From an uncultured virus (IMG/VR IMGVR_UViG_3300005512_000019) (Duplodnaviria; Heunggongvirae; Uroviricota; Caudoviricetes): a stretch of 64,000 nucleotides of DNA. The notes beneath the pieces are model-generated. The model worked only from the letters and a program-made list of their open reading frames with translations, was not told the origin of the DNA and did not search any database. The number at the start of each line of letters is the position of its first letter. The stretch's first letter is position 1. The stretch is taken from the IMG/VR virus record IMGVR_UViG_3300005512_000019. One strand, 5' to 3'. Positions 1-64,000 of the stretch are shown piece by piece. Position numbers and translations under genes: made by a program.

Positions 1-147
1 GTTGTACTTCCCTCCCTCTACGTGCGTGAGGTGGTAGGTCTCTCCGGCCTGAATCTGCTTCCCACACTTCCAACACGTGAAAGGGCAGGGGACGTTCTTG
101 GTGAGGGTCTCGGTTGCGTCGTGTACGATTGTTCCGTGCTTGGTCAT
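1..147 (-). CDS. small hypothetical protein, possible Zn ribbon (runs off the window edge)
   Basis: ATG at 147 after an AGAGGAG SD; translates MTKHGT...CPFTCWKCGKQIQAGETY; too short for the ORF track. Confidence 0.5.
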   Translation of the reverse strand, partial: MTKHGTIVHDATETLTKNVPCPFTCWKCGKQIQAGETYHLTHVEGGKYN

Positions 148-149
148 GG

Positions 150-374
150 TTAGCTCCTCTCGGTTTCGATTTTGCGGCCCTTGCTGATGGGAAAGCGAAT
201 GGTGACCCCGTCCTGCCGGGAAGCCCGGAGGACGATGGTGTTGCGGTGGGTGGCGGAGGAGATGGACTCCACCAGGGTGAGCTCGTGCTCCGTCCCCGGC
301 TGCTTGAAGGACTCTCCCGGCTGAATCTGATCGGCCCGGACCATCGTGGGGTTGTTGAAGATGTGTGAGTACAT
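150..374 (-). CDS. hypothetical early protein
   Basis: 3' part of ORF 150..647; ATG at 374 (MYSHIFNNPT) preceded by GGGAG. Confidence 0.5.
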   Translation of the reverse strand: MYSHIFNNPTMVRADQIQPGESFKQPGTEHELTLVESISSATHRNTIVLRASRQDGVTIRFPISKGRKIETERS

Positions 375-385
375 TGGTGGACTCC

Positions 386-538
386 CTAGCTGAGTGCGTT
401 GAGCTTCTCGGTGAGGCGGTACCATTCTGCGTAGTTGCGGACTCCCTGCCGGAGCCGAGCCCGTACCATCGTGCGGCGGTAGGTGCGGAGGTAGCTGTAG
501 TGGATCGTGCGGACGGTGCGGATGAGTGCTGCTTTCAT
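386..538 (-). CDS. small basic hypothetical protein
   Basis: MKAALIRT... with GAGGAG SD, first gene after a leftward promoter. Confidence 0.45.
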   Translation of the reverse strand: MKAALIRTVRTIHYSYLRTYRRTMVRARLRQGVRNYAEWYRLTEKLNALS

Positions 539-578
539 CGTCTCTCCTCGGTTGGTTCCGTTCTTGATCATGTTGCCT

Positions 579-619
579 ATGGTACGCTAGGTTGCTAAGG
601 TAAGTCAAGACTTTTTTTC
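579..619 (-). promoter_or_regulatory. sigma70-like leftward (early) promoter
   Basis: TTGACT-N18-TACCAT with upstream A-tract; the block TCAAGACTTTTTTTC (605-619) recurs exactly at 54086-54100. Confidence 0.65.
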
Positions 620-743
620 GAGAAAAGTTGAAAAAGTTTTTGCCCACCTCAACTCCAACGCTAGCCCATAGGGGATGGCCAACTGAGAAAACGCTGTTGA
701 ATGACTATACAGAACAAGACCGTTTCGTTCAAAAAAAATCTCC

Positions 744-776
744 TTGCTATCCGGGCTTTTCGGGACTATATACGGC
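744..776 (+). promoter_or_regulatory. rightward promoter of the packaging operon
   Basis: TTGCTA-N17-TATATA preceded by an A-tract; shares CCTTG...CTATAWACGG with the promoter at 9343. Confidence 0.6.
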
Positions 777-830
777 AGGCCAAGCAGAGCGGTAGCGAAC
801 ATGAACGCCTAACGGAGGGACAGAGATGAA

Positions 831-1556
831 ATGAGCATCAACGGAACAAAGCAGCGGAAGGTAGCGCGGAGACCTAACGGGAGCCTCCCGGAGCGGAACA
901 AGGGGGGACGGCCTAGCCTGTACCGCCCGGAGTACGATCACCTGGCGGAAGTAGCGTGTGAACAGCTGGGGGCTCGGCTTGAGGACCTGGCGGTGATGTT
1001 CAAGGTATCCGTCAGTGCAATCAATGATTGGGTGAAGGGCCAACCAACCTTCTGCGATGCAGTAAACCGGGGGCGGGATGCATTCGACAATTGCAGAGTT
1101 GAGGACTCCCTCCGGCGGCGGGCTATCGGGTATGTGTTCGATGAGGTCCGGGTTGAGACGGTCTCAGTGGAGGCCGAGTTGCCCGAGGGGACCAGGATGC
1201 AAGTGCCAGCAAAGAAGATCACCACCACCACTCGGGAGATACCCCCTGACGTGACGGCTTGCATCTTCTGGTTGGTCAACCGGACCCGCCGGACGGGACG
1301 CTGGGTCAACGCCCACAAGATTGAAGTCTCCGCCCGTCATGACTACACCCACCGACACGAGGTGGACTTGACCAAACTCGCAACTGAGGAGCTGTATGCT
1401 CTCCGCACCCTGCTCTCCAAAGGTCAGGAAGGTGGTGAGGCGTCCTCCGAGCAAAGCAACCAAGGCCCCGGTCCAGCGGGTACGTCCCGCACCGCAGCCC
1501 GAGGTTATTTTGCCCGAGATGCCGCACCTGCCCTACCTGGCGGACGTAGACTCTGA
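831..1556 (+). CDS. terS: terminase small subunit
   Basis: N-terminal GGRPSLY plus HTH (LAVMFKVSVSAINDW), VEDSLRRRAIGY and PPDVTACIFWL motifs; directly upstream of TerL. Confidence 0.85.
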   Translation: MSINGTKQRKVARRPNGSLPERNKGGRPSLYRPEYDHLAEVACEQLGARLEDLAVMFKVSVSAINDWVKGQPTFCDAVNRGRDAFDNCRVEDSLRRRAIGYVFDEVRVETVSVEAELPEGTRMQVPAKKITTTTREIPPDVTACIFWLVNRTRRTGRWVNAHKIEVSARHDYTHRHEVDLTKLATEELYALRTLLSKGQEGGEASSEQSNQGPGPAGTSRTAARGYFARDAAPALPGGRRL

Positions 1557-3054
1557 GCTGGCAGTAAGGAAGCTGGCCGAGTTCAGCCGATTGCACTGGC
1601 GGTACGTTGAGACCTCCGCCTATGTGCACGGTTGGCACGTGGATTGCATTGCGGAACACCTCCAGGCGGTCACTGACGGGGAGATTCGGCGGTTGATCAT
1701 CAACATCCCGCCCCGCCACATGAAGTCCCTGTCAGTGGCCGTGTTCTGGCCCGCCTGGTCCTGGCTCCTTGATCCCGGTATCCGTTGGTTGTTCTCCTCC
1801 TACTCACAGACCCTCTCCACCCGTGACTCGGTGAAGTGCCGGCGGGTGGTCCAGAGCCCCCGCTATGCGCAGGTGATGGGCTACGTTGAGAGCGTGGAGG
1901 AGAATCTGACCGGCATCACTGAGGAGCCCTTCCGGCTCACCCTGGACCAGAACCAAAAGACCCGCTTTGAGAACAACAAGGGCGGCACCCGTCTGGCTAC
2001 CTCTACCGGGGGCACCCTGACGGGGGAAGGCGGGGACATCATTTGCATTGACGATCCTCACAACGTGATTGAGGGAGAGTCCGAGCTGCAGAGGACCTCC
2101 GTGCTCCAGTGGTGGGATGAGGCTATGAGCACCCGCCTCAATGACCCCAAGTCCGGGGCCTACGTCATCATCATGCAGCGGGTCCACCAGTCTGACCTCG
2201 TGGGCCACATCCTGGAGAAGGTAGAACAGAAGCAGGATGAGGATGGGGTGGAGTGGAATCACCTGTGCCTCCCCGCCCGCTACGAGGGAGAGAACAGGAT
2301 ATTCACCTGCTTGGGGTGGGAGGACCCCCGCAAGGAGGAGAATGACCCCCTGTGGCCAGAGAGGTACGGGGACACCGAGTTGAAGGAGGTGGAGGACGGC
2401 ATGACCGAGTATGCCAGGGCCTCCCAGCTCCAGCAGCGTCCGGCTCCTCGGGGCGGCGGCATGTTCAAGATTGAGCAGGTGGGCCTGGTCAAGGCTATCC
2501 ATCCCGCCCACGTTCAGAGGGCGGTGCGCTATTGGGACAAGGCGGACACGGAGGGCGGGGGCTGTTACTCCGCCGGGGTCCTTCTGTACGAGATGAACAC
2601 AGGCCCCTACCGCTACGTCATTGGGGACATCATCATGGGTCAGTGGTCATACGCCCGCCGGGAGGAGCGGATGAAGCAGACGGCCCAGCTGGATGAGGCC
2701 GAGTGGGGGACCAAGCTATGGACCTGGACCGAGCAGGAGCCGGGGAGCGGCGGGAAGGAGTCAGCCGAGCGGACGGTGGACAACCTCCGGGGCTTCCGCA
2801 TCAAGGCGGACAAGGTGTCCGGGCAGGGCAACAAAGAGCAGAGGGCCGAGCCCCTCAGCGTTCAGGTGGAGATAGGCAACGTGGCCCTGGTAGAAGGCCC
2901 GTGGAATAGGAAGCTATTGGAGGAGTGGGAGCTGTACCCCAACTCCACGTTCAAGGACCAGACAGACGCAGCATCAGGAGCGTTCAACAAGCTATCCGGC
3001 CCGCGCAAGAGGGCTGGAACGTGGCGGAGCATACAGGACAAGGAGCAGGACTAA
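1396..3054 (+). CDS. terL: terminase large subunit
   Basis: LIINIPPRHMKS Walker A variant, ICIDDPH Walker B, LQQRP, C-terminal RNase H nuclease (RYWDKA...KDQTDA); exact start uncertain. Confidence 0.95.
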   Translation: MLSAPCSPKVRKVVRRPPSKATKAPVQRVRPAPQPEVILPEMPHLPYLADVDSELAVRKLAEFSRLHWRYVETSAYVHGWHVDCIAEHLQAVTDGEIRRLIINIPPRHMKSLSVAVFWPAWSWLLDPGIRWLFSSYSQTLSTRDSVKCRRVVQSPRYAQVMGYVESVEENLTGITEEPFRLTLDQNQKTRFENNKGGTRLATSTGGTLTGEGGDIICIDDPHNVIEGESELQRTSVLQWWDEAMSTRLNDPKSGAYVIIMQRVHQSDLVGHILEKVEQKQDEDGVEWNHLCLPARYEGENRIFTCLGWEDPRKEENDPLWPERYGDTELKEVEDGMTEYARASQLQQRPAPRGGGMFKIEQVGLVKAIHPAHVQRAVRYWDKADTEGGGCYSAGVLLYEMNTGPYRYVIGDIIMGQWSYARREERMKQTAQLDEAEWGTKLWTWTEQEPGSGGKESAERTVDNLRGFRIKADKVSGQGNKEQRAEPLSVQVEIGNVALVEGPWNRKLLEEWELYPNSTFKDQTDAASGAFNKLSGPRKRAGTWRSIQDKEQD

Positions 3055-4553
3055 TGAGCAGACAGGTGAGAAGGATCGTGCGGCGGCAGGCGGGCCTCCG
3101 GGCCAATGAGGCGGGCGGGGTCCAGATGGACAGCGGCCTCCAGGCCCTGGCAGAGGCGGCAACCATCATTGCGAGCAGGGCGGGGCTAGCCGGGAGGCTG
3201 GGCCAGCAGTTTGGCGGAGCCCGGAACATCTACCAGGCCTGCGGCTACAAGACCAGCCTGAGCTTTGATGACTACTACAACATGTACACCCGCCAGGATA
3301 TTGCCCAGAGGGTGGTGGATGCCTACCCGGACGCAACCTGGAGGGGAGACCCCACCGTGTATGAAACGGAGGACCCCGAGCAGACCGAGTTTGAGAAGGC
3401 CTGGGAGGACCTGGTCAAGGACCTCAAGCTGTATCACTACCTGGGGCGGCTGGATCAGATGGCCGGCATTGGCCGCTATGCCATCCTGTTCCTGGGATTC
3501 GGCGGGCGGGGGGTCTCGCAGTCCTTCCAGACCGAGGTGACCCAGGCCAAACAGCTCATCTACGTCAAGCCCTTCACCGAGAAGGAGGCCACCGTGCAAG
3601 CCTGGGACTCCACCAAGACCTCCCGGCGGTATGGCAAGCCGGAGATGTACCAGATTGCGATGGGGAGCCCGGACGGGAAGAGCAGCCAGACGGTCCTGGT
3701 TCACTGGACCCGAGTCATTCACGTGGCGGACGGGTGCCTGACCAACGACGTGTATGGCACGCCCCGGCTCCAGTCCGTGTACAACCGCCTTGAGGACCTG
3801 ATGAAGATCACGGGCGGATCGGCCGAGATGTTCTGGCAGGGGGGCTTCCCCGGCTTGAGCTTTGAGGCGGACGCAGACACAGACATGTCCCAGTCCACTA
3901 CCGCCCTGGAGACCGAGATTGCCAAATACGTTCACGGCCTTCAGAGGTCCCTCCTCCTGCAGGGGGTGCAAGCCAAGACCCTCTCCAACAACATTGCCTC
4001 CCCGGAGAAGCACGTTGCGGTCCAGATTCAGATGATCTCAGCAGCCAAGGGCATCCCGGCCCGCATCCTGACCGGATCGGAGCGGGGGGAGCTGGCCTCC
4101 TCCCAGGACCAGGACAACTGGAAGGAGCGGGTGCAGGAGAGGCGGGAGGACTTTGCTGAGCCCTCCATCCTCCGGCCCCTTGTGGAGAGGCTGCAGAGCG
4201 TGGGGGTGCTCCCGGAGGCTGACTATCACATCCAGTGGCCCGAGCAGACCAAGGTCAGTGAGAAGGACCGGGCACTGGTAGCCAAGACCTGGGCTGAGGC
4301 AATGGGTGAGTACATCCAGAAGGACGGCCAGCTGCTGATGCCCCCGTTCACCTTCCTCACGGACGTCATGGGCCTGGATGAGGACAAGGCCAAGAAGATA
4401 CTGGAGGAGGCCGAGGAGCTGGCCAGGGAGCGGGAGGAGGAAGAGGCCCTGGAGGAGGAGATGCGCAGGGCCGAGGAAGAGGAGGCAGCAGCGGCGGCGG
4501 GGACGGCGGCGGGGACGGCCCCTCGGGTCCGCAGGCCGGCAAAGGTGGCATAG
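3054..4553 (+). CDS. portal protein (DUF1073-like)
   Basis: Follows TerL with TAATG overlap; IAQRVVDAYPDATWR, VHWTRVIH, YGTPRL, IPARILTGSERGELASSQD motifs. Confidence 0.9.
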   Translation: MSRQVRRIVRRQAGLRANEAGGVQMDSGLQALAEAATIIASRAGLAGRLGQQFGGARNIYQACGYKTSLSFDDYYNMYTRQDIAQRVVDAYPDATWRGDPTVYETEDPEQTEFEKAWEDLVKDLKLYHYLGRLDQMAGIGRYAILFLGFGGRGVSQSFQTEVTQAKQLIYVKPFTEKEATVQAWDSTKTSRRYGKPEMYQIAMGSPDGKSSQTVLVHWTRVIHVADGCLTNDVYGTPRLQSVYNRLEDLMKITGGSAEMFWQGGFPGLSFEADADTDMSQSTTALETEIAKYVHGLQRSLLLQGVQAKTLSNNIASPEKHVAVQIQMISAAKGIPARILTGSERGELASSQDQDNWKERVQERREDFAEPSILRPLVERLQSVGVLPEADYHIQWPEQTKVSEKDRALVAKTWAEAMGEYIQKDGQLLMPPFTFLTDVMGLDEDKAKKILEEAEELAREREEEEALEEEMRRAEEEEAAAAAGTAAGTAPRVRRPAKVA

Positions 4554-4683
4554 ATAGCAGAGGGAAGCCATATGGCCTCCCCCGGATTCTGGCAGATTCG
4601 GCGGGAAGCCATATGGTATCCCACTGTCATCCGTGCTATCCGGCCGTTTTTGACGAGTACCATATGAGAATTGGAGGACCCAT

Positions 4684-7600
4684 ATGCCGAAAGTAGCCCA
4701 ATCTTGCAGCTGCCTAACGGCCCACGAGGATGCCGCAGGAGCCCTCGGACACACCGAGAGCCAGGGGAAGGCCCCCCGAGTGGCAGGACTGTCCACGCTG
4801 CGTGCCCTCCGGGCCGATCCGACAAGGACAAAGACCCTACGGGACGCCTTTGAGGCCGAGATGGTCCGGCGTTTCAGGAAGATCAAGAAGCTCATATGGG
4901 AATCAGTGTATGTCAACGACTGTTTTGGCCTCAAGGAGAAGAAGCCCGGAGACGGCCTCCAGCTCCAAGTGGCCGCTCCTCCGGGGGCCTTTGCATATGG
5001 GACCTCCTCCGACAAGGTCAACGGCTTCATGGGGTGGCTTGGGGAACAGACAGACAAGTACATCCTCAGCGATATGGAGACCGGGGGCAAGGTGAACAAG
5101 GGGATGCGCGTGATCCGGGGAGCCCCCAAGGCGGTAGCTGGACAGGCCGCTTGGACAGACCTCTACATTGCCAGCGGCTACAAGAAGGGCCTCCAGCGGG
5201 CCTACGGGGAGATGGAGAAGGCGGGATACATGGTGGTCAAGCCCCGGAGCGTGGAGGCTATCTTCAACACCCCCATGCACGCGGATCGGGTTGGAGCCAT
5301 CTACACCCGGACCTACAATGAGCTCAAGGGGATCACTGACGCAATGGATCAGCAGATCAGCCGGAGCCTAGCCGAGAGCATAGCCGAGGGCCGTCACCCG
5401 ATGCAGATGGCCCGCATCATGATGAACAGGGTGGAGAAGGTTGGGGACCTGGCCACCACAGACTCCCTCGGCCGCTTCATCCCGGCCCTCCGGCGGGCTC
5501 GGATGCTGGCCCGCACAGAGACTATCCGAGCCCACCACGTGGCTACCATCAACACCTACGAGGCAGCGGGAGTTGAAGGGGTGATCGTGCAGGCGGAGTG
5601 GAGCACGGCCGGGGATGACCGTGTCTGCCCGGATTGTGAGAGCCTTGAGGCCAAGGAGTTCACGTTGAAGGAGATACGGGGCATGATTCCCCGGCACCCC
5701 CTTTGCAGGTGTTGCGCTCTCCCGGTCAACGTCAAGATTGACAAGAAGAAGGTCAAGGACCTCTATGGGGAGGACAAGCTCACGGGCTTCCTCCCCCCGC
5801 TACCCAAGGGAGCGGACCTGAATGGCAAGGTGGTAGCCGAGATGGAGGCTCAGGGATGGTTCCACCCGGATGATCTCCCCTCCGGCGGCTGGCAGACCCT
5901 CGGGGACGGCTCTGAGATCAACTGGGCAACGGCCTACATGGACCCTCATAGCTTTGCGCAGGACTGGGCCCAGATGACAGGCAAGCCCCTTCCGGCTTCC
6001 TATCTGAAGGTGATCCAGCAGATAGCCAACGGGAAACACAAGTTCACCAGCACCCCCGAGTTCATGGCTGTCCTCAAGCCCAAGCTCAAGCAGGCCTACC
6101 ACGCCAAGAGCCTCCACGTCAAGAAGGCCATCCTCAAGAAGGCCTCTGCCAAGCGGATCGTTGTGGCCAAGAAGGTCCGTGCCGAGGTGGTGGAGCGCAA
6201 GGTGGCGGGCCTACCCCCGGCCCCTCCCAAGGCGGCGCACGTGACGGTGGCGGACATCCCCAATGACTCAGACGGGGCGGTGGTCTTTGGGAAGAGGCTC
6301 ACGGCTACCGCTGAGAGCCCCTCGGTCACCCCCGGCGGGAGCTCAGGCAGTACTGGGGCCAAGGTGTTCCTGGATGATGAGGGGGCTCGGTGGATCGTGA
6401 AGGACTACGGGGGCAACACCCTCCAGGTGGAATCCGAGTGGGTGGCCAACCGTCTGTACGCCCTCAACAACATCAATGTGCCGGAGGCCCGCCTGGCAAT
6501 CCTGCCGGACGGCCGGAAGGTGGTGTGCCTCCGCAAGCTGACGGAGAAGGGGCTTGTCCAGATGGGGGAGGCCAACGTTGATTGGGCCGCTTCCTCGGCT
6601 ATCGCCCGCCGGGGGTTCTCCACGGACTGCCTGGTTGGCAACTGGGATGTAGCGGGGACGGGGTGGGACAACATCCTGTGCGTCCCCACAGACAAGAGGC
6701 TCATCTGGCGCATTGACCAGGGTGGGTGCCTCTTCTTCCGAGCTCAGGGCGGGATGAAGGGGGCGGACTTTGGAAGGGCAGTCATGGAGCTGAAGTCCCT
6801 CCGAGAGGCGGGCTTCAACGGGATTGACAACCACTACGCAGTGCGGTTCTTTGCCCGGCTCACCGACAAGGAGATTGTGGCCCAGATCAATACGATGACC
6901 AACAACATCACCAATACCCGGATTGCCTCCCTGGTCCGGGCCTCCGGTATGGCCAGGGACAAGGCCGATGAGTTGATCACCATCCTACAGGAGCGGTTGT
7001 CCTACCTGCGCCAGTGGGGACGGGATACGGGGAAGGCCCTCAAGAGCGGAGCCCTGGGGGCTACCCGCGCAAGCCTGACCGCCTCAGACGCCCCGATCAG
7101 CCCCAAGGAGTGGGATACAATCGTTGCGGCCCGAGGCAATGGGGTAGCCTACCGCTGGGACGCTGGGCAGATTGAGGATCAGCAGGTGCACTTCTGGATT
7201 GAGACCCGAGCGGACGGCAAGAGGGTCCTCAAGGCCTGGTTCAAGGTCCGGGGCTCCGGGGTGGATGCTGTTGCCAAGCTGCACAAGGGCGGGGCCATGG
7301 TCAAGGGCACTACTATCGGCCTCCCGCCGGATCGGCTGACCTCCGTGACGGACAAGTGTACCACTGCCATCAAGGGGATAGCCTCCCGAGCGGCCAAGGG
7401 GGAGGGTCTGATGGACTATGACCTCACCCGAGTGGCTGAGGCTGAGGCTGAGTTCAAGGCCGTCCTCTCCGAGCTGAGGTCATTGGTCAAGCAGGGCTAC
7501 TACAAGCAGGGGGCGGTGACCCAGTTTGAGAGTCACTATGAGCCGTGGATCAGGTCTCTCAAGGACTCCATTAAGGGCAAGAAGGCGGGCCAGGTATTCA

Positions 7601-8814
7601 CTTGGGCTCCCCCTCAGCCGGGGCACCTCGGGAAGGCCCAGCTGCCGGCGGCGGTCAATCCCAAGGCGGCTCCCTCCTCCGCCCCGGCCCCCACTACGAT
7701 CCGGCTGGACGGGCAGCGGGAGGACTTCCACCTGTCCAACATTGATAGGGGCCACGTCTCCCGTACCACCCAGCTGTCCTACGCAGACGGGGACCTGGTG
7801 GGCTATGACGCGCACACGGGGCGGGTGGACAACGTGACAGTCAGGTCCTTTATCCAGGACCCCAAAAAGGGACAGACCGTGGCCAACCTCGTGAGCCTGG
7901 AGATTGAGGATGTCAGTCAGGTTGGAGCTCAGAAGCTCATCGACACCATTGGGAGGATCGGGGTTGTCAACCGGAGGCCCACGGCCCTGGAGGCGGAGGA
8001 CCTCTACTTGCGCCACCTCCTGTACGGGGTCCGGGACGCTGGCGGGAGCAGGGCTAGCTGGTGGGCAGGAGTCAAGGCCGAGCTTGACGGGATAGATGAT
8101 GTGGCTGTGAGGGTTGCGCGTGCTAGGGAGCTTCTCGTGGCGGAGATGCCGGGGGTGCAGACAGTGGATGACCTGCTCAGGCTCCCCGGCTACAACGTGG
8201 AGGGTGAGTGGGGGGCCTTCAACCATGGCTCCATCCGGTGGACCCGCCCGGACCTCCACGGCAAGGCTTGGGAGACGTTCTGCAAGGACTACGTTGTTCA
8301 CCACAACCTTCACGGAGGGGTGGAGACCGATCTGGAACGCATCCTCAACTCCGGCGGGGTCCTGGTCTCCAATAGCAACAAGATGCGCATGGGCATCCCT
8401 CCCGGTGGCATGAGCCCCTCCCACGACATCTGGAGCGGCGGCGGGGACTATGCATACACCCGCATATACCGATCCACCGACAACAGCACAGGCCTCTTCT
8501 GGAACGCCCGAGTGCTGGCCCGCACAGACGCCATGAGCTGGACCGGGGACACGCTGTACACCTCCGGCCGTTTGCTGGAGGAGTCCTTTGTCATGGAGTA
8601 CCGCCGGACGGGTATTGAGGGGTGGAAGGCCTGCGCTGCGAGAAGCTCAAACAACGAGACCCTGTTCAAGGGGGGCCTCTCCCTCCTGCAGGACCTGGAC
8701 AGGATTGTGGTGCCCAACAGCGGGCAGAAGGCCCGAGTCATAGACATGTTGAAGCGTCACGGGTACACCCAGCTGTCGGGAAAGCCCCTGGATGCTATCG
8801 TGGTGGTTCAGTAA
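4684..8814 (+). CDS. MuF/SPP1 gp7-like head morphogenesis protein fused to a PI3/4-kinase/HipA-like domain and an ART-like domain (polymorphic-toxin architecture)
   Basis: DPTRTKTL, RARMLARTET, WSTAGDDRVCPDC and IPRHPLCRC MuF motifs, then GSTGA/WIVK/ESE/GNWD..DN/RIDQGG kinase-like motifs, then HHNL...GGGDYAYTRI...NNETLFK. Confidence 0.85.
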   Translation: MPKVAQSCSCLTAHEDAAGALGHTESQGKAPRVAGLSTLRALRADPTRTKTLRDAFEAEMVRRFRKIKKLIWESVYVNDCFGLKEKKPGDGLQLQVAAPPGAFAYGTSSDKVNGFMGWLGEQTDKYILSDMETGGKVNKGMRVIRGAPKAVAGQAAWTDLYIASGYKKGLQRAYGEMEKAGYMVVKPRSVEAIFNTPMHADRVGAIYTRTYNELKGITDAMDQQISRSLAESIAEGRHPMQMARIMMNRVEKVGDLATTDSLGRFIPALRRARMLARTETIRAHHVATINTYEAAGVEGVIVQAEWSTAGDDRVCPDCESLEAKEFTLKEIRGMIPRHPLCRCCALPVNVKIDKKKVKDLYGEDKLTGFLPPLPKGADLNGKVVAEMEAQGWFHPDDLPSGGWQTLGDGSEINWATAYMDPHSFAQDWAQMTGKPLPASYLKVIQQIANGKHKFTSTPEFMAVLKPKLKQAYHAKSLHVKKAILKKASAKRIVVAKKVRAEVVERKVAGLPPAPPKAAHVTVADIPNDSDGAVVFGKRLTATAESPSVTPGGSSGSTGAKVFLDDEGARWIVKDYGGNTLQVESEWVANRLYALNNINVPEARLAILPDGRKVVCLRKLTEKGLVQMGEANVDWAASSAIARRGFSTDCLVGNWDVAGTGWDNILCVPTDKRLIWRIDQGGCLFFRAQGGMKGADFGRAVMELKSLREAGFNGIDNHYAVRFFARLTDKEIVAQINTMTNNITNTRIASLVRASGMARDKADELITILQERLSYLRQWGRDTGKALKSGALGATRASLTASDAPISPKEWDTIVAARGNGVAYRWDAGQIEDQQVHFWIETRADGKRVLKAWFKVRGSGVDAVAKLHKGGAMVKGTTIGLPPDRLTSVTDKCTTAIKGIASRAAKGEGLMDYDLTRVAEAEAEFKAVLSELRSLVKQGYYKQGAVTQFESHYEPWIRSLKDSIKGKKAGQVFTWAPPQPGHLGKAQLPAAVNPKAAPSSAPAPTTIRLDGQREDFHLSNIDRGHVSRTTQLSYADGDLVGYDAHTGRVDNVTVRSFIQDPKKGQTVANLVSLEIEDVSQVGAQKLIDTIGRIGVVNRRPTALEAEDLYLRHLLYGVRDAGGSRASWWAGVKAELDGIDDVAVRVARARELLVAEMPGVQTVDDLLRLPGYNVEGEWGAFNHGSIRWTRPDLHGKAWETFCKDYVVHHNLHGGVETDLERILNSGGVLVSNSNKMRMGIPPGGMSPSHDIWSGGGDYAYTRIYRSTDNSTGLFWNARVLARTDAMSWTGDTLYTSGRLLEESFVMEYRRTGIEGWKACAARSSNNETLFKGGLSLLQDLDRIVVPNSGQKARVIDMLKRHGYTQLSGKPLDAIVVVQ

Positions 8815-8826
8815 CAAGGAGGCGGT

Positions 8827-9303
8827 ATGAGGTTGAAGGACCTAGCGGACAGTGGGACCCCGATTGGAATGAGCATCAAGGGATCGGAGTGCCCTGACCA
8901 ACTGATTGCGGAGTTGTTCGTGCTGGAGGACCGTCTGGTGGTGGTCCTTCCGGGGTGGATTGAGTCTGTAGGCTCCCATCCCATTCACATCCTGGCTGAG
9001 GGGGAGAAGGAGCTCAACCCGGAGGCCCGCCCGGAGCCCTCGGAGCAGGCCCCCGGAAACTGGACGGTTGACCCCTACGTTTTCAGGAACATCGACCACG
9101 GTGACGATCTGGTGTTGGGGTCAAACATCTGGCTCCGCTACCGCCAGGGCTCCCTCGGGCAGATGGCTAGCCGGGGTGCGGCCTGGGTAGCCGTCCTGCA
9201 GTGTAACTTTGCCGGCCCCGGCTACGAGGCAGAGCGCAAAAAGGTGTATAAACAGCTGGCGGCGGACATACCGCCACACCGCATGAAAGGGTTATCTTAC
9301 TGA
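8827..9303 (+). CDS. hypothetical protein, candidate immunity/antitoxin for the MuF effector domains
   Basis: Strong AAGGAGG SD 12 nt after the MuF stop; function inferred only from position. Confidence 0.5.
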   Translation: MRLKDLADSGTPIGMSIKGSECPDQLIAELFVLEDRLVVVLPGWIESVGSHPIHILAEGEKELNPEARPEPSEQAPGNWTVDPYVFRNIDHGDDLVLGSNIWLRYRQGSLGQMASRGAAWVAVLQCNFAGPGYEAERKKVYKQLAADIPPHRMKGLSY

Positions 9304-9342
9304 GTTGGAAATAGTTGCGTCAAAGATTTTTCGATTTTTTCC

Positions 9343-9374
9343 TTGACGGCGGGCCGGCAACTGGCTATAAACGG
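9343..9374 (+). promoter_or_regulatory. sigma70-like promoter of the capsid operon
   Basis: TTGACG-N17-TATAAA preceded by T-tracts. Confidence 0.75.
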
Positions 9375-9411
9375 TGCGCCCAACGGAGATGAACCCGGAG
9401 GAAGAGAGCAG

Positions 9412-10941
9412 ATGAAGAAGAAGCCCAAGACAGCCATGACCGAGACCCGATTCAATGGGCTGGTCACCCTCATGAGCGCACTTGTGCGTCAGGAGGTCCT
9501 TGACGGGGAGACCTATCTGGTATGCCCCGTGATCCTCATGACAGAGGGGGTCCACAACAACACCCTCTACACTCGGGATGAGCTGGCCAAATTCCCTGAT
9601 GCCTGGAACGGACGGCCGCTCCCGGTTTACCACCCCATTGAGAACGGGAAGCCCGTCACCGCAAACAACCCTCAGACCCTCAGCCAGACCTCGGTGGGCT
9701 ACCTCTTCAACGTCCACTTTGAGGTGGACAAGAATCAGGACCTGGGCAAGCTCAAGGGGGAGGCCTGGATCAATCCCGAGAAGGCCCTGGAGATCAACCC
9801 CCGAGTCATGGAGAAGCTCAACGCCAATGAGCCCATGGAGGTCTCCACGGGGGTGTTCACCGAGAATGAGATGGTGGAGGGCACCTGGGGCTCGGAGACG
9901 TACCTGGCAATTGCTCACAACCTCCGGCCGGACCACCTGGCCCTCCTGCCCGATGGGATCGGGGCCTGCTCCTGGGATGATGGTGCGGGCCTCCCCCGCC
10001 TGAATCACGCCCAGACCGATGAGGACCGCCTGAACATCCTCCGGGCTCTCGGGCCGTCCCTGCGGGCCAAGTTCAGCCGTAATGAAATGTCCTTCTCGGC
10101 TATCAGGACGGCCCTGGCCGGGATCGTGCGCAGCAACATCTCACTTGGGGACAAGGACTGGCTGTCCGTGAGGGACGTGTTCCAGACGTTCTTTGTCTAC
10201 GAGGTGGAGAAGGGAGGGCTGGAGAATCCGGGCAAGATTGAATTGTTTAAGCAGGCCTACTCCGTGGATGCGGAGGAGAAGGTGCTGCTGAGTGGGGACC
10301 CGATCCCCGTGCGGGAGGCGGTCAGCTACGTCCCCGTGGTGGCGAACAACAACGAGTCCACTCCCGCTGTGGGGGAGGACACAAATGAAGGAGGCGCACG
10401 AATGGAGCGCAAGGAACAGGTGGACGCCCTCATCGCCAACGAGAGTTGCGCATGGGGGGAAGCCCACAGGGACTTCCTGATGAACCTCGGGGACGATGAG
10501 TTCACCGTGGTGGAGAAGGAAGCCCTGAAGGTGAATGAGGAGCCCGCCCCCGCCCCCGCCCCCGCCCAGAAGGCGGAAGGAGCGGAGGAGGAGCCCGCCC
10601 CCGCAGCGGCCCCGGCCGTCAACGCCCAGGAGCCCAAGACCGTTGAGGAGTTCATCGGCAAGGCCCCGGCGGAGATGCAGGGAATGCTGAGGGCAGGTCT
10701 CCAGACGTACCAGAGCCAGAAGAAGGCCCTGGTGGAGTCCCTCGTGGCGAACAGCAACTGCTCGTTCAGCCGTGAGGAGTTGGAAGGGAAGGACGTCAAG
10801 GAGCTGCAGGCTCTGGCCCGTCTGGCGGGACGCAAGGAAGAGGATGACCCGGAGGTGGACTTCTCCGCCCTGAGCATCAATGACCTCAGCGTCAACGATG
10901 ACCAGCCGGAGGCCATGCCGGAGATGTCCTTCACGAAGTAG
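9412..10941 (+). CDS. prohead protease/scaffold fusion (DUF2213-like)
   Basis: EGVHN, WNGRPLPVYHP, MEVSTG, PDHLALLPDGIGACSWDDGAG, then an acidic Pro/Ala-rich scaffold-like C-terminus; start set at ATG 9412 (GGAGG SD). Confidence 0.8.
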   Translation: MKKKPKTAMTETRFNGLVTLMSALVRQEVLDGETYLVCPVILMTEGVHNNTLYTRDELAKFPDAWNGRPLPVYHPIENGKPVTANNPQTLSQTSVGYLFNVHFEVDKNQDLGKLKGEAWINPEKALEINPRVMEKLNANEPMEVSTGVFTENEMVEGTWGSETYLAIAHNLRPDHLALLPDGIGACSWDDGAGLPRLNHAQTDEDRLNILRALGPSLRAKFSRNEMSFSAIRTALAGIVRSNISLGDKDWLSVRDVFQTFFVYEVEKGGLENPGKIELFKQAYSVDAEEKVLLSGDPIPVREAVSYVPVVANNNESTPAVGEDTNEGGARMERKEQVDALIANESCAWGEAHRDFLMNLGDDEFTVVEKEALKVNEEPAPAPAPAQKAEGAEEEPAPAAAPAVNAQEPKTVEEFIGKAPAEMQGMLRAGLQTYQSQKKALVESLVANSNCSFSREELEGKDVKELQALARLAGRKEEDDPEVDFSALSINDLSVNDDQPEAMPEMSFTK

Positions 10942-11006
10942 GGGGAAGGCCTCCCGGCTAGCCGGGGACGGCTCCCTGTGTAGCCACAGACAAGGAGTAC
11001 ATTGAG

Positions 11007-11456
11007 ATGGCTTACAAGAAGATTGTGATCAAGGGCTCGGGGATTCGGATTGAGCGCACGGCAGCGGCAGCGTTCACCCCCGGCCACATCGTGGACATCA
11101 CGTCTGCCGACAAGCTGCAGAAGCACGGCACGGCGGGTGGAACCATGGCGGCTCTCGTAGCGGTGGAGGATGACCTCCAGGGCAACGGGATTGCAACCGC
11201 CTATAGTGCCAGCAACCAGGCCCAGGCCGAGTTTCTCCGCCCCGGAGATGAGGCCTACATCTACCTGGCGGCGGGTGAGAACGTTGCCATTGGCGACACG
11301 CTGGAGTCCCACGGTGATGGGTGCCTCCGCAAGGAAGTGACCGGCAGCGGTGCCTCGGTGGCCCCGAGCCGTGCCAAGTTCATCGCAGCGGAAGCCAAGG
11401 ACCTCTCGGCCTCTGGGGCGGTGGACACCCGCATCCTCGTGACCTGCATCGCGTAG
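11007..11456 (+). CDS. head decoration/cement protein
   Basis: Small Ala/Gly-rich beta protein between scaffold and major capsid (LAAGENVAIGDTLESHGDG). Confidence 0.7.
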   Translation: MAYKKIVIKGSGIRIERTAAAAFTPGHIVDITSADKLQKHGTAGGTMAALVAVEDDLQGNGIATAYSASNQAQAEFLRPGDEAYIYLAAGENVAIGDTLESHGDGCLRKEVTGSGASVAPSRAKFIAAEAKDLSASGAVDTRILVTCIA

Positions 11457-11514
11457 CCCTTCTGGGCCGAGACGATGAAGCCTCCAACGAGAGGCGGAAG
11501 GAGAAACAGAACAG

Positions 11515-12522
11515 ATGAGAAAGAGTGAGTTGAAAGCACTGATGGACACGCTGGTCATGAGCGGCGGGACCCTCGGTGGGGGCCGGATGGCCCAGAAGCT
11601 GTTGGCCGCCAACATGGACGTGCGGGCTCTGCGTACCAACGCCACCCTCCGCAAGGATGAGTGGAAGGAGTACGACACCGCCGTGATCCGTGCCGCGCAG
11701 GAGCGGCTGATTGGTGTGGCGGACCTCTACTCCCGTGGACTGGTCTACAAGCTGAACAACGGCTTGGGCAGGATGGTCCTGGAGTATGAGAAGATGAGTG
11801 ATATGGAAGGTGCGCAGCTGTCCATGGATGGTGTGACGAGGGGCCGGAAGGACCGCCCCGAGTTCACCATGGGCTACCTGCCCCTGCCGATCATTCACGG
11901 TGACTTTGACATCAACATCCGTCAGCTGACGGCCTCCCGCACGACGGGAGCCCCGCTGGACACCACGATGGCTGAGGTCAAGGCCCGGAAGGTCTCGGAG
12001 AAGATGGAGGAGCTGCTGTTCCAGGGCTCCAGCTCGTACACCTTTGGCGGCGGGACCATCTACGGTTATGTGGACTTTCCGCAGCGCAACACGGTGAGCC
12101 TCTCGGCCAACTGGGATGCCTCGGGCAAGACCCCGGCCCTCATCCGTGACGACGTGCTGGCCATGAAGCAGGCTTCCATCGATGACCTGTTCTTTGGCCC
12201 GTGGGTGCTCTACGTCCCCGCCAACTACGAGACCGTGTTGGACCGGGACTATGACGCCACCCGTGGCAACACGATCCGGGAGAGGCTCCTGGCCATCCAG
12301 GGTATCCAGGACATCAAGGTCATCGACAAGCTGGCCGATGACAACGTGCTCCTCGTGCAGATGACCTCGGACGTCATCCGCTGGGTGGAGGGTCTCCCTC
12401 TGACCAACGTGGAGTGGGATGAGGAAGGCGGGATGAAGACCAACTTCAAGGTCATGGCCATCGGCGTGCCGCAGATTCGCAGCGACTACAACGGCCGCTG
12501 CGGGGTCGTGCACCTGTCGTAG
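11515..12522 (+). CDS. major capsid protein (HK97 fold, linocin M18/encapsulin-related type)
   Basis: NATLRKDEWKEYDTAV, LPLPIIHGDF, GPWVLYVP, FKVMAIGVPQIRSD; position in the head module. Confidence 0.9.
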   Translation: MRKSELKALMDTLVMSGGTLGGGRMAQKLLAANMDVRALRTNATLRKDEWKEYDTAVIRAAQERLIGVADLYSRGLVYKLNNGLGRMVLEYEKMSDMEGAQLSMDGVTRGRKDRPEFTMGYLPLPIIHGDFDINIRQLTASRTTGAPLDTTMAEVKARKVSEKMEELLFQGSSSYTFGGGTIYGYVDFPQRNTVSLSANWDASGKTPALIRDDVLAMKQASIDDLFFGPWVLYVPANYETVLDRDYDATRGNTIRERLLAIQGIQDIKVIDKLADDNVLLVQMTSDVIRWVEGLPLTNVEWDEEGGMKTNFKVMAIGVPQIRSDYNGRCGVVHLS

Positions 12523-12545
12523 CCGTCCCCCGAGGGGACATGAAC

Positions 12546-12581
12546 GGGCCTCCGGCGGACATTCCCCGGAGGCCCTTCAGT
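12546..12581 (+). terminator. hairpin/putative terminator after the capsid gene
   Basis: GGGCCTCCGG-N10-CCGGAGGCCC 10-bp stem with a weak U tail. Confidence 0.55.
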
Positions 12582-12606
12582 AGAGACAAGCAGGAGGTAA
12601 ACAATC

Positions 12607-12963
12607 ATGATTCACAAGTTCAGACTGGATGAGGGGAATCACCGCCAGAGGGAAGATGGCCTGGTGGTCACCTACGTCCCCGGTGACGTGGTCCTCTCCG
12701 AGAGGCCCTTGGACCGCATCTTTCTCAACAAGTTCACCCGGATCGGGGTGGAAGAGGCCGAGGAGCCGGAGGAAGAGGCCGAGGAGCCGGAGGAAGAGGC
12801 CGAGGAGCCGGAGGAAGAGGCCGAGAGCGTGGCAGGGAGTGGCGCAGATGATGCGGAAGCCCCCGCCCCCACACGGAAGGCCAAGCCCCCCGTCAACGTG
12901 AAGAAGGTGGCCAAGAAAACGGCCCACCGCAACACCACCCGCCGGACCTCCCGGCCCAAGTAG
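12607..12963 (+). CDS. small capsid-adjacent protein with acidic repeats and basic tail
   Basis: AGGAGG SD; (EEAEEPE)n repeat followed by a Lys/Arg-rich C-terminus. Confidence 0.7.
   Translation: MIHKFRLDEGNHRQREDGLVVTYVPGDVVLSERPLDRIFLNKFTRIGVEEAEEPEEEAEEPEEEAEEPEEEAESVAGSGADDAEAPAPTRKAKPPVNVKKVAKKTAHRNTTRRTSRPK
12751..12825 (+). repeat. 21-bp tandem repeat GAAGAGGCCGAGGAGCCGGAG, ~3.6 copies
   Basis: Read directly from the sequence. Confidence 0.95.
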
Positions 12964-12974
12964 GGAGAATTGCG

Positions 12975-13619
12975 TTGACCCAGGCTTCAACAGGTCAGTT
13001 CTGGAAGGCTCCCCGGCTCTGGACGGGAGACACGTGCTTGATACTCGGGGGCGGGCCGAGCTTGCTGCCCAACCTGTTGAAGACTCCGGTGGACAAGGTC
13101 AGGGAGTGCCGAGTGATCGGCTGCAACGATGCCTACCTGTTTGGAGCCTGGGTTGACATTTGTGTGTTCACGGATGAGCACTGGTTTTACCGTCACTGTG
13201 ACTGGCTGCTCGGAGGCTACCGGGGCCGGAAGGTGACCAACCTGGAGAAGCTATCCGGGCAGCGCGGACTGAATGTCATGCGCCGGATCAATGAGGGCTT
13301 CTCCGCCCAGAGGGACGCCCTGGCCCTCAACACCAACACCGGGGCGGCGGCTATCAATCTGGCGTGCCTCCTCGGGGTCAGCCGGATCGTGCTTGTAGGC
13401 TTTGACATGAAGGCCGATGAGAGGACCGGGGCCACCAACTGGCACCCCAACGATCTGGACCAGAATCCCGATGGAGTGTATGAGAAGTTTTTGAGGTGGT
13501 TCCAGCACGTGAAGCTGGGGCTGAAGGAGCACTTCCCCGAGGTGGAGGTGCTGAATGCAACGCCGGGGAGCAGGCTCAAGGCCTTCCCCATCAAGCCTCT
13601 GTGGGAGGTACTGAAGTGA
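12975..13619 (+). CDS. DUF115/MptE-like (Maf/sialyltransferase-like) putative glycosyltransferase
   Basis: CLILGGGPSL, VIGCNDAY, NTGAAAINLA, IVLVGFDM, NATPGSRL motifs. Confidence 0.75.
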   Translation: MTQASTGQFWKAPRLWTGDTCLILGGGPSLLPNLLKTPVDKVRECRVIGCNDAYLFGAWVDICVFTDEHWFYRHCDWLLGGYRGRKVTNLEKLSGQRGLNVMRRINEGFSAQRDALALNTNTGAAAINLACLLGVSRIVLVGFDMKADERTGATNWHPNDLDQNPDGVYEKFLRWFQHVKLGLKEHFPEVEVLNATPGSRLKAFPIKPLWEVLK

Positions 13620-14284
13620 GTTTCAAGAGCCCGATCATTGTGACAGGAGCGGCCCGGAGCGGGACCAGTCTGGTGACGGGTATCTTTGCGCACTGCGGGG
13701 CCTGGGTCGGGGAGACCTTTGACGGGACCCCGGACAACCCCAAGGGCTTCATGGAGAACATCACCATTCGGGAGCGGGTCCTCAAGCCTCTGCTAGCCAA
13801 GGCCGGAGCGGACCCCAAGGGACAGCGGCCCCTCCCCGAGCTGAAGGACCTCCCCGACATCTCCGTGACGGGCCAGATTCTGACTGCGATCAACCGCCAG
13901 GGCTACCCCGGCGGGCCGTGGGTGTTCAAGGGAGTCAAGTGCTGCTTGACCTGGCCCATCTGGGTCCGATCCTTCCCCGAGGCAACCTGGATCATCGTCA
14001 GGCGGGACCCGGAGGACATCCTGACCAGCGTCCTGAATGCAAGTTTCATGAGGGCCTACCGGAGCCGGGAGGGCTGGAGGAAGTGGTACAGCGTTTATGA
14101 CCAGAGGCTTTGTGAGTTGGAGGGGAGTGCCCTCAACAAGTACGTGGTCCGCCCCGCTGACATTGTCCGGGGGGACTTTGGTATGATCCGGGAGGCCGTC
14201 CGGGCATCCGGGCTAGCCTGGGATCAGAAGGCGGTTGACAAGTGGGTTGACCCGAGCCTGTTTGGAGGTAGTGATGGCAAGTAG
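13616..14284 (+). CDS. sulfotransferase family protein
   Basis: 5'-PSB motif IIVTGAARSGTS, NPKGFMEN, WIIVRRDPEDI; GTG start overlaps the upstream stop. Confidence 0.85.
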   Translation: MSFKSPIIVTGAARSGTSLVTGIFAHCGAWVGETFDGTPDNPKGFMENITIRERVLKPLLAKAGADPKGQRPLPELKDLPDISVTGQILTAINRQGYPGGPWVFKGVKCCLTWPIWVRSFPEATWIIVRRDPEDILTSVLNASFMRAYRSREGWRKWYSVYDQRLCELEGSALNKYVVRPADIVRGDFGMIREAVRASGLAWDQKAVDKWVDPSLFGGSDGK

Positions 14285-14684
14285 AGTCACAGACAATGAG
14301 GTCAAGGGAATCATTGAGGTGGACGCCACCCTGACGGACCTCTCGGCCTTCCGTACCGCAGCCAATCAGATCGTGGTTCAGCACCTGGAGGACCTGGACG
14401 CCTATGACGGCACGGACGGGGAGGCCCAGCTCAAGGAGATTGAACGCTGGCTGTCCGCTCACATGGTGGCGATACGGGATATGCGGGTGGCCAACGAGAA
14501 GGCCGGCAGCGTGGGTCAGGCCTTCCAGTACAAGCTGGGGCTCAATCTCCAGGTCACGATGTACGGTCAGACGGCCTGCATGCTGGATAGCACGGGGACC
14601 CTCCTGAGCCTCTCCAACTCCAAGGGCCGGAAAGCGGCAACGATCACCTCCATGGACCCCGTATATGATGAGGATGAAGTGTAA
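14274..14684 (+). CDS. head-tail adaptor
   Basis: EIERWLSAHMV and TMYGQTACMLDSTG motifs; position. Confidence 0.8.
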   Translation: MASRVTDNEVKGIIEVDATLTDLSAFRTAANQIVVQHLEDLDAYDGTDGEAQLKEIERWLSAHMVAIRDMRVANEKAGSVGQAFQYKLGLNLQVTMYGQTACMLDSTGTLLSLSNSKGRKAATITSMDPVYDEDEV

Positions 14685-15037
14685 TGGGCATTATCACAAA
14701 GATGCGGAAACAGACAGCCGTCTATTGGGCCCCCAGCACGCCGGACGGGACCGGGGGGACGGCTTTTGGTACCGCCACAGACATCTCCTGTCGCTGGGAG
14801 GATCGGGCTGAGAGGTTCACAGACACCGCCGGGGTGGAGCATATCTCCCGAGCGGTTGTGTACGTGGATCGGGTCCTGGCTCTCGGGGGATGGCTCCGGC
14901 TAGGTGCCAAGGCGGACCTCTCCCCGGATCAGATCACTGCCGGCCCGCAGAGGCTGACCAACGCATTCAGGATCAAGCGGGTGGACGCCCTGCCCAATTT
15001 GAAGGCAACCGAGACGTTGAGGACGGTGTACCTGTGA
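14684..15037 (+). CDS. head closure (stopper) protein
   Basis: QTAVYWAP, ISCRWED, SRAVVY; position. Confidence 0.75.
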   Translation: MGIITKMRKQTAVYWAPSTPDGTGGTAFGTATDISCRWEDRAERFTDTAGVEHISRAVVYVDRVLALGGWLRLGAKADLSPDQITAGPQRLTNAFRIKRVDALPNLKATETLRTVYL

Positions 15038-15546
15038 AGACTGGGATGAGAACAGAAGGCCTTGAGGCCGTGCTGATGAAGCTGGACAAAGTGCTCCAGG
15101 CTATCCCCTTCAAGTCCCTCCAGGGCTTGATAGCGGCCGGGATGCGCATCAAGAGAGCGGCACAGAAGGGCTGTCCAGTGGACACGGGCAATCTCAAGGC
15201 CTCCGCCTTCGTTGTGTGGAGCGGGGGCGGACTACAGGATGGTGTGCCCAAGTTCACCACCCAGGACGCCCAGGGGGTAGAGGTCCTCACCTCAGAGCAG
15301 CTGGTCCAAATGGGTCAGGATCATATCAAGATAGTGAATGAGGCCCAGACCTCCCTTCCCCTGAACAAGTTCAAGCCCGCCGTGATTCTCGGCTTCACCG
15401 CCTTCTATGCAATCTTTGTTGAGGAGGATGATGAGGCCGATCACTCCCAGAGCGGAGGGGGAGGCGCACACTACTTCCGCAACGCTATTGACGGCAATCT
15501 CCTGCAGATTGGGCAGGATGTAGCGGAGGCATCGAAAGTGGCATGA
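15034..15546 (+). CDS. HK97 gp10-like neck/tail completion protein
   Basis: CPVDTGNLKAS and GFTAFYAIFVEE motifs. Confidence 0.85.
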   Translation: MKTGMRTEGLEAVLMKLDKVLQAIPFKSLQGLIAAGMRIKRAAQKGCPVDTGNLKASAFVVWSGGGLQDGVPKFTTQDAQGVEVLTSEQLVQMGQDHIKIVNEAQTSLPLNKFKPAVILGFTAFYAIFVEEDDEADHSQSGGGGAHYFRNAIDGNLLQIGQDVAEASKVA

Positions 15547-16004
15547 TGAAGTCTGTACATGAAGATTTGCAATATCTGCTTGTCACCACCTGGGTTGCTC
15601 AAGGGCTCTCCCTGGTCAACCTCTCCTCGGCCACGACTGATCAGTGGGCCATCGGCCGGAACAAGGAGGCCCCCTCCCCGGATCGGATGGTCACCCTGTA
15701 CGCTCTCCCCGGCGGACCCCCGCAGAGGTGTACCAACATCAGCCTCCCGGCCTACCGGACCCCCTCCGTCAGCATCCGGGTCCGGGGACGCACTGAGGAG
15801 GAGGCCGGAGACAAGGCCCGAGCCATACAGAAGGTGCTTGAGAAGGCGGGGCCTGTGTCTCTACCTGGGAGGGCCTCCGGGGACGCAGCAATGCGCTATA
15901 TGAGCTTTGAAGTTCTGACGGAGCCGGAGTGGCTCAAGATGGACGAGCATGACCGACACATTTGGACCTTCACGGTGAGGGTCCACCGCCAGGAGGCCAG
16001 CTGA
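15543..16004 (+). CDS. tail terminator protein
   Basis: PSVSIRVRG...DEHDRHIWTF pattern; position upstream of the tail tube gene. Confidence 0.7.
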   Translation: MMKSVHEDLQYLLVTTWVAQGLSLVNLSSATTDQWAIGRNKEAPSPDRMVTLYALPGGPPQRCTNISLPAYRTPSVSIRVRGRTEEEAGDKARAIQKVLEKAGPVSLPGRASGDAAMRYMSFEVLTEPEWLKMDEHDRHIWTFTVRVHRQEAS

Positions 16005-16020
16005 GAAGGAGGTACACGAT

Positions 16021-16368
16021 ATGGCCAATGAAGAAGGCAAGGTGAAGCAGGCGCAGGATAAGGTCCGGGCTCTGTTGGAGGAGCAGGGGTGGCGCAGCTA
16101 CGAGTACAGCGAGGCGGACTTCTTCAAGGACCGCCAGCTGACGGACAAGGAGGGCCTCCGGGTCCGGCTCGGCTTCCGGGATCGGAGCCTGGTGTTGGAC
16201 AAGGAGGTCCGGCTGACCAGGGCGGATCGTATCCGGCTGAAGACCTGCTTGAAGGTTGAATGGCAGGAGGTCCTGCGGAAGGGCATCCTGGGAGTCACGG
16301 CGGCGGCTCTGGTGAAGGAGCTGACGGCCGATCTGGTTGAACCCAGTGAGGAAAACGGGGCGGAGTAG
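16021..16368 (+). CDS. hypothetical protein
   Basis: AGGAGG SD; fills the gap between tail genes. Confidence 0.65.
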   Translation: MANEEGKVKQAQDKVRALLEEQGWRSYEYSEADFFKDRQLTDKEGLRVRLGFRDRSLVLDKEVRLTRADRIRLKTCLKVEWQEVLRKGILGVTAAALVKELTADLVEPSEENGAE

Positions 16369-16395
16369 TCCCGCCCAGAACAAGGAGAAAGGCAC

Positions 16396-16770
16396 ATGTC
16401 AGTAACACTGACCACGGGCGTGACGATCAGCGGCGCAAGCAGCTTCCTTGCGGAGATTGTTGCGGTTGATCCGCCCAACCCGAGCCGAGTGGCGATCAAC
16501 ACGTCACACACGGCCACAGAGGACGCACACACCTTCACCCCCGGTAAGCTGGTGGACTGGGGGGAGTGTCGCGTGACGATCCACCACAACCCGGCAACCT
16601 CCCCGCCTATTGACTCGGACCCCGAGGCATGGGTGATCACCTACGGGTCCGGGAGCGGAGCCCCCACGGACTCCTTCACGGGCTTCCTGACCAACTATGA
16701 GCCCACGGGGGAGCTGGAGAACAAGATGACGGCCCGAGTGACGATCAAGGTCACGGGGGCCGTCTCGTAA
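16396..16770 (+). CDS. major tail tube protein (minimal lambda gpV-like)
   Basis: INTSH...FTPGKLVDWGE...FTGFLT...VTIKVTG. Confidence 0.8.
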   Translation: MSVTLTTGVTISGASSFLAEIVAVDPPNPSRVAINTSHTATEDAHTFTPGKLVDWGECRVTIHHNPATSPPIDSDPEAWVITYGSGSGAPTDSFTGFLTNYEPTGELENKMTARVTIKVTGAVS

Positions 16771-16849
16771 CCGATGGAACACGGGAAGGAGCCCCGGCTC
16801 ACGGCGGGCCGGGGCTACCCCTGAGACGCAACAAGGAGGTAGAACAGTC

Positions 16850-17239
16850 ATGGAACAGTCACTGAATAGAGAATCAATCCTGGCAGCGCAAGACTGCACG
16901 ATCAAGCCCCGCCCCGTCCCCGAGTGGGGTGGCACCATCTTCATCAGGGAGATGGACGGCAAGACTCGGGCGGAGTTTGTGGACGCTATTGACGAGTACA
17001 CAGACGGGGATGGCAACGTGGACGGGGAGAACATGAAGCCCGAGTTGCTGGTGCGGACGCTGTGTGACTCCAGCGGTGAGCTCCTCTTCACCCACGAGGA
17101 CATTGAGGCCCTCCGGCTGAAGAACGGCCGTGTGGTGCACGCCCTCTTCATGGAAGCCAAAGACCTGAACGGGATCGGGAAGGATGCTGAGGCCAAAGCG
17201 GAGGGAAACTTGTCCACCGAGGAGGAGGAGAGCAACTAG
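16850..17239 (+). CDS. tail assembly chaperone G
   Basis: LNRESILAA, VPEWGG, LCDSSGELLF, ending EGN at a slippery site. Confidence 0.85.
   Translation: MEQSLNRESILAAQDCTIKPRPVPEWGGTIFIREMDGKTRAEFVDAIDEYTDGDGNVDGENMKPELLVRTLCDSSGELLFTHEDIEALRLKNGRVVHALFMEAKDLNGIGKDAEAKAEGNLSTEEEESN
17203..17209 (+). other. -1 programmed frameshift slippery site G GGA AAC
   Basis: In-frame X XXY YYZ heptamer; the -1 frame is open into ORF 17245..17595. Confidence 0.85.
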
Positions 17240-17595
17240 CTTGGATGCGGCTAGCTGTCCTCCTCGGTCAGCCCTCTGTATCCACGCTGAAGGCCCAGAT
17301 AACCAGCACGGAGTTCACCCGATGGAAAGCGTACATGAACGTCACAGACCCAGAGGCCCGAGCGGACCTGCGCTGTGCGGTTCTATGTGCGTGTATCCAG
17401 AATATGAATTCAAAGAGCAAGGTGGACCCAAAGGACTATCTCAGCTTCATCCGCCAGCAGGTCCGGGACTATATCCGGCCCCCACGCCCGCCCCGGCGGA
17501 TAAGCAAGAGGGAAGAGGTCCAGAGAGACACTCGGATACAGGCCACGTTCCAGCAGTGGTTTTCAGTGTTGGGCGTGAAAACCAAGAAGAGTTGA
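17203..17595 (+). CDS. tail assembly chaperone T region (GT fusion)
   Basis: ITSTEFTRWKAY and RADLRCA motifs; reached by -1 frameshift. Confidence 0.75.
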   Translation, partial: GKLVHRGGGEQLAWMRLAVLLGQPSVSTLKAQITSTEFTRWKAYMNVTDPEARADLRCAVLCACIQNMNSKSKVDPKDYLSFIRQQVRDYIRPPRPPRRISKREEVQRDTRIQATFQQWFSVLGVKTKKS

Positions 17596-17602
17596 GAGGT
17601 GC

Positions 17603-19561
17603 GTGATGGCAGGTGGTGACCTCGGTTCATTGAAGATAAAGCTGACCGCAGACGGGACTGAGCTCAAGAAGGGCTTTGACTCCGCTGAGGACCGCATGAC
17701 CCGTTTCGCCCGCTCCAGCAAGGCCCTTGGGGATGAGCTGGGGAAGATGGGCCGGAGAATGACCACCGCCGTCACCCTCCCTCTCGTAGGGATGGCCACC
17801 GCCGCAACGTTGCAATTCTCCTCCTTTGAGGCGGGGATGCGCAACGTCAATACAATAGCCAAGGAGACCGAGGGCCAACTGCGGAATACGTCCGCCCAGG
17901 TCCTGGAGATGTCCCGAGAGCTTGCCATGCAGCCCAAGGGCATGACTGAGGCCCTCTACAACATCAACTCCGCTTCCTTCAAGTCAGCGGAAGGTCTCCA
18001 GGTTCTCCGGGCGGCGGCGGTGGCCGGCAAGGCGGGCCTCTCCGACACGGCGGAAGCAGCCAAGGCAATCACGGCCATCCTCAACGCCTACAACAAGGAT
18101 GCCTCTGAGGCCGGGGACGTTTCGGACATCCTGTTCAAGACGGTTGAGCTTGGTGTCACCACTTTCGGGGAGCTGGCACAGCACCTCGGGGCTACCGTCG
18201 CAACTGCCGCCGCAGCCAAGGTTGAGTTTGATGAGGTAGCGGCCGGGATAGCCACCATGACCCGAGGTGGCATCAACTCCGCAGAGGCCTTCACCGCCAT
18301 GAATCGTTTTCTCATGGCGTTTATTGAGAACAAGGAGGAGCTTGCGGCCATGTTCAAGGAGTTTGGCTACGGCTCCGCCATGGCTGCGTTGGAGGCAAAG
18401 GGTCTGGGCGGGGCCGTCCAGATGATAGCCGAGAAAACGGGCGGATCAGCAGAGAAGGTCCGTGCCCTCGGCTTTGAGATGAGGGGCCTGAAGGCGGCTC
18501 TCTCCCTGGCCAGGAATGAGGGCAAGGACTTTGAGGGGGACCTCCGATCAATTGCCAACCAGTCCGCCCGATCCGGGGCCACGATGGACGCCTTCAAGGA
18601 GCAGAGCAAGTCCCTCTCCTTTGCAATGCAGGAGATGCGGGCTGCGATGAGCATAGCGTCCATCACCCTCGGGAAGGACTTGGCCCCCATGATCCGATCT
18701 CTCTCAGGCTGGGTCAGGGACCTCGCAGACAAGTGGACAAACCTGGACGCAGGGACCCGCAAGACCATCATCAGCGTGGGAGGCCTCCTGGCCGCTATCG
18801 GCCCACTCCTCCTCGGGCTAGCCGGAGTGGCCAAGGCCGTCTCGGCTATCTCCACTGCACTCATGTTCCTCAAAGCTCATGCGGTTGGGGCTTCCATCGG
18901 TTTTGGTATCCTGGGGGCGGCGGCTGCGGCCTTTGTAGCCGTCCAGCTCTGGAAGGAGCTCAGTGGGTACAATGAAGAGATGGCCCAACTGAAAGCCCAC
19001 ATCGCAAGCACCGCCTCAGAGGCCATGCAGAAGGAGGCCAATCTGCGTAGCAACCATGAATCCGAGCTGAGGCACCTCCTCAGTGGCGGAGAGATGGACC
19101 CCGAGTTGCCCACGGGGGAAGGGCACATGAATCGGGAGCAGCGCATTGGTTACCTCAAGAAGAACCTTGGATTTGATACCTCCCGCCGGATCGGCCGGGA
19201 GGTCCGGGCTATGCAGCAGCAGGAGGCTCCTGAAGAGGCAGTCAAGACTTGGGTGGACCGAGTCAACGATGAGCTTGCCCAGGTACTGGCCGAGAAGGAG
19301 GCCAAGTGGGATGCAGAAGCAGCCAAGGCGCAGGACCTAGCCCAGGTCACGGATCGGCCCGCCAATCCGGGGGCACTAGAGCATGGCTCCGCTGCCGCAT
19401 ATAGCGCAATCCTGGCCCACCGTGGAGGTAGTGACAGGGTCAGGGAGGAAATGGCAAAGAAGACAGAGCAAAACACCCGCCGGACGGCCGAGGGGATCAT
19501 GGAGCTTGTGGCTGAGTTGACAGGTGGAGCATCAGTGAGGGAGGTTCTGACAGTAGTATGA
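17603..19561 (+). CDS. tape measure protein (TP901 family)
   Basis: LKIKLTADG N-terminus, FEAGMRNV, LFKTVELGVTTFGEL, hydrophobic segment (AIGPLLLGL). Confidence 0.92.
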   Translation: MMAGGDLGSLKIKLTADGTELKKGFDSAEDRMTRFARSSKALGDELGKMGRRMTTAVTLPLVGMATAATLQFSSFEAGMRNVNTIAKETEGQLRNTSAQVLEMSRELAMQPKGMTEALYNINSASFKSAEGLQVLRAAAVAGKAGLSDTAEAAKAITAILNAYNKDASEAGDVSDILFKTVELGVTTFGELAQHLGATVATAAAAKVEFDEVAAGIATMTRGGINSAEAFTAMNRFLMAFIENKEELAAMFKEFGYGSAMAALEAKGLGGAVQMIAEKTGGSAEKVRALGFEMRGLKAALSLARNEGKDFEGDLRSIANQSARSGATMDAFKEQSKSLSFAMQEMRAAMSIASITLGKDLAPMIRSLSGWVRDLADKWTNLDAGTRKTIISVGGLLAAIGPLLLGLAGVAKAVSAISTALMFLKAHAVGASIGFGILGAAAAAFVAVQLWKELSGYNEEMAQLKAHIASTASEAMQKEANLRSNHESELRHLLSGGEMDPELPTGEGHMNREQRIGYLKKNLGFDTSRRIGREVRAMQQQEAPEEAVKTWVDRVNDELAQVLAEKEAKWDAEAAKAQDLAQVTDRPANPGALEHGSAAAYSAILAHRGGSDRVREEMAKKTEQNTRRTAEGIMELVAELTGGASVREVLTVV

Positions 19562-20463
19562 GCATTGAACTGGTCCAAGAGATAGCCGGGAGCCGGACGG
19601 CAAAGGTGTCCACTGAGGGAGCTACCGCTGAGAGGTACTTCCAGGTGTTCACCAGCGGGGGGACCGTCTCAGAGTTGCAGGTGGTAATGGCCACGGGCCT
19701 GCCTGTCATCTACTCCGTTCACCCTGACTCGGACGCCCTTCTGGTCAAGAGCCGGACGGCCAAGCAGCCCCCGGAGGATCACTCTGTCTGGGTGGTCACT
19801 GTCCACTACGAGAATCAGGACAATGATGGGCCCGTCTCCTCCCCCGAGGATGAGAAGCCCGGAGTGTATTTTGGTTTTGGTCAGCGATACCAGACGGTGG
19901 CAGAGCGGGCCTATGATCAGGGGGACAAGCGGGGAGCCCCCTCCAAGCCCATCGTCAACTCGGCCCGCCAGCCTTTTGACCCTCCCGTTATGGCTGACGA
20001 GTCCCCCCGGTCTATCACCATTGTCCGCAACGAGAGCATGGGGGAGTTTGACCCCAACAACGTCCTTGGTTTCAAGGATACGCTGAACAAGGGTCAGGTC
20101 ACCGTAGCCGGGGTGAAGATTGAGGAGAAAACGGGCCGCATGACGGACCTCCGGGCTCAAAAGCTATTCCGCCCGGATGGAGGCCCCTACTACCAGGTGG
20201 TGTATGAAATTCAGATCAAGCCGGAAGGCTGGGCCAGGAAGGTCCTTGATCAGGGTTTCAATGAGAACACCTATGAGGAGGGCTCGGGATCGGACGGCGG
20301 AATTGAGCCCATCAATGACGTCAACGGCAATCCCGTGACGGAGCCCCAGCTGCTGGATGGCAACGGGAGGGAGCTGGCCCAAGGAGCTGACCCCGTTTTC
20401 TTGGAGTTTGATCTGCTGTGGGCGGAGGATTGGGGCAATCTCCACCTCCCGGTAAACAAGTGA
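19558..20463 (+). CDS. distal tail/tail-tip protein
   Basis: Immediately after the tape measure; PIVNSARQPFDPP, LDQGF, PVTEPQLLDGNG. Confidence 0.6.
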   Translation: MSIELVQEIAGSRTAKVSTEGATAERYFQVFTSGGTVSELQVVMATGLPVIYSVHPDSDALLVKSRTAKQPPEDHSVWVVTVHYENQDNDGPVSSPEDEKPGVYFGFGQRYQTVAERAYDQGDKRGAPSKPIVNSARQPFDPPVMADESPRSITIVRNESMGEFDPNNVLGFKDTLNKGQVTVAGVKIEEKTGRMTDLRAQKLFRPDGGPYYQVVYEIQIKPEGWARKVLDQGFNENTYEEGSGSDGGIEPINDVNGNPVTEPQLLDGNGRELAQGADPVFLEFDLLWAEDWGNLHLPVNK

Positions 20464-20467
20464 GGCA

Positions 20468-21019
20468 ATGATGTCAAGACTCACCCCGACCATGTTCACC
20501 CGTGAATCGGGGGAGAGGGTACTGCGCGCCACCAAGGCGGTTGAGCAGACCCCTATTGTCCATCACCTCCTCCGGCGGCGGGGGCGGGTCTCGGCCGTCT
20601 CGGACTTCTGGGGCAAGGTCAACCTCCACACCAAGTACCTCTCCCGAGTAGTGGAGGGGTCCAAGCGTCATTATATCCAGCTCAACTCGGGGTGGCTACG
20701 TTTCCACATGGTGGCCAAGGCTGTTGAGGTGATGTGGAATTATGACATCCTGGCTCCCACTCCAGAGGCCCCGGTGCGCAGTGCCGAGCTGACCGGGAGC
20801 GGGGACGCCTATGCGTGGGTCAAGTTTGACACCGTCACTTGGAGTAATGCCTATGCCTACATCAGCTCATCCTTCCCCACGGAGCCTACCGGGAGCATTT
20901 GCTTTATTCCCTTGTCCAAGTGGCAGGCCGTGATCAAGGATGAGCAGGTGGTGAGCTGGCAGCTGAAAAACTACTATTGGTTGGGAGGAGACGTCAATGC
21001 AATGGGACCGATGCGCTAG
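20468..21019 (+). CDS. putative tail protein
   Basis: Position; N-terminal ERVLRATKAVE followed by a beta-rich region. Confidence 0.5.
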   Translation: MMSRLTPTMFTRESGERVLRATKAVEQTPIVHHLLRRRGRVSAVSDFWGKVNLHTKYLSRVVEGSKRHYIQLNSGWLRFHMVAKAVEVMWNYDILAPTPEAPVRSAELTGSGDAYAWVKFDTVTWSNAYAYISSSFPTEPTGSICFIPLSKWQAVIKDEQVVSWQLKNYYWLGGDVNAMGPMR

Positions 21020-22883
21020 AATACTTGCGGCCCTTCTCGGGACTGCCGTGGGGTGGGCCGGAGCCCTGGAGGAGTACCCGGAGCCCCAGGTGGACGGGTG
21101 GCCTTTCACTAACAGCTGGAAGGGGCTCTCCTGGGAGCAGGTGGTGGATGAGTACAACCCCGTTGAGACGTACTTCAACGCTGTCAATGAGCGGTGGCAG
21201 TCCCTCGGCTATGCTCCACTGGAGCTGAAGGAGTCCATGTCTGTGTTTGACGGGATTGACCCGGATACCTTTGAGGTGCACTATAGGTGGATCACGGTCA
21301 CCAACCACTTTGGCCCGTACACCTACACAGACCAGTACGGGGAGGAGCACACAGTGTACTTCCCCCTGACCCACGGGGCAACGGCTTCCTCCCGCAACCT
21401 CATGCGCAAGCTGGATGATACCCTTCTGGCCATGATCCCGTACTTTGTGGCCTACCCCTGGAAGAACAAATATGAGGAGTGGCTCAATTCAACGGCCTAC
21501 GATACGGGCAACTGGGAGGACGGGGATGGCACCCAGTACTACAAGCTCACTCAGTTTGTCCCCCACGAGTCAAAGGCGGGCCTCCTCTCCCGGCTCGAAA
21601 TTGGGAAGTCACTGGACTGCGGGACAGTTACGGTGGCCGGGGAGGCTTGGGAGATTGGCAACTCCGCCGTGTTTGAGGTTATGCCTACTCAGGTGGTCAC
21701 CAACTTCCCTCTCCAGGAGTACAACTATGCAGACAAGGACCGGGGCTGGATCACCCGATACGGGGACCTGAGTGCGGTCAACCTATTCTCGTGGGTGTCC
21801 ACGTGGTATTTGGAGGTGTACTTGGAGACAGAGGACTATCCCAAGGTGATAGCCTTCCACTCAACCAACGCCCTCTCCGGCTCGGTGACGATCACCAAAG
21901 GTATTTATTGGGACGATGAGGAGGAGGACCTTGAAAACATCCACCCCTCCTATGGCACGCCCGAGACTGTGGTGATCACGGACGGGGAGGGGACCTGTAC
22001 CAGGAAGTGGACTCAGATTGAAACGATGGAGGTGGACATCACTGGGCCTACGGGGTCTGTGGTCTACGTCACGTGGACCAACGCCACGCTCACGGGCTAC
22101 TCCGGCTCACCCACCACGGCTTCTGCTCACTATATCAAGCCCTGGATGGATCGGTTCAGGATCGTTGCCGCCTTGGTCTACAACACCACCCGTTCGGATC
22201 AGATGGAAGGCGGGCGGCGGAGGTGGTGCTGGAATGGGGGTGAGGACTCCTTCCGCTACCCGGCAGACGCCCTGACGGACTACAACGGCAGCTACCCGGA
22301 CGGCTATGGGGGTGACTACGAGTCCGGGGAGGACTGGTGGGTGAGGTTTGCGGGGGGCTGGAATAGCGTCCCGAGTCATTGGGGGGTGTGGTACACGATC
22401 CGCCAGGAGGATGACTCTACTGAGCACAGCGATTATGACTGTGTAGCCTACTCGGAGAATGACAACTCTCAGATGGGGGTCACCAACGATTATTTCAACA
22501 CTGGATCGTGCACGGTGGACTTCTTCATTCACTTGAAGGAGATAGGCTACCCCGAGTGGCCGGGGCAACCCTACTGCCCGGATGATCCGGCCCCCTTCAA
22601 AAACTACTACAACGTGGCGGGCTTGACCGAGCCCGAGGTGTGGGCCCAGTTGGGCTCCTCGGCCTCCGGCTCCTCCACAGACGGGAAGAAGTGGTGCGCC
22701 ACGTGGTGCGGTACGTCCTCCGCCACCCCGCCCTCTGACATCATGTCCCTGGCTTCAGGCTACCCCCTGGAGAGCAACGATTGGGGGACCCCTCCCAACA
22801 ACGGGACCTGGAGCGGGACGGTTGAAGGTTGTTACATCGGCGGAGGTAAATGCGTGATCAAATGGGTATACAGCGTCAAGTGA
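20997..22883 (+). CDS. large Trp/Tyr/Thr-rich acidic protein with signal-peptide-like N-terminus (putative tail/surface protein)
   Basis: GGAGG SD; MQWDRCARILAALLGTAVGWAGA leader; position in the tail module. Confidence 0.6.
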   Translation: MQWDRCARILAALLGTAVGWAGALEEYPEPQVDGWPFTNSWKGLSWEQVVDEYNPVETYFNAVNERWQSLGYAPLELKESMSVFDGIDPDTFEVHYRWITVTNHFGPYTYTDQYGEEHTVYFPLTHGATASSRNLMRKLDDTLLAMIPYFVAYPWKNKYEEWLNSTAYDTGNWEDGDGTQYYKLTQFVPHESKAGLLSRLEIGKSLDCGTVTVAGEAWEIGNSAVFEVMPTQVVTNFPLQEYNYADKDRGWITRYGDLSAVNLFSWVSTWYLEVYLETEDYPKVIAFHSTNALSGSVTITKGIYWDDEEEDLENIHPSYGTPETVVITDGEGTCTRKWTQIETMEVDITGPTGSVVYVTWTNATLTGYSGSPTTASAHYIKPWMDRFRIVAALVYNTTRSDQMEGGRRRWCWNGGEDSFRYPADALTDYNGSYPDGYGGDYESGEDWWVRFAGGWNSVPSHWGVWYTIRQEDDSTEHSDYDCVAYSENDNSQMGVTNDYFNTGSCTVDFFIHLKEIGYPEWPGQPYCPDDPAPFKNYYNVAGLTEPEVWAQLGSSASGSSTDGKKWCATWCGTSSATPPSDIMSLASGYPLESNDWGTPPNNGTWSGTVEGCYIGGGKCVIKWVYSVK

Positions 22884-22895
22884 GGAGATGAGAAA

Positions 22896-24920
22896 ATGGC
22901 AGTGCTAGACATGCGTGAAGTGGAAGTGTACTATGATGTAGCCGGGGATCGGCTTCTCAATTCGGACGGGGAGCAGCTCCGCAAGGAGGACTACCCCCGG
23001 ATTCACTATGCAGAGCAGATACTCTTCCTGCTCCACCTGGTGGATGGGGACGTGTCCACCCCCTTCACGGGATTCAAGGGGGACACCTACACGGCCGTGA
23101 TTGAGACCGATTGGAACCACAGCACGACGGTCATGGTCAAGGCCCTCAATTCGGCGGTGAACGTCTCCGGGGACTGGTCCCTGGCTAGCCCCGCCAACGG
23201 CCGTTTCTCCGTCCGGCTCAACGCCCACACCACTCAGTACCTCGCAGCGGTGGACGGGAAGGAGGAGGACACCAACACCAAGCTGGAGCTGAAGGGCATC
23301 TCCTCGGCCGGCAAGCTGGCGTCTGTAGTCCAGTTGTACTTCCGGTCATTCAACCTCCTGGAGTGGGACGGGGACCTGCCGGAGGAAGTCCCTTCAACGA
23401 TGACCCTGACTCAGATCACCGTTGGGACGGCGATTGTGGAGCAGATCACCATGACGGATTCGGAGGACCTCCGCTTCAACGTGTTCGCAGACCCCCAGTG
23501 GGCTCAGGGTGAGTTCCAGACCACGATCTCAGCCTGCAAGACGTACAGCCACCTGGGTGAGTTTGTGTTCATAGCCGGGGACCTCCCCCCGGCCAGCACG
23601 CTGTTGGGCGTAGCGGCCACCACGGTGGAGGCTTCTCGGGCCGTGTTCCCCTGTGTGGGCAACCACGATCTGGAGGACCCCGCCGATGTGGCCTATATCC
23701 GGGCCTGGGTTCAGAACAACTGCAAGACGTTCACGGGAGTGGCCAACTGGAGCAACGGTCCCTCCGCCGGATCGGACGCAGGCACCCGTCAATACACCAC
23801 CTACTCGTTTGACTGGGATCACGTGCACTTTGTGGTCCTGGATCAGTACGCTTCTCAGGGGGCGGGCGGGGACTACGATTCAGACATTGACGATGCCCTG
23901 TACAATTGGCTGAGGGAGGACCTCCAGAGCACGGACAAGGGGGCCATCATCGTGATTGGTCATGAGCCTCCCTTCCCGGCCTACCGCCATGTGGGCAACT
24001 CGCTGGATGAGCACGCCCGCAATCGGGACAGGTTCTGGAACCTGCTTGAGACCCACCACGTGTCAGCGGCCTTCTTTGGGCACATCCACTACTGGAAGGC
24101 TCATCAGCCCAACCTCAACGGCACGTGGCAGTTCATGGTCCCGCCGTCCCAGGTGGTCTCCACCTACGGGCAAGCCTTGAAGGGCTACCTGACGGTGACC
24201 ATGTCCGGCCGGGAGCTGGTGGTGCAGGAGTACTCAGTGTTGTACGGGGTATCCACCCTGGAGAGCACGACCACCCACGACATCTCCAACGACTACAAGT
24301 CAGAGCACATGTCCCGCCTCCACCAGCTCCCCCGGCAGTCCGGCAACGTCCGCACGGATCGGGATGAGCGGTGGGATGAGGACAAGATTCTGCACGCCGG
24401 CAAGTTTGCGGCGGGTCCGGTAGGGGACAGCCGGACCAATGAGGGGATACCCATGGCGGAGACCTATCACGCCACCAAGGGGGACAACCGCCGGGGGATG
24501 TACCACCGCATCAAGGAGACCACGGACGGGGTGATGACTCGGATCGGGGACGGGGACCTGGACCTGACCGTGCCGGACAATACCACCTGGAAGATGGTGA
24601 TTCACGTTGCGGCCCTCTCCCGCACCAAGAAGGCGGCTGGCTGGACCATTGAGGGGCAGGTGATCCATGACTCCCTCTCCTGCCAGTGGGTGGATGACCC
24701 GATCCCGGCCGTGGCAGACAATCCGCTCGGGGCCACCGAGGGGCACGAGGCAAACATCAGTGATGACTCCAACGGGGTCTGGCTGATCAAGATACTCCCC
24801 GAGGAGGACGGTCTGAAGCTGTCCGTCAAGGGAGAGGCCGGGGAGACCATCCGGTGGTTGTGGTGGGTGGAGGCCTACGAGGTCAGCCTGCCCGTGGTCA
24901 GCAGCGGCTCGGGATCGTAA
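22896..24920 (+). CDS. tail-associated protein containing a calcineurin-like metallophosphoesterase domain
   Basis: FADPQ, AGDL, VGNHD, GHEP and GHIH motifs between beta-rich N- and C-terminal domains. Confidence 0.8.
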   Translation: MAVLDMREVEVYYDVAGDRLLNSDGEQLRKEDYPRIHYAEQILFLLHLVDGDVSTPFTGFKGDTYTAVIETDWNHSTTVMVKALNSAVNVSGDWSLASPANGRFSVRLNAHTTQYLAAVDGKEEDTNTKLELKGISSAGKLASVVQLYFRSFNLLEWDGDLPEEVPSTMTLTQITVGTAIVEQITMTDSEDLRFNVFADPQWAQGEFQTTISACKTYSHLGEFVFIAGDLPPASTLLGVAATTVEASRAVFPCVGNHDLEDPADVAYIRAWVQNNCKTFTGVANWSNGPSAGSDAGTRQYTTYSFDWDHVHFVVLDQYASQGAGGDYDSDIDDALYNWLREDLQSTDKGAIIVIGHEPPFPAYRHVGNSLDEHARNRDRFWNLLETHHVSAAFFGHIHYWKAHQPNLNGTWQFMVPPSQVVSTYGQALKGYLTVTMSGRELVVQEYSVLYGVSTLESTTTHDISNDYKSEHMSRLHQLPRQSGNVRTDRDERWDEDKILHAGKFAAGPVGDSRTNEGIPMAETYHATKGDNRRGMYHRIKETTDGVMTRIGDGDLDLTVPDNTTWKMVIHVAALSRTKKAAGWTIEGQVIHDSLSCQWVDDPIPAVADNPLGATEGHEANISDDSNGVWLIKILPEEDGLKLSVKGEAGETIRWLWWVEAYEVSLPVVSSGSGS

Positions 24921-24921
24921 C

Positions 24922-26745
24922 ATGGACTGGAAGGACTACATCACGGCGGCGGATGAGGCTCTGGAGGCGGTGCCCCCGGCTCCCGAGCCGTCCGGCCGCT
25001 CGGGGATCGTGATGCTGGCCGGGGGCCGATACCTCCCAAATGCCTATGCCAACCTGCACGTGCTACGTGCCACGCACGGGTGTGACCTGGGCATAACTGT
25101 GTACGGGCTCCCCGGAGAGCTTCCTGCGTGGCAGAGGCATGCCCTCCGCCAGCTTAATGTGGAGGTGCGGACGGTAGGGATGCCGGAGCCCACAGGTTGG
25201 AGTGCGAAAGCCTGGTGTGCGGCCAACTCCCCCTACGATCAGGCGTTGTTCTTGGACGCTGACTCCCTTCCTCTGCGAGACCCCTCAGACCTGTTTGACC
25301 TCCCGGCCTTCCTGGATGAGGGGGCCGTGTTCTGGCCTGACATCTATTCCATCCCGGAGGGAGGGGTGGACCCCCTGTGCGCCAATGTTTTTGGAACACA
25401 GCCCCCTCCCTCCACCTGGGAGGTCTTTGCTGTCCCATTCATCCACGGGCCGTCCTTTGAGGCGGGTCAGTTCTTGGTAGACAGGCGGGCATGTTGGGAG
25501 GCCCTCCACCTGGCCCAGTTCTACAGCCGCCACCACGCCCACTACTACAAGTGGGTTTGGGGAGACCCGGACACCTTCCGGTTTGCCTGGTACAAGACGG
25601 CTACCCCCTATGAGTTGATGCCCCGTCAGCCGGAGCGTGTGGGCTCGGCTTTGTTCCAGAAGGACTATGACGGCTCCCTCCTATTTGAGCACCGAGCGGG
25701 GGATGACAAGCTGAGTTGGGACTCCCGCCGGACGGGGCGGGCCGAGTTCATTTTTGAGGAGCAGCAGCTGGAGGGTGTTCGGCGGCTGAGGACGGCATCA
25801 AGGGCTACCTCTTCCGCCCCCAAGCGTCACCTCCGGGTGAAGTCCAAAACCGTCCGCCCCGTGCCGGCTGCTGCTCTCCCTTCCTATGTGTTTGAAGGCT
25901 ATCAGGGAATGGGGGACGCAGTGATGCTCACGGCGGTTGTCCGAGACCTCTGTGCGGTCCACGAGTGTTCAGTGTACCCCCGGATTGGGCATGAGGCTAT
26001 CTGGAAGGGCAACCCCCATCTGCCTCACTCCCGCAAGGCTGTCCGGGAGGCTCAGAGGATCGGGGTGCAGTGGTATGGCCCGCAGGCCCACGCGGATCGT
26101 GAGCCCACCCACCTCATCAACAAGTTCAGGGACAAGGTGTCCCGTCAGCTCGGGCTAGCCATCCCGGCCGGACCCCTGAAGGGGGAGGTGTTCCTGTCCC
26201 CGGCGGAGAGGAAGCCCCTGGTGGAGGGAGACTATTGGGTGATCATGGCGGGTGGTCACCACCTGATTGAGACCAAGTGGTGGCCTCCGGCCTTCTACCA
26301 GAAGGTGGTGGACCTCCTGAAGGGCAAGGTCCGGTTTGTCCAGTGCGGCAACCGGGGGGACTGGCACCCGCCCCGGCAGGGGGTAGTGGACCTCACGGGC
26401 CGCACTACCCACCGTCAGTTTGTGAACGTGATTGCCAACTCCTCGGGGGTCCTGTGCGGGATCACGGGGGCTATGCACCTGGCTGCAGCGTTTGACAAGC
26501 CCTGTGTGGTTGTGGCTGGGGGCCGGGAGCCTGAGTGGGTGTACCGCTATCCCGGCCACCGTGCGTTCAGCCGGATCGGGGAAATGGACTGCTGTCACGA
26601 TCACGGCTGTTGGAGGTACAAGGTGGGGACCCCGGACCCTATGCCGTGCAGCTACCCCTTTGTGATTGATGGCGTCAACTACGCTTCTTGCATGGCTTCA
26701 ATCCCGCCCTCAGAAGTGGCGCAGGCAGTGGAGGACCTGTCATGA
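24922..26745 (+). CDS. bifunctional glycosyltransferase: GT71/Mnn2-like (GT-A) plus GT9-like (GT-B)
   Basis: FLDADS, AVFWPD, WVWGDPDTFRFAW; then GMGDAVML, KWWP, DLTGRT, TGAMHLAAAFDKP. Confidence 0.88.
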   Translation: MDWKDYITAADEALEAVPPAPEPSGRSGIVMLAGGRYLPNAYANLHVLRATHGCDLGITVYGLPGELPAWQRHALRQLNVEVRTVGMPEPTGWSAKAWCAANSPYDQALFLDADSLPLRDPSDLFDLPAFLDEGAVFWPDIYSIPEGGVDPLCANVFGTQPPPSTWEVFAVPFIHGPSFEAGQFLVDRRACWEALHLAQFYSRHHAHYYKWVWGDPDTFRFAWYKTATPYELMPRQPERVGSALFQKDYDGSLLFEHRAGDDKLSWDSRRTGRAEFIFEEQQLEGVRRLRTASRATSSAPKRHLRVKSKTVRPVPAAALPSYVFEGYQGMGDAVMLTAVVRDLCAVHECSVYPRIGHEAIWKGNPHLPHSRKAVREAQRIGVQWYGPQAHADREPTHLINKFRDKVSRQLGLAIPAGPLKGEVFLSPAERKPLVEGDYWVIMAGGHHLIETKWWPPAFYQKVVDLLKGKVRFVQCGNRGDWHPPRQGVVDLTGRTTHRQFVNVIANSSGVLCGITGAMHLAAAFDKPCVVVAGGREPEWVYRYPGHRAFSRIGEMDCCHDHGCWRYKVGTPDPMPCSYPFVIDGVNYASCMASIPPSEVAQAVEDLS

Positions 26746-27464
26746 AGGTATCCGTGCTGGTCTCCGTGTTCCGGTGGCAGGAGCTGTTGCCCTCATTGCT
26801 CGTAGACATGGAGCGGCAAACCATCTTTCCCGAGGTGGAGGTGCTCCTGCTTGATTGTGACCCCGTCTCGTGTCTCCGGGCCGTCCGGCCGTTCATGGAG
26901 GTCCACCCCAACGTCCGGGCCGTCCGGCGGCGGGGCCGATCCCTATATGGGGCCTGGAATGACGGGGTGCTGTTGGCCCGCTCTCCCCTCCTGACCAACT
27001 GGAATCTGGATGACCGCCGGGAGCCGCAGGCCCTGGAGAAGCAAGTCCAGGCCCTCTCCGATCCTGCGGTGGAGGTTGTCTACCACAAGGTGGCCGTCTC
27101 GGAGGAGCCGGGAGGACCCGTGAAGGGCTATTGGAACCACAGCAAGGTTCCCTACTCACTGGGCAACCTGCGCCGCTTTCCGGCCATGCTCAATTGCTTC
27201 CCCATGTGGAGGCGGCGGCTCCACTTCCACTTTGGGTTGTTTGACGAGTCTCTGGAGGTGGGAGGGGATGTTGAGTTTTGGCTCCGGGTAGCCCACCAGC
27301 ACCGCCACTTTGAATTCATCCCCGAGGTTCTGGGGACCATGTGCCAGCGGCCGGACGGCCTCTGTGCCCGGAAGTCCCAAAGGACTCGGGAGGACTTCAT
27401 CAGAGTCCTCCAGAAGTACGGGCTGCACGATCATGAACCAACGGGACTGGAGGAGGCACCATGA
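26742..27464 (+). CDS. family 2 glycosyltransferase
   Basis: VSVLVSV, YGAWNDG, NWNLDDR, GLFDESL..GGDVEFWLR. Confidence 0.88.
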   Translation: MKVSVLVSVFRWQELLPSLLVDMERQTIFPEVEVLLLDCDPVSCLRAVRPFMEVHPNVRAVRRRGRSLYGAWNDGVLLARSPLLTNWNLDDRREPQALEKQVQALSDPAVEVVYHKVAVSEEPGGPVKGYWNHSKVPYSLGNLRRFPAMLNCFPMWRRRLHFHFGLFDESLEVGGDVEFWLRVAHQHRHFEFIPEVLGTMCQRPDGLCARKSQRTREDFIRVLQKYGLHDHEPTGLEEAP

Positions 27465-28111
27465 TGCCGCCCACCTTTGTAGCCCTCGGAGTTGGGGAGG
27501 TGTACGGGTCCTTCCTGAGCGTCCTGGAGGAGAGCATATATGCCCATCACCCTCGGGCCAACGTGATTATCCACGAGACCCTCCCGGCTGGGTACGGGGC
27601 CGTTGAGGAGGGGGACCGGACTTGTGGAGGGTACACTTTCAAATACATCATCATGCTCAAGGCAATGAAGGCTTCCCCTCCGGGCTCCGCCGTGATCTAC
27701 ATGGATGCAGATACCTTCCTGAAGGACTCCATGGCCCCGTTCATTCAGGTGGCCGAGCGGAGGGGCTCCTGCTTCTTTGACGCCTTCTCCCGTTCCTTCC
27801 ACCCCTCTGAGCTCACCTGGGCTAGCTGGAGCCGGCAGGCGGTGTTCACTCGGATGGGGTTTCAGCGGGAGGTGTACGGGGATTGTGTGCAGCCTGCTGG
27901 GTGCTGTTTCCTTGTCCGCAACGATGAGAGGGGCTGGGGATTGATGGAGGAGGTCTTGAAGGCCTGCCACAATCCCAAACTGCATGCAGAGAAGGAGGAG
28001 CCGGAGGACTACGTTGACCACCGTTTTGATCAGTCGGTTATGGGCCCAATACTACACTCACGGGGAGTCAGTCAGCTCCCCTTCCCTGAAGAGGTGATCG
28101 GCATACAATGA
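27461..28111 (+). CDS. putative GT-A nucleotide-diphospho-sugar transferase
   Basis: FKYIIM, VIYMDAD (DxD) and DHRFDQSV motifs. Confidence 0.7.
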   Translation: MMPPTFVALGVGEVYGSFLSVLEESIYAHHPRANVIIHETLPAGYGAVEEGDRTCGGYTFKYIIMLKAMKASPPGSAVIYMDADTFLKDSMAPFIQVAERRGSCFFDAFSRSFHPSELTWASWSRQAVFTRMGFQREVYGDCVQPAGCCFLVRNDERGWGLMEEVLKACHNPKLHAEKEEPEDYVDHRFDQSVMGPILHSRGVSQLPFPEEVIGIQ

Positions 28112-28809
28112 AGCAGCCAATCGTATGGTTCAAAGTCCACAAGACGGCCGGGACAACGTTGAAGGTAGCCCTGATGGGCCGGGATGCCCCCTTGTGTGAG
28201 GGTAGCGTCTGGCGCACGTGGGAGATTGGTGAGGGGCAATTCTACCAGACAGCCTGGACGGGGCGTGTGCCCGCTCCCCACAATCCTGACAAGGTGATTG
28301 CGCTGGACCTCCAGACCAAGGACGGCTTTGTAGAGGAGGAGCCTGAGCTGTACGAGAGGGCATGGAAGTTCACTTTGGTGCGCAATCCCTTTGACAGGCT
28401 CATCTCGGGCTTTGAGGACATGCGCCACAGGCCGGACGGTCTCCCCAGTGACCTCCCGTTTGATGACTTTGTCGCCACGCTGGATCGGGACTTTGGAGCC
28501 CCCTGGCACCCGATAGGAGCCCAGCCCATTCCTCCGGGATGGAGCACCTACATTCACTGCATGGTGCCCCAGGCCGAGTTTCTCAAGATCAAGGGGGAGA
28601 GGCCCCCGGACCTCCACGTGCTCTTGTATGAGAGGCTGGAGGAGGACTTGGAGTTGCTCTGGGAGAGGATCGGGCTGAAGCTCAAGCTGGCCCACATGCA
28701 TCGGTCTGTGGGCCGCAGGCCATATCGGGACTACTACAGCGACTGGTCCCGCCGGAAGGTTGAGGAGTATTTTGCAGCGGACTTTGAGCTGGGTGATTAC
28801 ACTTTCTGA
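28108..28809 (+). CDS. sulfotransferase family 2 (carbohydrate sulfotransferase-like)
   Basis: FKVHKTAGTT (5'-PSB), VRNPFDRLISG (3'-PB), YERLEED, ADFELGDY. Confidence 0.88.
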   Translation: MKQPIVWFKVHKTAGTTLKVALMGRDAPLCEGSVWRTWEIGEGQFYQTAWTGRVPAPHNPDKVIALDLQTKDGFVEEEPELYERAWKFTLVRNPFDRLISGFEDMRHRPDGLPSDLPFDDFVATLDRDFGAPWHPIGAQPIPPGWSTYIHCMVPQAEFLKIKGERPPDLHVLLYERLEEDLELLWERIGLKLKLAHMHRSVGRRPYRDYYSDWSRRKVEEYFAADFELGDYTF

Positions 28810-28843
28810 AGATGCGTCAAACGCCAAATGAAAGGAGGTATGT

Positions 28844-29260
28844 ATGACCGCATCGTTGAAACGCCGCATGGAGTTGTTCGCCCTTGGGGGGCTCCTTGCG
28901 GGCATTGCACTGGTCCTCACGGGCTGTGCGTCCTCGGGAGGGAGTTCAACCCCCGCCCCGGACAGTGATGGGGACGGGATCGCAGACTGGGTGGAGGAGT
29001 CTGCCTTCTGGAGTGAGTGGGAGCCGGGGGGCTGGAGAGGGACCAACGGGGTGACTGCTGTCCCCCGCCGTCCTTTCGTCAGCCGGGGGAGCTTCTCCGC
29101 TCTGGAGGTGGACTTGAGGAGCCCCGAGCAACTCAGGGCTGCACAAATAGACCCCCCGGCGGAGCGGGAGCTGCCCGCTAGCTGGTGGGCAAATATCATC
29201 AAGGCGGTCAAGGGCCGTGTCAGCCTCTTGTCCGTGGAATGGGAGAAGAGAGACCGATGA
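28844..29260 (+). CDS. putative lipoprotein with a DSDGDG Ca-binding-like loop
   Basis: AAGGAGG SD; hydrophobic leader with lipobox LTGC. Confidence 0.65.
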   Translation: MTASLKRRMELFALGGLLAGIALVLTGCASSGGSSTPAPDSDGDGIADWVEESAFWSEWEPGGWRGTNGVTAVPRRPFVSRGSFSALEVDLRSPEQLRAAQIDPPAERELPASWWANIIKAVKGRVSLLSVEWEKRDR

Positions 29261-30096
29261 AGAGACTACTGACATCACTGACGATAGCGGCGGCGGTCCT
29301 CCTGTCCGGGTGCGCAACCACGCCCCCGGCCGAGCAGACGGTGGACCTGAGCAGCTGGAGTACCAACTCCCTGGATGCGGCCTGCGTGGCTGTAGGCCTC
29401 ACCAAGCTCAACCCGTCCTACTGGGATGGGTGGGATGGAGACTGCCCCGGAGCGGACCTTGACGTGGATTATTGGGAAGTCTACTGCAAGAACAAAGGCG
29501 TGCCTGTCATCAAGCTGTTCAATGCTGAGGCAACCCAGACCAACGTGGTGGCGGCGGGGGTTGCTGCGGCCAAGGCCCTCCGGCCCGGAGGCGTGCTCAT
29601 TCTGTACTACAGCGGGCACGGTATACAACAGCCGGATCGGGACGGGGATGAGGAGGACCACAAGGATGAGGCTCTGTGTCTGTATGACGGCCCTTTCCTT
29701 GACGACACCATTCATTCCCTGTTCCAGCGGGCTCGGGGTATCCGCATATGGATGATCACGGACTGCTGCACCTCCGGCACGATTGCTCGGGGAGCCGTCC
29801 AGCGGAAGGTCGTGTCCCAGATCAGGCTTGCGGCTCGGACCTCCGCCCTGGAGGTGCCCGTGATCCTGTACGCCGGATGCGATGATGGCAAGGTCTCCTA
29901 CGGCAACGCCACCTTGGGAGGGCAGTTCACTTTTACCCTCTACACGACTGACGCAACGGAGGAGGGCCTGACCTACGGGGGCACCAACAGCTACTTCAGC
30001 AAAGCAGCTCCCTACGTCCCCGAGGGCCAGGTGCCCGTGTATGCGGAGTTTGGCCCCGTGACTGATGAGTTCAGGAACACCGAGGTGACCAAGTAA
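29257..30096 (+). CDS. lipoprotein metacaspase (peptidase C14 family)
   Basis: Lipobox LSGC; YYSGHG (catalytic His), DGDEED..DEALC, ITDCCTSG (catalytic Cys). Confidence 0.88.
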   Translation: MKRLLTSLTIAAAVLLSGCATTPPAEQTVDLSSWSTNSLDAACVAVGLTKLNPSYWDGWDGDCPGADLDVDYWEVYCKNKGVPVIKLFNAEATQTNVVAAGVAAAKALRPGGVLILYYSGHGIQQPDRDGDEEDHKDEALCLYDGPFLDDTIHSLFQRARGIRIWMITDCCTSGTIARGAVQRKVVSQIRLAARTSALEVPVILYAGCDDGKVSYGNATLGGQFTFTLYTTDATEEGLTYGGTNSYFSKAAPYVPEGQVPVYAEFGPVTDEFRNTEVTK

Positions 30097-30107
30097 AGGC
30101 CCTCCGT

Positions 30108-30716
30108 TTGATGGCCGTTGTCGCAGTCCTCCTGATGGGGGGCTGCGGCTCCCTCCCCGCCGTGCCGGACATCCCTGATAATCCGCTGCCTCCGCTGCCA
30201 GGGAGTGGCGCAGATGATGCCGGAGGGGGTAGCCCTGGGCAAGGGGATGGGGAGGTGCACTCCTCCCCGGAGACGGTGTCCCTTGCGGCCTTGGCTGAGG
30301 GGGAGGTTGAGTTCCAGACCTACGGGATCAGGCACATGGATGAAAGGAAGTACCTCAACCCCCTCCGGCCGCTCCTGTGGCGCAAGAATGCCGATGGGGG
30401 CTGGGAGTACATCTTCCTGTCCCTGTTTGGGGAGGGCTTTGACAGGGTGATCCTGTTTCATGCAGGAGGCCCCGGCCGAGCCGTCCGGTGGAAGGTGGGG
30501 ACCAACCCGATGCAGATGGAGGTAGCCAGCGACAACCTCCCTGATTGGCACACCTGGAAGGTGAAGTGGGGAGGAGGCAAGATGAGGTTGTACTTGGACG
30601 GCCAGCAGATCGGCCGTGCCGAGGAGTTCACCGGGAAGGTATCCCGAGTGATCTATGGAGGATACATAGACAACCGCCGCAACTTCAAAGGTAAGTGGCG
30701 GCATATGAAGGAGTAG
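30108..30716 (+). CDS. putative lipoprotein, concanavalin/LamG-like beta sandwich
   Basis: LLMGGC lipobox-like; WHTWKVKW..MRLYLDGQQIG...FKG pattern; true start uncertain. Confidence 0.55.
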   Translation: MMAVVAVLLMGGCGSLPAVPDIPDNPLPPLPGSGADDAGGGSPGQGDGEVHSSPETVSLAALAEGEVEFQTYGIRHMDERKYLNPLRPLLWRKNADGGWEYIFLSLFGEGFDRVILFHAGGPGRAVRWKVGTNPMQMEVASDNLPDWHTWKVKWGGGKMRLYLDGQQIGRAEEFTGKVSRVIYGGYIDNRRNFKGKWRHMKE

Positions 30717-30721
30717 CAGCA

Positions 30722-31174
30722 ATGGGAGACGGGACTGACAACAACAACGGGCTTCTACTTGTGGAGCTGAAGCAGATGCGTTCTGAGATCAGTGGACTTA
30801 CCGAAAAGGTGGGCGGGCTATCCGCCGGGGTGTCCACTCAAAACACTCAGATTGCTCAGCTGTTCAATCTTCAGAGACAGATGGCCGAGAGCGGGTGTGC
30901 GCAGGGAAGGTTGAACGGTCTGAGATTGGATGCCCAAGAGTCCCGTCTGAGGGAACACGCGGAAGAGCACGCCCGTCACCGGGAATGCTTGTCCAAGCTG
31001 AAGAAGGACTCCCACCCCCCATCTGACCGCCCCCAACGCATCCGCCAGGAAGTGGGGACAGCGGCGGCGGGCGGAGGGGCGGTGAGCGTGTTGTGGTTGA
31101 TCTGGAAGGGAATTGAGTGGCTGATCAATCTCCATTCCAATGGGGGCGGGGGGTCTCTTCCCCCCTCCCCGTGA
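30722..31174 (+). CDS. coiled-coil protein with C-terminal hydrophobic segment (holin-like/lysis-region protein)
   Basis: N-terminal heptads and AAAGGGAVSVLWLIW segment. Confidence 0.45.
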   Translation: MGDGTDNNNGLLLVELKQMRSEISGLTEKVGGLSAGVSTQNTQIAQLFNLQRQMAESGCAQGRLNGLRLDAQESRLREHAEEHARHRECLSKLKKDSHPPSDRPQRIRQEVGTAAAGGGAVSVLWLIWKGIEWLINLHSNGGGGSLPPSP

Positions 31175-31185
31175 GGAGGACTAAA

Positions 31186-31701
31186 ATGACCCAATCCGAG
31201 CTGGATGCAATTATACGTGCCCACTTGAGGGCGGGCCGTGACCACGTGGTCCCGATCCCCCTGCCGATTGAGCACCCTGAGTTTGGGGTTGACTACGCTC
31301 CCCGAGGATTTGTGTTCAACGGGTCCACCGGGGTCCCTGACTGGCTACTGGAGGCCCCCGGCCGGCATGACTGGGGCTACATCCTCGGGGAAATCAATGG
31401 GCATCCCGTCCCCAAGGAGTGGTGGGATGCAATGTACCGGGGCGTGTTTGAGGATGCGGGAGAGCGGAGGGGCATGCGGGCTTTGAAGTGGTTGGGTTTC
31501 ATCCGCTACCACGGCATGCAAACCGTCCCCCCAACCTGCTGGATCAGCAAGCACGTCTGGAACAAGGCCCGGAAGGCGGGCCTGAGCCGGGAACAGGTCA
31601 TGGAGCTATACGTGCTCCCCGAGCCGGGCAAGTGGATGTTCCCTCGACAGAGCTGGATGCTCAAGGATGCGGTCTACATGGGAGAGCTGACGGCCGCTTG
31701 A
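31186..31701 (+). CDS. DUF1353-like protein
   Basis: APRGFVFNGST..P...HDWGY...D..Y pattern; GAGGAGG SD. Confidence 0.6.
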   Translation: MTQSELDAIIRAHLRAGRDHVVPIPLPIEHPEFGVDYAPRGFVFNGSTGVPDWLLEAPGRHDWGYILGEINGHPVPKEWWDAMYRGVFEDAGERRGMRALKWLGFIRYHGMQTVPPTCWISKHVWNKARKAGLSREQVMELYVLPEPGKWMFPRQSWMLKDAVYMGELTAA

Positions 31702-31746
31702 ATCAATCTCCGCCCCGGTTGCCTACCTCCGGCCGGGGCTTTCCCT

Positions 31747-31782
31747 GGGGGGCGGGCAGTGACTGGCCCGCCCCCCTCTTTT
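31747..31782 (+). terminator. intrinsic terminator where the two genome arms converge
   Basis: GGGGGGCGGGC / GCCCGCCCCCC stem followed by TCTTTT. Confidence 0.75.
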
Positions 31783-31897
31783 GGGAGCATCCCGCTGAGA
31801 TTCTCCCGAGACCCTCCAGGACCTCTGGATCAATCCGGCCGGGGGTGAAGTGGGGGCTCCGGCCGGATACCGGGGAGCCCCAGGCTGAGTTGAACAC

Positions 31898-32461
31898 TCA
31901 TGGCCAAGTGACGATCCATACCCGATTGCCGGCAAGGTCCTTCTTCACAATGCGGGCGGTGGGCCAGTGCTCCTTGATCAAGTCCAGCCACTCTCCGGCG
32001 TGCTTCAGGGTGCAGTGGGCGTTCTTCCCGTTGGGTAGAACCTCAATGGCCGGGGCCATATGAATGGTGAACAGGACGTTGTGGGAGAGGGCCTCCAGTA
32101 TGGTCAGGACCTCCTCCACGTCCTCCTCGGGGATATGCTCCATGACGTCAGTACACAGGACGGCTGTCCAGAGCGGCAACAGCCCGGATCGGGCCGGGGG
32201 CCGGAGCGTTGGGATGGTCCTCCGCCCGTTCACCGCTGGATCGTAGGCCTCCGCCAGGTCTGCCATCAGGCGGTGCCCAATCCGCTTAATCACTTGGCTC
32301 TGGCCCGCCCCCCAGTCAAGGAGATACACGGGAATGTCTGAGCAGGTGGGGAGGACCTCTGTCAGCAGCTTCATCAGCTCCTGCTCCAGAATCTCCGAGC
32401 TCACCCCGTACTTCTTGGCCTGGTGCACCTGTTCGTATTGCCCAATGTTGTCCCAGTTCAC
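31898..32461 (-). CDS. class I SAM-dependent methyltransferase (small-molecule/glycan type)
   Basis: LLDWGAGQ, CTDVMEHIPE, GKNAHCT motifs. Confidence 0.8.
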   Translation of the reverse strand: MNWDNIGQYEQVHQAKKYGVSSEILEQELMKLLTEVLPTCSDIPVYLLDWGAGQSQVIKRIGHRLMADLAEAYDPAVNGRRTIPTLRPPARSGLLPLWTAVLCTDVMEHIPEEDVEEVLTILEALSHNVLFTIHMAPAIEVLPNGKNAHCTLKHAGEWLDLIKEHWPTARIVKKDLAGNRVWIVTWP

Positions 32462-33285
32462 TTCTTCCTCCTCACTTTGTGTTTAACAGTAGCCACCGGA
32501 CGGCTACCGTCACCTTGATTGTCCACCACAACAGGCTTCCTCCGGCCACGAGGACTGCGAGGAGCAGCGCGCAACCGAATGGGCCTGGACCGTCCAGCTT
32601 GTTTGCCCGTCTTGTCAGACTGTTCATTGTCTATCACCTCCACAACCGTCCGGCCGTCCTTCAGGCCGAATACAAACACCCGATCCGCCCCGGCCACTAT
32701 GTCCTCCCGCGCCACCCGTTCATCCGACACGATCAGAAACTGAAGGCCAAGGGACTCCGAGACCCGCTTGACCATCTGGATGGCCCTCCGGTTGGCGTCC
32801 TCTCCCTTGAGGTGCATGAATGGCTCGTCAAGGATGAAGGTGGGCCGAGTCCGGGGCCGTTTGAGGCTCCACAGGCTAGCCCGGAGCCCGAAAGCCCCAA
32901 TGTCCACCGTCCCTCCCCCGGAGGCCTCCAGCGGGTCCACGAGGTTGTCCCCCCGCTGGAACAACAGGCGGGCCTCAGTCTGGTTGCGCTTCAGTTCAAA
33001 GAGGAGGCGCAGCTGGTAGGGATCGTTTGGAAACACGGCTTCCATTGCGAGGGTGACCAGTTCGGACACCCTATACTCCAGCTGGCTCTGGGTCTGCCGG
33101 CCTACCTCCCGAGCTATCTCCAACGCCTGTTCCGCACACTCCTTCTCCTTGACGGCCTCCCCGTGCTCCTTCTGGGCCTTCCCGAGCTTGTCCAGAAGGA
33201 TGGCCTGCTGGCCCCGAGCGGCAGTGAGGTCCTCCCGCCACTTCTGAGCCACCGCCCCCCAGTCAGTCACTCGTTCACAGTTCAT
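32458..33285 (-). CDS. SbcC/Rad50-like C-terminal half
   Basis: Coiled coil, ASGGG signature, FILDEPF Walker B. Confidence 0.85.
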   Translation of the reverse strand: MNCERVTDWGAVAQKWREDLTAARGQQAILLDKLGKAQKEHGEAVKEKECAEQALEIAREVGRQTQSQLEYRVSELVTLAMEAVFPNDPYQLRLLFELKRNQTEARLLFQRGDNLVDPLEASGGGTVDIGAFGLRASLWSLKRPRTRPTFILDEPFMHLKGEDANRRAIQMVKRVSESLGLQFLIVSDERVAREDIVAGADRVFVFGLKDGRTVVEVIDNEQSDKTGKQAGRSRPIRLRAAPRSPRGRRKPVVVDNQGDGSRPVATVKHKVRRKK

Positions 33286-33517
33286 AGTTCTGCCTCAGCT
33301 CGTCAAGGGCTTCCTGAGCACGCCTGTCATTCTCCCGAGCTTCCTGGCGCAGCTTCTCTGCAGCCTTCTGAGCGGCGGCGGCAGTCTTGAATCCGGCCTC
33401 TTCCAGCTGCTCCTTGAGTTGGTCCCTCCGGCCTTCCGCCCGCTGGAGGCTCTCTCTGGCGTCCTCCACCCCCTTCTTGGCCCTCATTATCTGCTGTATC
33501 AATGTGTCGTTGCTCAT
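33275..33517 (-). CDS. small coiled-coil protein
   Basis: Overlaps both neighbours; heptad pattern. Confidence 0.65.
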   Translation of the reverse strand: MSNDTLIQQIMRAKKGVEDARESLQRAEGRRDQLKEQLEEAGFKTAAAAQKAAEKLRQEARENDRRAQEALDELRQNYEL

Positions 33518-34530
33518 TCACTCTCCTCCACCGCCTCCCAGAGCAGGTCACGGACCCGCTTGGAGACCTTCAGCTTGTTCTTGTGCTCCCACCGCCGGAG
33601 GTTCTCCGTGTAGGACAACTCCAGCTCATATCCTGACTCCAGGCTGTCCACAAAAGCCTCAATCCTCTCGTTGCGCCGTTCAATCACTTCCAGGTGCTCC
33701 CGGCTGACCACGGACGGGTCCACGGGGATCATCTTCATCTCAACCGAGTTGCTCTCAGGGTACCACAAGAACACACACGGCTGAAAGTCCATCTGGATAG
33801 CCGAGGTGCGGAGCAGGGAGCCGGGGTTGACCAAGAGCCGGGAGCCCGTGATCACATCCTCCCACCGATCCGATCCGGCCGGGGCCGCAGGCTCCTCCCA
33901 CTCCTGGGCCTGGACAAAGGTCTGGTGGTTGTCCCCCGTGAGGACAAGGTCCACTCCGGGGAAGCTGTTGAGCACCCGCAGGGCGTCCCCCTCCGCCGGG
34001 GCTCCGGGGAAGGGCTCCTTGACATAGGTCATCTGGTGGGACACGGCCACCCTCGGCTCCCGCTCCCCTCCCTCTGGCAACTGGGGTTTAACTCCAAAGG
34101 GATAGCCGACAGCCGAGAAGCCACCTAAATGTTGCCACCCCCCGTCCGGGAGCAGAGATACAGCCCCGGCCTTTACGAGCACATGCAGGCCACTTTCCTC
34201 CCACTTCCCGATGGAATGTGAGGGGAGGTCGTGCTGCCCCGGTATGACCCAGGTGTTCTCGGGGATGAAACCCATGGCCCATGCCAGCAGGTAGGGGCTC
34301 GGGCGGGCCTTGTCAAACACGTCCCCGGCTACCAGGACGGGGATGCCCCCGTGCTCCTCCCGGAGGTCCCCGATGTGAAGCAGCTTGCGGGCCAGGTTGT
34401 CCATCCATTCCTCTCGGGATTCTGAGCGGCACTCGGGGACGGTATCCCGCAGGTGCCAATCAGCCGTCAGGATGGCAGCGGGCTCCCCCAGGTGCTTGCC
34501 CACTCTCTTCTTGTGCACTACCTTCCTCAT
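33514..34530 (-). CDS. SbcD/Mre11-like nuclease
   Basis: ADWH, AGDVFD, PGQHD, SHQ, GDNH, NPGS motifs. Confidence 0.92.
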   Translation of the reverse strand: MRKVVHKKRVGKHLGEPAAILTADWHLRDTVPECRSESREEWMDNLARKLLHIGDLREEHGGIPVLVAGDVFDKARPSPYLLAWAMGFIPENTWVIPGQHDLPSHSIGKWEESGLHVLVKAGAVSLLPDGGWQHLGGFSAVGYPFGVKPQLPEGGEREPRVAVSHQMTYVKEPFPGAPAEGDALRVLNSFPGVDLVLTGDNHQTFVQAQEWEEPAAPAGSDRWEDVITGSRLLVNPGSLLRTSAIQMDFQPCVFLWYPESNSVEMKMIPVDPSVVSREHLEVIERRNERIEAFVDSLESGYELELSYTENLRRWEHKNKLKVSKRVRDLLWEAVEESE

Positions 34531-35447
34531 GAGGTCCTCCTGACCGCCCCGCAGAGGGGGCACTTGTTTGGAGTCAGTGCTTTCAAGGAGGCCTCCTCCA
34601 GCTGGAGGCGGTTGCCAGCTACTCTCACCCGCTCCTCGGCCGCTTCCAGGTCTCTCACGTGGTCCAGGACCCCCTCCGCCTCCTTCCTTTGCCGCTGGGC
34701 CGTCTCTGCCAGGGCCAGGGCTGCGTCAACCTCCTCCAGAGCAGTATGGGTCCAGCCGAGAGCACTGATGGCTTCTTCCACCGCTACGAGAGCTGAAAGG
34801 GTCCTACTCAGGGAGACCTCCTGCAGGCGGGCTTTCCGGGCCTTCTCTGAGGCGTCCTCGGCCTTGGCAATCAGCACCTCCATCTCGTCAAGGACCTCGT
34901 AGCCCTCCAACTCCTCCTGCAACTCCGCAATCTCCTTCTTGGTCCGCTCCTCGGTCTGCTTGGCCTGACGTAGGGAGGCGTTGAGGTAAGTGATACTGCG
35001 GTCAATGACTTGGAGGTTGGCTACCTCATTGAGGCGGCGGGCTACCTCCCCCGGACTCTCCTTGAGCAGGTAGGCAATCTCCATCTGCCTCTCCCAGCAG
35101 ATATCAGGCATGTTGAAGGCCTCCACCACTCCCTCCGGCACCCCCGTCCCGAAAGCCTCAATAGGGTCTTTGTCCCTCCCGTCCAGAATGTAGCGGTTGA
35201 CTCCCGAGGACTTCACCCGCCGGATCGTGCGGCCGTCCGTGGTCGTGACCTCCGCCACAGTCTGGCTAGCCCCATGGGACCGGAAGTCATCCCCCTGGGG
35301 CTTGTTGAACCTGAGCCAGTACAGAGCCCTGATCAGGGCACTCTTCCCGGCGTCTGACTCCCCCACTATGGCGTTGACCCCCGGAGCCAGCTGGAGGACG
35401 GTGTCCACGTGGCTCTGGAAGCCTTGGAGCTTAACTCTTGACAGCAT
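34527..35447 (-). CDS. SbcC/Rad50-like N-terminal half ending in a zinc hook
   Basis: GFQSH, GESDAGKS Walker A, coiled coil, terminal CPLCG. Confidence 0.9.
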   Translation of the reverse strand: MLSRVKLQGFQSHVDTVLQLAPGVNAIVGESDAGKSALIRALYWLRFNKPQGDDFRSHGASQTVAEVTTTDGRTIRRVKSSGVNRYILDGRDKDPIEAFGTGVPEGVVEAFNMPDICWERQMEIAYLLKESPGEVARRLNEVANLQVIDRSITYLNASLRQAKQTEERTKKEIAELQEELEGYEVLDEMEVLIAKAEDASEKARKARLQEVSLSRTLSALVAVEEAISALGWTHTALEEVDAALALAETAQRQRKEAEGVLDHVRDLEAAEERVRVAGNRLQLEEASLKALTPNKCPLCGAVRRTS

Positions 35448-35877
35448 GATCCGCTCCTCCCATCCTCAACTCCTCAAGGTGCCGCTCCAGGTTGCGCCGG
35501 ACGTTCTTCAACTGATCAATGACCGGGCAGAAGGGCAGGGACGGCCGGAGCGCGGAGCCTTTGGACATGAGCATCTCGGGCAACTCCCCGGCCTCCTCGG
35601 CCAGCTCCAGTGTCAGGATGGCCTCATTCAGGATGCGCCTGTCATTGTTCAGGTGCTTGGTCCAGAGGCGGGCCAGGGCGGCGGCAGCGTTGAGCTGTTC
35701 AAAAGCCCCGTCCACCTTGGCAAACTGAGCCTCCAGGCGGAGGGCTATGGCTTCCACCCCGGCCGCTCGGAGGTTATCTGGGCTGAGGGTCATCTGTCCC
35801 TTCAACGGCTCTCCCCCTTCCTCCGGGGTGATCTCACAGTGGACTCTGTAGCTGAATTGGATCTGCTTTTCCGGCAT
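35431..35877 (-). CDS. hypothetical protein
   Basis: AGGAGG SD; fits the operon. Confidence 0.55.
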   Translation of the reverse strand: MPEKQIQFSYRVHCEITPEEGGEPLKGQMTLSPDNLRAAGVEAIALRLEAQFAKVDGAFEQLNAAAALARLWTKHLNNDRRILNEAILTLELAEEAGELPEMLMSKGSALRPSLPFCPVIDQLKNVRRNLERHLEELRMGGADHAVKS

Positions 35878-36371
35878 TTCACTATCCTCCTCTTGGTCTT
35901 GACTTGAACGCCAAACAGCCCGAGCCGGACGGCTTCCCGCCGTGCGTGCTCGGCCATCAAAAGTGCCTCAGCTATCCGATGGGTGACCCGGACTCCGGGG
36001 AACAGCTCCTGGGCTCGGGCCTTGGATACGTTCTTGTTGCCGCCTGTTCGGCAATTGATTGCCCCCATCCACTGTTGTGGGGTCCTGTGCTCCAGCCGGA
36101 TACCGTTGGCCACAAGGGCCATCCACAGCATGCCGTAGGAGGTTCCAAACTTGAAGGCGGAGGACCGCCCATCATGGGGCATACTCCCTATCTTCTCCAG
36201 TACCCCTAGAACAGCAAATGGGCGGCACTGGGCCACCCACTCGCTGATGTCCAAAGGCGTTGCTTCCCCGGATACGTGACTGTGGTACTCCCCCGTGGCG
36301 GTAATGGCCACGATAGCCCCGGAGCGGCCAGGGTCCGCCCCGAGGCAAAGTTGTAGATCACTCCCCATCAT
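35802..36371 (-). CDS. RuvC-like Holliday junction resolvase
   Basis: LGADPGRSGA, LEK, SAFKFG, TPQQW, AEALLMA. Confidence 0.85.
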   Translation of the reverse strand: MMGSDLQLCLGADPGRSGAIVAITATGEYHSHVSGEATPLDISEWVAQCRPFAVLGVLEKIGSMPHDGRSSAFKFGTSYGMLWMALVANGIRLEHRTPQQWMGAINCRTGGNKNVSKARAQELFPGVRVTHRIAEALLMAEHARREAVRLGLFGVQVKTKRRIVKCRKSRSNSATESTVRSPRRKGESR

Positions 36372-36870
36372 AGCTCCCGAGGTCTCTGAACTCACTCACG
36401 ATCTCGTCAAAGGCCTCCTGACGGGCCACCACCGTGTCCTCGGCCTCCTCGTCAATCCTGTCCTCCAGGTCCTCATCCTCCAGCTGAAGGTCCTCCAGGT
36501 TGGAGGCCCACTCCTCCATCGCATCGTAGCGGCCCTGGAGCAGCTCCGCTGCCATCCCGGCATCTTGGAGGTGGTCAGGCATGTTCATGCGCCGCTCCTC
36601 CTGCTCCTCCCCCAGTTCACGGATGCGGTTGACAACGTCCTCCCGGAAGTCCCGGAGGTCCTCCAGGCTCTCCCCCTCCCAGTCAGCAATCTCCTCGGCC
36701 AGCTCGTAGGCTTGGGAGAGAAACTCCGATTGGGTGAGCTGACTCTGCTTGGGACGGGTAGCCGAGAAGTGCTTGCCCCCATGGCGGAATTGCCACCACC
36801 AATAGGGTTGTCCCTTCTTGACGGCGGGGTTGTCTTTTGCGGCCTTCTTCACAAAGTGTGCACGTGCCAT
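36358..36870 (-). CDS. acidic hypothetical protein
   Basis: AGGAGG SD and own promoter; KKGQPYWWWQF...QSQLT N-terminus. Confidence 0.7.
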   Translation of the reverse strand: MARAHFVKKAAKDNPAVKKGQPYWWWQFRHGGKHFSATRPKQSQLTQSEFLSQAYELAEEIADWEGESLEDLRDFREDVVNRIRELGEEQEERRMNMPDHLQDAGMAAELLQGRYDAMEEWASNLEDLQLEDEDLEDRIDEEAEDTVVARQEAFDEIVSEFRDLGSYDGE

Positions 36871-36874
36871 GATA

Positions 36875-37822
36875 CTACCTCCTTTGGTGTCTCGGGCTCT
36901 TGGGACCTTCCCTGAGCCGTTGCGATACTCTACCGTGTCTTGGAGTTTGGGTCAAGACCTTTTTTCCAAAAAAGTCCTCCCACTCATTCAGCTTGTCCTC
37001 GGCCAGGAAGGAGTTGAAGCCAAACTCCTCGCAGACAGCCATAAACTCCGCCATACTGAGTTGGTCAGCCTTCATGCTGATCGGGCTTGTCTTTGGGTAG
37101 GGTAGCCGGACCAGCTCCAGGTTGCGCTCCTCAATCTTCCGGCCGTCCTCGGAGGTGATGTCCTTGTAGGCCTTGGAGTCCTTCTTGAGGATGCCTCGGA
37201 GGTACTTGGCTGCGGTCTTGTTCCCCACTCCGGCTACCCCCGGCACCTCATCCGAGGAGCACCCCGCAATAGCCTTCACCCGGACCCAATCCCGAGGACG
37301 CAGCTGCCACTCCTCCCGGAAGTCCATCTCAGTGTACTCCGCCCGCTTGGAGGGATTCCAGATGCGGACGTTGGGGGCCAGGAGTTGGTACAGGTCCTCA
37401 TCCGCTGCCACAATGACGTACTCCCCGAGCCCTCCCGTCACGATCTGAGCCATGAGGTCATCCCCCTCCAGCCCCGGCTGAATCAGGACGTTGGAGAAGC
37501 CTATGTCAGGGAGGACCTCCAGCTGCAGCAGCTTGAACTGATGGAAGGCGGCATCATCCAGAGCCCGATCCTCGGGTGACTTGCTGGCCCCTCCCCGGCT
37601 CTGCTTGTACCATGGGTGCTTCAGCTTCCGGTAGGAGTGAATGCTGTCCCAGCAGAATGCGAAGTACACGCTGCGATACCGCTGGGCCAGGGAGAGGATA
37701 TCATTCATGAATCCAAACACCACCCCGGTATCCGCCCCACCATGGGCTAGCCCCCGCATTGCGTGCTTGGCGCGGTGCCCGAGGTAGTTGGAGTCAACCA
37801 CGATGAGTGGGGTTTCAATCAT
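36875..37822 (-). CDS. 5'-3' exonuclease/flap endonuclease (Pol I 5' nuclease/T4 RNase H family)
   Basis: VVDSN, FCWD, YKQSR, EGDD, DEDLYQL, GCSSDEVPGVAGVGNKTA. Confidence 0.92.
   Translation of the reverse strand: MIETPLIVVDSNYLGHRAKHAMRGLAHGGADTGVVFGFMNDILSLAQRYRSVYFAFCWDSIHSYRKLKHPWYKQSRGGASKSPEDRALDDAAFHQFKLLQLEVLPDIGFSNVLIQPGLEGDDLMAQIVTGGLGEYVIVAADEDLYQLLAPNVRIWNPSKRAEYTEMDFREEWQLRPRDWVRVKAIAGCSSDEVPGVAGVGNKTAAKYLRGILKKDSKAYKDITSEDGRKIEERNLELVRLPYPKTSPISMKADQLSMAEFMAVCEEFGFNSFLAEDKLNEWEDFFGKKVLTQTPRHGRVSQRLREGPKSPRHQRR
36927..36967 (-). promoter_or_regulatory. internal sigma70-like promoter
   Basis: TTGACC-N17-TAGAGT with upstream GGAAAAAAGGTC, similar to the promoters at ~600 and ~54090. 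Confidence 0.55.
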
Positions 37823-38100
37823 AGCCCGTGCCTCCAGATGGAGCAGGCAACCAAGGTCCCAAGCGTCACCAGCAACCAGATGATGCGGCAGACATCCTTC
37901 TCGGTCTCGGAGGCCCCCGCCGCAACCAGCTCCAAAGGTATCATCCCGTGCCGGCGGTAGTTGCGGCCGGATAGCCGGGAGAACAGGTGATACAGGGACC
38001 ACCCGAGGAGCAGCAGAAGCCATACAGGCAGCACTTCTACCCGAGCGGCCAGCCGTCCTACTGGCCCCTTGTTCCAATATGGCAGAAAGTCACGGAGCAT
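37819..38100 (-). CDS. small membrane protein
   Basis: Two hydrophobic segments; overlaps both neighbours. Confidence 0.45.
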   Translation of the reverse strand: MLRDFLPYWNKGPVGRLAARVEVLPVWLLLLLGWSLYHLFSRLSGRNYRRHGMIPLELVAAGASETEKDVCRIIWLLVTLGTLVACSIWRHGL

Positions 38101-38459
38101 CACACCAACCTCACCCACGCCCCGGAGGGCATCACCTGATATACCGCCCCGGACTTGAACATGCGGAAGTCCCCGGTGACACGCCGCTTCTTGGTCCCGC
38201 CGTCCGGGGTCCTCTCCGTCACGGTGATGGACTTCCGAGTCAGGGGCATCCAGCAGGTCTGGGGCATCCGGCCGCTCTGGCGCACGCCCTTCTTGTAGGG
38301 TTTGCAGGGGTTCTTGCCCCGTTTGCGCCACGCCCTGGCCAGGGACTTGGGCACGTGCGCCCAGCGGGGTATCCCCGAGGGACCGGGCAGAAGGGGGGGC
38401 TGTCCGGGAGAGGGGTTGTTGCTCGGATTGGGTTTGATCAACTTGAACATGTCACTCAT
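38100..38459 (-). CDS. basic hypothetical protein
   Basis: GGAGG SD; fits the operon. Confidence 0.55.
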   Translation of the reverse strand: MSDMFKLIKPNPSNNPSPGQPPLLPGPSGIPRWAHVPKSLARAWRKRGKNPCKPYKKGVRQSGRMPQTCWMPLTRKSITVTERTPDGGTKKRRVTGDFRMFKSGAVYQVMPSGAWVRLV

Positions 38460-39624
38460 ACCTCCTCTTGCGGTTCATTTTCAGGGAGTCCTCCAACGAG
38501 TCCCACCCCTGCTGGAGACGTGCTCGCAAGTCAGCCTCCATTCCAGCCTCTTCAATCTGTTGAATCAGGGAGGAGCGGTTGGCCTTTGCCCCCAACCCAT
38601 CGGCCGTGATCACCCCGTTGACCTTCTTCCACTCCTTGGCCCACACCAGCCAGTCGATGGAGGCCCCAATATCATCCGGCCCGTAGTCATAGAAGATGGG
38701 GAAGTCAACAGCGCGCTTCTTCCCGTTGACCTTGGACTTGCTGACCTTGACTCGGCTCTCCATTCCCACAGCAAAGTTGCGCTCCCGGCGGGTGACCTTG
38801 ATCTGACCAACGTGGGCCAGCCACATCTCCACGGAGGAGTAAAACTCAAGAGCCCGCCCACCGCTCCGGGTCTTGGGGGCAAAGGACCCTCCGTCAATGT
38901 TGTCACGGGTCTGGGAGACCACCAGGAGGAGGCTCTGTGTCTCCTCAATGGCGGAGTTGAGATTGCGCAGGAGGTTGGAGGCCTGCTTGGGCTTGGCCAT
39001 GCCGTAGGAGCCTGCCAGCTTCTCCTCTGCCGGCAGCTTCTTCCCCTCCCGCTCGGCCTTCTCCCTCTTCTCACGGGCCTGATGGTGCTTGGTGAGGTGA
39101 GCAATGTCCGCCTCTGCGTCCAGAGCGTCAAAGGAGTCCTCAACGTAAATGAAGGGCTTGCCTACCTTCACGGCCTGGGCTACGTTGAAGTGGAAGTCCT
39201 CCACCGTCCGGCTCCGGCCCTTCACCCTCTTCTTCCTGCCGTTGACTTCAATTTCCCACCAGCAGGGGGGCTCAATAGCAGCAGCAAACCGGGAGCCAAA
39301 CAGCTTGGCCAAGTTGAACTGGTCCGCTGCTTCTGCATCGTCATAGATGTACCTGTACTTGTCCCCCAGGCGGTAGTAGTTTTCAGCCAACGTCCCGAGA
39401 GCCAGGATGGTCTTGCCGGCATGGCTGTCCCCGATGATGTTGCCGATTGTCCCGCCGGGGAAGCCTCCATCAGTCCGGTCTGAAATTGCGAGGTTGAGGA
39501 CGGCTATGGGGGTTGGAAACCACATGCACCCCGGCCGAGGGGTCCCCGGCTCCTTGGTGATGGGGGACTTCTTGCGGGGAGACTTGACCTGCTCCGCTAC
39601 CTTCTTGATGATCCTGCGCTTCAT
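38452..39624 (-). CDS. RecA/UvsX-like recombinase
   Basis: GDSHAGKT, DAE, DSFDAL, SQTRDNI, SGGRALEFYSS. Confidence 0.92.
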   Translation of the reverse strand: MKRRIIKKVAEQVKSPRKKSPITKEPGTPRPGCMWFPTPIAVLNLAISDRTDGGFPGGTIGNIIGDSHAGKTILALGTLAENYYRLGDKYRYIYDDAEAADQFNLAKLFGSRFAAAIEPPCWWEIEVNGRKKRVKGRSRTVEDFHFNVAQAVKVGKPFIYVEDSFDALDAEADIAHLTKHHQAREKREKAEREGKKLPAEEKLAGSYGMAKPKQASNLLRNLNSAIEETQSLLLVVSQTRDNIDGGSFAPKTRSGGRALEFYSSVEMWLAHVGQIKVTRRERNFAVGMESRVKVSKSKVNGKKRAVDFPIFYDYGPDDIGASIDWLVWAKEWKKVNGVITADGLGAKANRSSLIQQIEEAGMEADLRARLQQGWDSLEDSLKMNRKRRYE

Positions 39625-39686
39625 ATCGGTCTCTCCGAAGGCTCAGGGGACCTCCCGCCGGGGAGGCCCCCCTCGCATGCTAGGTG

Positions 39687-40916
39687 CTACCGCCGGGGGC
39701 GTCTGGGTATCCGCCCGCCAGAAGGCTTCTCAGTGGCAGGCGCGCCACCTCTCGGCTTCCTCGCAGGCCGTTTCGGGGCCTGGGTCTCCTCTTCCGGCTC
39801 CTCCGCCCCTTCCTGGGGCCACTCGGCCGCATCCGGGTCCCTGCGCGGGCCACGGCCGGGGCGGCGGGGTCCCTTGGGGGGCTCGGGCTCCTCTTCCGGC
39901 TCCACGATCACGCCCAGGCCTTTGCACGGGACGCAGGTGCCGCCCTTGGAGGCCTCCCCGGACCCACCGCAGGCCTTGCAGATGATGTAGCCGTCCGCCG
40001 GGACATAGCCTGAGTTTTCGCAGGCCTTGCAGCCGTCCCCGTCACACTCCGGGCACTTGTCCCAACCTTCCACCACGCCCTCACCGCTGTCCGGCTCGGC
40101 CTCTTCCTCCGGCTCCGGCTCGGGGTCCTTGGGGCGGGAGGGGCGGCTGGGGGTCCGGGAGGGGCGGCTGGGCTTCTCCTCGTAGTCCTCCCGCTTGGCC
40201 CCCTCGGTGTCCCCTCCGAGGAAAATGGCCTTGATCTCGTCATAGCTGAGGACGTTGAAAACGGAGTCCAGGTCTGCCACGTAGTTGAGCCACTCCTCAT
40301 CGTAGTCCCCACGCGGCTCAAAGTCAAACCTGTCCGCCTCCAGAAACTTGTTTTTGCCAAGTCTCTCCTCGGAGAAGCGCACAACCACCGTCCGGCCTCC
40401 CTCCAGGTCTGCAAAAGCGCAGTTGGAGGGGTCCCCATCCCGCAGCTCCTTCTCCAGCTGCTTGCCAAACAGGTGGTAGGAGATGTCCATGACCTGGACT
40501 CCCGCCTCATCGTTGTCCAGGTCCACAACGTTGAACAGCTCCCGCTCCTTGGCGCGCAGGGCCTTGACCATCTCCTCGTCAACGTCCTCCTGCTTGCGCA
40601 GCCGCTTGTACTCCTCGCAGATCGGGCAACGCTGCCCAATCGTTTTGGGGCAGATCAGCGCACGGTTCTCCGGCCCCACGTCAAAGTGGATCCAGAAGGT
40701 GCGCTGGTACCAGAGGTCACCCACCTCAATCCCGGCCGGATGCCCCGGCACCTTCACCTCGTAGGGGAGCAAGTCCAGGCGCATGGTCCCTTCCTTGATC
40801 TCCAACTGCTTGACTCCCTCGGGGAGCCTGACGGTGCTCTCTCCGCTCCCGCCGTCCTTCCGGTCCTCCGCCCGCTGGCGGGTCCGGTCTGCCATTGATC
40901 TCCGCTTGCCCATCAC
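39687..40916 (-). CDS. single-stranded DNA-binding protein (T4 gp32-like) with DnaJ-type Zn finger and low-complexity tail
   Basis: WIH..CP....CPICE, GRTVVVRF; four CxxCxxxG repeats. Confidence 0.75.
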   Translation of the reverse strand: MMGKRRSMADRTRQRAEDRKDGGSGESTVRLPEGVKQLEIKEGTMRLDLLPYEVKVPGHPAGIEVGDLWYQRTFWIHFDVGPENRALICPKTIGQRCPICEEYKRLRKQEDVDEEMVKALRAKERELFNVVDLDNDEAGVQVMDISYHLFGKQLEKELRDGDPSNCAFADLEGGRTVVVRFSEERLGKNKFLEADRFDFEPRGDYDEEWLNYVADLDSVFNVLSYDEIKAIFLGGDTEGAKREDYEEKPSRPSRTPSRPSRPKDPEPEPEEEAEPDSGEGVVEGWDKCPECDGDGCKACENSGYVPADGYIICKACGGSGEASKGGTCVPCKGLGVIVEPEEEPEPPKGPRRPGRGPRRDPDAAEWPQEGAEEPEEETQAPKRPARKPRGGAPATEKPSGGRIPRRPRR

Positions 40917-41059
40917 TGTCCTCCTTGTGTACGTTGCAGGTGCTCTTCAAACGATCTGAACGCAGCCGCTGACAGCACCCTGACTATTGTGTAACTCACT
41001 ACCAACGAAAGCACGCCCTGGGCTGCTCGCAAAAGAAGCCATCCCAGGGCGTTCCACAC
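40913..41059 (-). CDS. 48-aa putative membrane peptide (not in the ORF track)
   Basis: GTG-WNALGWLLLRAAQGVLSLVVSYTIV...; stop overlaps the SSB start. Confidence 0.4.
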   Translation of the reverse strand: MWNALGWLLLRAAQGVLSLVVSYTIVRVLSAAAFRSFEEHLQRTQGGQ

Positions 41060-41062
41060 AGC

Positions 41063-41650
41063 TCACTTCCTCCTGACTACCCGCCGGGGGACGGCGGTTG
41101 GTTTCACCTTGTTGCGGGGAGAGGTGGGGACCTTCCCGGACGGCTCCGGGGCCTCCTCCTCACAGGGCCTCCGGGTGGACATGTTCTTGATCAACTCACG
41201 GACCTCGGCCCGATCCCTCTGGTCAGCCCGCTCCCTGATCTCCGCCATGGTATGCGGGACGTTGGGACCTGCAAAGTAGGTCTGGCCGTGGAGCCGGATG
41301 AGGTACTCAATCATGTCCTTCTTGGCCACCATGTTGAACATGGCCTGCCGGCACAGATCGGCCTCCAGGCGGGTCTGAATAGCGTCCTCCTTGGCCTGCT
41401 TGTGCCGGGGGTGGGTCCGGTAGTAGCTCTCACGTTCATCCTGATTCCCACACCCCATCTTCCCGGCCTCAGCCAGCAGCTCGGCCCGGACCACCTTCAC
41501 CCGCTCCTCGGCTCGGGAGGCCTCAGCCTCAGCCTCAGCGGACAGCCGGGAGTAGTCCATGACCAGCTTGGGGTGGGCCAGGCACTCGGCATCCAGGTTG
41601 TGGATGTCAATTTCCAGGTCCGAGTCAAAATCAAACTGTCTCACGCTCAT
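41063..41650 (-). CDS. UvsY-like recombination mediator
   Basis: Helical protein DLEID..LDAEC..HP...KKDMIEYL...YFAGP upstream of SSB and RecA. Confidence 0.6.
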   Translation of the reverse strand: MSVRQFDFDSDLEIDIHNLDAECLAHPKLVMDYSRLSAEAEAEASRAEERVKVVRAELLAEAGKMGCGNQDERESYYRTHPRHKQAKEDAIQTRLEADLCRQAMFNMVAKKDMIEYLIRLHGQTYFAGPNVPHTMAEIRERADQRDRAEVRELIKNMSTRRPCEEEAPEPSGKVPTSPRNKVKPTAVPRRVVRRK

Positions 41651-41666
41651 TCATTAACCTCCTTGC

Positions 41667-41696
41667 CGCTACTATACAGAATGCGGCCTTTTCAAC
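41667..41696 (-). promoter_or_regulatory. candidate phage-specific promoter GTTGAAAA-N11-GTATAGTAGCG
   Basis: Same architecture as 51268-51297; intergenic, upstream of an SD. Confidence 0.6.
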
Positions 41697-41700
41697 CAAG

Positions 41701-42615
41701 CTATCCGAGCTTGTAGGCCTCCAGGCACGACATGGTCAGGCCTGCCGCTTTGGTGTTGAAGTACGGCTCCCGGAAGCAGTCCATCACGAACACCTCCCGC
41801 TCGGAGCCCCGGTTGAGGGCGACAGCGTTGAGGTATCCCAGGACGGCATAGCGGATTGACTCCGGGTCCTGGCCCTTGAGGCCCTTGAGGACGTTGATGA
41901 TGTCCTTCCACTTGGCCTTCTTCCCGGCTACCAGGAGCCGGCACAGCTCCACCACCTCATTCTCCACCTCGGCCTGCCGCTCGGCCGCAGCCAACATGTC
42001 CTTCTCGGGGAGGTCCACCACCTTCTCCAGGATGACCAGGGCTAGCCGGGGGCTCCCCGTAGCGTCCCGAGCAATCTGGCCCAGCACCTCCGAGGGCACT
42101 GCCTTCCCCTCGGCCTCCAGTATCTCCTCCATGAGCTGAACAAGCAACTCCTCGGAGAGCTGCTCCACCACGTAGTCCGTGCAGCGGGTGCGTATGGTGG
42201 GAAGCAGCTTTTGGGGGTCCGTGGTGCACAGGAAGAAGTACACGTGTTTGGGGGTATCCTCCAGGGCCTTGAGCAGGGCGTTCTGGGCGTCCTTGGTCAG
42301 CTGGTGTACCTCATCCAGTATCCAGCCCCGGTAGCTCCCCTTGGAGGGGGCAAACGCCATGGACTCCCGGATGCCCCGGATGGTGTCAATCCCCCGGAAG
42401 TCCGCAGAGTCCAGCTCCACCAAGTCCATGTCGTGGATGCCCACGTCAGCGGCCAGGAGGCGGGCCAGGGTAGTCTTGCCACACCCGCTCGGGCCGATGA
42501 ACAGAATGGCCTTGGGCGGCTTGGGCTTGTCCTTGATGGTCTGGAGAGCGGCCACCGTCTCCTTGTTCCCCAATACCTCCCCCCACTCTCCCGGTCTGTA
42601 GTCAAGATACAACAT
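41701..42615 (-). CDS. clamp loader, DnaX (gamma/tau)-like AAA+ ATPase
   Basis: YRP...VLG, GPSGCGKT, ILDEVH, AQNALLKALE, TIRTRC. Confidence 0.93.
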   Translation of the reverse strand: MLYLDYRPGEWGEVLGNKETVAALQTIKDKPKPPKAILFIGPSGCGKTTLARLLAADVGIHDMDLVELDSADFRGIDTIRGIRESMAFAPSKGSYRGWILDEVHQLTKDAQNALLKALEDTPKHVYFFLCTTDPQKLLPTIRTRCTDYVVEQLSEELLVQLMEEILEAEGKAVPSEVLGQIARDATGSPRLALVILEKVVDLPEKDMLAAAERQAEVENEVVELCRLLVAGKKAKWKDIINVLKGLKGQDPESIRYAVLGYLNAVALNRGSEREVFVMDCFREPYFNTKAAGLTMSCLEAYKLG

Positions 42616-42958
42616 GTCTGATCACCCTCCTGATTTTGCGCAGGGCGTCCGGCCTCTTCCGGCGGATCACCCTGCGCGGTTTCACTACTGTTGGGACGGG
42701 CTCCGGCTCGGGCTTCCTTTCAAGCCACCTCTTCACCGATCTCCTGTCCACTCCCCTGTGGCGGTAGGCGAGCTCACGACAAGCCAAGTCATACTCCCGC
42801 CTGAACACCACTTTGCCGGGGCGGCTAGCCGGGATGCTCTCCCACCAGCTCACCCACCACTTCAACCTCTCATCGGGGAGGTCCTTCAGGCAGACCTCCT
42901 TCTCACCCATCCGGCCTAGCCCCGAGCTATGCCGCCAACTTGATCTCCTTCTTTTCAT
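42602..42958 (-). CDS. basic hypothetical protein
   Basis: Fills the gap between Pol and clamp loader; start uncertain. Confidence 0.5.
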   Translation of the reverse strand: MKRRRSSWRHSSGLGRMGEKEVCLKDLPDERLKWWVSWWESIPASRPGKVVFRREYDLACRELAYRHRGVDRRSVKRWLERKPEPEPVPTVVKPRRVIRRKRPDALRKIRRVIRHVVS

Positions 42959-44354
42959 GCCAACTCCGATCCACAGGGGCCAGGTCCGCTTCTACCTCCA
43001 TTGGGACAATGATCCACGGCCACTTCTCCCTCAGCTCCGGCCCCATGGTCCGCACGGCCGCTTCAAGCACGTCATCCAGCTCGGCCGGAACCACATCCAG
43101 TACAAGTGAATCGTGAATCTGACCGATGATCACGGTGTCCAGCTTATTATACAGCAGCCAGTCGTTTAGATCAATTGCGCTCTGAAGCAGGCAGTGGAAG
43201 GCGGCACCCTGAACTGGGTAGTTGATACAGTCATTTCGGCCCATCACGGAGGAGCACCGAAAGCCTGTCTTCATGTCGATGTATCCCCGCTTCAAGTAGC
43301 CGTCCCACCAGTCCTCCTTCCACCTGGCATAGACGGGAAAACGCTCACCCCAAAACTTCTTTTCCACCATGCGTATATGCCACGAGAAAGGCTCAGGCCC
43401 GTCCAGGTGGACCGTCCCCCATTCCCACGAGGTCCGGTCACCCCTCGGCCGGGGTATCTGTACCCGGACCCGCTGCCTGGCTAGGTGGTCCCGCATATTC
43501 TCCCCGTCCCTGATCTCCAGCTTGGCCGAGCTGGTCCAGAGGCTCTGAGCTACGTTGGCCCAATAGCTTCCATAAAACTCGGGGAACACAAAGTCATTCT
43601 TGCCACTGAACCGGATGTGCTTGTCCACCAACTCCGGGGGGAGCACGTAGCAGTCCCCGGCCGAGTCACGGTGCATGTCTTTGGAGGGGTCCAGGATGTA
43701 CCGGATCATGCCTGGGTCCTTGTGGTAGCACGCCGCCACCCGGACCTCCGCTCCCGAGTAGTCCAGCTCCAGTATCTGCCGGCCGGGGCGGGGGATGATC
43801 GCACTGCGAATGATGCGGCCAATCTCCGGGTTGCGGATGGGCATGTTCTGGAAGTTGGGGTTGGAGCAGGAGGAGCGGAAGGTGGGGACTGTATGCAGCT
43901 TGAATAGCGGGTGCAGGTAGCCGTCCACCGCCTCCCGTAGGATGCTGGACAGGTAGGTGTCACGGGCCTTCCCGAGCCTGCGCCACCGAATGAGGCGGGG
44001 TATCCACTCCACGTCCAGCTGCATCAGGGAGTCAGCGTCCACCGCCCTCTTCTGAGCCAGCCCCGTTTTCCGGGCGGGGTCCAGGCCCATCCGATCATAC
44101 AGCAGCTCAGCAACCTGATCGTTGGTCCCCAGGTCCAGCTTCCGGCCCTTCACCCGCCTCCATTCCTTCATCTCGGGGAGGGCGTGGAGCTCATCCTCAA
44201 GGTCCTCAATCTCCCCGGTCAACTCGGTGAAAGCCCTCTCGCAGTATTCAGTGTCCACCCGGACCCCGTTGGAGCTGATGTCTGACAGGGCTATAGCTCC
44301 CCGGTGCAGCAGCTCATAGGCCGTCTCCTGTGTAGGTTTTACCACCATGTCCAA
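42927..44354 (-). CDS. family A DNA polymerase, polymerase subunit
   Basis: RSSCSNPNFQN, motif A LDYSGAEVR, RFSGKNDFVFPEFYG, NYPVQG, motif C IHDS. Confidence 0.95.
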   Translation of the reverse strand: MDMVVKPTQETAYELLHRGAIALSDISSNGVRVDTEYCERAFTELTGEIEDLEDELHALPEMKEWRRVKGRKLDLGTNDQVAELLYDRMGLDPARKTGLAQKRAVDADSLMQLDVEWIPRLIRWRRLGKARDTYLSSILREAVDGYLHPLFKLHTVPTFRSSCSNPNFQNMPIRNPEIGRIIRSAIIPRPGRQILELDYSGAEVRVAACYHKDPGMIRYILDPSKDMHRDSAGDCYVLPPELVDKHIRFSGKNDFVFPEFYGSYWANVAQSLWTSSAKLEIRDGENMRDHLARQRVRVQIPRPRGDRTSWEWGTVHLDGPEPFSWHIRMVEKKFWGERFPVYARWKEDWWDGYLKRGYIDMKTGFRCSSVMGRNDCINYPVQGAAFHCLLQSAIDLNDWLLYNKLDTVIIGQIHDSLVLDVVPAELDDVLEAAVRTMGPELREKWPWIIVPMEVEADLAPVDRSWHEKKEIKLAA

Positions 44355-45577
44355 ATACTCCCCCGGCCGAGCAGCTCCATTTGGAGGTTGCCCAGCCAGT
44401 GTTCCACTAGTGAATCAATTGCGCAGTACCGCAGGAGGCTCCTGATGTCCACCTCGTGAATACGGTTGAAGGCGTTTGCGTTGGAATCATCCTTGCTTCT
44501 GAGAAACGGGGAGATGTGGGAGGAGTAGTCCATGACCCCAAAATGGAAGAGGGCCTGAGACTTCACCCCATTCACCCCGGAGCCCCGGCGGTTGTCATGA
44601 ACGTGCGCGGCCAGGACCGTGTCCCACGTCCAGCCGTCCACAATAGCGTCCAGGAGGACTCGGCTCCACACGTCCTCAAAGCCCAGGTTGGCGGCTATCT
44701 TGGGGATGGGGCTTTCCAGGAAGGCCTTGAGATGGGGGCGGACCTTCTCCGTGACAGGGAAGGCTCCCGAGCGGAAAGGGCTGTCAGCGATTGACGCGCA
44801 CACAATCCGATGGCCCACTGCATGCGGCTTGATCCCAGTGGTCTCGTAGTCCACGGCGGCTACCGGGGGCGGATCGTTGATCACCTCCTGAATGAAGTCA
44901 ATGGCCTCATCCTCATCCTGGGTAGTCCAGATGCAGTCGTCAAAGGAGGGGTGCCGCCGGATCGGGACGTTGAGCAGGTCCACCGCCTGCCGGAGGTCCT
45001 GATTGAATACCACCTCGGCTACCTCCGGGCAAGAGCCCCTGAGCAGGTAGGAGGGGTGGAAGGTAGGACATACCCAACAGTTGTTCTCCTGATCAGGGAT
45101 AGTCCGCCCCCTCCACCGTCCCACGCTCATCTCCCCGTCAGCTCGGTCTCCAAAGTAGGAGCGCACGGCCGTCCCCCCGAGGAGGACCACAACCTTGGGC
45201 GGATACTCCTTGAGCTCCTTGAACACCATTGGCCGGCATCCCTCCACCTCGGTGGGGGTAGGGGTGCGGTTGTTCGGAGGGCGGCAGGTGACAGCGTTAT
45301 GCTTGCGGGCGTCCCGGTCCAGGTCTATGCCCAGGGGCCGGAGGTGCTGGCGCAGATACTGGCCAGCCTTGCCGATTAACTGGGTGCCCCGGCGGTCCTC
45401 CTCCTCTCCGGGGGCCTCAGCCAGAAACAGCAAGCCCAACCGCCCCTCACCGGAGGGCGGCATGTTGGGCGACAAGCACTTGTCATTGAGCTTGCACCCG
45501 CCACACCGCTGGATAGTCCTCCGGCGGGGCTTGTGGTTGGCAATCAACTCCTCGTGAGTGAAGAATCCCTTGTTCAT
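44339..45577 (-). CDS. family-4 uracil-DNA glycosylase-like domain fused to a 3'-5' exonuclease (N-terminal subunit of split PolA)
   Basis: CxxC..C Fe-S, AEAPGEEED, CRPPNNRTP, FHPSYLLR; then VDYETTG, ANLGFE, YCAID. Confidence 0.92.
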   Translation of the reverse strand: MNKGFFTHEELIANHKPRRRTIQRCGGCKLNDKCLSPNMPPSGEGRLGLLFLAEAPGEEEDRRGTQLIGKAGQYLRQHLRPLGIDLDRDARKHNAVTCRPPNNRTPTPTEVEGCRPMVFKELKEYPPKVVVLLGGTAVRSYFGDRADGEMSVGRWRGRTIPDQENNCWVCPTFHPSYLLRGSCPEVAEVVFNQDLRQAVDLLNVPIRRHPSFDDCIWTTQDEDEAIDFIQEVINDPPPVAAVDYETTGIKPHAVGHRIVCASIADSPFRSGAFPVTEKVRPHLKAFLESPIPKIAANLGFEDVWSRVLLDAIVDGWTWDTVLAAHVHDNRRGSGVNGVKSQALFHFGVMDYSSHISPFLRSKDDSNANAFNRIHEVDIRSLLRYCAIDSLVEHWLGNLQMELLGRGSIWTWW

Positions 45578-46608
45578 CAGTCTGTGTGGAGGAGGGTCAT
45601 GGACACGTGGGTGAGGTTCTCCCCGTCCAGCCGGATCATGTTGGACCCGATAGTGACGGTGCGGAGGAGCCCGATGGCCTCCTTGAGGTGGGTGGCCCGC
45701 ATGGAGACGGTAGCCGGGGCGGGGCTGGCCTTCTTCAAGGCAACCTCCTCCTCAAACCAGCCGTGCTCCCCCTTCCCGCTGAGGGTGAGGGTCTTGTCCT
45801 TGATCACCAGCTTGACGGGCTCGTGGGACTCCCCCTTGGAGAAGATGTACGCCGCATCAATCACCTCCCCGAGGTCTGGCAGCTCCACCTCCGGGCCTTC
45901 CACCTGGTCGATGAGCTTGTCCAGGTCCGGGAATTGATCATCCATGGTCCGGCAGGACAGGAACACATCAGCCTTCCCGTAGAAGTGGAGCCACCCCGCC
46001 ACCACGGCCACCGCTGTCGGTTCATAGGCGGAGAGCAGCTTGGCCGCTTTGGCCGGGAGCAGTAGATCATCCTCCCACTTCACCCCCTTCTTCCAGGTGT
46101 AGCGGGTCAGCCGGATGTTGTTGCAGGACTCCACGTGATCCCCGGTCAGGTGCATGCAGAGGAGGACGGGGCGGGTGGTGTCGGTGGAGGTCGTGAACGC
46201 GCACATCTCCACCCCCTGAATGAAGTCCTCGGGGAGGTCCAACCAGTCCTCCTCTCCGGGGTATTCCAACTCAGCGATAGGCAACCTGATCTCGGCCTCC
46301 ATCTTGACTCCGCAGTTCCACTTCTTCCCCTTGATCCGCAGCTCCCCCTCCTTGGCCGTGAGGGTGACCTCCTCATCCTTCTTCCGGCGGAGGACCTTGT
46401 ACAGCTCCTCGGCCGCTACCGCCCCCTCAAAGTCCAGGCCGGAGAGGGGGTGGGAGACACTCATTTCATCGTTGTAGGTGACCGCCTCCCCCGCATCATC
46501 CTCCCCCCGGAATACAAAGGAGCCGGACTGCTCCACCGTTTCGGACTTGGCCAGCCCCGGCTGGACGGCTTCCAGTATGCCCAACAACTTCTCTCTCTCA
46601 ATCTTCAC
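45577..46608 (-). CDS. sliding clamp (DnaN/beta-clamp-like)
   Basis: MKIEREKLLGIL, TTRPVL, SCNNIRL, QFPD; 343 aa next to Pol and clamp loader. Confidence 0.82.
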   Translation of the reverse strand: MKIEREKLLGILEAVQPGLAKSETVEQSGSFVFRGEDDAGEAVTYNDEMSVSHPLSGLDFEGAVAAEELYKVLRRKKDEEVTLTAKEGELRIKGKKWNCGVKMEAEIRLPIAELEYPGEEDWLDLPEDFIQGVEMCAFTTSTDTTRPVLLCMHLTGDHVESCNNIRLTRYTWKKGVKWEDDLLLPAKAAKLLSAYEPTAVAVVAGWLHFYGKADVFLSCRTMDDQFPDLDKLIDQVEGPEVELPDLGEVIDAAYIFSKGESHEPVKLVIKDKTLTLSGKGEHGWFEEEVALKKASPAPATVSMRATHLKEAIGLLRTVTIGSNMIRLDGENLTHVSMTLLHTD

Positions 46609-47449
46609 CTTGCTTCTCCTCTCTGACCGCCCAGGAGAATACCTCCCGCACCCTCACTGGATTCAGTCTGTCCTTGAAAAACTTGAGGGAGGGCTTGTCC
46701 AGCACTCCCCCGTCATTGACCAACTTGCCACTGAGCTGGATAGGCTCGTGGCGGTAGAATTGCAGGCGGAGGTAGTCCGCCAGCCCCGGCTCCGGTAGGC
46801 AGATGCTGTACCGGAAGTTGATGAACGCCCACGAGTGATCCCAGACGTTGAGCCCAATCAGCTCCCCATCCCTGAACAGGCCCGCTCGGTTGCGTCCTCC
46901 AAACACAAAGGCAAGCATGACCTCATCGTCATGAATGGTCTCAGCGTCTCGGTTGCCGAGCCACTCCACCATCAGGCGTTTGAGGTCCTCCTCCTGCAGA
47001 TAGTCTCCGGGGGTCTCCATGTAGGTCACCCCTCGGCCTTTGTTCTCCCTCTCCCATTTGTTGATGTTCTTGCGGAAGGTCCTCCAGCGTCCTCCCGAGA
47101 GGTCCCTGAAGCACCAGGGGTCATACATGTACTCATAGTCAAGCAGGTGCTTGGAGTAGGGGGCGGGCAGGACCGTCCCCCCTCCGAGGGACAAGCTGAA
47201 GTCACTCCATATGCGGTTGGGGTTGTCAGGTATCGCCCTGACTCCCACTCCCTCCTCCAGCGGAGGGGCTAGCCACCACTCACCGTCTGGCACTACCCAG
47301 AACAGGCGGGTGCGGCTCCCTTCCCCGGCCAGCGGGGTCAGGGGCCACTTGATCCGCAGAGAGTGAAGGCCCGCTTTCTCAAGGTACTCCTCCGAGCACC
47401 AGAAGTTGGGGCTAATTCTCAGCTGATGGAGTGTCTTCAAGTAGTCCAA
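46598..47449 (-). CDS. DUF2156-like (FemABX/MprF-type GNAT) putative aminoacyl-tRNA-dependent transferase
   Basis: DYEYMYD...LSGGRW..FRKNINKW and VNDGG...L.FFK..LNP resemble DUF2156 motifs. Confidence 0.65.
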   Translation of the reverse strand: MDYLKTLHQLRISPNFWCSEEYLEKAGLHSLRIKWPLTPLAGEGSRTRLFWVVPDGEWWLAPPLEEGVGVRAIPDNPNRIWSDFSLSLGGGTVLPAPYSKHLLDYEYMYDPWCFRDLSGGRWRTFRKNINKWERENKGRGVTYMETPGDYLQEEDLKRLMVEWLGNRDAETIHDDEVMLAFVFGGRNRAGLFRDGELIGLNVWDHSWAFINFRYSICLPEPGLADYLRLQFYRHEPIQLSGKLVNDGGVLDKPSLKFFKDRLNPVRVREVFSWAVREEKQGED

Positions 47450-47481
47450 GGAGTCCTCCCTCCCGAGGGGGCTTGTGCTTG

Positions 47482-48390
47482 CTACCGCCGCACGATCCTC
47501 CGCCGCACTTGCTCTTCCGGCTTCCGGGGACTCCGGGGACTCCGCCTTGGTTGCCGGTCAACCGATTGATCAGGGCTCGGCTCACTCCGCCTGACTTTCT
47601 GCTCTTGCCTCCCATTGCGCTTCACTCCTCTCTTGGCTGCGGGGGCCGGGGCCGTCTCTCCGGGCTCGGTCACGATCCCCAGTTCATCGTACATGCACTG
47701 GGCCACGATAGCCTGCATGGGCATCTTCTGGTCCAGACTCTTGACCCAACAGATACCGCCCCGGCCGCTCGGGAAGCTGAAGGACAGGGCGGGTTGAAAG
47801 GTGAACATGGCCTTGAAGTCTGGGGTCCGCAGGCCCACGGGTCCAAAGTCCTCCTTGATGGAGTCCTCCGTCAGGCCCATGCCTCCCCCCTTCCGGCGGA
47901 CCTCAATGATGGCCCCCGAGTAGATGTTGCGCTGGACCACCTTCAGCTCCCCGTCCTCCCCGCTGATCTCCACGTGGGAGAGGCTGTCATCAAGGAGGCT
48001 GAGGAGGTCCGCCCCGAGCCGGACCTCATTGGGCATCTGGGCCACGGTATCGGCCTGGGAGTCCCAGATGGCCTGCATGTCATCAAAGGTCAGGTCCGGC
48101 GTGGAGCAGGACTTCTCCCTGATCCAGTTCTCCCCCTCGGTGGTGAAGATGATTCGGCCGTCCTCCTCCCGGAAGGCCCTGTCATCGTAGTCGTTGGCCC
48201 GGAAGGAGACTGGGTGCTCAAACTCCGCCTCAGACTTTCGGAGCCCAAACCGCATCAGCACGGTGTGGTCCGAGTTGAAGATGAAAATGGTGTCACCGCT
48301 TGCGTAGATCGTTGACCGCAATCGGCCCGCCTGTTCCAGGGCTACCGCATGGCTGAAGATAGCCTCCACTCTGTCATTTACCTTGGGCAT
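47482..48390 (-). CDS. putative second sliding clamp (PCNA/gp45-like)
   Basis: IFNSDHTVLMRFGLRKSE resembles the PCNA beta-strand motif; ~250-aa core ending AIVAQ plus basic tail; AGGAGG SD. Confidence 0.45.
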   Translation of the reverse strand: MPKVNDRVEAIFSHAVALEQAGRLRSTIYASGDTIFIFNSDHTVLMRFGLRKSEAEFEHPVSFRANDYDDRAFREEDGRIIFTTEGENWIREKSCSTPDLTFDDMQAIWDSQADTVAQMPNEVRLGADLLSLLDDSLSHVEISGEDGELKVVQRNIYSGAIIEVRRKGGGMGLTEDSIKEDFGPVGLRTPDFKAMFTFQPALSFSFPSGRGGICWVKSLDQKMPMQAIVAQCMYDELGIVTEPGETAPAPAAKRGVKRNGRQEQKVRRSEPSPDQSVDRQPRRSPRSPRKPEEQVRRRIVRR

Positions 48391-48916
48391 CAACCTCCTC
48401 CTCTCCATTTGTGGCATAGAAGAGGTGACCCATACTGCATCTGTCGCAGAGGTCTCCCCCTTCCCAGCCGTCTCCAGTGCTCTTCTCCGAGCCACAGCAG
48501 TCGCACACCAACGCAAGGGCGGGCTCCGGCTCCGGCTTCCTACTCAACTCAGCGTCCACTATCTTGGAGGCAATCTTCTTGTACAGCCCCTCCTCCACGA
48601 GCACCAGGAAGGTCCCCTTGGGGAGGAGGGTGGACGGCATGACCGGGAGCCCCGAGAGGAGCAGGGCCAACTGGCTCTCCCCGGCCTCCGGCTCCAGATC
48701 GGCAACTGCCGCCAGCAGATCGTCACGGGAGAGTGGCTCCTCCCCACCTTCTGCTGCCGAGGTGCTGGGGGCCTGGGTCTCGGCCTCCTCCTCCCACGAC
48801 AGCACCACCTGCGTGTCCTCTGGCACTTCCTCCGGTATGTTGCAAACCTTTGCCGTGTAGGTGTTGTCCACGCTCTCGTAGCAATCAATGATGACCCCTC
48901 GGGTCTGCTTGATCAT
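48374..48916 (-). CDS. hypothetical protein with C-terminal Zn ribbon
   Basis: CDCC...CDRC; AGGAGG SD. Confidence 0.55.
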   Translation of the reverse strand: MIKQTRGVIIDCYESVDNTYTAKVCNIPEEVPEDTQVVLSWEEEAETQAPSTSAAEGGEEPLSRDDLLAAVADLEPEAGESQLALLLSGLPVMPSTLLPKGTFLVLVEEGLYKKIASKIVDAELSRKPEPEPALALVCDCCGSEKSTGDGWEGGDLCDRCSMGHLFYATNGEEEVDAQGK

Positions 48917-50340
48917 GATACGTCCTCCTTGGTGACCGCCCGGAGAAGGTCCTGGCGGAAGTCTGACTGCTCGTTGAACCTCCAGATGATCCCATTCTCA
49001 TCGTGACCACAGGGCTCAATCCCCCGAGCCCACAGGTGGGAGTAGGCCTCATTGCCCCCGGCGTTCCACAGCTCGTGAACAGCCTGCTCCAAGGCGTCCG
49101 AGAGGAAGCCCCCGAGCTGAGTGACGTGCAGGTCAAAGTCCTCCCAGCGGGTGGGCTGCATCCCCCGGTCAAAGATGAATCGGGCGGCACCCACCGTGCA
49201 CCCCCAGTTGAAGCCCGCCCCGTGATCGCCAAACCAATCCCCAACCTCGCAGCAGATGGCCTGGTTGTTCCCCGGCGCACACCCCATGTCAAAGGAGGAG
49301 CAGCTGAAGCCCCGAGCCCGGAACACATCCATGAATCGGTCCAGGAGCAGGGAGCCGATCCCCTGGCTGTCGCAGCCCAGGGTGAACAGCCTCTCAAAGT
49401 CATAGCCCTCGTTGACAAATGACTGGCGGATACCGGGATTGTGGGCCGTGTAGGAGTAGGTGTCAAAGGTGATGTTGCGGACTCCGGCTCCCCAGACGGC
49501 CTCCATGTACTCCAAGACTCTCTCCCGCTCATCGTTGACGAACACCAGGAAGGGCTCAATGCGGGCCACCACCCGGATACCCGCCTGAACCATCCGGCGG
49601 CAGGCCTCCAGCCGTTGGGCAAAGGTAGGGGCTCCCGGCTCAATCCTCTTGAGCAGGTCCTCATCAGATGAGATCATGGTCACGTGGACGGCCGCTCCCC
49701 CCTTGTTGCTTGCCAGGGCGTCCAAGTAGGCATCCTCCCCTACAAGGGCGGACTTGGTATTGATCATCAGGGGGTAGCTGTGGAGAGCCAGGTGCTGGAG
49801 CATCGCCAGGGAGGCCCCCTCCTTGCGCTCATCGTCCAGGAAGTCCTCAAACCGGATTCCAAACCGGATCGGGATGGTGTTGGCTACCGCCCGCCGGATG
49901 TCCCCTGAGAGGCTGGAGGCGTCCTTCCCCCGGCACTCCATGAGCTTGTCCAGCTCCTTCCGGTACCAGTCCGGGTTGCAGTGCCTGTAGCCCATCGTCT
50001 TGCTGTTGTCAAAGAAGGCGGTGTACAGGCTAGCCCGGAAGGCGTTTGCGTAACAGTAGCGGCAGCGGAAGGGGCACACCAGCCCGTCCCATACATCCAG
50101 GTTGAGTGGCATGGGGCAGGCGGCGGCTCTCACGGAGACTTCCACAAAGGAGTTGACCTCCTCCGTGTTCAGCAACCGCTCCTGCTTCCGCCACTCCCCC
50201 TCAGCCAGATCAAATTGGCTGTAGTTTTTCTTGCGGCCCTTCTCCCTCACCGCATCCTGATGCCGCCTCTCCCGGAGGAGCTGGGTCATGCGGGGGATCA
50301 CCCGTGACACGAGGTCTCTGAGTTGCCAGTAGTCCATCAC
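48913..50340 (-). CDS. radical SAM enzyme, spore-photoproduct-lyase-like (paralog A)
   Basis: CPFRCRYCYA, INTKS, IEPGAPT...RL, VVARIEP, C-terminal ICC. Confidence 0.9.
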   Translation of the reverse strand: MMDYWQLRDLVSRVIPRMTQLLRERRHQDAVREKGRKKNYSQFDLAEGEWRKQERLLNTEEVNSFVEVSVRAAACPMPLNLDVWDGLVCPFRCRYCYANAFRASLYTAFFDNSKTMGYRHCNPDWYRKELDKLMECRGKDASSLSGDIRRAVANTIPIRFGIRFEDFLDDERKEGASLAMLQHLALHSYPLMINTKSALVGEDAYLDALASNKGGAAVHVTMISSDEDLLKRIEPGAPTFAQRLEACRRMVQAGIRVVARIEPFLVFVNDERERVLEYMEAVWGAGVRNITFDTYSYTAHNPGIRQSFVNEGYDFERLFTLGCDSQGIGSLLLDRFMDVFRARGFSCSSFDMGCAPGNNQAICCEVGDWFGDHGAGFNWGCTVGAARFIFDRGMQPTRWEDFDLHVTQLGGFLSDALEQAVHELWNAGGNEAYSHLWARGIEPCGHDENGIIWRFNEQSDFRQDLLRAVTKEDVS

Positions 50341-50879
50341 TCCGCTCCTCCGCTCGGGCCGTGGCCGTCCACTCCGCCGTCCGCCCCAAAGGCCAGGGCG
50401 TTGACGATAGCCCTGAACACGAGCACCCTCAGCTTTTTGGAGGTGTGAAGCTGATCCATCAGCTCATCCGGCCGGGGGTAGTGGACCGTGGCGTGCGCTC
50501 CCTCGGGAGAGGCCCAACGGTACATGGCCCACATTGCCCTTGCCGCAGCCATGTGGGCGTCCCTCATCTTCTCGTGGAGCACAAACAGGTTGTAGGTGGT
50601 CCCCCCGAGGAGGACCCGGCAACTGCGGTGATTGATCTCCGCCGGCACATGGAGCTGGGCCATACGGGCGGTGAGCTCGTCAAACTGCTCTTGGGTGCAG
50701 ATGCGGTCATCATCCGAGGGGTCCGGCATGATGTAAGCGGAGGTCCCTGACTGGGGTAGCTCTTGAATGTCTGCTACCAGCTGGGAGAGGTCCCTCAACG
50801 GATCGGGCTTGGCTACCGGGGCCGGGGGCTCGGCCGTCCGGGGCGGCATCCCACATTGCTCTCTGTCTTCAGGGGTCAT
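50337..50879 (-). CDS. hypothetical protein
   Basis: AAGGAG SD; overlaps the radical SAM start. Confidence 0.55.
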   Translation of the reverse strand: MTPEDREQCGMPPRTAEPPAPVAKPDPLRDLSQLVADIQELPQSGTSAYIMPDPSDDDRICTQEQFDELTARMAQLHVPAEINHRSCRVLLGGTTYNLFVLHEKMRDAHMAAARAMWAMYRWASPEGAHATVHYPRPDELMDQLHTSKKLRVLVFRAIVNALAFGADGGVDGHGPSGGAE

Positions 50880-50893
50880 GTCTGGGTCTCCTT

Positions 50894-51133
50894 TCAGATC
50901 AGTCCCATTCCGGCTTCTACGGGGGGCAGGCCGATCTCCGCCCGCCCCTCCAGCCATCCAATCATCTCGTAGTTGTTAGCCTTCTCAGCGTACACGGCCC
51001 CCTCTCGGGAGAACAGGATGGCTGAGTGGTTGTCGGGAGTCCGGCCCTCAAACCGGAAGTGCTCCCGCCCCCCGTAGTGCTCATCAAGCAACTGGAGGAC
51101 CCTCTCCACGTGTCCGCGTCCTTCAACGTTCAT
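50894..51133 (-). CDS. small hypothetical protein
   Basis: GGAGGT SD; first ORF after the structured leader. Confidence 0.55.
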   Translation of the reverse strand: MNVEGRGHVERVLQLLDEHYGGREHFRFEGRTPDNHSAILFSREGAVYAEKANNYEMIGWLEGRAEIGLPPVEAGMGLI

Positions 51134-51149
51134 GCCTACCTCCGAAAAG

Positions 51150-51262
51150 TGGACCGGGGTGGTGGAGGGACCAAGCCATGGTACATATGCACCAACTCCG
51201 GGGCTCGTGGCAGGTCCTGCCCGCCTGCGTCTCTCCGGCTGGGGGTGCTCCACCACCCCGGT
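51150..51262 (-). ncRNA. candidate structured RNA/leader closed by a perfect 15-bp stem
   Basis: ACCGGGGTGGTGGAG (51153-51167) is the exact reverse complement of 51248-51262; internal hairpins; lies between promoter and SD. Confidence 0.5.
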
Positions 51263-51267
51263 GATCG

Positions 51268-51297
51268 CGCTATTATACCTGATCAGGCATTTTCAAC
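51268..51297 (-). promoter_or_regulatory. candidate phage-specific promoter GTTGAAAA-N11-GTATAATAGCG
   Basis: Same architecture as 41667-41696. Confidence 0.6.
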
Positions 51298-52242
51298 AAA
51301 GTCCTCCGGCAAGTGGCCGATGTTCCAGAAGAGGACCTGATGCTTCAAGTCCGGCTCGGGCTCCCGCAGCTCCTTCTCCAACCACTCCCAGGCCTTGGCG
51401 TCATACCACGGATGGGAGGGGAAGGGGGGCCGGCATTTTGAGGGGGTCGTGTACTCCCATTGGGGGTCCACCAGGCAGACCTTCACCCCGTCCAACATGC
51501 CCCCGTCCAGCGGCACTCCGGCCTTCTCGGCTATCTTCCGCAGCTTGCGTTGGCAGTCTCCCGTCCGGCCCATCACTCCGATGATCCTACAATCACGGGC
51601 GGCTGGGTAGGTGTCGCAGTACCACAGGCCCCTGGCTAGCCCTGCAGCTACGGTCCCCGAGCCGATATTGACCACGATATCAAGCCGGATAGCCCCGTGG
51701 GTGAGGGTGGGCAGTATCTGATCAGTGAGGGTGTACTGGAGCTGGTGGGCGGTAGCCTCCACCGTCTCCTTCAGCGGCAGGCCGAGGTCCAGCAGCTCCC
51801 CTTCCTCCCCGTACTTCTTGAGGTGGAGGTTGCGGCACTCATTCCATGCCACCCGAGCCATCCCGGCTCTGATGGGCACGATCTCCGCCCCGAGGTCCCT
51901 CCACTTGCGGCGGTGGTATTGGAGGAGCGGGGGAGTGTCCCTCACGTACTGCGGGTCATAGATCACGCAGTGGAGGCCCAACTCCCTACACACCCAGGCT
52001 ACCCCCCAGCCCGCCATGCTGACGGCCGTCTCCACGTAGCCAAAGTGGTGGACCCCCTGCCCGGACTTCTTCTGGATGTGATTCAGTAGTCCCCGGACCT
52101 TGCTGAATGGGGGTCCGGGATCGGGGCAGCAGAGGTCCTCCCGCTTGACCAGGACCATGTACTTTGTCCAGACCTTCCCGCCGTCCCTCGGCCGTCCGGG
52201 CATCTCATACAATTCCAAAGGTGTTCTGGTCTCCAGTCTCAT
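51283..52242 (-). CDS. PLP-dependent enzyme, fold type II (ACC deaminase/D-cysteine desulfhydrase-like)
   Basis: TPLE, VKREDL...FSKVRG (PLP Lys), VNIGSGTVAAGL, PWYDAKAW, LFWNIG. Confidence 0.85.
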   Translation of the reverse strand: MRLETRTPLELYEMPGRPRDGGKVWTKYMVLVKREDLCCPDPGPPFSKVRGLLNHIQKKSGQGVHHFGYVETAVSMAGWGVAWVCRELGLHCVIYDPQYVRDTPPLLQYHRRKWRDLGAEIVPIRAGMARVAWNECRNLHLKKYGEEGELLDLGLPLKETVEATAHQLQYTLTDQILPTLTHGAIRLDIVVNIGSGTVAAGLARGLWYCDTYPAARDCRIIGVMGRTGDCQRKLRKIAEKAGVPLDGGMLDGVKVCLVDPQWEYTTPSKCRPPFPSHPWYDAKAWEWLEKELREPEPDLKHQVLFWNIGHLPEDFVENA

Positions 52243-53314
52243 CCCGCTCCTCCTCCGGGCCAAAGCCCGCATCGTGCATTGTATACATCTTGTCTGTAGT
52301 CCCCTCCATGATCCTCCGGCCTTCCTCCTGGTCCCCTACACCATCCCAAGTGCCAGCCAGTATCTCCTGTGGGTCCCTCCCCTCCTGAAGCATCCTCTTC
52401 CACGTATGAGCGTTGTAGGTGCACGGGCGGGGTACGTCAAGCCCACAGCAGGTGTTTGCTGGCTCCCGGTGGGCCTTCCCGCTGTTGACAAAGTCTGGGC
52501 ACCCGATCCTCACCCCGTAGGTCTCCCCGAGCTGAAGCAGCTGGGCCAGGATCGGCCTCCACTGCTCATCCTGATTGTGGTACCAGATGCGCTCAATGTC
52601 CACCCCGATAGCGTGGAGCCTCTTGGCCACAAAGGCGTTGAAGTGGAAGTTGTAGGTGTTGTACCGATCAATGCCGTGATCCCGTAGGAGCTGCATGGTG
52701 CTCTTGAAGTCCTCCACCGTGTGGTAGCCGGGGATGAAGGGCTCACCGTTCAAACCGTAGGGCACCCCCACATCCCGCAGGAAGGACAGATGGGATAGCC
52801 GGAGCCGGGGCGGGGTGGTCCGGCCCCTCTCCAGTACCTCCCAATCACGGTCCAGTCCAGGGGAGACTACGGGCATCACCTGGAGGAGGCGGCGGAAGTG
52901 AGCTGACTTGATCTCCTCCATAGCCGTCTCCATCATCACCCCGGTGAAACGGGTCTGGATCACAAAGGTCCACCGCTCCTCCGTGAGTACCCGCACAAGG
53001 TCCCGCGCCACGTGATAGGTCCTCTCCGCCTCTTGGAAGGGATCGGACTTGTTGCCCAGGCGGAGGGTCTTGCGGCTAGCCAGGGCGTGTGCCAGGGGGG
53101 TCTTGGGGGTCTTGTTCTTCACCCCGGCCTGTAGCTTGCGCTGAACGTCCTCCGGGTCCGCAGGCCGGAGGTCCGTGCCCCAGGTGTGGTTCAGGTGGCG
53201 GAAGTAGCAGTGGTGGCAATCAGTCAGGCAATTCCAATAGGCATCCAGTGCAAGGGGGAGGGGGCAATACAGACAGTCACCCCGGATGCTGAGGGCGTTC
53301 TTGAGTCTCTTCAT
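52205..53314 (-). CDS. radical SAM enzyme, spore-photoproduct-lyase-like (paralog B)
   Basis: CLTDCHHCYF, LRLGNKSDPF, IQTR, LE..TTPP..RL, GEPFIPG, NTCCG. Confidence 0.9.
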   Translation of the reverse strand: MKRLKNALSIRGDCLYCPLPLALDAYWNCLTDCHHCYFRHLNHTWGTDLRPADPEDVQRKLQAGVKNKTPKTPLAHALASRKTLRLGNKSDPFQEAERTYHVARDLVRVLTEERWTFVIQTRFTGVMMETAMEEIKSAHFRRLLQVMPVVSPGLDRDWEVLERGRTTPPRLRLSHLSFLRDVGVPYGLNGEPFIPGYHTVEDFKSTMQLLRDHGIDRYNTYNFHFNAFVAKRLHAIGVDIERIWYHNQDEQWRPILAQLLQLGETYGVRIGCPDFVNSGKAHREPANTCCGLDVPRPCTYNAHTWKRMLQEGRDPQEILAGTWDGVGDQEEGRRIMEGTTDKMYTMHDAGFGPEEERDETGDQNTFGIV

Positions 53315-53330
53315 GGCTCGGCTCCTTTGC

Positions 53331-53369
53331 AAAAAGAGAGGGGGCCGGGGGTTGATTCCCGGCCCCCTC
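53331..53369 (-). terminator. intrinsic terminator
   Basis: 12-bp stem GAGGGGGCCGGG/CCCGGCCCCCTC followed by TCTTTTT on the minus strand. Confidence 0.75.
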
Positions 53370-53399
53370 GGAGGGGTGACTCACCCACCAGGTGCAGCA

Positions 53400-54011
53400 C
53401 TACCAGGTGAGCTTGTCGCCGTCCCGCTGCACGATCTCGAAAGCCTCAAGCAGCGGCAGGGCAATCTTGGCGTAAAACCAGGACTCTTTCATGTTGTCCC
53501 GCCCGCCGTTCTTGACGTACAGCTCGTTGGCCTTCTCCACCAGGGCGTCCACGCTCTTGCGGCAGGTCTTGTAGGCTGCTGCCTCGCAGAAGGCGGTCAC
53601 ACGGGTGTAACCCTTGGTGCGCTGCGTGTCCTTGGTGGCCGGGGGAGCCTTGGTGGCCGCTGCCGCCTTGGCCGGGGGAGCCTTCTTGCCGGGGACCTTC
53701 TTGGCCGGGGGCTCGGCCTCTTCCTCCGGCTCCTCGGCCTCTTCCTCGGCCTCTTCCTCGGCCTCTTCCTCGGCCTCTTCCTCGGCCTCTTCCTCCGGCT
53801 CCTCATCCGCCGGGGCCACCAGCTCCAGGGCCTCCAGAACGTCCCAGGTGGAGTCCTTCAGCTCCTCGTCACCCTGGAGGTGCTCGTTGATTGCCTCGGT
53901 CATGGAGCCCACGATGTCCTCCTGGGACCCCGTGACCACGATCTCCACACCCAGGACTTCCGCCAGGTCCTTCGCAGCCGCCACCACTTTCGCTTTGCTC
54001 GGTTTCGCCAT
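53400..54011 (-). CDS. acidic-repeat protein with Lys/Ala/Pro linker and possible C-terminal winged helix
   Basis: Own promoter, AGGAGGT SD and terminator; (EEEA)n/EEPEEEA repeats. Confidence 0.75.
   Translation of the reverse strand: MAKPSKAKVVAAAKDLAEVLGVEIVVTGSQEDIVGSMTEAINEHLQGDEELKDSTWDVLEALELVAPADEEPEEEAEEEAEEEAEEEAEEEAEEPEEEAEPPAKKVPGKKAPPAKAAAATKAPPATKDTQRTKGYTRVTAFCEAAAYKTCRKSVDALVEKANELYVKNGGRDNMKESWFYAKIALPLLEAFEIVQRDGDKLTW
53712..53804 (-). repeat. 12/21-bp tandem repeats (GAGGAAGAGGCC; GAGGAGCCGGAGGAAGAGGCC)
   Basis: Read directly; same unit as 12751-12825 in inverted orientation. Confidence 0.95.
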
Positions 54012-54060
54012 GACTACCTCCTTTTGGTTTTGCTGTTGGCAATTCTCTCAAACATGCCCT

Positions 54061-54100
54061 ATACTACAGGCTGGATTCATTTCCTTCAAGACTTTTTTTC
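54061..54100 (-). promoter_or_regulatory. sigma70-like promoter
   Basis: TTGAAG-N17-TAGTAT with upstream GAAAAAAAGTC identical to the ~600 promoter. Confidence 0.7.
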
Positions 54101-55720
54101 TCACCAGTAGGAAGCCACCATGGGATTGCCCCGCCGGAGGTCCTGCAACAGCGTGACTTCCTCCCCGCTCCTGAGCTCCCCTTCCCGCACCAGCAGCAGA
54201 CCCATCCGGGCTAGCCCTCTGCGCTCCTCGTCAGGGGTCTTTTGAATGGACACAAAGGCGGTAGCATGACTGTACTTCCGCTTGTCCTCGGAGAAGTTGG
54301 ACAGGCGGAGGGAGCGGGCCTCCAGGCCGGCAGCGTCTGACTGGGTGACCGTCACTACCAGGCAGTGCTTCTCCATAGACAGGCGGCGCATAGCCTTCCA
54401 GTTGGCGTTCTGCTGATCACGGGTGGACATGTGTTCGGTCCCCGGCTCCGGGGCCAGAATGTCCGCATAGTCAATCACTACCAGGTCAGGGGTCCAGCCC
54501 TCCATTGTCTCCCAGATGTCAAGCTGGGCACGGAGGTCCGCCACGCTCATTGTCCCAGTGGGGTAGCACTCCAGGTACACATCCCGGCCCCGGAGGCGGG
54601 ACTTGTTGAAGGCTCTCCCGGCCCGGAGCCCTTCCCGCCAGCTCAGGGGCTTACAAGCCGGGATGAGTTCATAGAACACGGCCCCCTCGTAGTGGGACCG
54701 CATCCGGGGGCGGCTCTGGCAGTAGCTGCAGGGGTGGTATCCGGCCGGGGCAGACTTGGCAATGTCCTCCGGGCTCGGGGGCCTCCACCCCGCCTGCTCC
54801 TCCGGGTCCTCCGGCGGGGCTAGCTGAATGTCCAGCCTTCCAGTCCCCACCCGTTCAATCAGAGAGCACCTCCCGTCCTGGTTGTGAACGCAGTCCGCTA
54901 CCGGGGAGAGGTGTTCCACACAATACTTGGGCACCCAGGACTTCCCTGACAGCCGGCAGTGGCGGCGGCGGACCATCTGCTTGCGGCTCATATCGCCCAC
55001 CCCAAAGAACACCGTGTTCAGTCGGCACAGGTGACCCCTGAATTCAATCTCTGACAGCCACCAGGTCTTGCCAACCTTCTCCCGGCCGAGCCCCGCCACA
55101 AAGCCCTCCCTGATCATGTGCTCATTGAGCAGCTCCCCGGCCGCTCCGGGCAGGTACAGGATCGGCTCTGCGTCCTCCTCAAAGGCTTCATAGATGGACT
55201 CCTTGTCCGTGTAGGGGTTGATGGCTGTCACAAGGGGCTTGTGGACATGCTGATACTCGGCCACCCGTCCCTCGGCTCCCCGGAGGTTGCCCCGTGAGAG
55301 GTCTGACAGGATGTCCTCGGCCGTGGCCTTCAGGTTCATCTGCCTGAAGTGGTCCACCGTCTGATCCAGGGCGTATTCTACGTTGAACGGGTCCCCCTCC
55401 TCATGCCGGCGGGACAGCTTGGATAGGAATGCGGCAATGAGGTCTGCCTCTGCGTCCTCCATGCCTCTGCGCCTCTCCGAGTGGAAGATGGCCTCCAGCT
55501 CGGATTTGGGGGCCTTCCCGTAGCGGGTCCAGTACTCCATGCACCAGTGGGCCACCCGTCTGACGTAGGGGGTCTCCACCAACTCCTCCCTGTAGATCGG
55601 CTCCACCTGGCGCAGGAAGCTATCGCTGACAATCATGCCAGTGAGCATCATGGTCTCAGGGAGGTTGTCCACCTTCTGGCGGGTCACTCGGGAGGTCATC
55701 TTGGGTGGGGGCTTCTTCAT
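54101..55720 (-). CDS. DnaB-like replicative helicase with Cys-rich insertion
   Basis: GREKVGKT, LVVIDYADIL, VTVTQ, SEDKRK. Confidence 0.88.
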   Translation of the reverse strand: MKKPPPKMTSRVTRQKVDNLPETMMLTGMIVSDSFLRQVEPIYREELVETPYVRRVAHWCMEYWTRYGKAPKSELEAIFHSERRRGMEDAEADLIAAFLSKLSRRHEEGDPFNVEYALDQTVDHFRQMNLKATAEDILSDLSRGNLRGAEGRVAEYQHVHKPLVTAINPYTDKESIYEAFEEDAEPILYLPGAAGELLNEHMIREGFVAGLGREKVGKTWWLSEIEFRGHLCRLNTVFFGVGDMSRKQMVRRRHCRLSGKSWVPKYCVEHLSPVADCVHNQDGRCSLIERVGTGRLDIQLAPPEDPEEQAGWRPPSPEDIAKSAPAGYHPCSYCQSRPRMRSHYEGAVFYELIPACKPLSWREGLRAGRAFNKSRLRGRDVYLECYPTGTMSVADLRAQLDIWETMEGWTPDLVVIDYADILAPEPGTEHMSTRDQQNANWKAMRRLSMEKHCLVVTVTQSDAAGLEARSLRLSNFSEDKRKYSHATAFVSIQKTPDEERRGLARMGLLLVREGELRSGEEVTLLQDLRRGNPMVASYW

Positions 55721-56874
55721 AGGCGGTCTCCGGTTTCAAAGTTCATTCCTGTCACCTTCTGGGCGTGAACAAGGTATTGGTCCCACAGCTTCCCGCCGGG
55801 GGCCAGACTGCCAGCGTTGAGTTTGGAGTAGTGCTCCGAGCTGAGGGCGGCTATCCAGCCCGCATACTCCTCGGCCAGGGCGTGGGCGGTTGGGTAGTAG
55901 TAGCGCACCTTGCGGCGGCTGATTGAGCCGTGCTCCGTCCCCGGTAGCTTGGAGTGGTACTCCCTGATCAACCTCACGGCACCCTCAAGGACCTTCCACG
56001 CCTGCCCCGTCAGCTTCATTCCGGTCAGGCTAGCCCAGGCCTTGCCGATCACCTGTACAGCGGGGTCTGAGGGGCCGGGGCTCGGGCGGTTGCTCACCTG
56101 GGCCTCCCGCTGCCGCTCCCGATCCCGCTGCCACTGGCGGTGTATGTTTGTGAACTTGTGTTCCCCGTTGGAGCTGCTCCGCACTCGCAGGCTTCCCAAG
56201 CTCAGGAGGTTCTTGCTCCAGAAGGAGTCCTGCTGGGCCCACAGGACGGCGGGGCGGATGTCCCTGTTGAAGTCCCACTTGTCTATGCGGATGAGCTTGC
56301 GCAGGGCGTCCACCCCGGCCGTCACGGATGCCTTGGTCACGGAGCGTACAAGAGACGGGTGGAGCTCATGTTGTTTCTTCAAGAAGTCTCGGGAGAAAGC
56401 CTCCAGCTCATCAGGTACAGAAAGACACGTCAGGGGAGTCTCCGGTGTTTCCCTATCCTCTCCGGTATTTCCCCTAACAGTCCCCGGTATTTCCCTCACA
56501 CTTTTGCCAGGCCTGGTGCGAGCCACTGTCTGGTTTTTCACAAGGGTGGCTCCTTGCATAAAGCGCACGTGGATGTAGTGCCCAGTGATTCTCCCGGCGG
56601 GGTCCTTCCGGGGGCGGTCCTCTACCAGGCCCAGCTTCTTGAGGTCCCCCTTCCGAGCCCGGACACGATCCTCCCCCCACCCAAGGGCTCGGGCGGTGTA
56701 GGAGGTGGTGGCCCTTGCGTTGGTACCACCCTGCCACTTGGCCGTGTAGTAGTAGAACACATACAGGGCCAGGAGGTCCCCGGCGTGCGGCCGGGGCTTC
56801 TTCCCGTCTCTCAGGAGCCTATCCACAGTTGGCTTGCTCAGCACAATCGGCTCCTCATTGATGTCGTAGGTCAT
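55717..56874 (-). CDS. replication initiator-like protein (N-terminal wHTH)
   Basis: ATTSYTARALGWGEDRV...LKKLGLVE; WAQQDSFWSKNLLS..LR. Confidence 0.65.
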   Translation of the reverse strand: MTYDINEEPIVLSKPTVDRLLRDGKKPRPHAGDLLALYVFYYYTAKWQGGTNARATTSYTARALGWGEDRVRARKGDLKKLGLVEDRPRKDPAGRITGHYIHVRFMQGATLVKNQTVARTRPGKSVREIPGTVRGNTGEDRETPETPLTCLSVPDELEAFSRDFLKKQHELHPSLVRSVTKASVTAGVDALRKLIRIDKWDFNRDIRPAVLWAQQDSFWSKNLLSLGSLRVRSSSNGEHKFTNIHRQWQRDRERQREAQVSNRPSPGPSDPAVQVIGKAWASLTGMKLTGQAWKVLEGAVRLIREYHSKLPGTEHGSISRRKVRYYYPTAHALAEEYAGWIAALSSEHYSKLNAGSLAPGGKLWDQYLVHAQKVTGMNFETGDRL

Positions 56875-56904
56875 TCACGGTCCCTCCCAATCTGAGTCAC
56901 TCCC

Positions 56905-57258
56905 CTATCCTACCGGATGAGGGGTGTTTTCATCGAAAGGCGGCAGGGAGGGGACACAGAGGGCGGGCAGGGGGCTCCCCCGGCGGGTGAACCTCCAGAC
57001 CTTGTTCAGGCAGGAGGTGTCCGTGAACGTGTCACAGATGTAGTCCCGCTCCAAGAGGGCATGGGTCAGGGCCTCCAGCCGCAGCATGTAGGCGTCCCTC
57101 AGATACTTGGGGGCTGACTCAGCCCGCCTGCAGGAGAGGGTGATGTCAAAACGGTCTGGTAGCTCGGGAAGGCCCGTGACAAGGGGCATAGGGTCCCCAT
57201 GCACAACGTTTTCCAAGCTGATCGTCACCGTGGTAACACATGCCAATGGGTCCTTCAT
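56905..57258 (-). CDS. hypothetical protein
   Basis: GGAGG SD; operon fit. Confidence 0.5.
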   Translation of the reverse strand: MKDPLACVTTVTISLENVVHGDPMPLVTGLPELPDRFDITLSCRRAESAPKYLRDAYMLRLEALTHALLERDYICDTFTDTSCLNKVWRFTRRGSPLPALCVPSLPPFDENTPHPVG

Positions 57259-57431
57259 CGCCCCGCCTCCTCGGCCGCTTGCCTCGCAGCCGCCTCGGCA
57301 CGCATACGCTGGGCAATTTGTCCTCGGCCGCTCAGGTAGTAACTACTGAGCCACACGGCTAGCCCCGCCAGCAGAACGCCCACGAGGGCTCCTGCTATGG
57401 CGGCGGCGGGGTGTTGGCGTACTGTGTCCAT
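57255..57431 (-). CDS. small membrane protein
   Basis: GGAGG SD; one hydrophobic segment (AAAIAGALVGVLLAGLAVW). Confidence 0.45.
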   Translation of the reverse strand: MDTVRQHPAAAIAGALVGVLLAGLAVWLSSYYLSGRGQIAQRMRAEAAARQAAEEAGR

Positions 57432-57960
57432 GTCTTCCTCCTCCTCTTTTGAAACCTTCCACCATTGCCTCATCGCAGCTCCGGCCGATCCCGGCCATGG
57501 CTTTGATCCCGTACTCCCGCAGCTGATCCAGCCCAAACGTCTCCCGTTGGTGGTCCAGCTCCTCCTCTGAGAAGTCATGGTCATATCGGGACGGCGGCAG
57601 ATGCTTGATCGGCCGGGGCTCCCGCTCCTCCCCAGCGTCAAAGAGAGCGGCCCAGATGGCCATCAAGGCCCGATCCCGGTCAGGCTCTCCGTGGACGTGG
57701 TTCTTGAAGTTGTCATAGTCAATCTCCTGGGCCATAGCGGCCAGGAGGCGTGCCCAGAGGTCCTTGGGCATGATCACCCTGTACGGGTAGTCAGCTTCAG
57801 GCGTTGACCTCAGCCTGATGCTCTTATCCCCGGAGGCGTCCCGAGCCATCTTGGCCAGGGTCCCGATGTCCTCCTTGAAACGTCCCCGCACAAGGACGGT
57901 CTCCGGCCGATCCCGGTGCTGTACTGCGCTGAAGAATCCAAATTCAGTGAAGGCCCACAT
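57343..57960 (-). CDS. hypothetical phage protein
   Basis: MWAFTEFGFFSAV...VRGR...DYPYR...IDYDNFK pattern recalled from other phages. Confidence 0.65.
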   Translation of the reverse strand: MWAFTEFGFFSAVQHRDRPETVLVRGRFKEDIGTLAKMARDASGDKSIRLRSTPEADYPYRVIMPKDLWARLLAAMAQEIDYDNFKNHVHGEPDRDRALMAIWAALFDAGEEREPRPIKHLPPSRYDHDFSEEELDHQRETFGLDQLREYGIKAMAGIGRSCDEAMVEGFKRGGGRHGHSTPTPRRRHSRSPRGRSAGGASRVAQ

Positions 57961-57962
57961 GG

Positions 57963-58868
57963 TTAGTCTCCCAGCAGCTCTCTCATCACAACGTCCGCCT
58001 CTTCCTGGGTGAGCTGCGCGGGGTCTCCCCCTCCCAGGTCTGCGGTTTCAACCTCCATGTCAAAAGCAGTCAGGTACGTGGCCAGCTTCCGGGCCTGTAC
58101 GGGGGCGGTTGGGTCCTCCGCCCCGGAGTCATACATCACCGCTACTCGGGTGAAGTCTCGGAGCAGCTCCACCTGCTCCAGCTTGAACTGGACGCCAAAC
58201 GTTGCGACGGCCCCCGGCCCCAGTCTCCAAACGTCCGTGATGCCCTCAACCACCACTACCCGATCCCCCGGCACCTGGTCCAGCCCGTACAGGCAGTGCT
58301 TGTGGTCTCGGGCTTCCAGTCGTTGGGGGCAGGCCTTGTAGCGGAGGTTGGACTTGCCTGTCACATCCCTCCCCTGATAGCTGACCACCGTCCCCCGGAA
58401 GGTGATTGGGGCTATGATCCTGAACCTGTAGTCACCGAGGGGTCCCACTCCCTGCAGGCCCCACACCCTGGCTAGGTGGTCTGGGCTGAAGTCTCGGCTT
58501 TGGAGGTAGCGGCGGTGGATCGGTCCCAGGGCTCCGGCCGTCTCGGGGAGCCGGCAGACGCTGCGGCGGCGGACGTCAATCACGGGGTCCACCGCCAGGA
58601 GGCGGCGCACGTTGTACGCCTTCAGCTCCCGGAAGGCCTCCAGCTCATCGCAGCGGAGGAGAGCCTGGACTACTCGGGCGGCGGACTTCCCCCTGCACCT
58701 CCAACAGGTGAAGAAGTCCTTTGCCTCCGAGTAGCCCAGGTGGAATCCGGGGTCACCTGTACAGAAGGGACACTCCACGGCCACCCACCCCTTCCGGTGG
58801 TGCTTGTGGCCCGCTGGAGCGGTGGGGATGAAGTGATCCTCACAAAACCTTCTGAAGTCAAACGCCAT
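57963..58868 (-). CDS. DNA primase (Zn finger plus Toprim)
   Basis: CPFC...CWRC, YQGR, VVEGITD, MYD...GDP. Confidence 0.92.
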   Translation of the reverse strand: MAFDFRRFCEDHFIPTAPAGHKHHRKGWVAVECPFCTGDPGFHLGYSEAKDFFTCWRCRGKSAARVVQALLRCDELEAFRELKAYNVRRLLAVDPVIDVRRRSVCRLPETAGALGPIHRRYLQSRDFSPDHLARVWGLQGVGPLGDYRFRIIAPITFRGTVVSYQGRDVTGKSNLRYKACPQRLEARDHKHCLYGLDQVPGDRVVVVEGITDVWRLGPGAVATFGVQFKLEQVELLRDFTRVAVMYDSGAEDPTAPVQARKLATYLTAFDMEVETADLGGGDPAQLTQEEADVVMRELLGD

Positions 58869-59179
58869 TAGTCTCTCTCCTTCTCCAGAATCCTACGCAC
58901 CTGCTCAATTTCCTTCAAACAACCGGAGGTGTCCACCTTGAGATCAACCACCAGGCAGCGACAGTTGGGGTGCCTCGGGACGTTCTGGAAGTTGGGGGAG
59001 GAGGAGGCCGTGCGAGAGGTCCGAGCCCCGGTGATCTTGAACCTGATAGCCTTCTTGGCCCTCTCGGTGGCCTCCCGCACTATTCTCCTGATCCTCTCGG
59101 TCTTGGTCTCCGGCCGGAGGGGGAGCATGGCTGCTCCCACCCCCAGTGCGCTGACCCGGAAGAAGTCCCGCCTATTCAT
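58868..59179 (-). CDS. small protein with Tat-like leader and motif mosaic
   Basis: MNRRDFF..ALGVGAAMLP, then SSSPNFQNVPRHPNCRC. Confidence 0.6.
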   Translation of the reverse strand: MNRRDFFRVSALGVGAAMLPLRPETKTERIRRIVREATERAKKAIRFKITGARTSRTASSSPNFQNVPRHPNCRCLVVDLKVDTSGCLKEIEQVRRILEKERD

Positions 59180-60062
59180 TGCCGGCCTCTCTCAGCCTGA
59201 TGGCCGCACGCTTCAGGGCGTCCTTCTCCTTGGTCTCCCTCTCCACAACCTGATCCCAGGCATCCTGGTCCAGTACCTCCTTGATGGAGTCCTGAATCAG
59301 GGAGGAGAGGACCTTGGGCTCAAGGGCGTCCAGCTCCCAGGAGGTCCTCCCGTAGTTGGCAATGTACTCCGCACAGCGGGAGTCCGTGAGCTTGGCCGGA
59401 TTCGGCGGCGGGTTGTAGGCGTTCACCTGATCCATTGTCAGGGCTATCCGGCGGACTTCCACCTTGGCCCCAAACGTGTTCAGGCGGTCCTGGATGTCCC
59501 GTGACATGTCCACCCCGCTCGGGTCATGGTCCCCGAGGTGAATGAGGAGGCACTGGCGGTCCATCTCCTCGGCCCTCCACCTGAATCGGTTGGCCGCTTC
59601 ATACATGGAGGTTTGAGAGACGTACCCCCGGCAACTGAAGCAGGTCACGTCCAGCGGCTGTGCGGCCTGCTGAACAACCTGAATGAGGGCGTCCTTCTCC
59701 ACCCACACTTCCACGTACCAGGGCTGGGTCTCCCACTTGTTCCGGCGGTAGGAGTACACACAGGCATCCACTATCTGCTCGGGGCTGTTCCAGTGCTGGA
59801 GGCTCCGGGTGTGGCGGGTCCGATCCTGAATGGCATCCCAGTCCACCAGGCCGGCAAGGCGGGCTTTGGACAGTACCTCACCCAGCCTGTCGTAGTTGCT
59901 CTGCTTGTTGGGTAGGAAGCCCCGAGCCACAAACTGATAGTACAGCTGTCTCAGGGTCAGCTCGTAGCCCTGAGCCCGCAACTCCTCAATGATCTCATTG
60001 GCGGTGTTGATGGTCTCCAGGGTCTTGTCGGTAAAGTTGGTTGGTACAAAGCACTTCTTCAC
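59172..60062 (-). CDS. Topo VI-A/Spo11-like (JetD-like) Toprim protein
   Basis: TLRQLYY, EVWVEKDAL, RGY.S, GDHDPSG, ELDALEP. Confidence 0.82.
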   Translation of the reverse strand: MKKCFVPTNFTDKTLETINTANEIIEELRAQGYELTLRQLYYQFVARGFLPNKQSNYDRLGEVLSKARLAGLVDWDAIQDRTRHTRSLQHWNSPEQIVDACVYSYRRNKWETQPWYVEVWVEKDALIQVVQQAAQPLDVTCFSCRGYVSQTSMYEAANRFRWRAEEMDRQCLLIHLGDHDPSGVDMSRDIQDRLNTFGAKVEVRRIALTMDQVNAYNPPPNPAKLTDSRCAEYIANYGRTSWELDALEPKVLSSLIQDSIKEVLDQDAWDQVVERETKEKDALKRAAIRLREAGNE

Positions 60063-60355
60063 GCTACCACCTCCCGAGCGGCCAACTCTTCAATCATTTC
60101 TGAGGCCACCTTGCGAATGTAGTTTGCCAGGGTCTCTCCGGGGGAAGTTGACTGCTGCACTATCTCCAGGGGGGTATCCGCTCTGAAGTCATACTGCCGG
60201 CCCCCCGTGTCCACTGCGACGCAGCGGAAGCGGAAGGCATGGAGGCGTCCTCCCTGGTGATGGGTTGTCTCCATCTGATCCATCAGGGGGGAGTCCTCCC
60301 CCGGCCGCTCCATTAGGTTTTCAACTGTGATCTTCATGAGTTTGATCTTGGTCAT
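60059..60355 (-). CDS. hypothetical protein
   Basis: Operon fit. Confidence 0.5.
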   Translation of the reverse strand: MTKIKLMKITVENLMERPGEDSPLMDQMETTHHQGGRLHAFRFRCVAVDTGGRQYDFRADTPLEIVQQSTSPGETLANYIRKVASEMIEELAAREVVA

Positions 60356-60361
60356 TGCTGA

Positions 60362-60595
60362 TCAGTCCTCCTCTCCGGGCGGCGGGAGGATCGGGCACCA
60401 CTTGCGGATGCTCTTCCCAAAGCCCTTGACGTTGTGTGCGCGAAACTCCTGGAGGTCCTCTCTCCAGTAGGCCAGCTCCCTCCCCGTCTTGCTAGTCCAG
60501 ATCATGACGTGCTCCCCGTCTGCGGGCTGGCTTTGTGAGAGGTCCCTCCAGTAGATGTCCTCTTGATTGCGGTGAATGACGGCTTCTTTACTCAC
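60362..60595 (-). CDS. DUF551-like small protein
   Basis: W....P..GEHVMIW...W..I.PPP pattern. Confidence 0.5.
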   Translation of the reverse strand: MSKEAVIHRNQEDIYWRDLSQSQPADGEHVMIWTSKTGRELAYWREDLQEFRAHNVKGFGKSIRKWCPILPPPGEED

Positions 60596-61049
60596 TCTGT
60601 GCCCTCCTGACTACCCGTCGCACCTTCTTGGCAACGGGGCGTTTGATGACCTGGCGGCGGGGCTTGTCCCCTCCGCTCGTATCAAGTGTGTGAATGGTAC
60701 GGTTGGCCGGGGCCGGGGGAGGGCTAGCCGGATGGGGCGACTGGGGGACGGTCTGGCCCTTCTTCCGGGGGCGACCACTCATCACTCGGCTTCCGGCCCC
60801 CACCAGGTCCTTCTGGGTGAACACCCCGTGCCCCATGGTCTGAAAGCGGATGTGGAACAGCTTGAAGAGGTCGTTGCCCTCCCGGTCTGTTCCCCACGTG
60901 TGTATCACGGCCTGGGTCCCGCTCTTGGATTCGATTGTGAGCCCTTCCAGGTACTCAGGCAGGTGGTCCTCCGGGCCTTCCGCCTGCTCCACAATCGGGT
61001 CCGGGTCCGGGGCGGGCCTGTTTACCTTCCTGATGATGCACTTTTTCAT
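60588..61049 (-). CDS. hypothetical protein with basic termini
   Basis: AAGGAGG SD; own promoter. Confidence 0.6.
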   Translation of the reverse strand: MKKCIIRKVNRPAPDPDPIVEQAEGPEDHLPEYLEGLTIESKSGTQAVIHTWGTDREGNDLFKLFHIRFQTMGHGVFTQKDLVGAGSRVMSGRPRKKGQTVPQSPHPASPPPAPANRTIHTLDTSGGDKPRRQVIKRPVAKKVRRVVRRAQSE

Positions 61050-61066
61050 TGAATCCTCCTTTGCTT

Positions 61067-61095
61067 ATCCTACATGTTCCTGCCACTTCCCGCAA
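61067..61095 (-). promoter_or_regulatory. sigma70-like promoter
   Basis: TTGCGG-N17-TAGGAT, intergenic, upstream of an SD. Confidence 0.5.
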
Positions 61096-61146
61096 GGGGA
61101 CCCCCGGACGGCCAGGGCTAGCCTGTCCGGGCGCACCTGCGTGGGA

Positions 61147-63111
61147 CTATGCTGCTTCCTCGTCATTCTCGTCAGAGTATCGGGCCAGGAGGGCGGAGAG
61201 CATGCTGCTCTCGTCAACGTCCTGCCCATCCAAGACGGCCGTCAGCACCACCCGCTTCTCATCCAGCAGCTCAGCAATCTCCTCCTCCACCGTCCGATCC
61301 GCCAGCAGGTAGTAGGCTGTCACACTGTCGGCCGTCTGACCGATGCGGTGCACCCGATCCTCTGCCTGGTCGTGCTCTCCGGGGGTCCAGCCGATCTCGA
61401 CAAAGGCGGTACAGGAGGCGGCTGTCAGGGTCAGTCCCACGCCTGCGGCCTTGATGTTGCCGAGAAACAGCCTGATCTCCGGGTCCTTCTGGAAGGCGTC
61501 CACTGCAGCCTGACGGGCGGGCTTGGCCGTCCGGCCGTCCACCTTGACGCACTGTCCTTCAAAGGCCTCTGCCAGGTCATCCAGACACTTGTGATGAACC
61601 CCAAACACCACCAGCTTCTCCCCGGAGGAGAGGAAGTCCTCAATCCATTCGATGCAGGCGTTGATCTTGCCCGTGTAGGCCAGCTGCTTGAGGTGCTCAA
61701 TCCTGACCAGTGCCTCGGCCGTCATAGCCTTCTTGGCCGCTTCCTCCCCCTTCTTGCCCCACAGCCACTTGATGAAGTTGTCCTGCGCGGCCTGGTAGGC
61801 ATTCCGGTTTTCCAGTTCCATCGGTACAACCACCCGAGTCTTGGGCGGTAGCTCCTTGGCCACGTCAACCTTCAGGCGGCGGAGGAGGATGGACTTGGTC
61901 AGCTGGGCGTTGAGCTCCTTGGTGTTGGAGGCCCCGGAGAAGTCCCACCCATAGCCGTTGCGGCGGGCGTTGCAATACTTCCGGGCAAAGGCCCAGAAGT
62001 CCGGGTACAGGTCCGGGTCCACCAGCTGAATGGGGGTGAAGAATTCAATGGGCCTGTTCGTGATGGGGGTCCCCGAGAGGGCTATGCAGTGGGGAGCGGC
62101 CTGGGACAGTTCCAGGCAGGCCTTGCTGCGCTTGGTCTTGGGGTTCTTTGCGTAGTGGACCTCATCAAAAATGACCACGCTCGGCTTCATCTTCTTGAGC
62201 TGCTTCTCCCAGTAGGGTAGGATGTCGTAGTTGATGACGATGATCTTGCCCTTGATGAAGTACGGGGTCCGGCCTTCCACCTGTTCCACCTGCGGATCGG
62301 CCAGCCACTTCTCGGCCTCCCGCTGCCAGTTGAGCTTGAGGGAGGCGGGGACCACGATCACTGCCGGCCGGAAGTCCGGGTGCAGCTGAAGGTAGGCCAG
62401 GGCCTGGACCGTCTTGCCCAGCCCCATCTCGTCACCGATGAAGGCCCGCCCGTTGCGGGTCTCAATGAAGGCCACCCCGCTGTCCTGGAAGGGGCGGAGG
62501 GTCCCGAGGAGGCCGGGGATGTCGATGTGATCCGGGGCCGGGGCTGTCTTGGACTCAAACCACGCCATCAGATTGGGGGTCAGGGGGAAGCCCAAGTCAA
62601 GGAGGCTCTGGACGTTTTCCAGGCTGAGTTTCGCTGACCAGCCCGCTCCCGATCCGTTGCGCTTCTCAAACATGCGGTCATGGAGGCGGGTCTTGACGTC
62701 CGAGACCAGCTGGGCATCCCAGTCAAACCTGATCCAGATGCGCCCAGCCTTCTCCTTGTCCAGCTCGGCCGTCTTGGGGCTAGCCGGGGCCTGGGGCCTG
62801 GGGCTCTTGGGCTGATAGGACTTGATGGGCAGGGGCTCCAGGTCCTCCGGTATCTGGCGGTGGTACTTCTGGAGCTTGCGGATGCAGAGGGCCAGCTGCT
62901 TCTCGGTCAGATAGCCCCGGCTCCGGTAGAACACTGCGAATGAGCTCAGAATCTCCGAGTCACAGGCGTTGAAGCCAATGTCGTTGAGGTGGGCCGTGAA
63001 GCCGGCATTCTGCTCATCCCGAGTCTGGCAGGAGTACAGGAACATCAGAGCCGCAACGGCAAACTCCGGCTCCCCCTTGATGCGCTCTTGAATTGTGAGT
63101 GTTGTGGTCAT
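61147..63111 (-). CDS. SNF2-family (HARP/SMARCAL1-like) helicase with extra N-terminal domain
   Basis: DEMGLGKT, DEVH, LSGTP, QAEDRVHRIGQ. Confidence 0.93.
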   Translation of the reverse strand: MTTTLTIQERIKGEPEFAVAALMFLYSCQTRDEQNAGFTAHLNDIGFNACDSEILSSFAVFYRSRGYLTEKQLALCIRKLQKYHRQIPEDLEPLPIKSYQPKSPRPQAPASPKTAELDKEKAGRIWIRFDWDAQLVSDVKTRLHDRMFEKRNGSGAGWSAKLSLENVQSLLDLGFPLTPNLMAWFESKTAPAPDHIDIPGLLGTLRPFQDSGVAFIETRNGRAFIGDEMGLGKTVQALAYLQLHPDFRPAVIVVPASLKLNWQREAEKWLADPQVEQVEGRTPYFIKGKIIVINYDILPYWEKQLKKMKPSVVIFDEVHYAKNPKTKRSKACLELSQAAPHCIALSGTPITNRPIEFFTPIQLVDPDLYPDFWAFARKYCNARRNGYGWDFSGASNTKELNAQLTKSILLRRLKVDVAKELPPKTRVVVPMELENRNAYQAAQDNFIKWLWGKKGEEAAKKAMTAEALVRIEHLKQLAYTGKINACIEWIEDFLSSGEKLVVFGVHHKCLDDLAEAFEGQCVKVDGRTAKPARQAAVDAFQKDPEIRLFLGNIKAAGVGLTLTAASCTAFVEIGWTPGEHDQAEDRVHRIGQTADSVTAYYLLADRTVEEEIAELLDEKRVVLTAVLDGQDVDESSMLSALLARYSDENDEEAA

Positions 63112-63121
63112 TGCGGGGCTC

Positions 63122-63691
63122 CTATATGCGTGCGGCGGTTGTCTTCAACTCTGCCATGACTTCCCAGATGCGTTTCCACTTCCATCCCTCGGCTCGGAGA
63201 TACCTCTGGAGGATGCCCCGGATGATCTTGGGGGGCTGGGCTCCCAGGTCCCGGAGGGCCTCCACTGGAGCGTTGAGGAGGAGGTCCAGGATGTACCTGG
63301 CGTCATCACTCAATCCGCTCCTGAGCTCCACCACCCGCATGTGTTGGTAGGGTCCGTCACTCCTGTGGTCCGGCACGATCTCCTCCAGGACGGCTTCCCC
63401 GAGGTCCGGGGGGAGGTCGTTGTGCTGCGTGTAGTCAATCAGGCCCTGGTTCAAGAGCCGATAAAGCCACGTGCTGAATTTGGCTCCCCTGTTGGGATCG
63501 TAGGAGTGGAAGGCCTCCATGAAGATACCCTCACAGACTCCCATCAGCTCGGTGAAGTCATGGCCAGTTGTTTCCCGGAAGGACCAGCTGCGGGCGCACA
63601 TCATTGCGTAGGTTGCGTCATACAGCTTCTGAGCCCGTCCTTCGGTGACCACCCGCCGGATCGTGTGCTGCGTGTTCCGGTCCTTGGTCAT
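63122..63691 (-). CDS. sigma70-family (region 2) phage sigma factor
   Basis: FMEAFHSYDPNRGAKFSTWLY; LSDDARYIL region-4-like helix. Confidence 0.75.
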   Translation of the reverse strand: MTKDRNTQHTIRRVVTEGRAQKLYDATYAMMCARSWSFRETTGHDFTELMGVCEGIFMEAFHSYDPNRGAKFSTWLYRLLNQGLIDYTQHNDLPPDLGEAVLEEIVPDHRSDGPYQHMRVVELRSGLSDDARYILDLLLNAPVEALRDLGAQPPKIIRGILQRYLRAEGWKWKRIWEVMAELKTTAARI

Positions 63692-63873
63692 TAGCCTCTC
63701 CCCCCGTCACGGAGTTTGCGTTGCATGCTCTGAATGTGCACGGCCACGATGGCCTCCAGCTGCTCCTTCCCGTTGCTCCCGAGGGCTCGGGACAGCCCGT
63801 TGAAACGATCCCGCAGTTGGCGCGGGACTCCCTGAATGACCCAGCTGCAAGTGGTTGTGTTCTGCTTGTCCAT
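63691..63873 (-). CDS. small putative ribbon-helix-helix regulator
   Basis: WVIQGVPRQLRDRF..L...G pattern; GAGGA SD. Confidence 0.5.
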   Translation of the reverse strand: MDKQNTTTCSWVIQGVPRQLRDRFNGLSRALGSNGKEQLEAIVAVHIQSMQRKLRDGGRG

Positions 63874-64000
63874 CTTGTGTTCCTCTCTAGTTGTCTCTGA
63901 CGTGTCGATTCTCTGTTGCGGTGATCTCGGTGTCCAGGTCCCTGGCCCCGTCCTCCCCGGCTGCGTCTGCGGCAAGCTGAGTGGCTTCCCGGCTGTCCAT

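Follow-up and report, generated by a model that had tools for sequence, protein, structure and literature searches.

Introduction

Mycobacteriophage Island3 carries gp68, an orphan of 85 aa that was inserted into the genome and ends in a copy from a neighbouring gene, as set out in the passages of PMC3029335 that concern it. Here we describe ORF103 (P0001; 58868..59179, minus strand; 103 aa), found in DNA from an uncultured virus of the Caudoviricetes (IMG/VR IMGVR_UViG_3300005512_000019); we call the whole stretch analysed, 64,000 nucleotides, the window. According to those passages, gp68 is, like ORF103, a small ORF without homologues that is missing from the corresponding gene junction in a relative, and part of it copies another phage gene, which was attributed to recombination at short gene-boundary sequences. 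However, the copied part of gp68 as described there comes from the end of the gene right next to it and is still recognizable by nucleotide identity, whereas ORF103 resembles genes that are 15 kb and 53 kb away. The copies in ORF103 are also far more diverged than that of gp68, with 59% nucleotide identity to the phage's own PolA (DNA polymerase) gene and no codon-level link to MuF.

A moron, in the definition quoted in PMC3029335, is an ORF that brings its own promoter and terminator and is inserted between genes adjacent in relatives. ORF103 resembles a moron in that there is extra DNA (~316 nt) between genes that are contiguous in the relative G002. In contrast to a moron, it has no promoter-like site (in a sigma-70 consensus scan) and no terminator-like sites at the ends of the insert, and it is embedded in an operon by overlapping start and stop codons.

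Parts of the ORF103 product recall known protein families. Family A DNA polymerases have catalytic motifs A, B and C (palm carboxylates, O-helix). Residues ~18-70 of ORF103 align with the stretch of this family (PF00476) before motif A (T-G-R-L-S-S..P-N-L-Q-N-I-P), with the PolA of its own clade, which has PNFQN, as the closest sequence, but they cover only ~50 of roughly 400 domain positions. With the Phage Mu F / SPP1 gp7-type domain (PF04233), ORF103 shares the I/V-P-x-H-P-x-C-R-C end and the few residues that follow, although only 18 residues match and the remainder of the domain, with the upstream Cys pair of the phage's own MuF, is absent. Like Tat signal peptides (PF10518), ORF103 has RR-D-F-F at residues 3-7, then a hydrophobic stretch and a basic region; unlike them, it scores below cutoff, lacks AxA, and has a hydrophobic stretch that continues into the PolA-like segment. 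A sequence-only reading had proposed that ORF103 is an immune decoy or sponge, or else a product of micro-recombination. We think it somewhat more probable than its alternatives combined (roughly 0.55) that ORF103 is a lineage-specific chimeric orphan, assembled from pieces of the PolA and MuF of its own clade and maintained as an open frame in an operon with translational coupling, and is not a decoy.

Results

ORF103 and its operon

The 103-aa ORF is present at 58868-59179 (minus strand), with a translation identical to the one first quoted for it, and no second frame on the coding strand stays open across this interval. Its GC content at codon positions 1, 2 and 3 is 0.52, 0.48 and 0.81, which resembles the adjacent genes and includes a coding-type GC3. 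To judge from these features, ORF103 is a real ORF. The window is 62% GC and contains 209 ORFs of at least 90 aa, versus 60 in a crude gene set.

The upstream neighbour encodes a topoisomerase-like protein (phrog_6247; 59172..60062, minus strand; PHROGs E 4.1e-108) and shares its final 8 nt with the start of ORF103 in a stop/ATG overlap. The downstream neighbour encodes a DNA primase (phrog_47; 57963..58868, minus strand; PHROGs E 4.4e-28), and its ATG overlaps the ORF103 stop codon as TAATG (58870-58866). A putative Shine-Dalgarno-like site, GAGAGAGG (59186..59193, minus strand), is located 6 nt 5' of the ORF103 ATG, within the 3' end of the topoisomerase-like gene, and AAGGAG (58877..58882, minus strand), a putative ribosome-binding site for the primase, falls within the final codons of ORF103; both were read from the sequence. 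The genes around ORF103 in the operon overlap or are a few bases apart. A simple sigma-70 consensus scan of 57500-60500 found no promoter-like sites. The same interval has two terminator-like sites, no excess over shuffled sequences (mean 1.8); neither is inside ORF103 or bounds the insert, and the sole same-strand one is ~1.2 kb off. The single Rfam match is to a miRNA family (E 0.42), far under the gathering score. Predicted structures of the product are of low confidence, both from AF2 (pLDDT 63.8, pTM 0.37) and in the ESM Atlas (pLDDT 0.56).

Extra DNA between the topoisomerase-like and primase genes

The closest syntenic relative is G002 (53% identity in the primase). In its locus L032, the end of the topoisomerase-like gene (620-1501) directly overlaps the start of the primase gene (1498-2397). 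In a blastn comparison, window positions 60002-59215 correspond to L032 680-1464 and window positions 58807-58731 to L032 1556-1632, and between these blocks there are 408 nt in the window and 92 nt in L032. Because the two genes overlap directly in G002, ORF103 corresponds to ~316 extra bases in the window, an unrooted indel that could be an insertion in the window or a deletion in G002. Four other relatives have unrelated small ORFs upstream of the primase, none of which matches ORF103.

ORF103 is an orphan without homologues in the collections searched. A near-length word search returned only the query, and phmmer against 1.84 billion representative proteins of all lengths returned only ORF103 itself. 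There were no matches by tblastn in 50,697 phage records, no homologue in the ESM Atlas, and no match to an exact 50-nt ORF103 pattern in viral_contigs. The sequence-only reading had made its decoy depend on homologues that retain the motifs and had suggested a search for short proteins carrying both of them. A degenerate PN(L/F)QN.P.HP.CRC junction had no occurrence in viral_contigs and genome_contigs, and no homologue of ORF103, with or without the motifs, came from any collection searched. A second metagenome contig, 99.98% identical over 8781 nt, has an identical ORF103.

A segment similar to PolA

The motif SCSNPNFQNMP, to which part of ORF103 had been likened, is found in the PolA ORF (42927-44354), and the likeness is more extensive than had been noted, reaching beyond the motif to aa ~18-70 of ORF103 (58970..59128, minus strand). 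The corresponding region of the phage's own PolA gene is 43827..43943 (minus strand; PolA aa 138-176), with 17/40 identities by BLASTP (E 9e-6). Pfam DNA_pol_A matches aa 27-69 (E 0.0033; 16.9 bits versus a 34.3-bit gathering cutoff) over profile positions 93-133 of 381. Below threshold, ORF103 also matches phrog_17 (PolA; E 2.7e-5) and NCBIfam PolA models (aa 18-70, E ~6e-4). Pol I makes up 24 of its 25 PDB matches, all aligned to the same region, and the sole match in PADLOC, to the PolA-like RTasPolA model (E 0.024), is a further reflection of the PolA fragment. All similarity scores of ORF103 are under the curated family cutoffs. The profile alignments stop at ~aa 70, ahead of motif A; ORF103 has none of the catalytic motifs A, B and C, and it falls outside PF00476.

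Six-frame searches also found similarity to the PolA of G002 (aa 18-70, E 1.2e-5) and of G001 (E 6.8e-4). Among the PolA loci of five relatives, the motif was located in three, in each case as PNFQN, and PNFQN is common to the four clade PolA sequences compared when the phage's own is included. The I(L/V)RE and FK residues of ORF103 are common only to its own PolA and that of G002. ORF103 has lost several clade-invariant PolA residues around the PNFQN core, and thus the fragment is without the native PolA surface.

Mismatches between ORF103 and its own PolA number 17, 10 and 20 at the first, second and third codon positions over 38 codons, which is the pattern of prolonged divergence at the protein level, not of recent neutral decay. 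All five PNFQN codons are identical between the two genes, and selection on the ORF103 product could be why the core is intact within a segment of ~57% amino-acid divergence. The same codon is used at 12 of 15 shared residues (7.45 expected, P 0.011), a same-codon excess that contrasts with the long-divergence mismatch pattern in this segment.

We also considered ORF103 as the relic of a PolA gene that was once beside the topoisomerase-like gene. The contexts examined do not support this: PolA is within ~1.2 kb in two of five (downstream in L001, upstream in RDJL Phi 1) and absent in L002, Delta and Pam3. Nor did six-frame searching of the window reveal further PolA pieces beside ORF103.

A segment similar to MuF

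The MuF motif PRHPLCRC had been cited as a second source of likeness, and it does occur in the 1376-aa MuF protein (4684-8814). The similar segment of ORF103 (aa 67-84, VPRHPNCRCLVVDLKVDT; 58928..58981, minus strand) was delimited with a clade MuF HMM, PHROGs and BLASTP, and it resembles aa 334-353 of the phage's own MuF (IPRHPLCRCCALPVNVKID; 5683..5742, plus strand). The clade HMM gives ORF103 14.1 bits, over aa 67-84 only, and the best of 1000 shuffles reached 7.1 bits; phrog_4728 matches at E 0.046. BLASTP against the phage's own MuF (7/9) has E 0.002 as a single comparison and ~0.1 when multiplied by 60 proteins, so that after correction the sequence match to MuF would be marginal by itself.

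The ORF103 version of the motif, PRHPNCRC, has an exact counterpart in the MuF of L027. Of the 20 clade MuF loci, all have HP.CRC, six have HPNCRC and four have PRHP. The HPNCRC motif of a PF04233-type C-terminus is present in ORF103; Pfam PF04233 itself has no match to ORF103 at E<=0.1, and the protein is not a member at the domain level. ORF103 and its own MuF agree in only 2 of 7 motif codons, and thus there is no visible DNA-level link between the two genes. The idea that ORF103 is a shortened whole MuF domain came from a gapped tblastn alignment of aa 8-82 with L025/L026 and was rejected, the clade HMM match being confined to aa 67-84.

Comparison with chance

The longest exact match of ORF103 in the rest of the window is the 16-nt identity that had been claimed between 58982..58997 and the PolA gene at 43845-43860, and it is indeed there, with both copies on the minus strand. 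There are, in addition, two unrelated 15-nt exact matches of ORF103 elsewhere in the window, and codon-shuffled versions of ORF103 had an exact window match of at least 13 nt in 243 of 300 cases. At the DNA level, the 16-nt identity is weaker evidence than it appears.

At the protein level, the likeness to PolA and MuF motifs exceeds chance. Smith-Waterman comparison of ORF103 with the window proteins gave 67 for PolA and 60 for MuF, with 42 as the next best among 59 others; the PolA of G002 scored 79. When the whole proteome was shuffled (n=200), a best score of 67 was never reached, a best score of 60 was reached once, and a second-best score of 60 was never reached. In six-frame searches of the whole records of five relatives, the best match was PolA in two and the MuF motif in three. 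The likeness of LVVDLKVDTSG to a tape-measure protein does not survive this comparison: the tape-measure protein (17603-19561) is outside the eight best Smith-Waterman matches; its score is therefore at most 35, which the null range includes.

The N-terminus

A Tat-like leader had been proposed for the N-terminus of ORF103 (aa 1-20; 59120..59179, minus strand). MNRRDFF and a short hydrophobic stretch, of 13 residues, are present, and to this extent the proposal holds. The match to Pfam TAT_signal (PF10518) is below cutoff (E 0.006; 16.9 versus 22.7 bits), however, NCBIfam at E<=1 has no TAT model for ORF103, and the sequence has no AxA site after the hydrophobic stretch. The alignment with the G002 PolA starts at aa 14-18, already within the hydrophobic stretch. 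A 15-residue back-translated pattern (residues 3-17), used to look for a source of the N-terminus, had no matches in genome_contigs.

Discussion

The ~316 extra bases, the lack of homologues, and best matches to PolA and MuF of its own clade fit the origin of ORF103 as a by-product of recombination; the micro-recombination that the sequence-only reading offered as its other choice agrees with these data. We postulate that ORF103 fills the extra bases at the topoisomerase-like/primase junction of a siphovirus-type phage, and that aa ~18-70 are a strongly diverged, in-frame copy of ~50 codons of the clade PolA gene. The copied part would span the PNFQN loop and the point where the thumb subdomain meets the palm. 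It would then pass, via a shared V/I-P-R, into ~18 codons like the HP.CRC end of the clade MuF domain. Illegitimate recombination (by microhomology or template switching), at a junction that varies among relatives, is the most likely source.

ORF103 probably persists because it maintains the flow of ribosomes along an operon whose genes are coupled in translation. The upstream stop codon overlaps the ORF103 ATG, the ORF103 stop codon overlaps the primase ATG, and the last codons of ORF103 contain the putative primase ribosome-binding site, an arrangement that could provide such coupling. The product is probably small and poorly folded, with little or no activity of its own, and would be neither a polymerase, nor a MuF protein, nor a decoy.

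Other explanations start from the same data. ORF103 could encode a functional accessory protein whose N-terminus is a Tat signal or anchors it in the membrane, such as a small envelope or superinfection-exclusion factor; the origin of the fragments would then be incidental. RRDFF and the 13-residue hydrophobic stretch, followed by a basic region and matched below cutoff by TAT_signal, would suit such a protein, as would an open frame with coding-type GC3 and a Shine-Dalgarno-like site upstream. Small genes in variable slots are, as general knowledge has it, often accessory, which is also the theme of bioRxiv 10.1101/2023.04.06.535777. This explanation is nonetheless unlikely, given a TAT score under cutoff, the lack of an NCBIfam TAT model and of an AxA cleavage motif, a PolA-like alignment that begins inside the hydrophobic stretch, a position in the middle of a replication operon, and no homologues by phmmer. 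It is, in our estimate, quite unlikely that ORF103 is an ordinary orphan gene whose likeness to PolA and MuF is a coincidence picked from a 64-kb scan. Every profile match is under its curated cutoff, the 16-nt identity exceeds two unrelated matches by a single nucleotide where most shuffles reach 13 nt, a best score as high as that of MuF did arise in one shuffle, and the E value for MuF is modest once all 60 proteins are counted. Nevertheless, Pfam, PHROGs, NCBIfam, PADLOC and the PDB independently report PolA, as does BLASTP with the phage's own PolA, and chance is already unlikely for that part. For the two parts together, PolA or MuF is the best six-frame match in all five relatives, no shuffled proteome gave a second-best score of at least 60, and the MuF HMM score was well above the best of 1000 shuffles. 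Alternatively, the 312 nt could be untranslated, non-coding filler, with an open frame and GC3 periodicity inherited from the source pieces. A stop-free frame of 103 codons is unexceptional at this GC content, there are no homologues, and the fold prediction is weak. We consider this decidedly unlikely, since ORF103 meshes exactly with both neighbours at its start and stop codons, the Shine-Dalgarno-like site is properly placed before the ATG, no other frame is open on the coding strand, and an untranslated 0.3-kb gap would be unusual among overlapping or nearly abutting operon genes.

Finally, ORF103 could have been selected to display PNFQN and HP.CRC, either as a decoy for host sensors of phage PolA or MuF or as a dominant-negative product against the polymerase or head protein of a co-infecting relative. 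The cores that are retained are the most conserved positions of their source families (PNFQN in 4/4 PolA, HP.CRC in 20/20 MuF), the flanks have diverged, and the PNFQN codons are those of PolA. However, retention of the cores is partly an ascertainment effect, because detection of similarity needs a conserved core. PolA residues near the core that are invariant in the clade are lost, few of the MuF-motif codons are common with the phage's own MuF, and a decoy finds no conservation of ORF103 in the collections searched, no defence model other than the PolA-like one, and no confident fold. A working Tat-like leader would take the product out of the cytoplasm, where such sensors act, which also argues against a decoy. 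Where the anti-defence reports considered bear on this question, their examples are DNA mimics, nucleotide sponges and host-side decoys rather than phage proteins that display motifs of their own. Selection for motif display thus appears very improbable, and we give no more credence to a variant in which the phage's UvsX-like recombinase uses ORF103 as a partial donor cassette to convert the PolA motif region. Only if the product were selected for motif display would it represent a new type of counter-defence.

If, as we favour, ORF103 is a chimeric orphan made from pieces of PolA and MuF, it would be a clean and well-delimited case of the formation of a new small phage ORF, in which short in-frame pieces of the phage's own essential genes are joined at a junction and kept open by translational coupling. 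It would illustrate how an orphan gene can originate, through an unsurprising and ordinary kind of phage mosaicism. It would also call for caution with tiny phage ORFs, in which motif-level profile matches to polymerase or MuF can mean fragment ancestry rather than function.

Genome setting and position of ORF103

ORF103 (58868-59179, minus strand) is the reading frame for the 103-aa protein quoted in the sequence-only reading. It lies inside the replication module of a tailed-phage genome of 61.8% GC. The structural module (~1.4-27 kb, plus strand) encodes terminase, portal, the 1376-aa MuF head-morphogenesis protein, head proteins and the tape-measure protein. The replication module (~32-64 kb, minus strand) encodes an exonuclease, a UvsX-like recombinase, SSB, a clamp loader, the family A polymerase PolA (two ORFs), a clamp, a DnaB-like helicase, a helicase loader, primase, a topoisomerase-like protein and an SNF2 helicase.

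ORF103 is the sole open frame on its strand there, with a GC3 (0.81) similar to that of adjoining genes. Its first 8 nt (ATG at 59179) overlap the last 8 nt of the topoisomerase-like gene, and GAGAGAGG lies 6 nt ahead of the ATG. Its TAA and the primase ATG have one A in common (TAATG), and the AAGGAG site of primase lies within its last codons. We infer that ORF103 is translated as part of the operon. A scan of 57500-60500 gave no promoter-like site; its two terminator-like matches were not above shuffles, and neither bounds ORF103. An Rfam search returned no matching family.

The junction upstream of primase

The comparison with relatives is decisive. Five IMG/VR records were reached through MuF-domain relatives, and all five have a primase homologue. 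One of them, G002, has a primase 53% identical to that in the window and the same gene order: SNF2, a small ORF, the topoisomerase-like gene and primase. In G002, the topoisomerase-like gene (620-1501 of locus L032) directly overlaps primase (1498-2397). By blastn, window 60002-59215 aligns with L032 680-1464 (69.6%) and window 58807-58731 with L032 1556-1632. Between these blocks there are 408 nt in the window versus 92 nt in G002, and the 316-nt difference is ORF103. The comparison is unrooted, and the difference could be either an insertion in the window lineage or a deletion in G002. Both phages have the same kind of stop/start overlap at the beginning of primase (TAATG, window 58866-58870; TGATG, L032 1498-1504), despite the different preceding gene.

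In the other relatives, the ORF just upstream of primase is 110 aa (contigs L007/L004), 85 aa (G001), 114 aa (G003) or 212 aa (G005, with three further small ORFs before it), and none of these matches ORF103. Because these ORFs are unrelated, the topoisomerase-like/primase junction is a variable slot, with ORF103 as one lineage-specific occupant. At another relative's locus (L002, 2552-4666), the topoisomerase-like homologue is 704 aa versus the usual ~296; its insert of ~400 aa starts with Cys, ends with His-Asn then Cys before the conserved W(I/V)EKDAL, and looks like an intein.

ORF103 retrieved only itself in a near-length search and in a phmmer search of 1.84 billion representatives of all lengths. 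There was no match by tblastn of phage records and no homologue in the ESM Atlas. A pattern for the junction of the two motifs matched nothing in viral_contigs or genome_contigs. Over 8781 nt, the window and a second metagenome contig (L003) are 99.98% identical, with both differences outside ORF103. These sole differences, at 60814 and 60827, are 13 nt apart within a 153-aa ORF (60588-61049).

Resemblance to PolA and MuF

The motifs from which ORF103 had been called a mosaic are present where they were reported: SCSNPNFQNMP in PolA (42927-44354, minus strand) and PRHPLCRC in MuF (4684-8814, plus strand). ORF103 and the PolA gene do share 16 identical nt. In a Smith-Waterman comparison with a crude set of 60 window proteins, ORF103 scored 67 with PolA, 60 with MuF and 42 with the next best. 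Among 200 shuffles, each scored against the whole window protein set, the best score was at least 67 in none and at least 60 in one, and the second-best was never at least 60. The proposed likeness to the tape-measure protein did not rise above this null. Only one of 18 small genes, a glutamate-rich-repeat gene, outscores ORF103 against other window proteins. Two unrelated genes have glutamate-rich stretches encoded by tandem repeats of 21 nt and 12 nt (12747-12825, plus strand; 53698-53814, minus strand); these repeats give the top protein self-similarity score among small genes.

As single comparisons, BLASTP gave 17/40 identities with the phage's own PolA (E 9e-6) and 7/9 with its own MuF (E 0.002). 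The PolA likeness is recovered independently by several libraries: Pfam DNA_pol_A (aa 27-69, E 0.0033), phrog_17 (E 2.7e-5), three NCBIfam Pol I models (aa 18-70, E 6e-4 to 0.011) and a fourth, NF011539 (E 0.086), and PADLOC RTasPolA (E 0.024), all scoring under curated cutoffs. In PDB, 24 of the 25 matches at E<=10 were Pol I, all on the T-G-R-L-S-S..P-N-L-Q-N-I-P region. A clade MuF HMM, built from 14 unique domains out of 20 related loci, gave ORF103 14.1 bits, aligning aa 67-84 only; the top of 1000 shuffles was 7.1 bits and the top other window protein 6.9 bits. PRHP occurs in 4/20 clade MuF loci and HPNCRC in 6/20, and the exact octamer PRHPNCRC is in the MuF of one relative's locus (L027). 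The resemblance is beyond chance at the protein level. The DNA-level case is weaker, because the 16-mer, although the longest exact match of ORF103, is accompanied by two unrelated 15-mers, and 243/300 codon-shuffled ORFs have an exact match of at least 13 nt.

PolA itself is encoded by two ORFs with a 16-nt overlap (42927-45577, minus strand): one of 412 aa (44339-45577) with a UDG-superfamily domain and the N-terminal part of phrog_17, and one of 475 aa (42927-44354) with the polymerase domain. The split looks conserved and not an assembly error, because the polymerase part is a separate open frame (457-487 aa) in 5/5 relatives. In MuF, the Phage_Mu_F match is limited to residues 223-344, and the C-terminal ~1000 residues have no Pfam match at E<=0.1.

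Source of the pieces and predicted product

When the whole records of the five relatives were searched in six frames, the top match of ORF103 was PolA in two (G002, E 1.2e-5, aa 18-70, 38% identity; G001, E 6.8e-4) and the MuF motif in three. Its score with G002 PolA (79) exceeds that with its own. PNFQN, as in this phage, is found in all 3 of the 5 relatives' PolA loci in which a regular expression located the motif region, and the I(L/V)RE and FK residues of ORF103 are common only to its own and G002 PolA. Because of these matches, both pieces look to have come from genes of this phage clade and not from unrelated sources. They join at V-P-R, which fits both consensus patterns, QN(I/V)P.R (PolA) and IPRHP (MuF), and is plausible as a microhomology junction.

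The same codon is used at 12/15 residues common to its own PolA (7.45 expected from window codon usage, P 0.011) and at 2/7 common to its own MuF (3.09 expected). Against PolA, the first, second and third codon positions have 17, 10 and 20 mismatches across 38 codons, and nucleotide identity of the segment is 59%. Such a mix is not what either a recent copy or clear selection over a long time would leave.

AF2 without an alignment gave a model (pLDDT 63.8, pTM 0.37) with residues 1-25 unstructured, helix 26-44, strand 46-55, a long loop holding both motifs, strand 75-83 and helix 85-101; the Atlas model is likewise weak. Several clade-invariant PolA residues near the motif are substituted in ORF103. 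As a part of a polymerase, the fragment cannot be functional. The N-terminus does resemble a Tat signal, as had been suggested, but falls under the Pfam cutoff and has no AxA site; residues 3-17 are not encoded exactly in any genome in a genome_contigs pattern search.

Origin of ORF103

The best-supported reading is that ORF103 is a chimeric orphan. Illegitimate recombination at the variable junction would have produced it, partly from pieces of PolA and MuF genes of the same clade joined in frame, and it would have been kept as an open, translationally coupled spacer before primase. In excerpts from PMC3029335, mycobacteriophage Island3 gp68 is an inserted 85-aa orphan whose end copies another gene; as described there, it is a close precedent. 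ORF103 as a classical moron was rejected, since no bounding promoter or terminator was detected in 57500-60500.

The sequence-only reading had offered an immune decoy or a product of micro-recombination. The variable junction and the clade PolA and MuF fragments favor the latter, whereas the decoy has no positive evidence. The types described in excerpts from papers on anti-defence are DNA mimics, nucleotide sponges and host-side decoys. That ORF103 has been kept by selection for motif display seems to us very improbable.

The observation is genuine, and for the PolA and MuF pieces it has statistical support. Ordinary phage mosaicism accounts for it, and it is of low interest unless ORF103 proves to be expressed and under selection.
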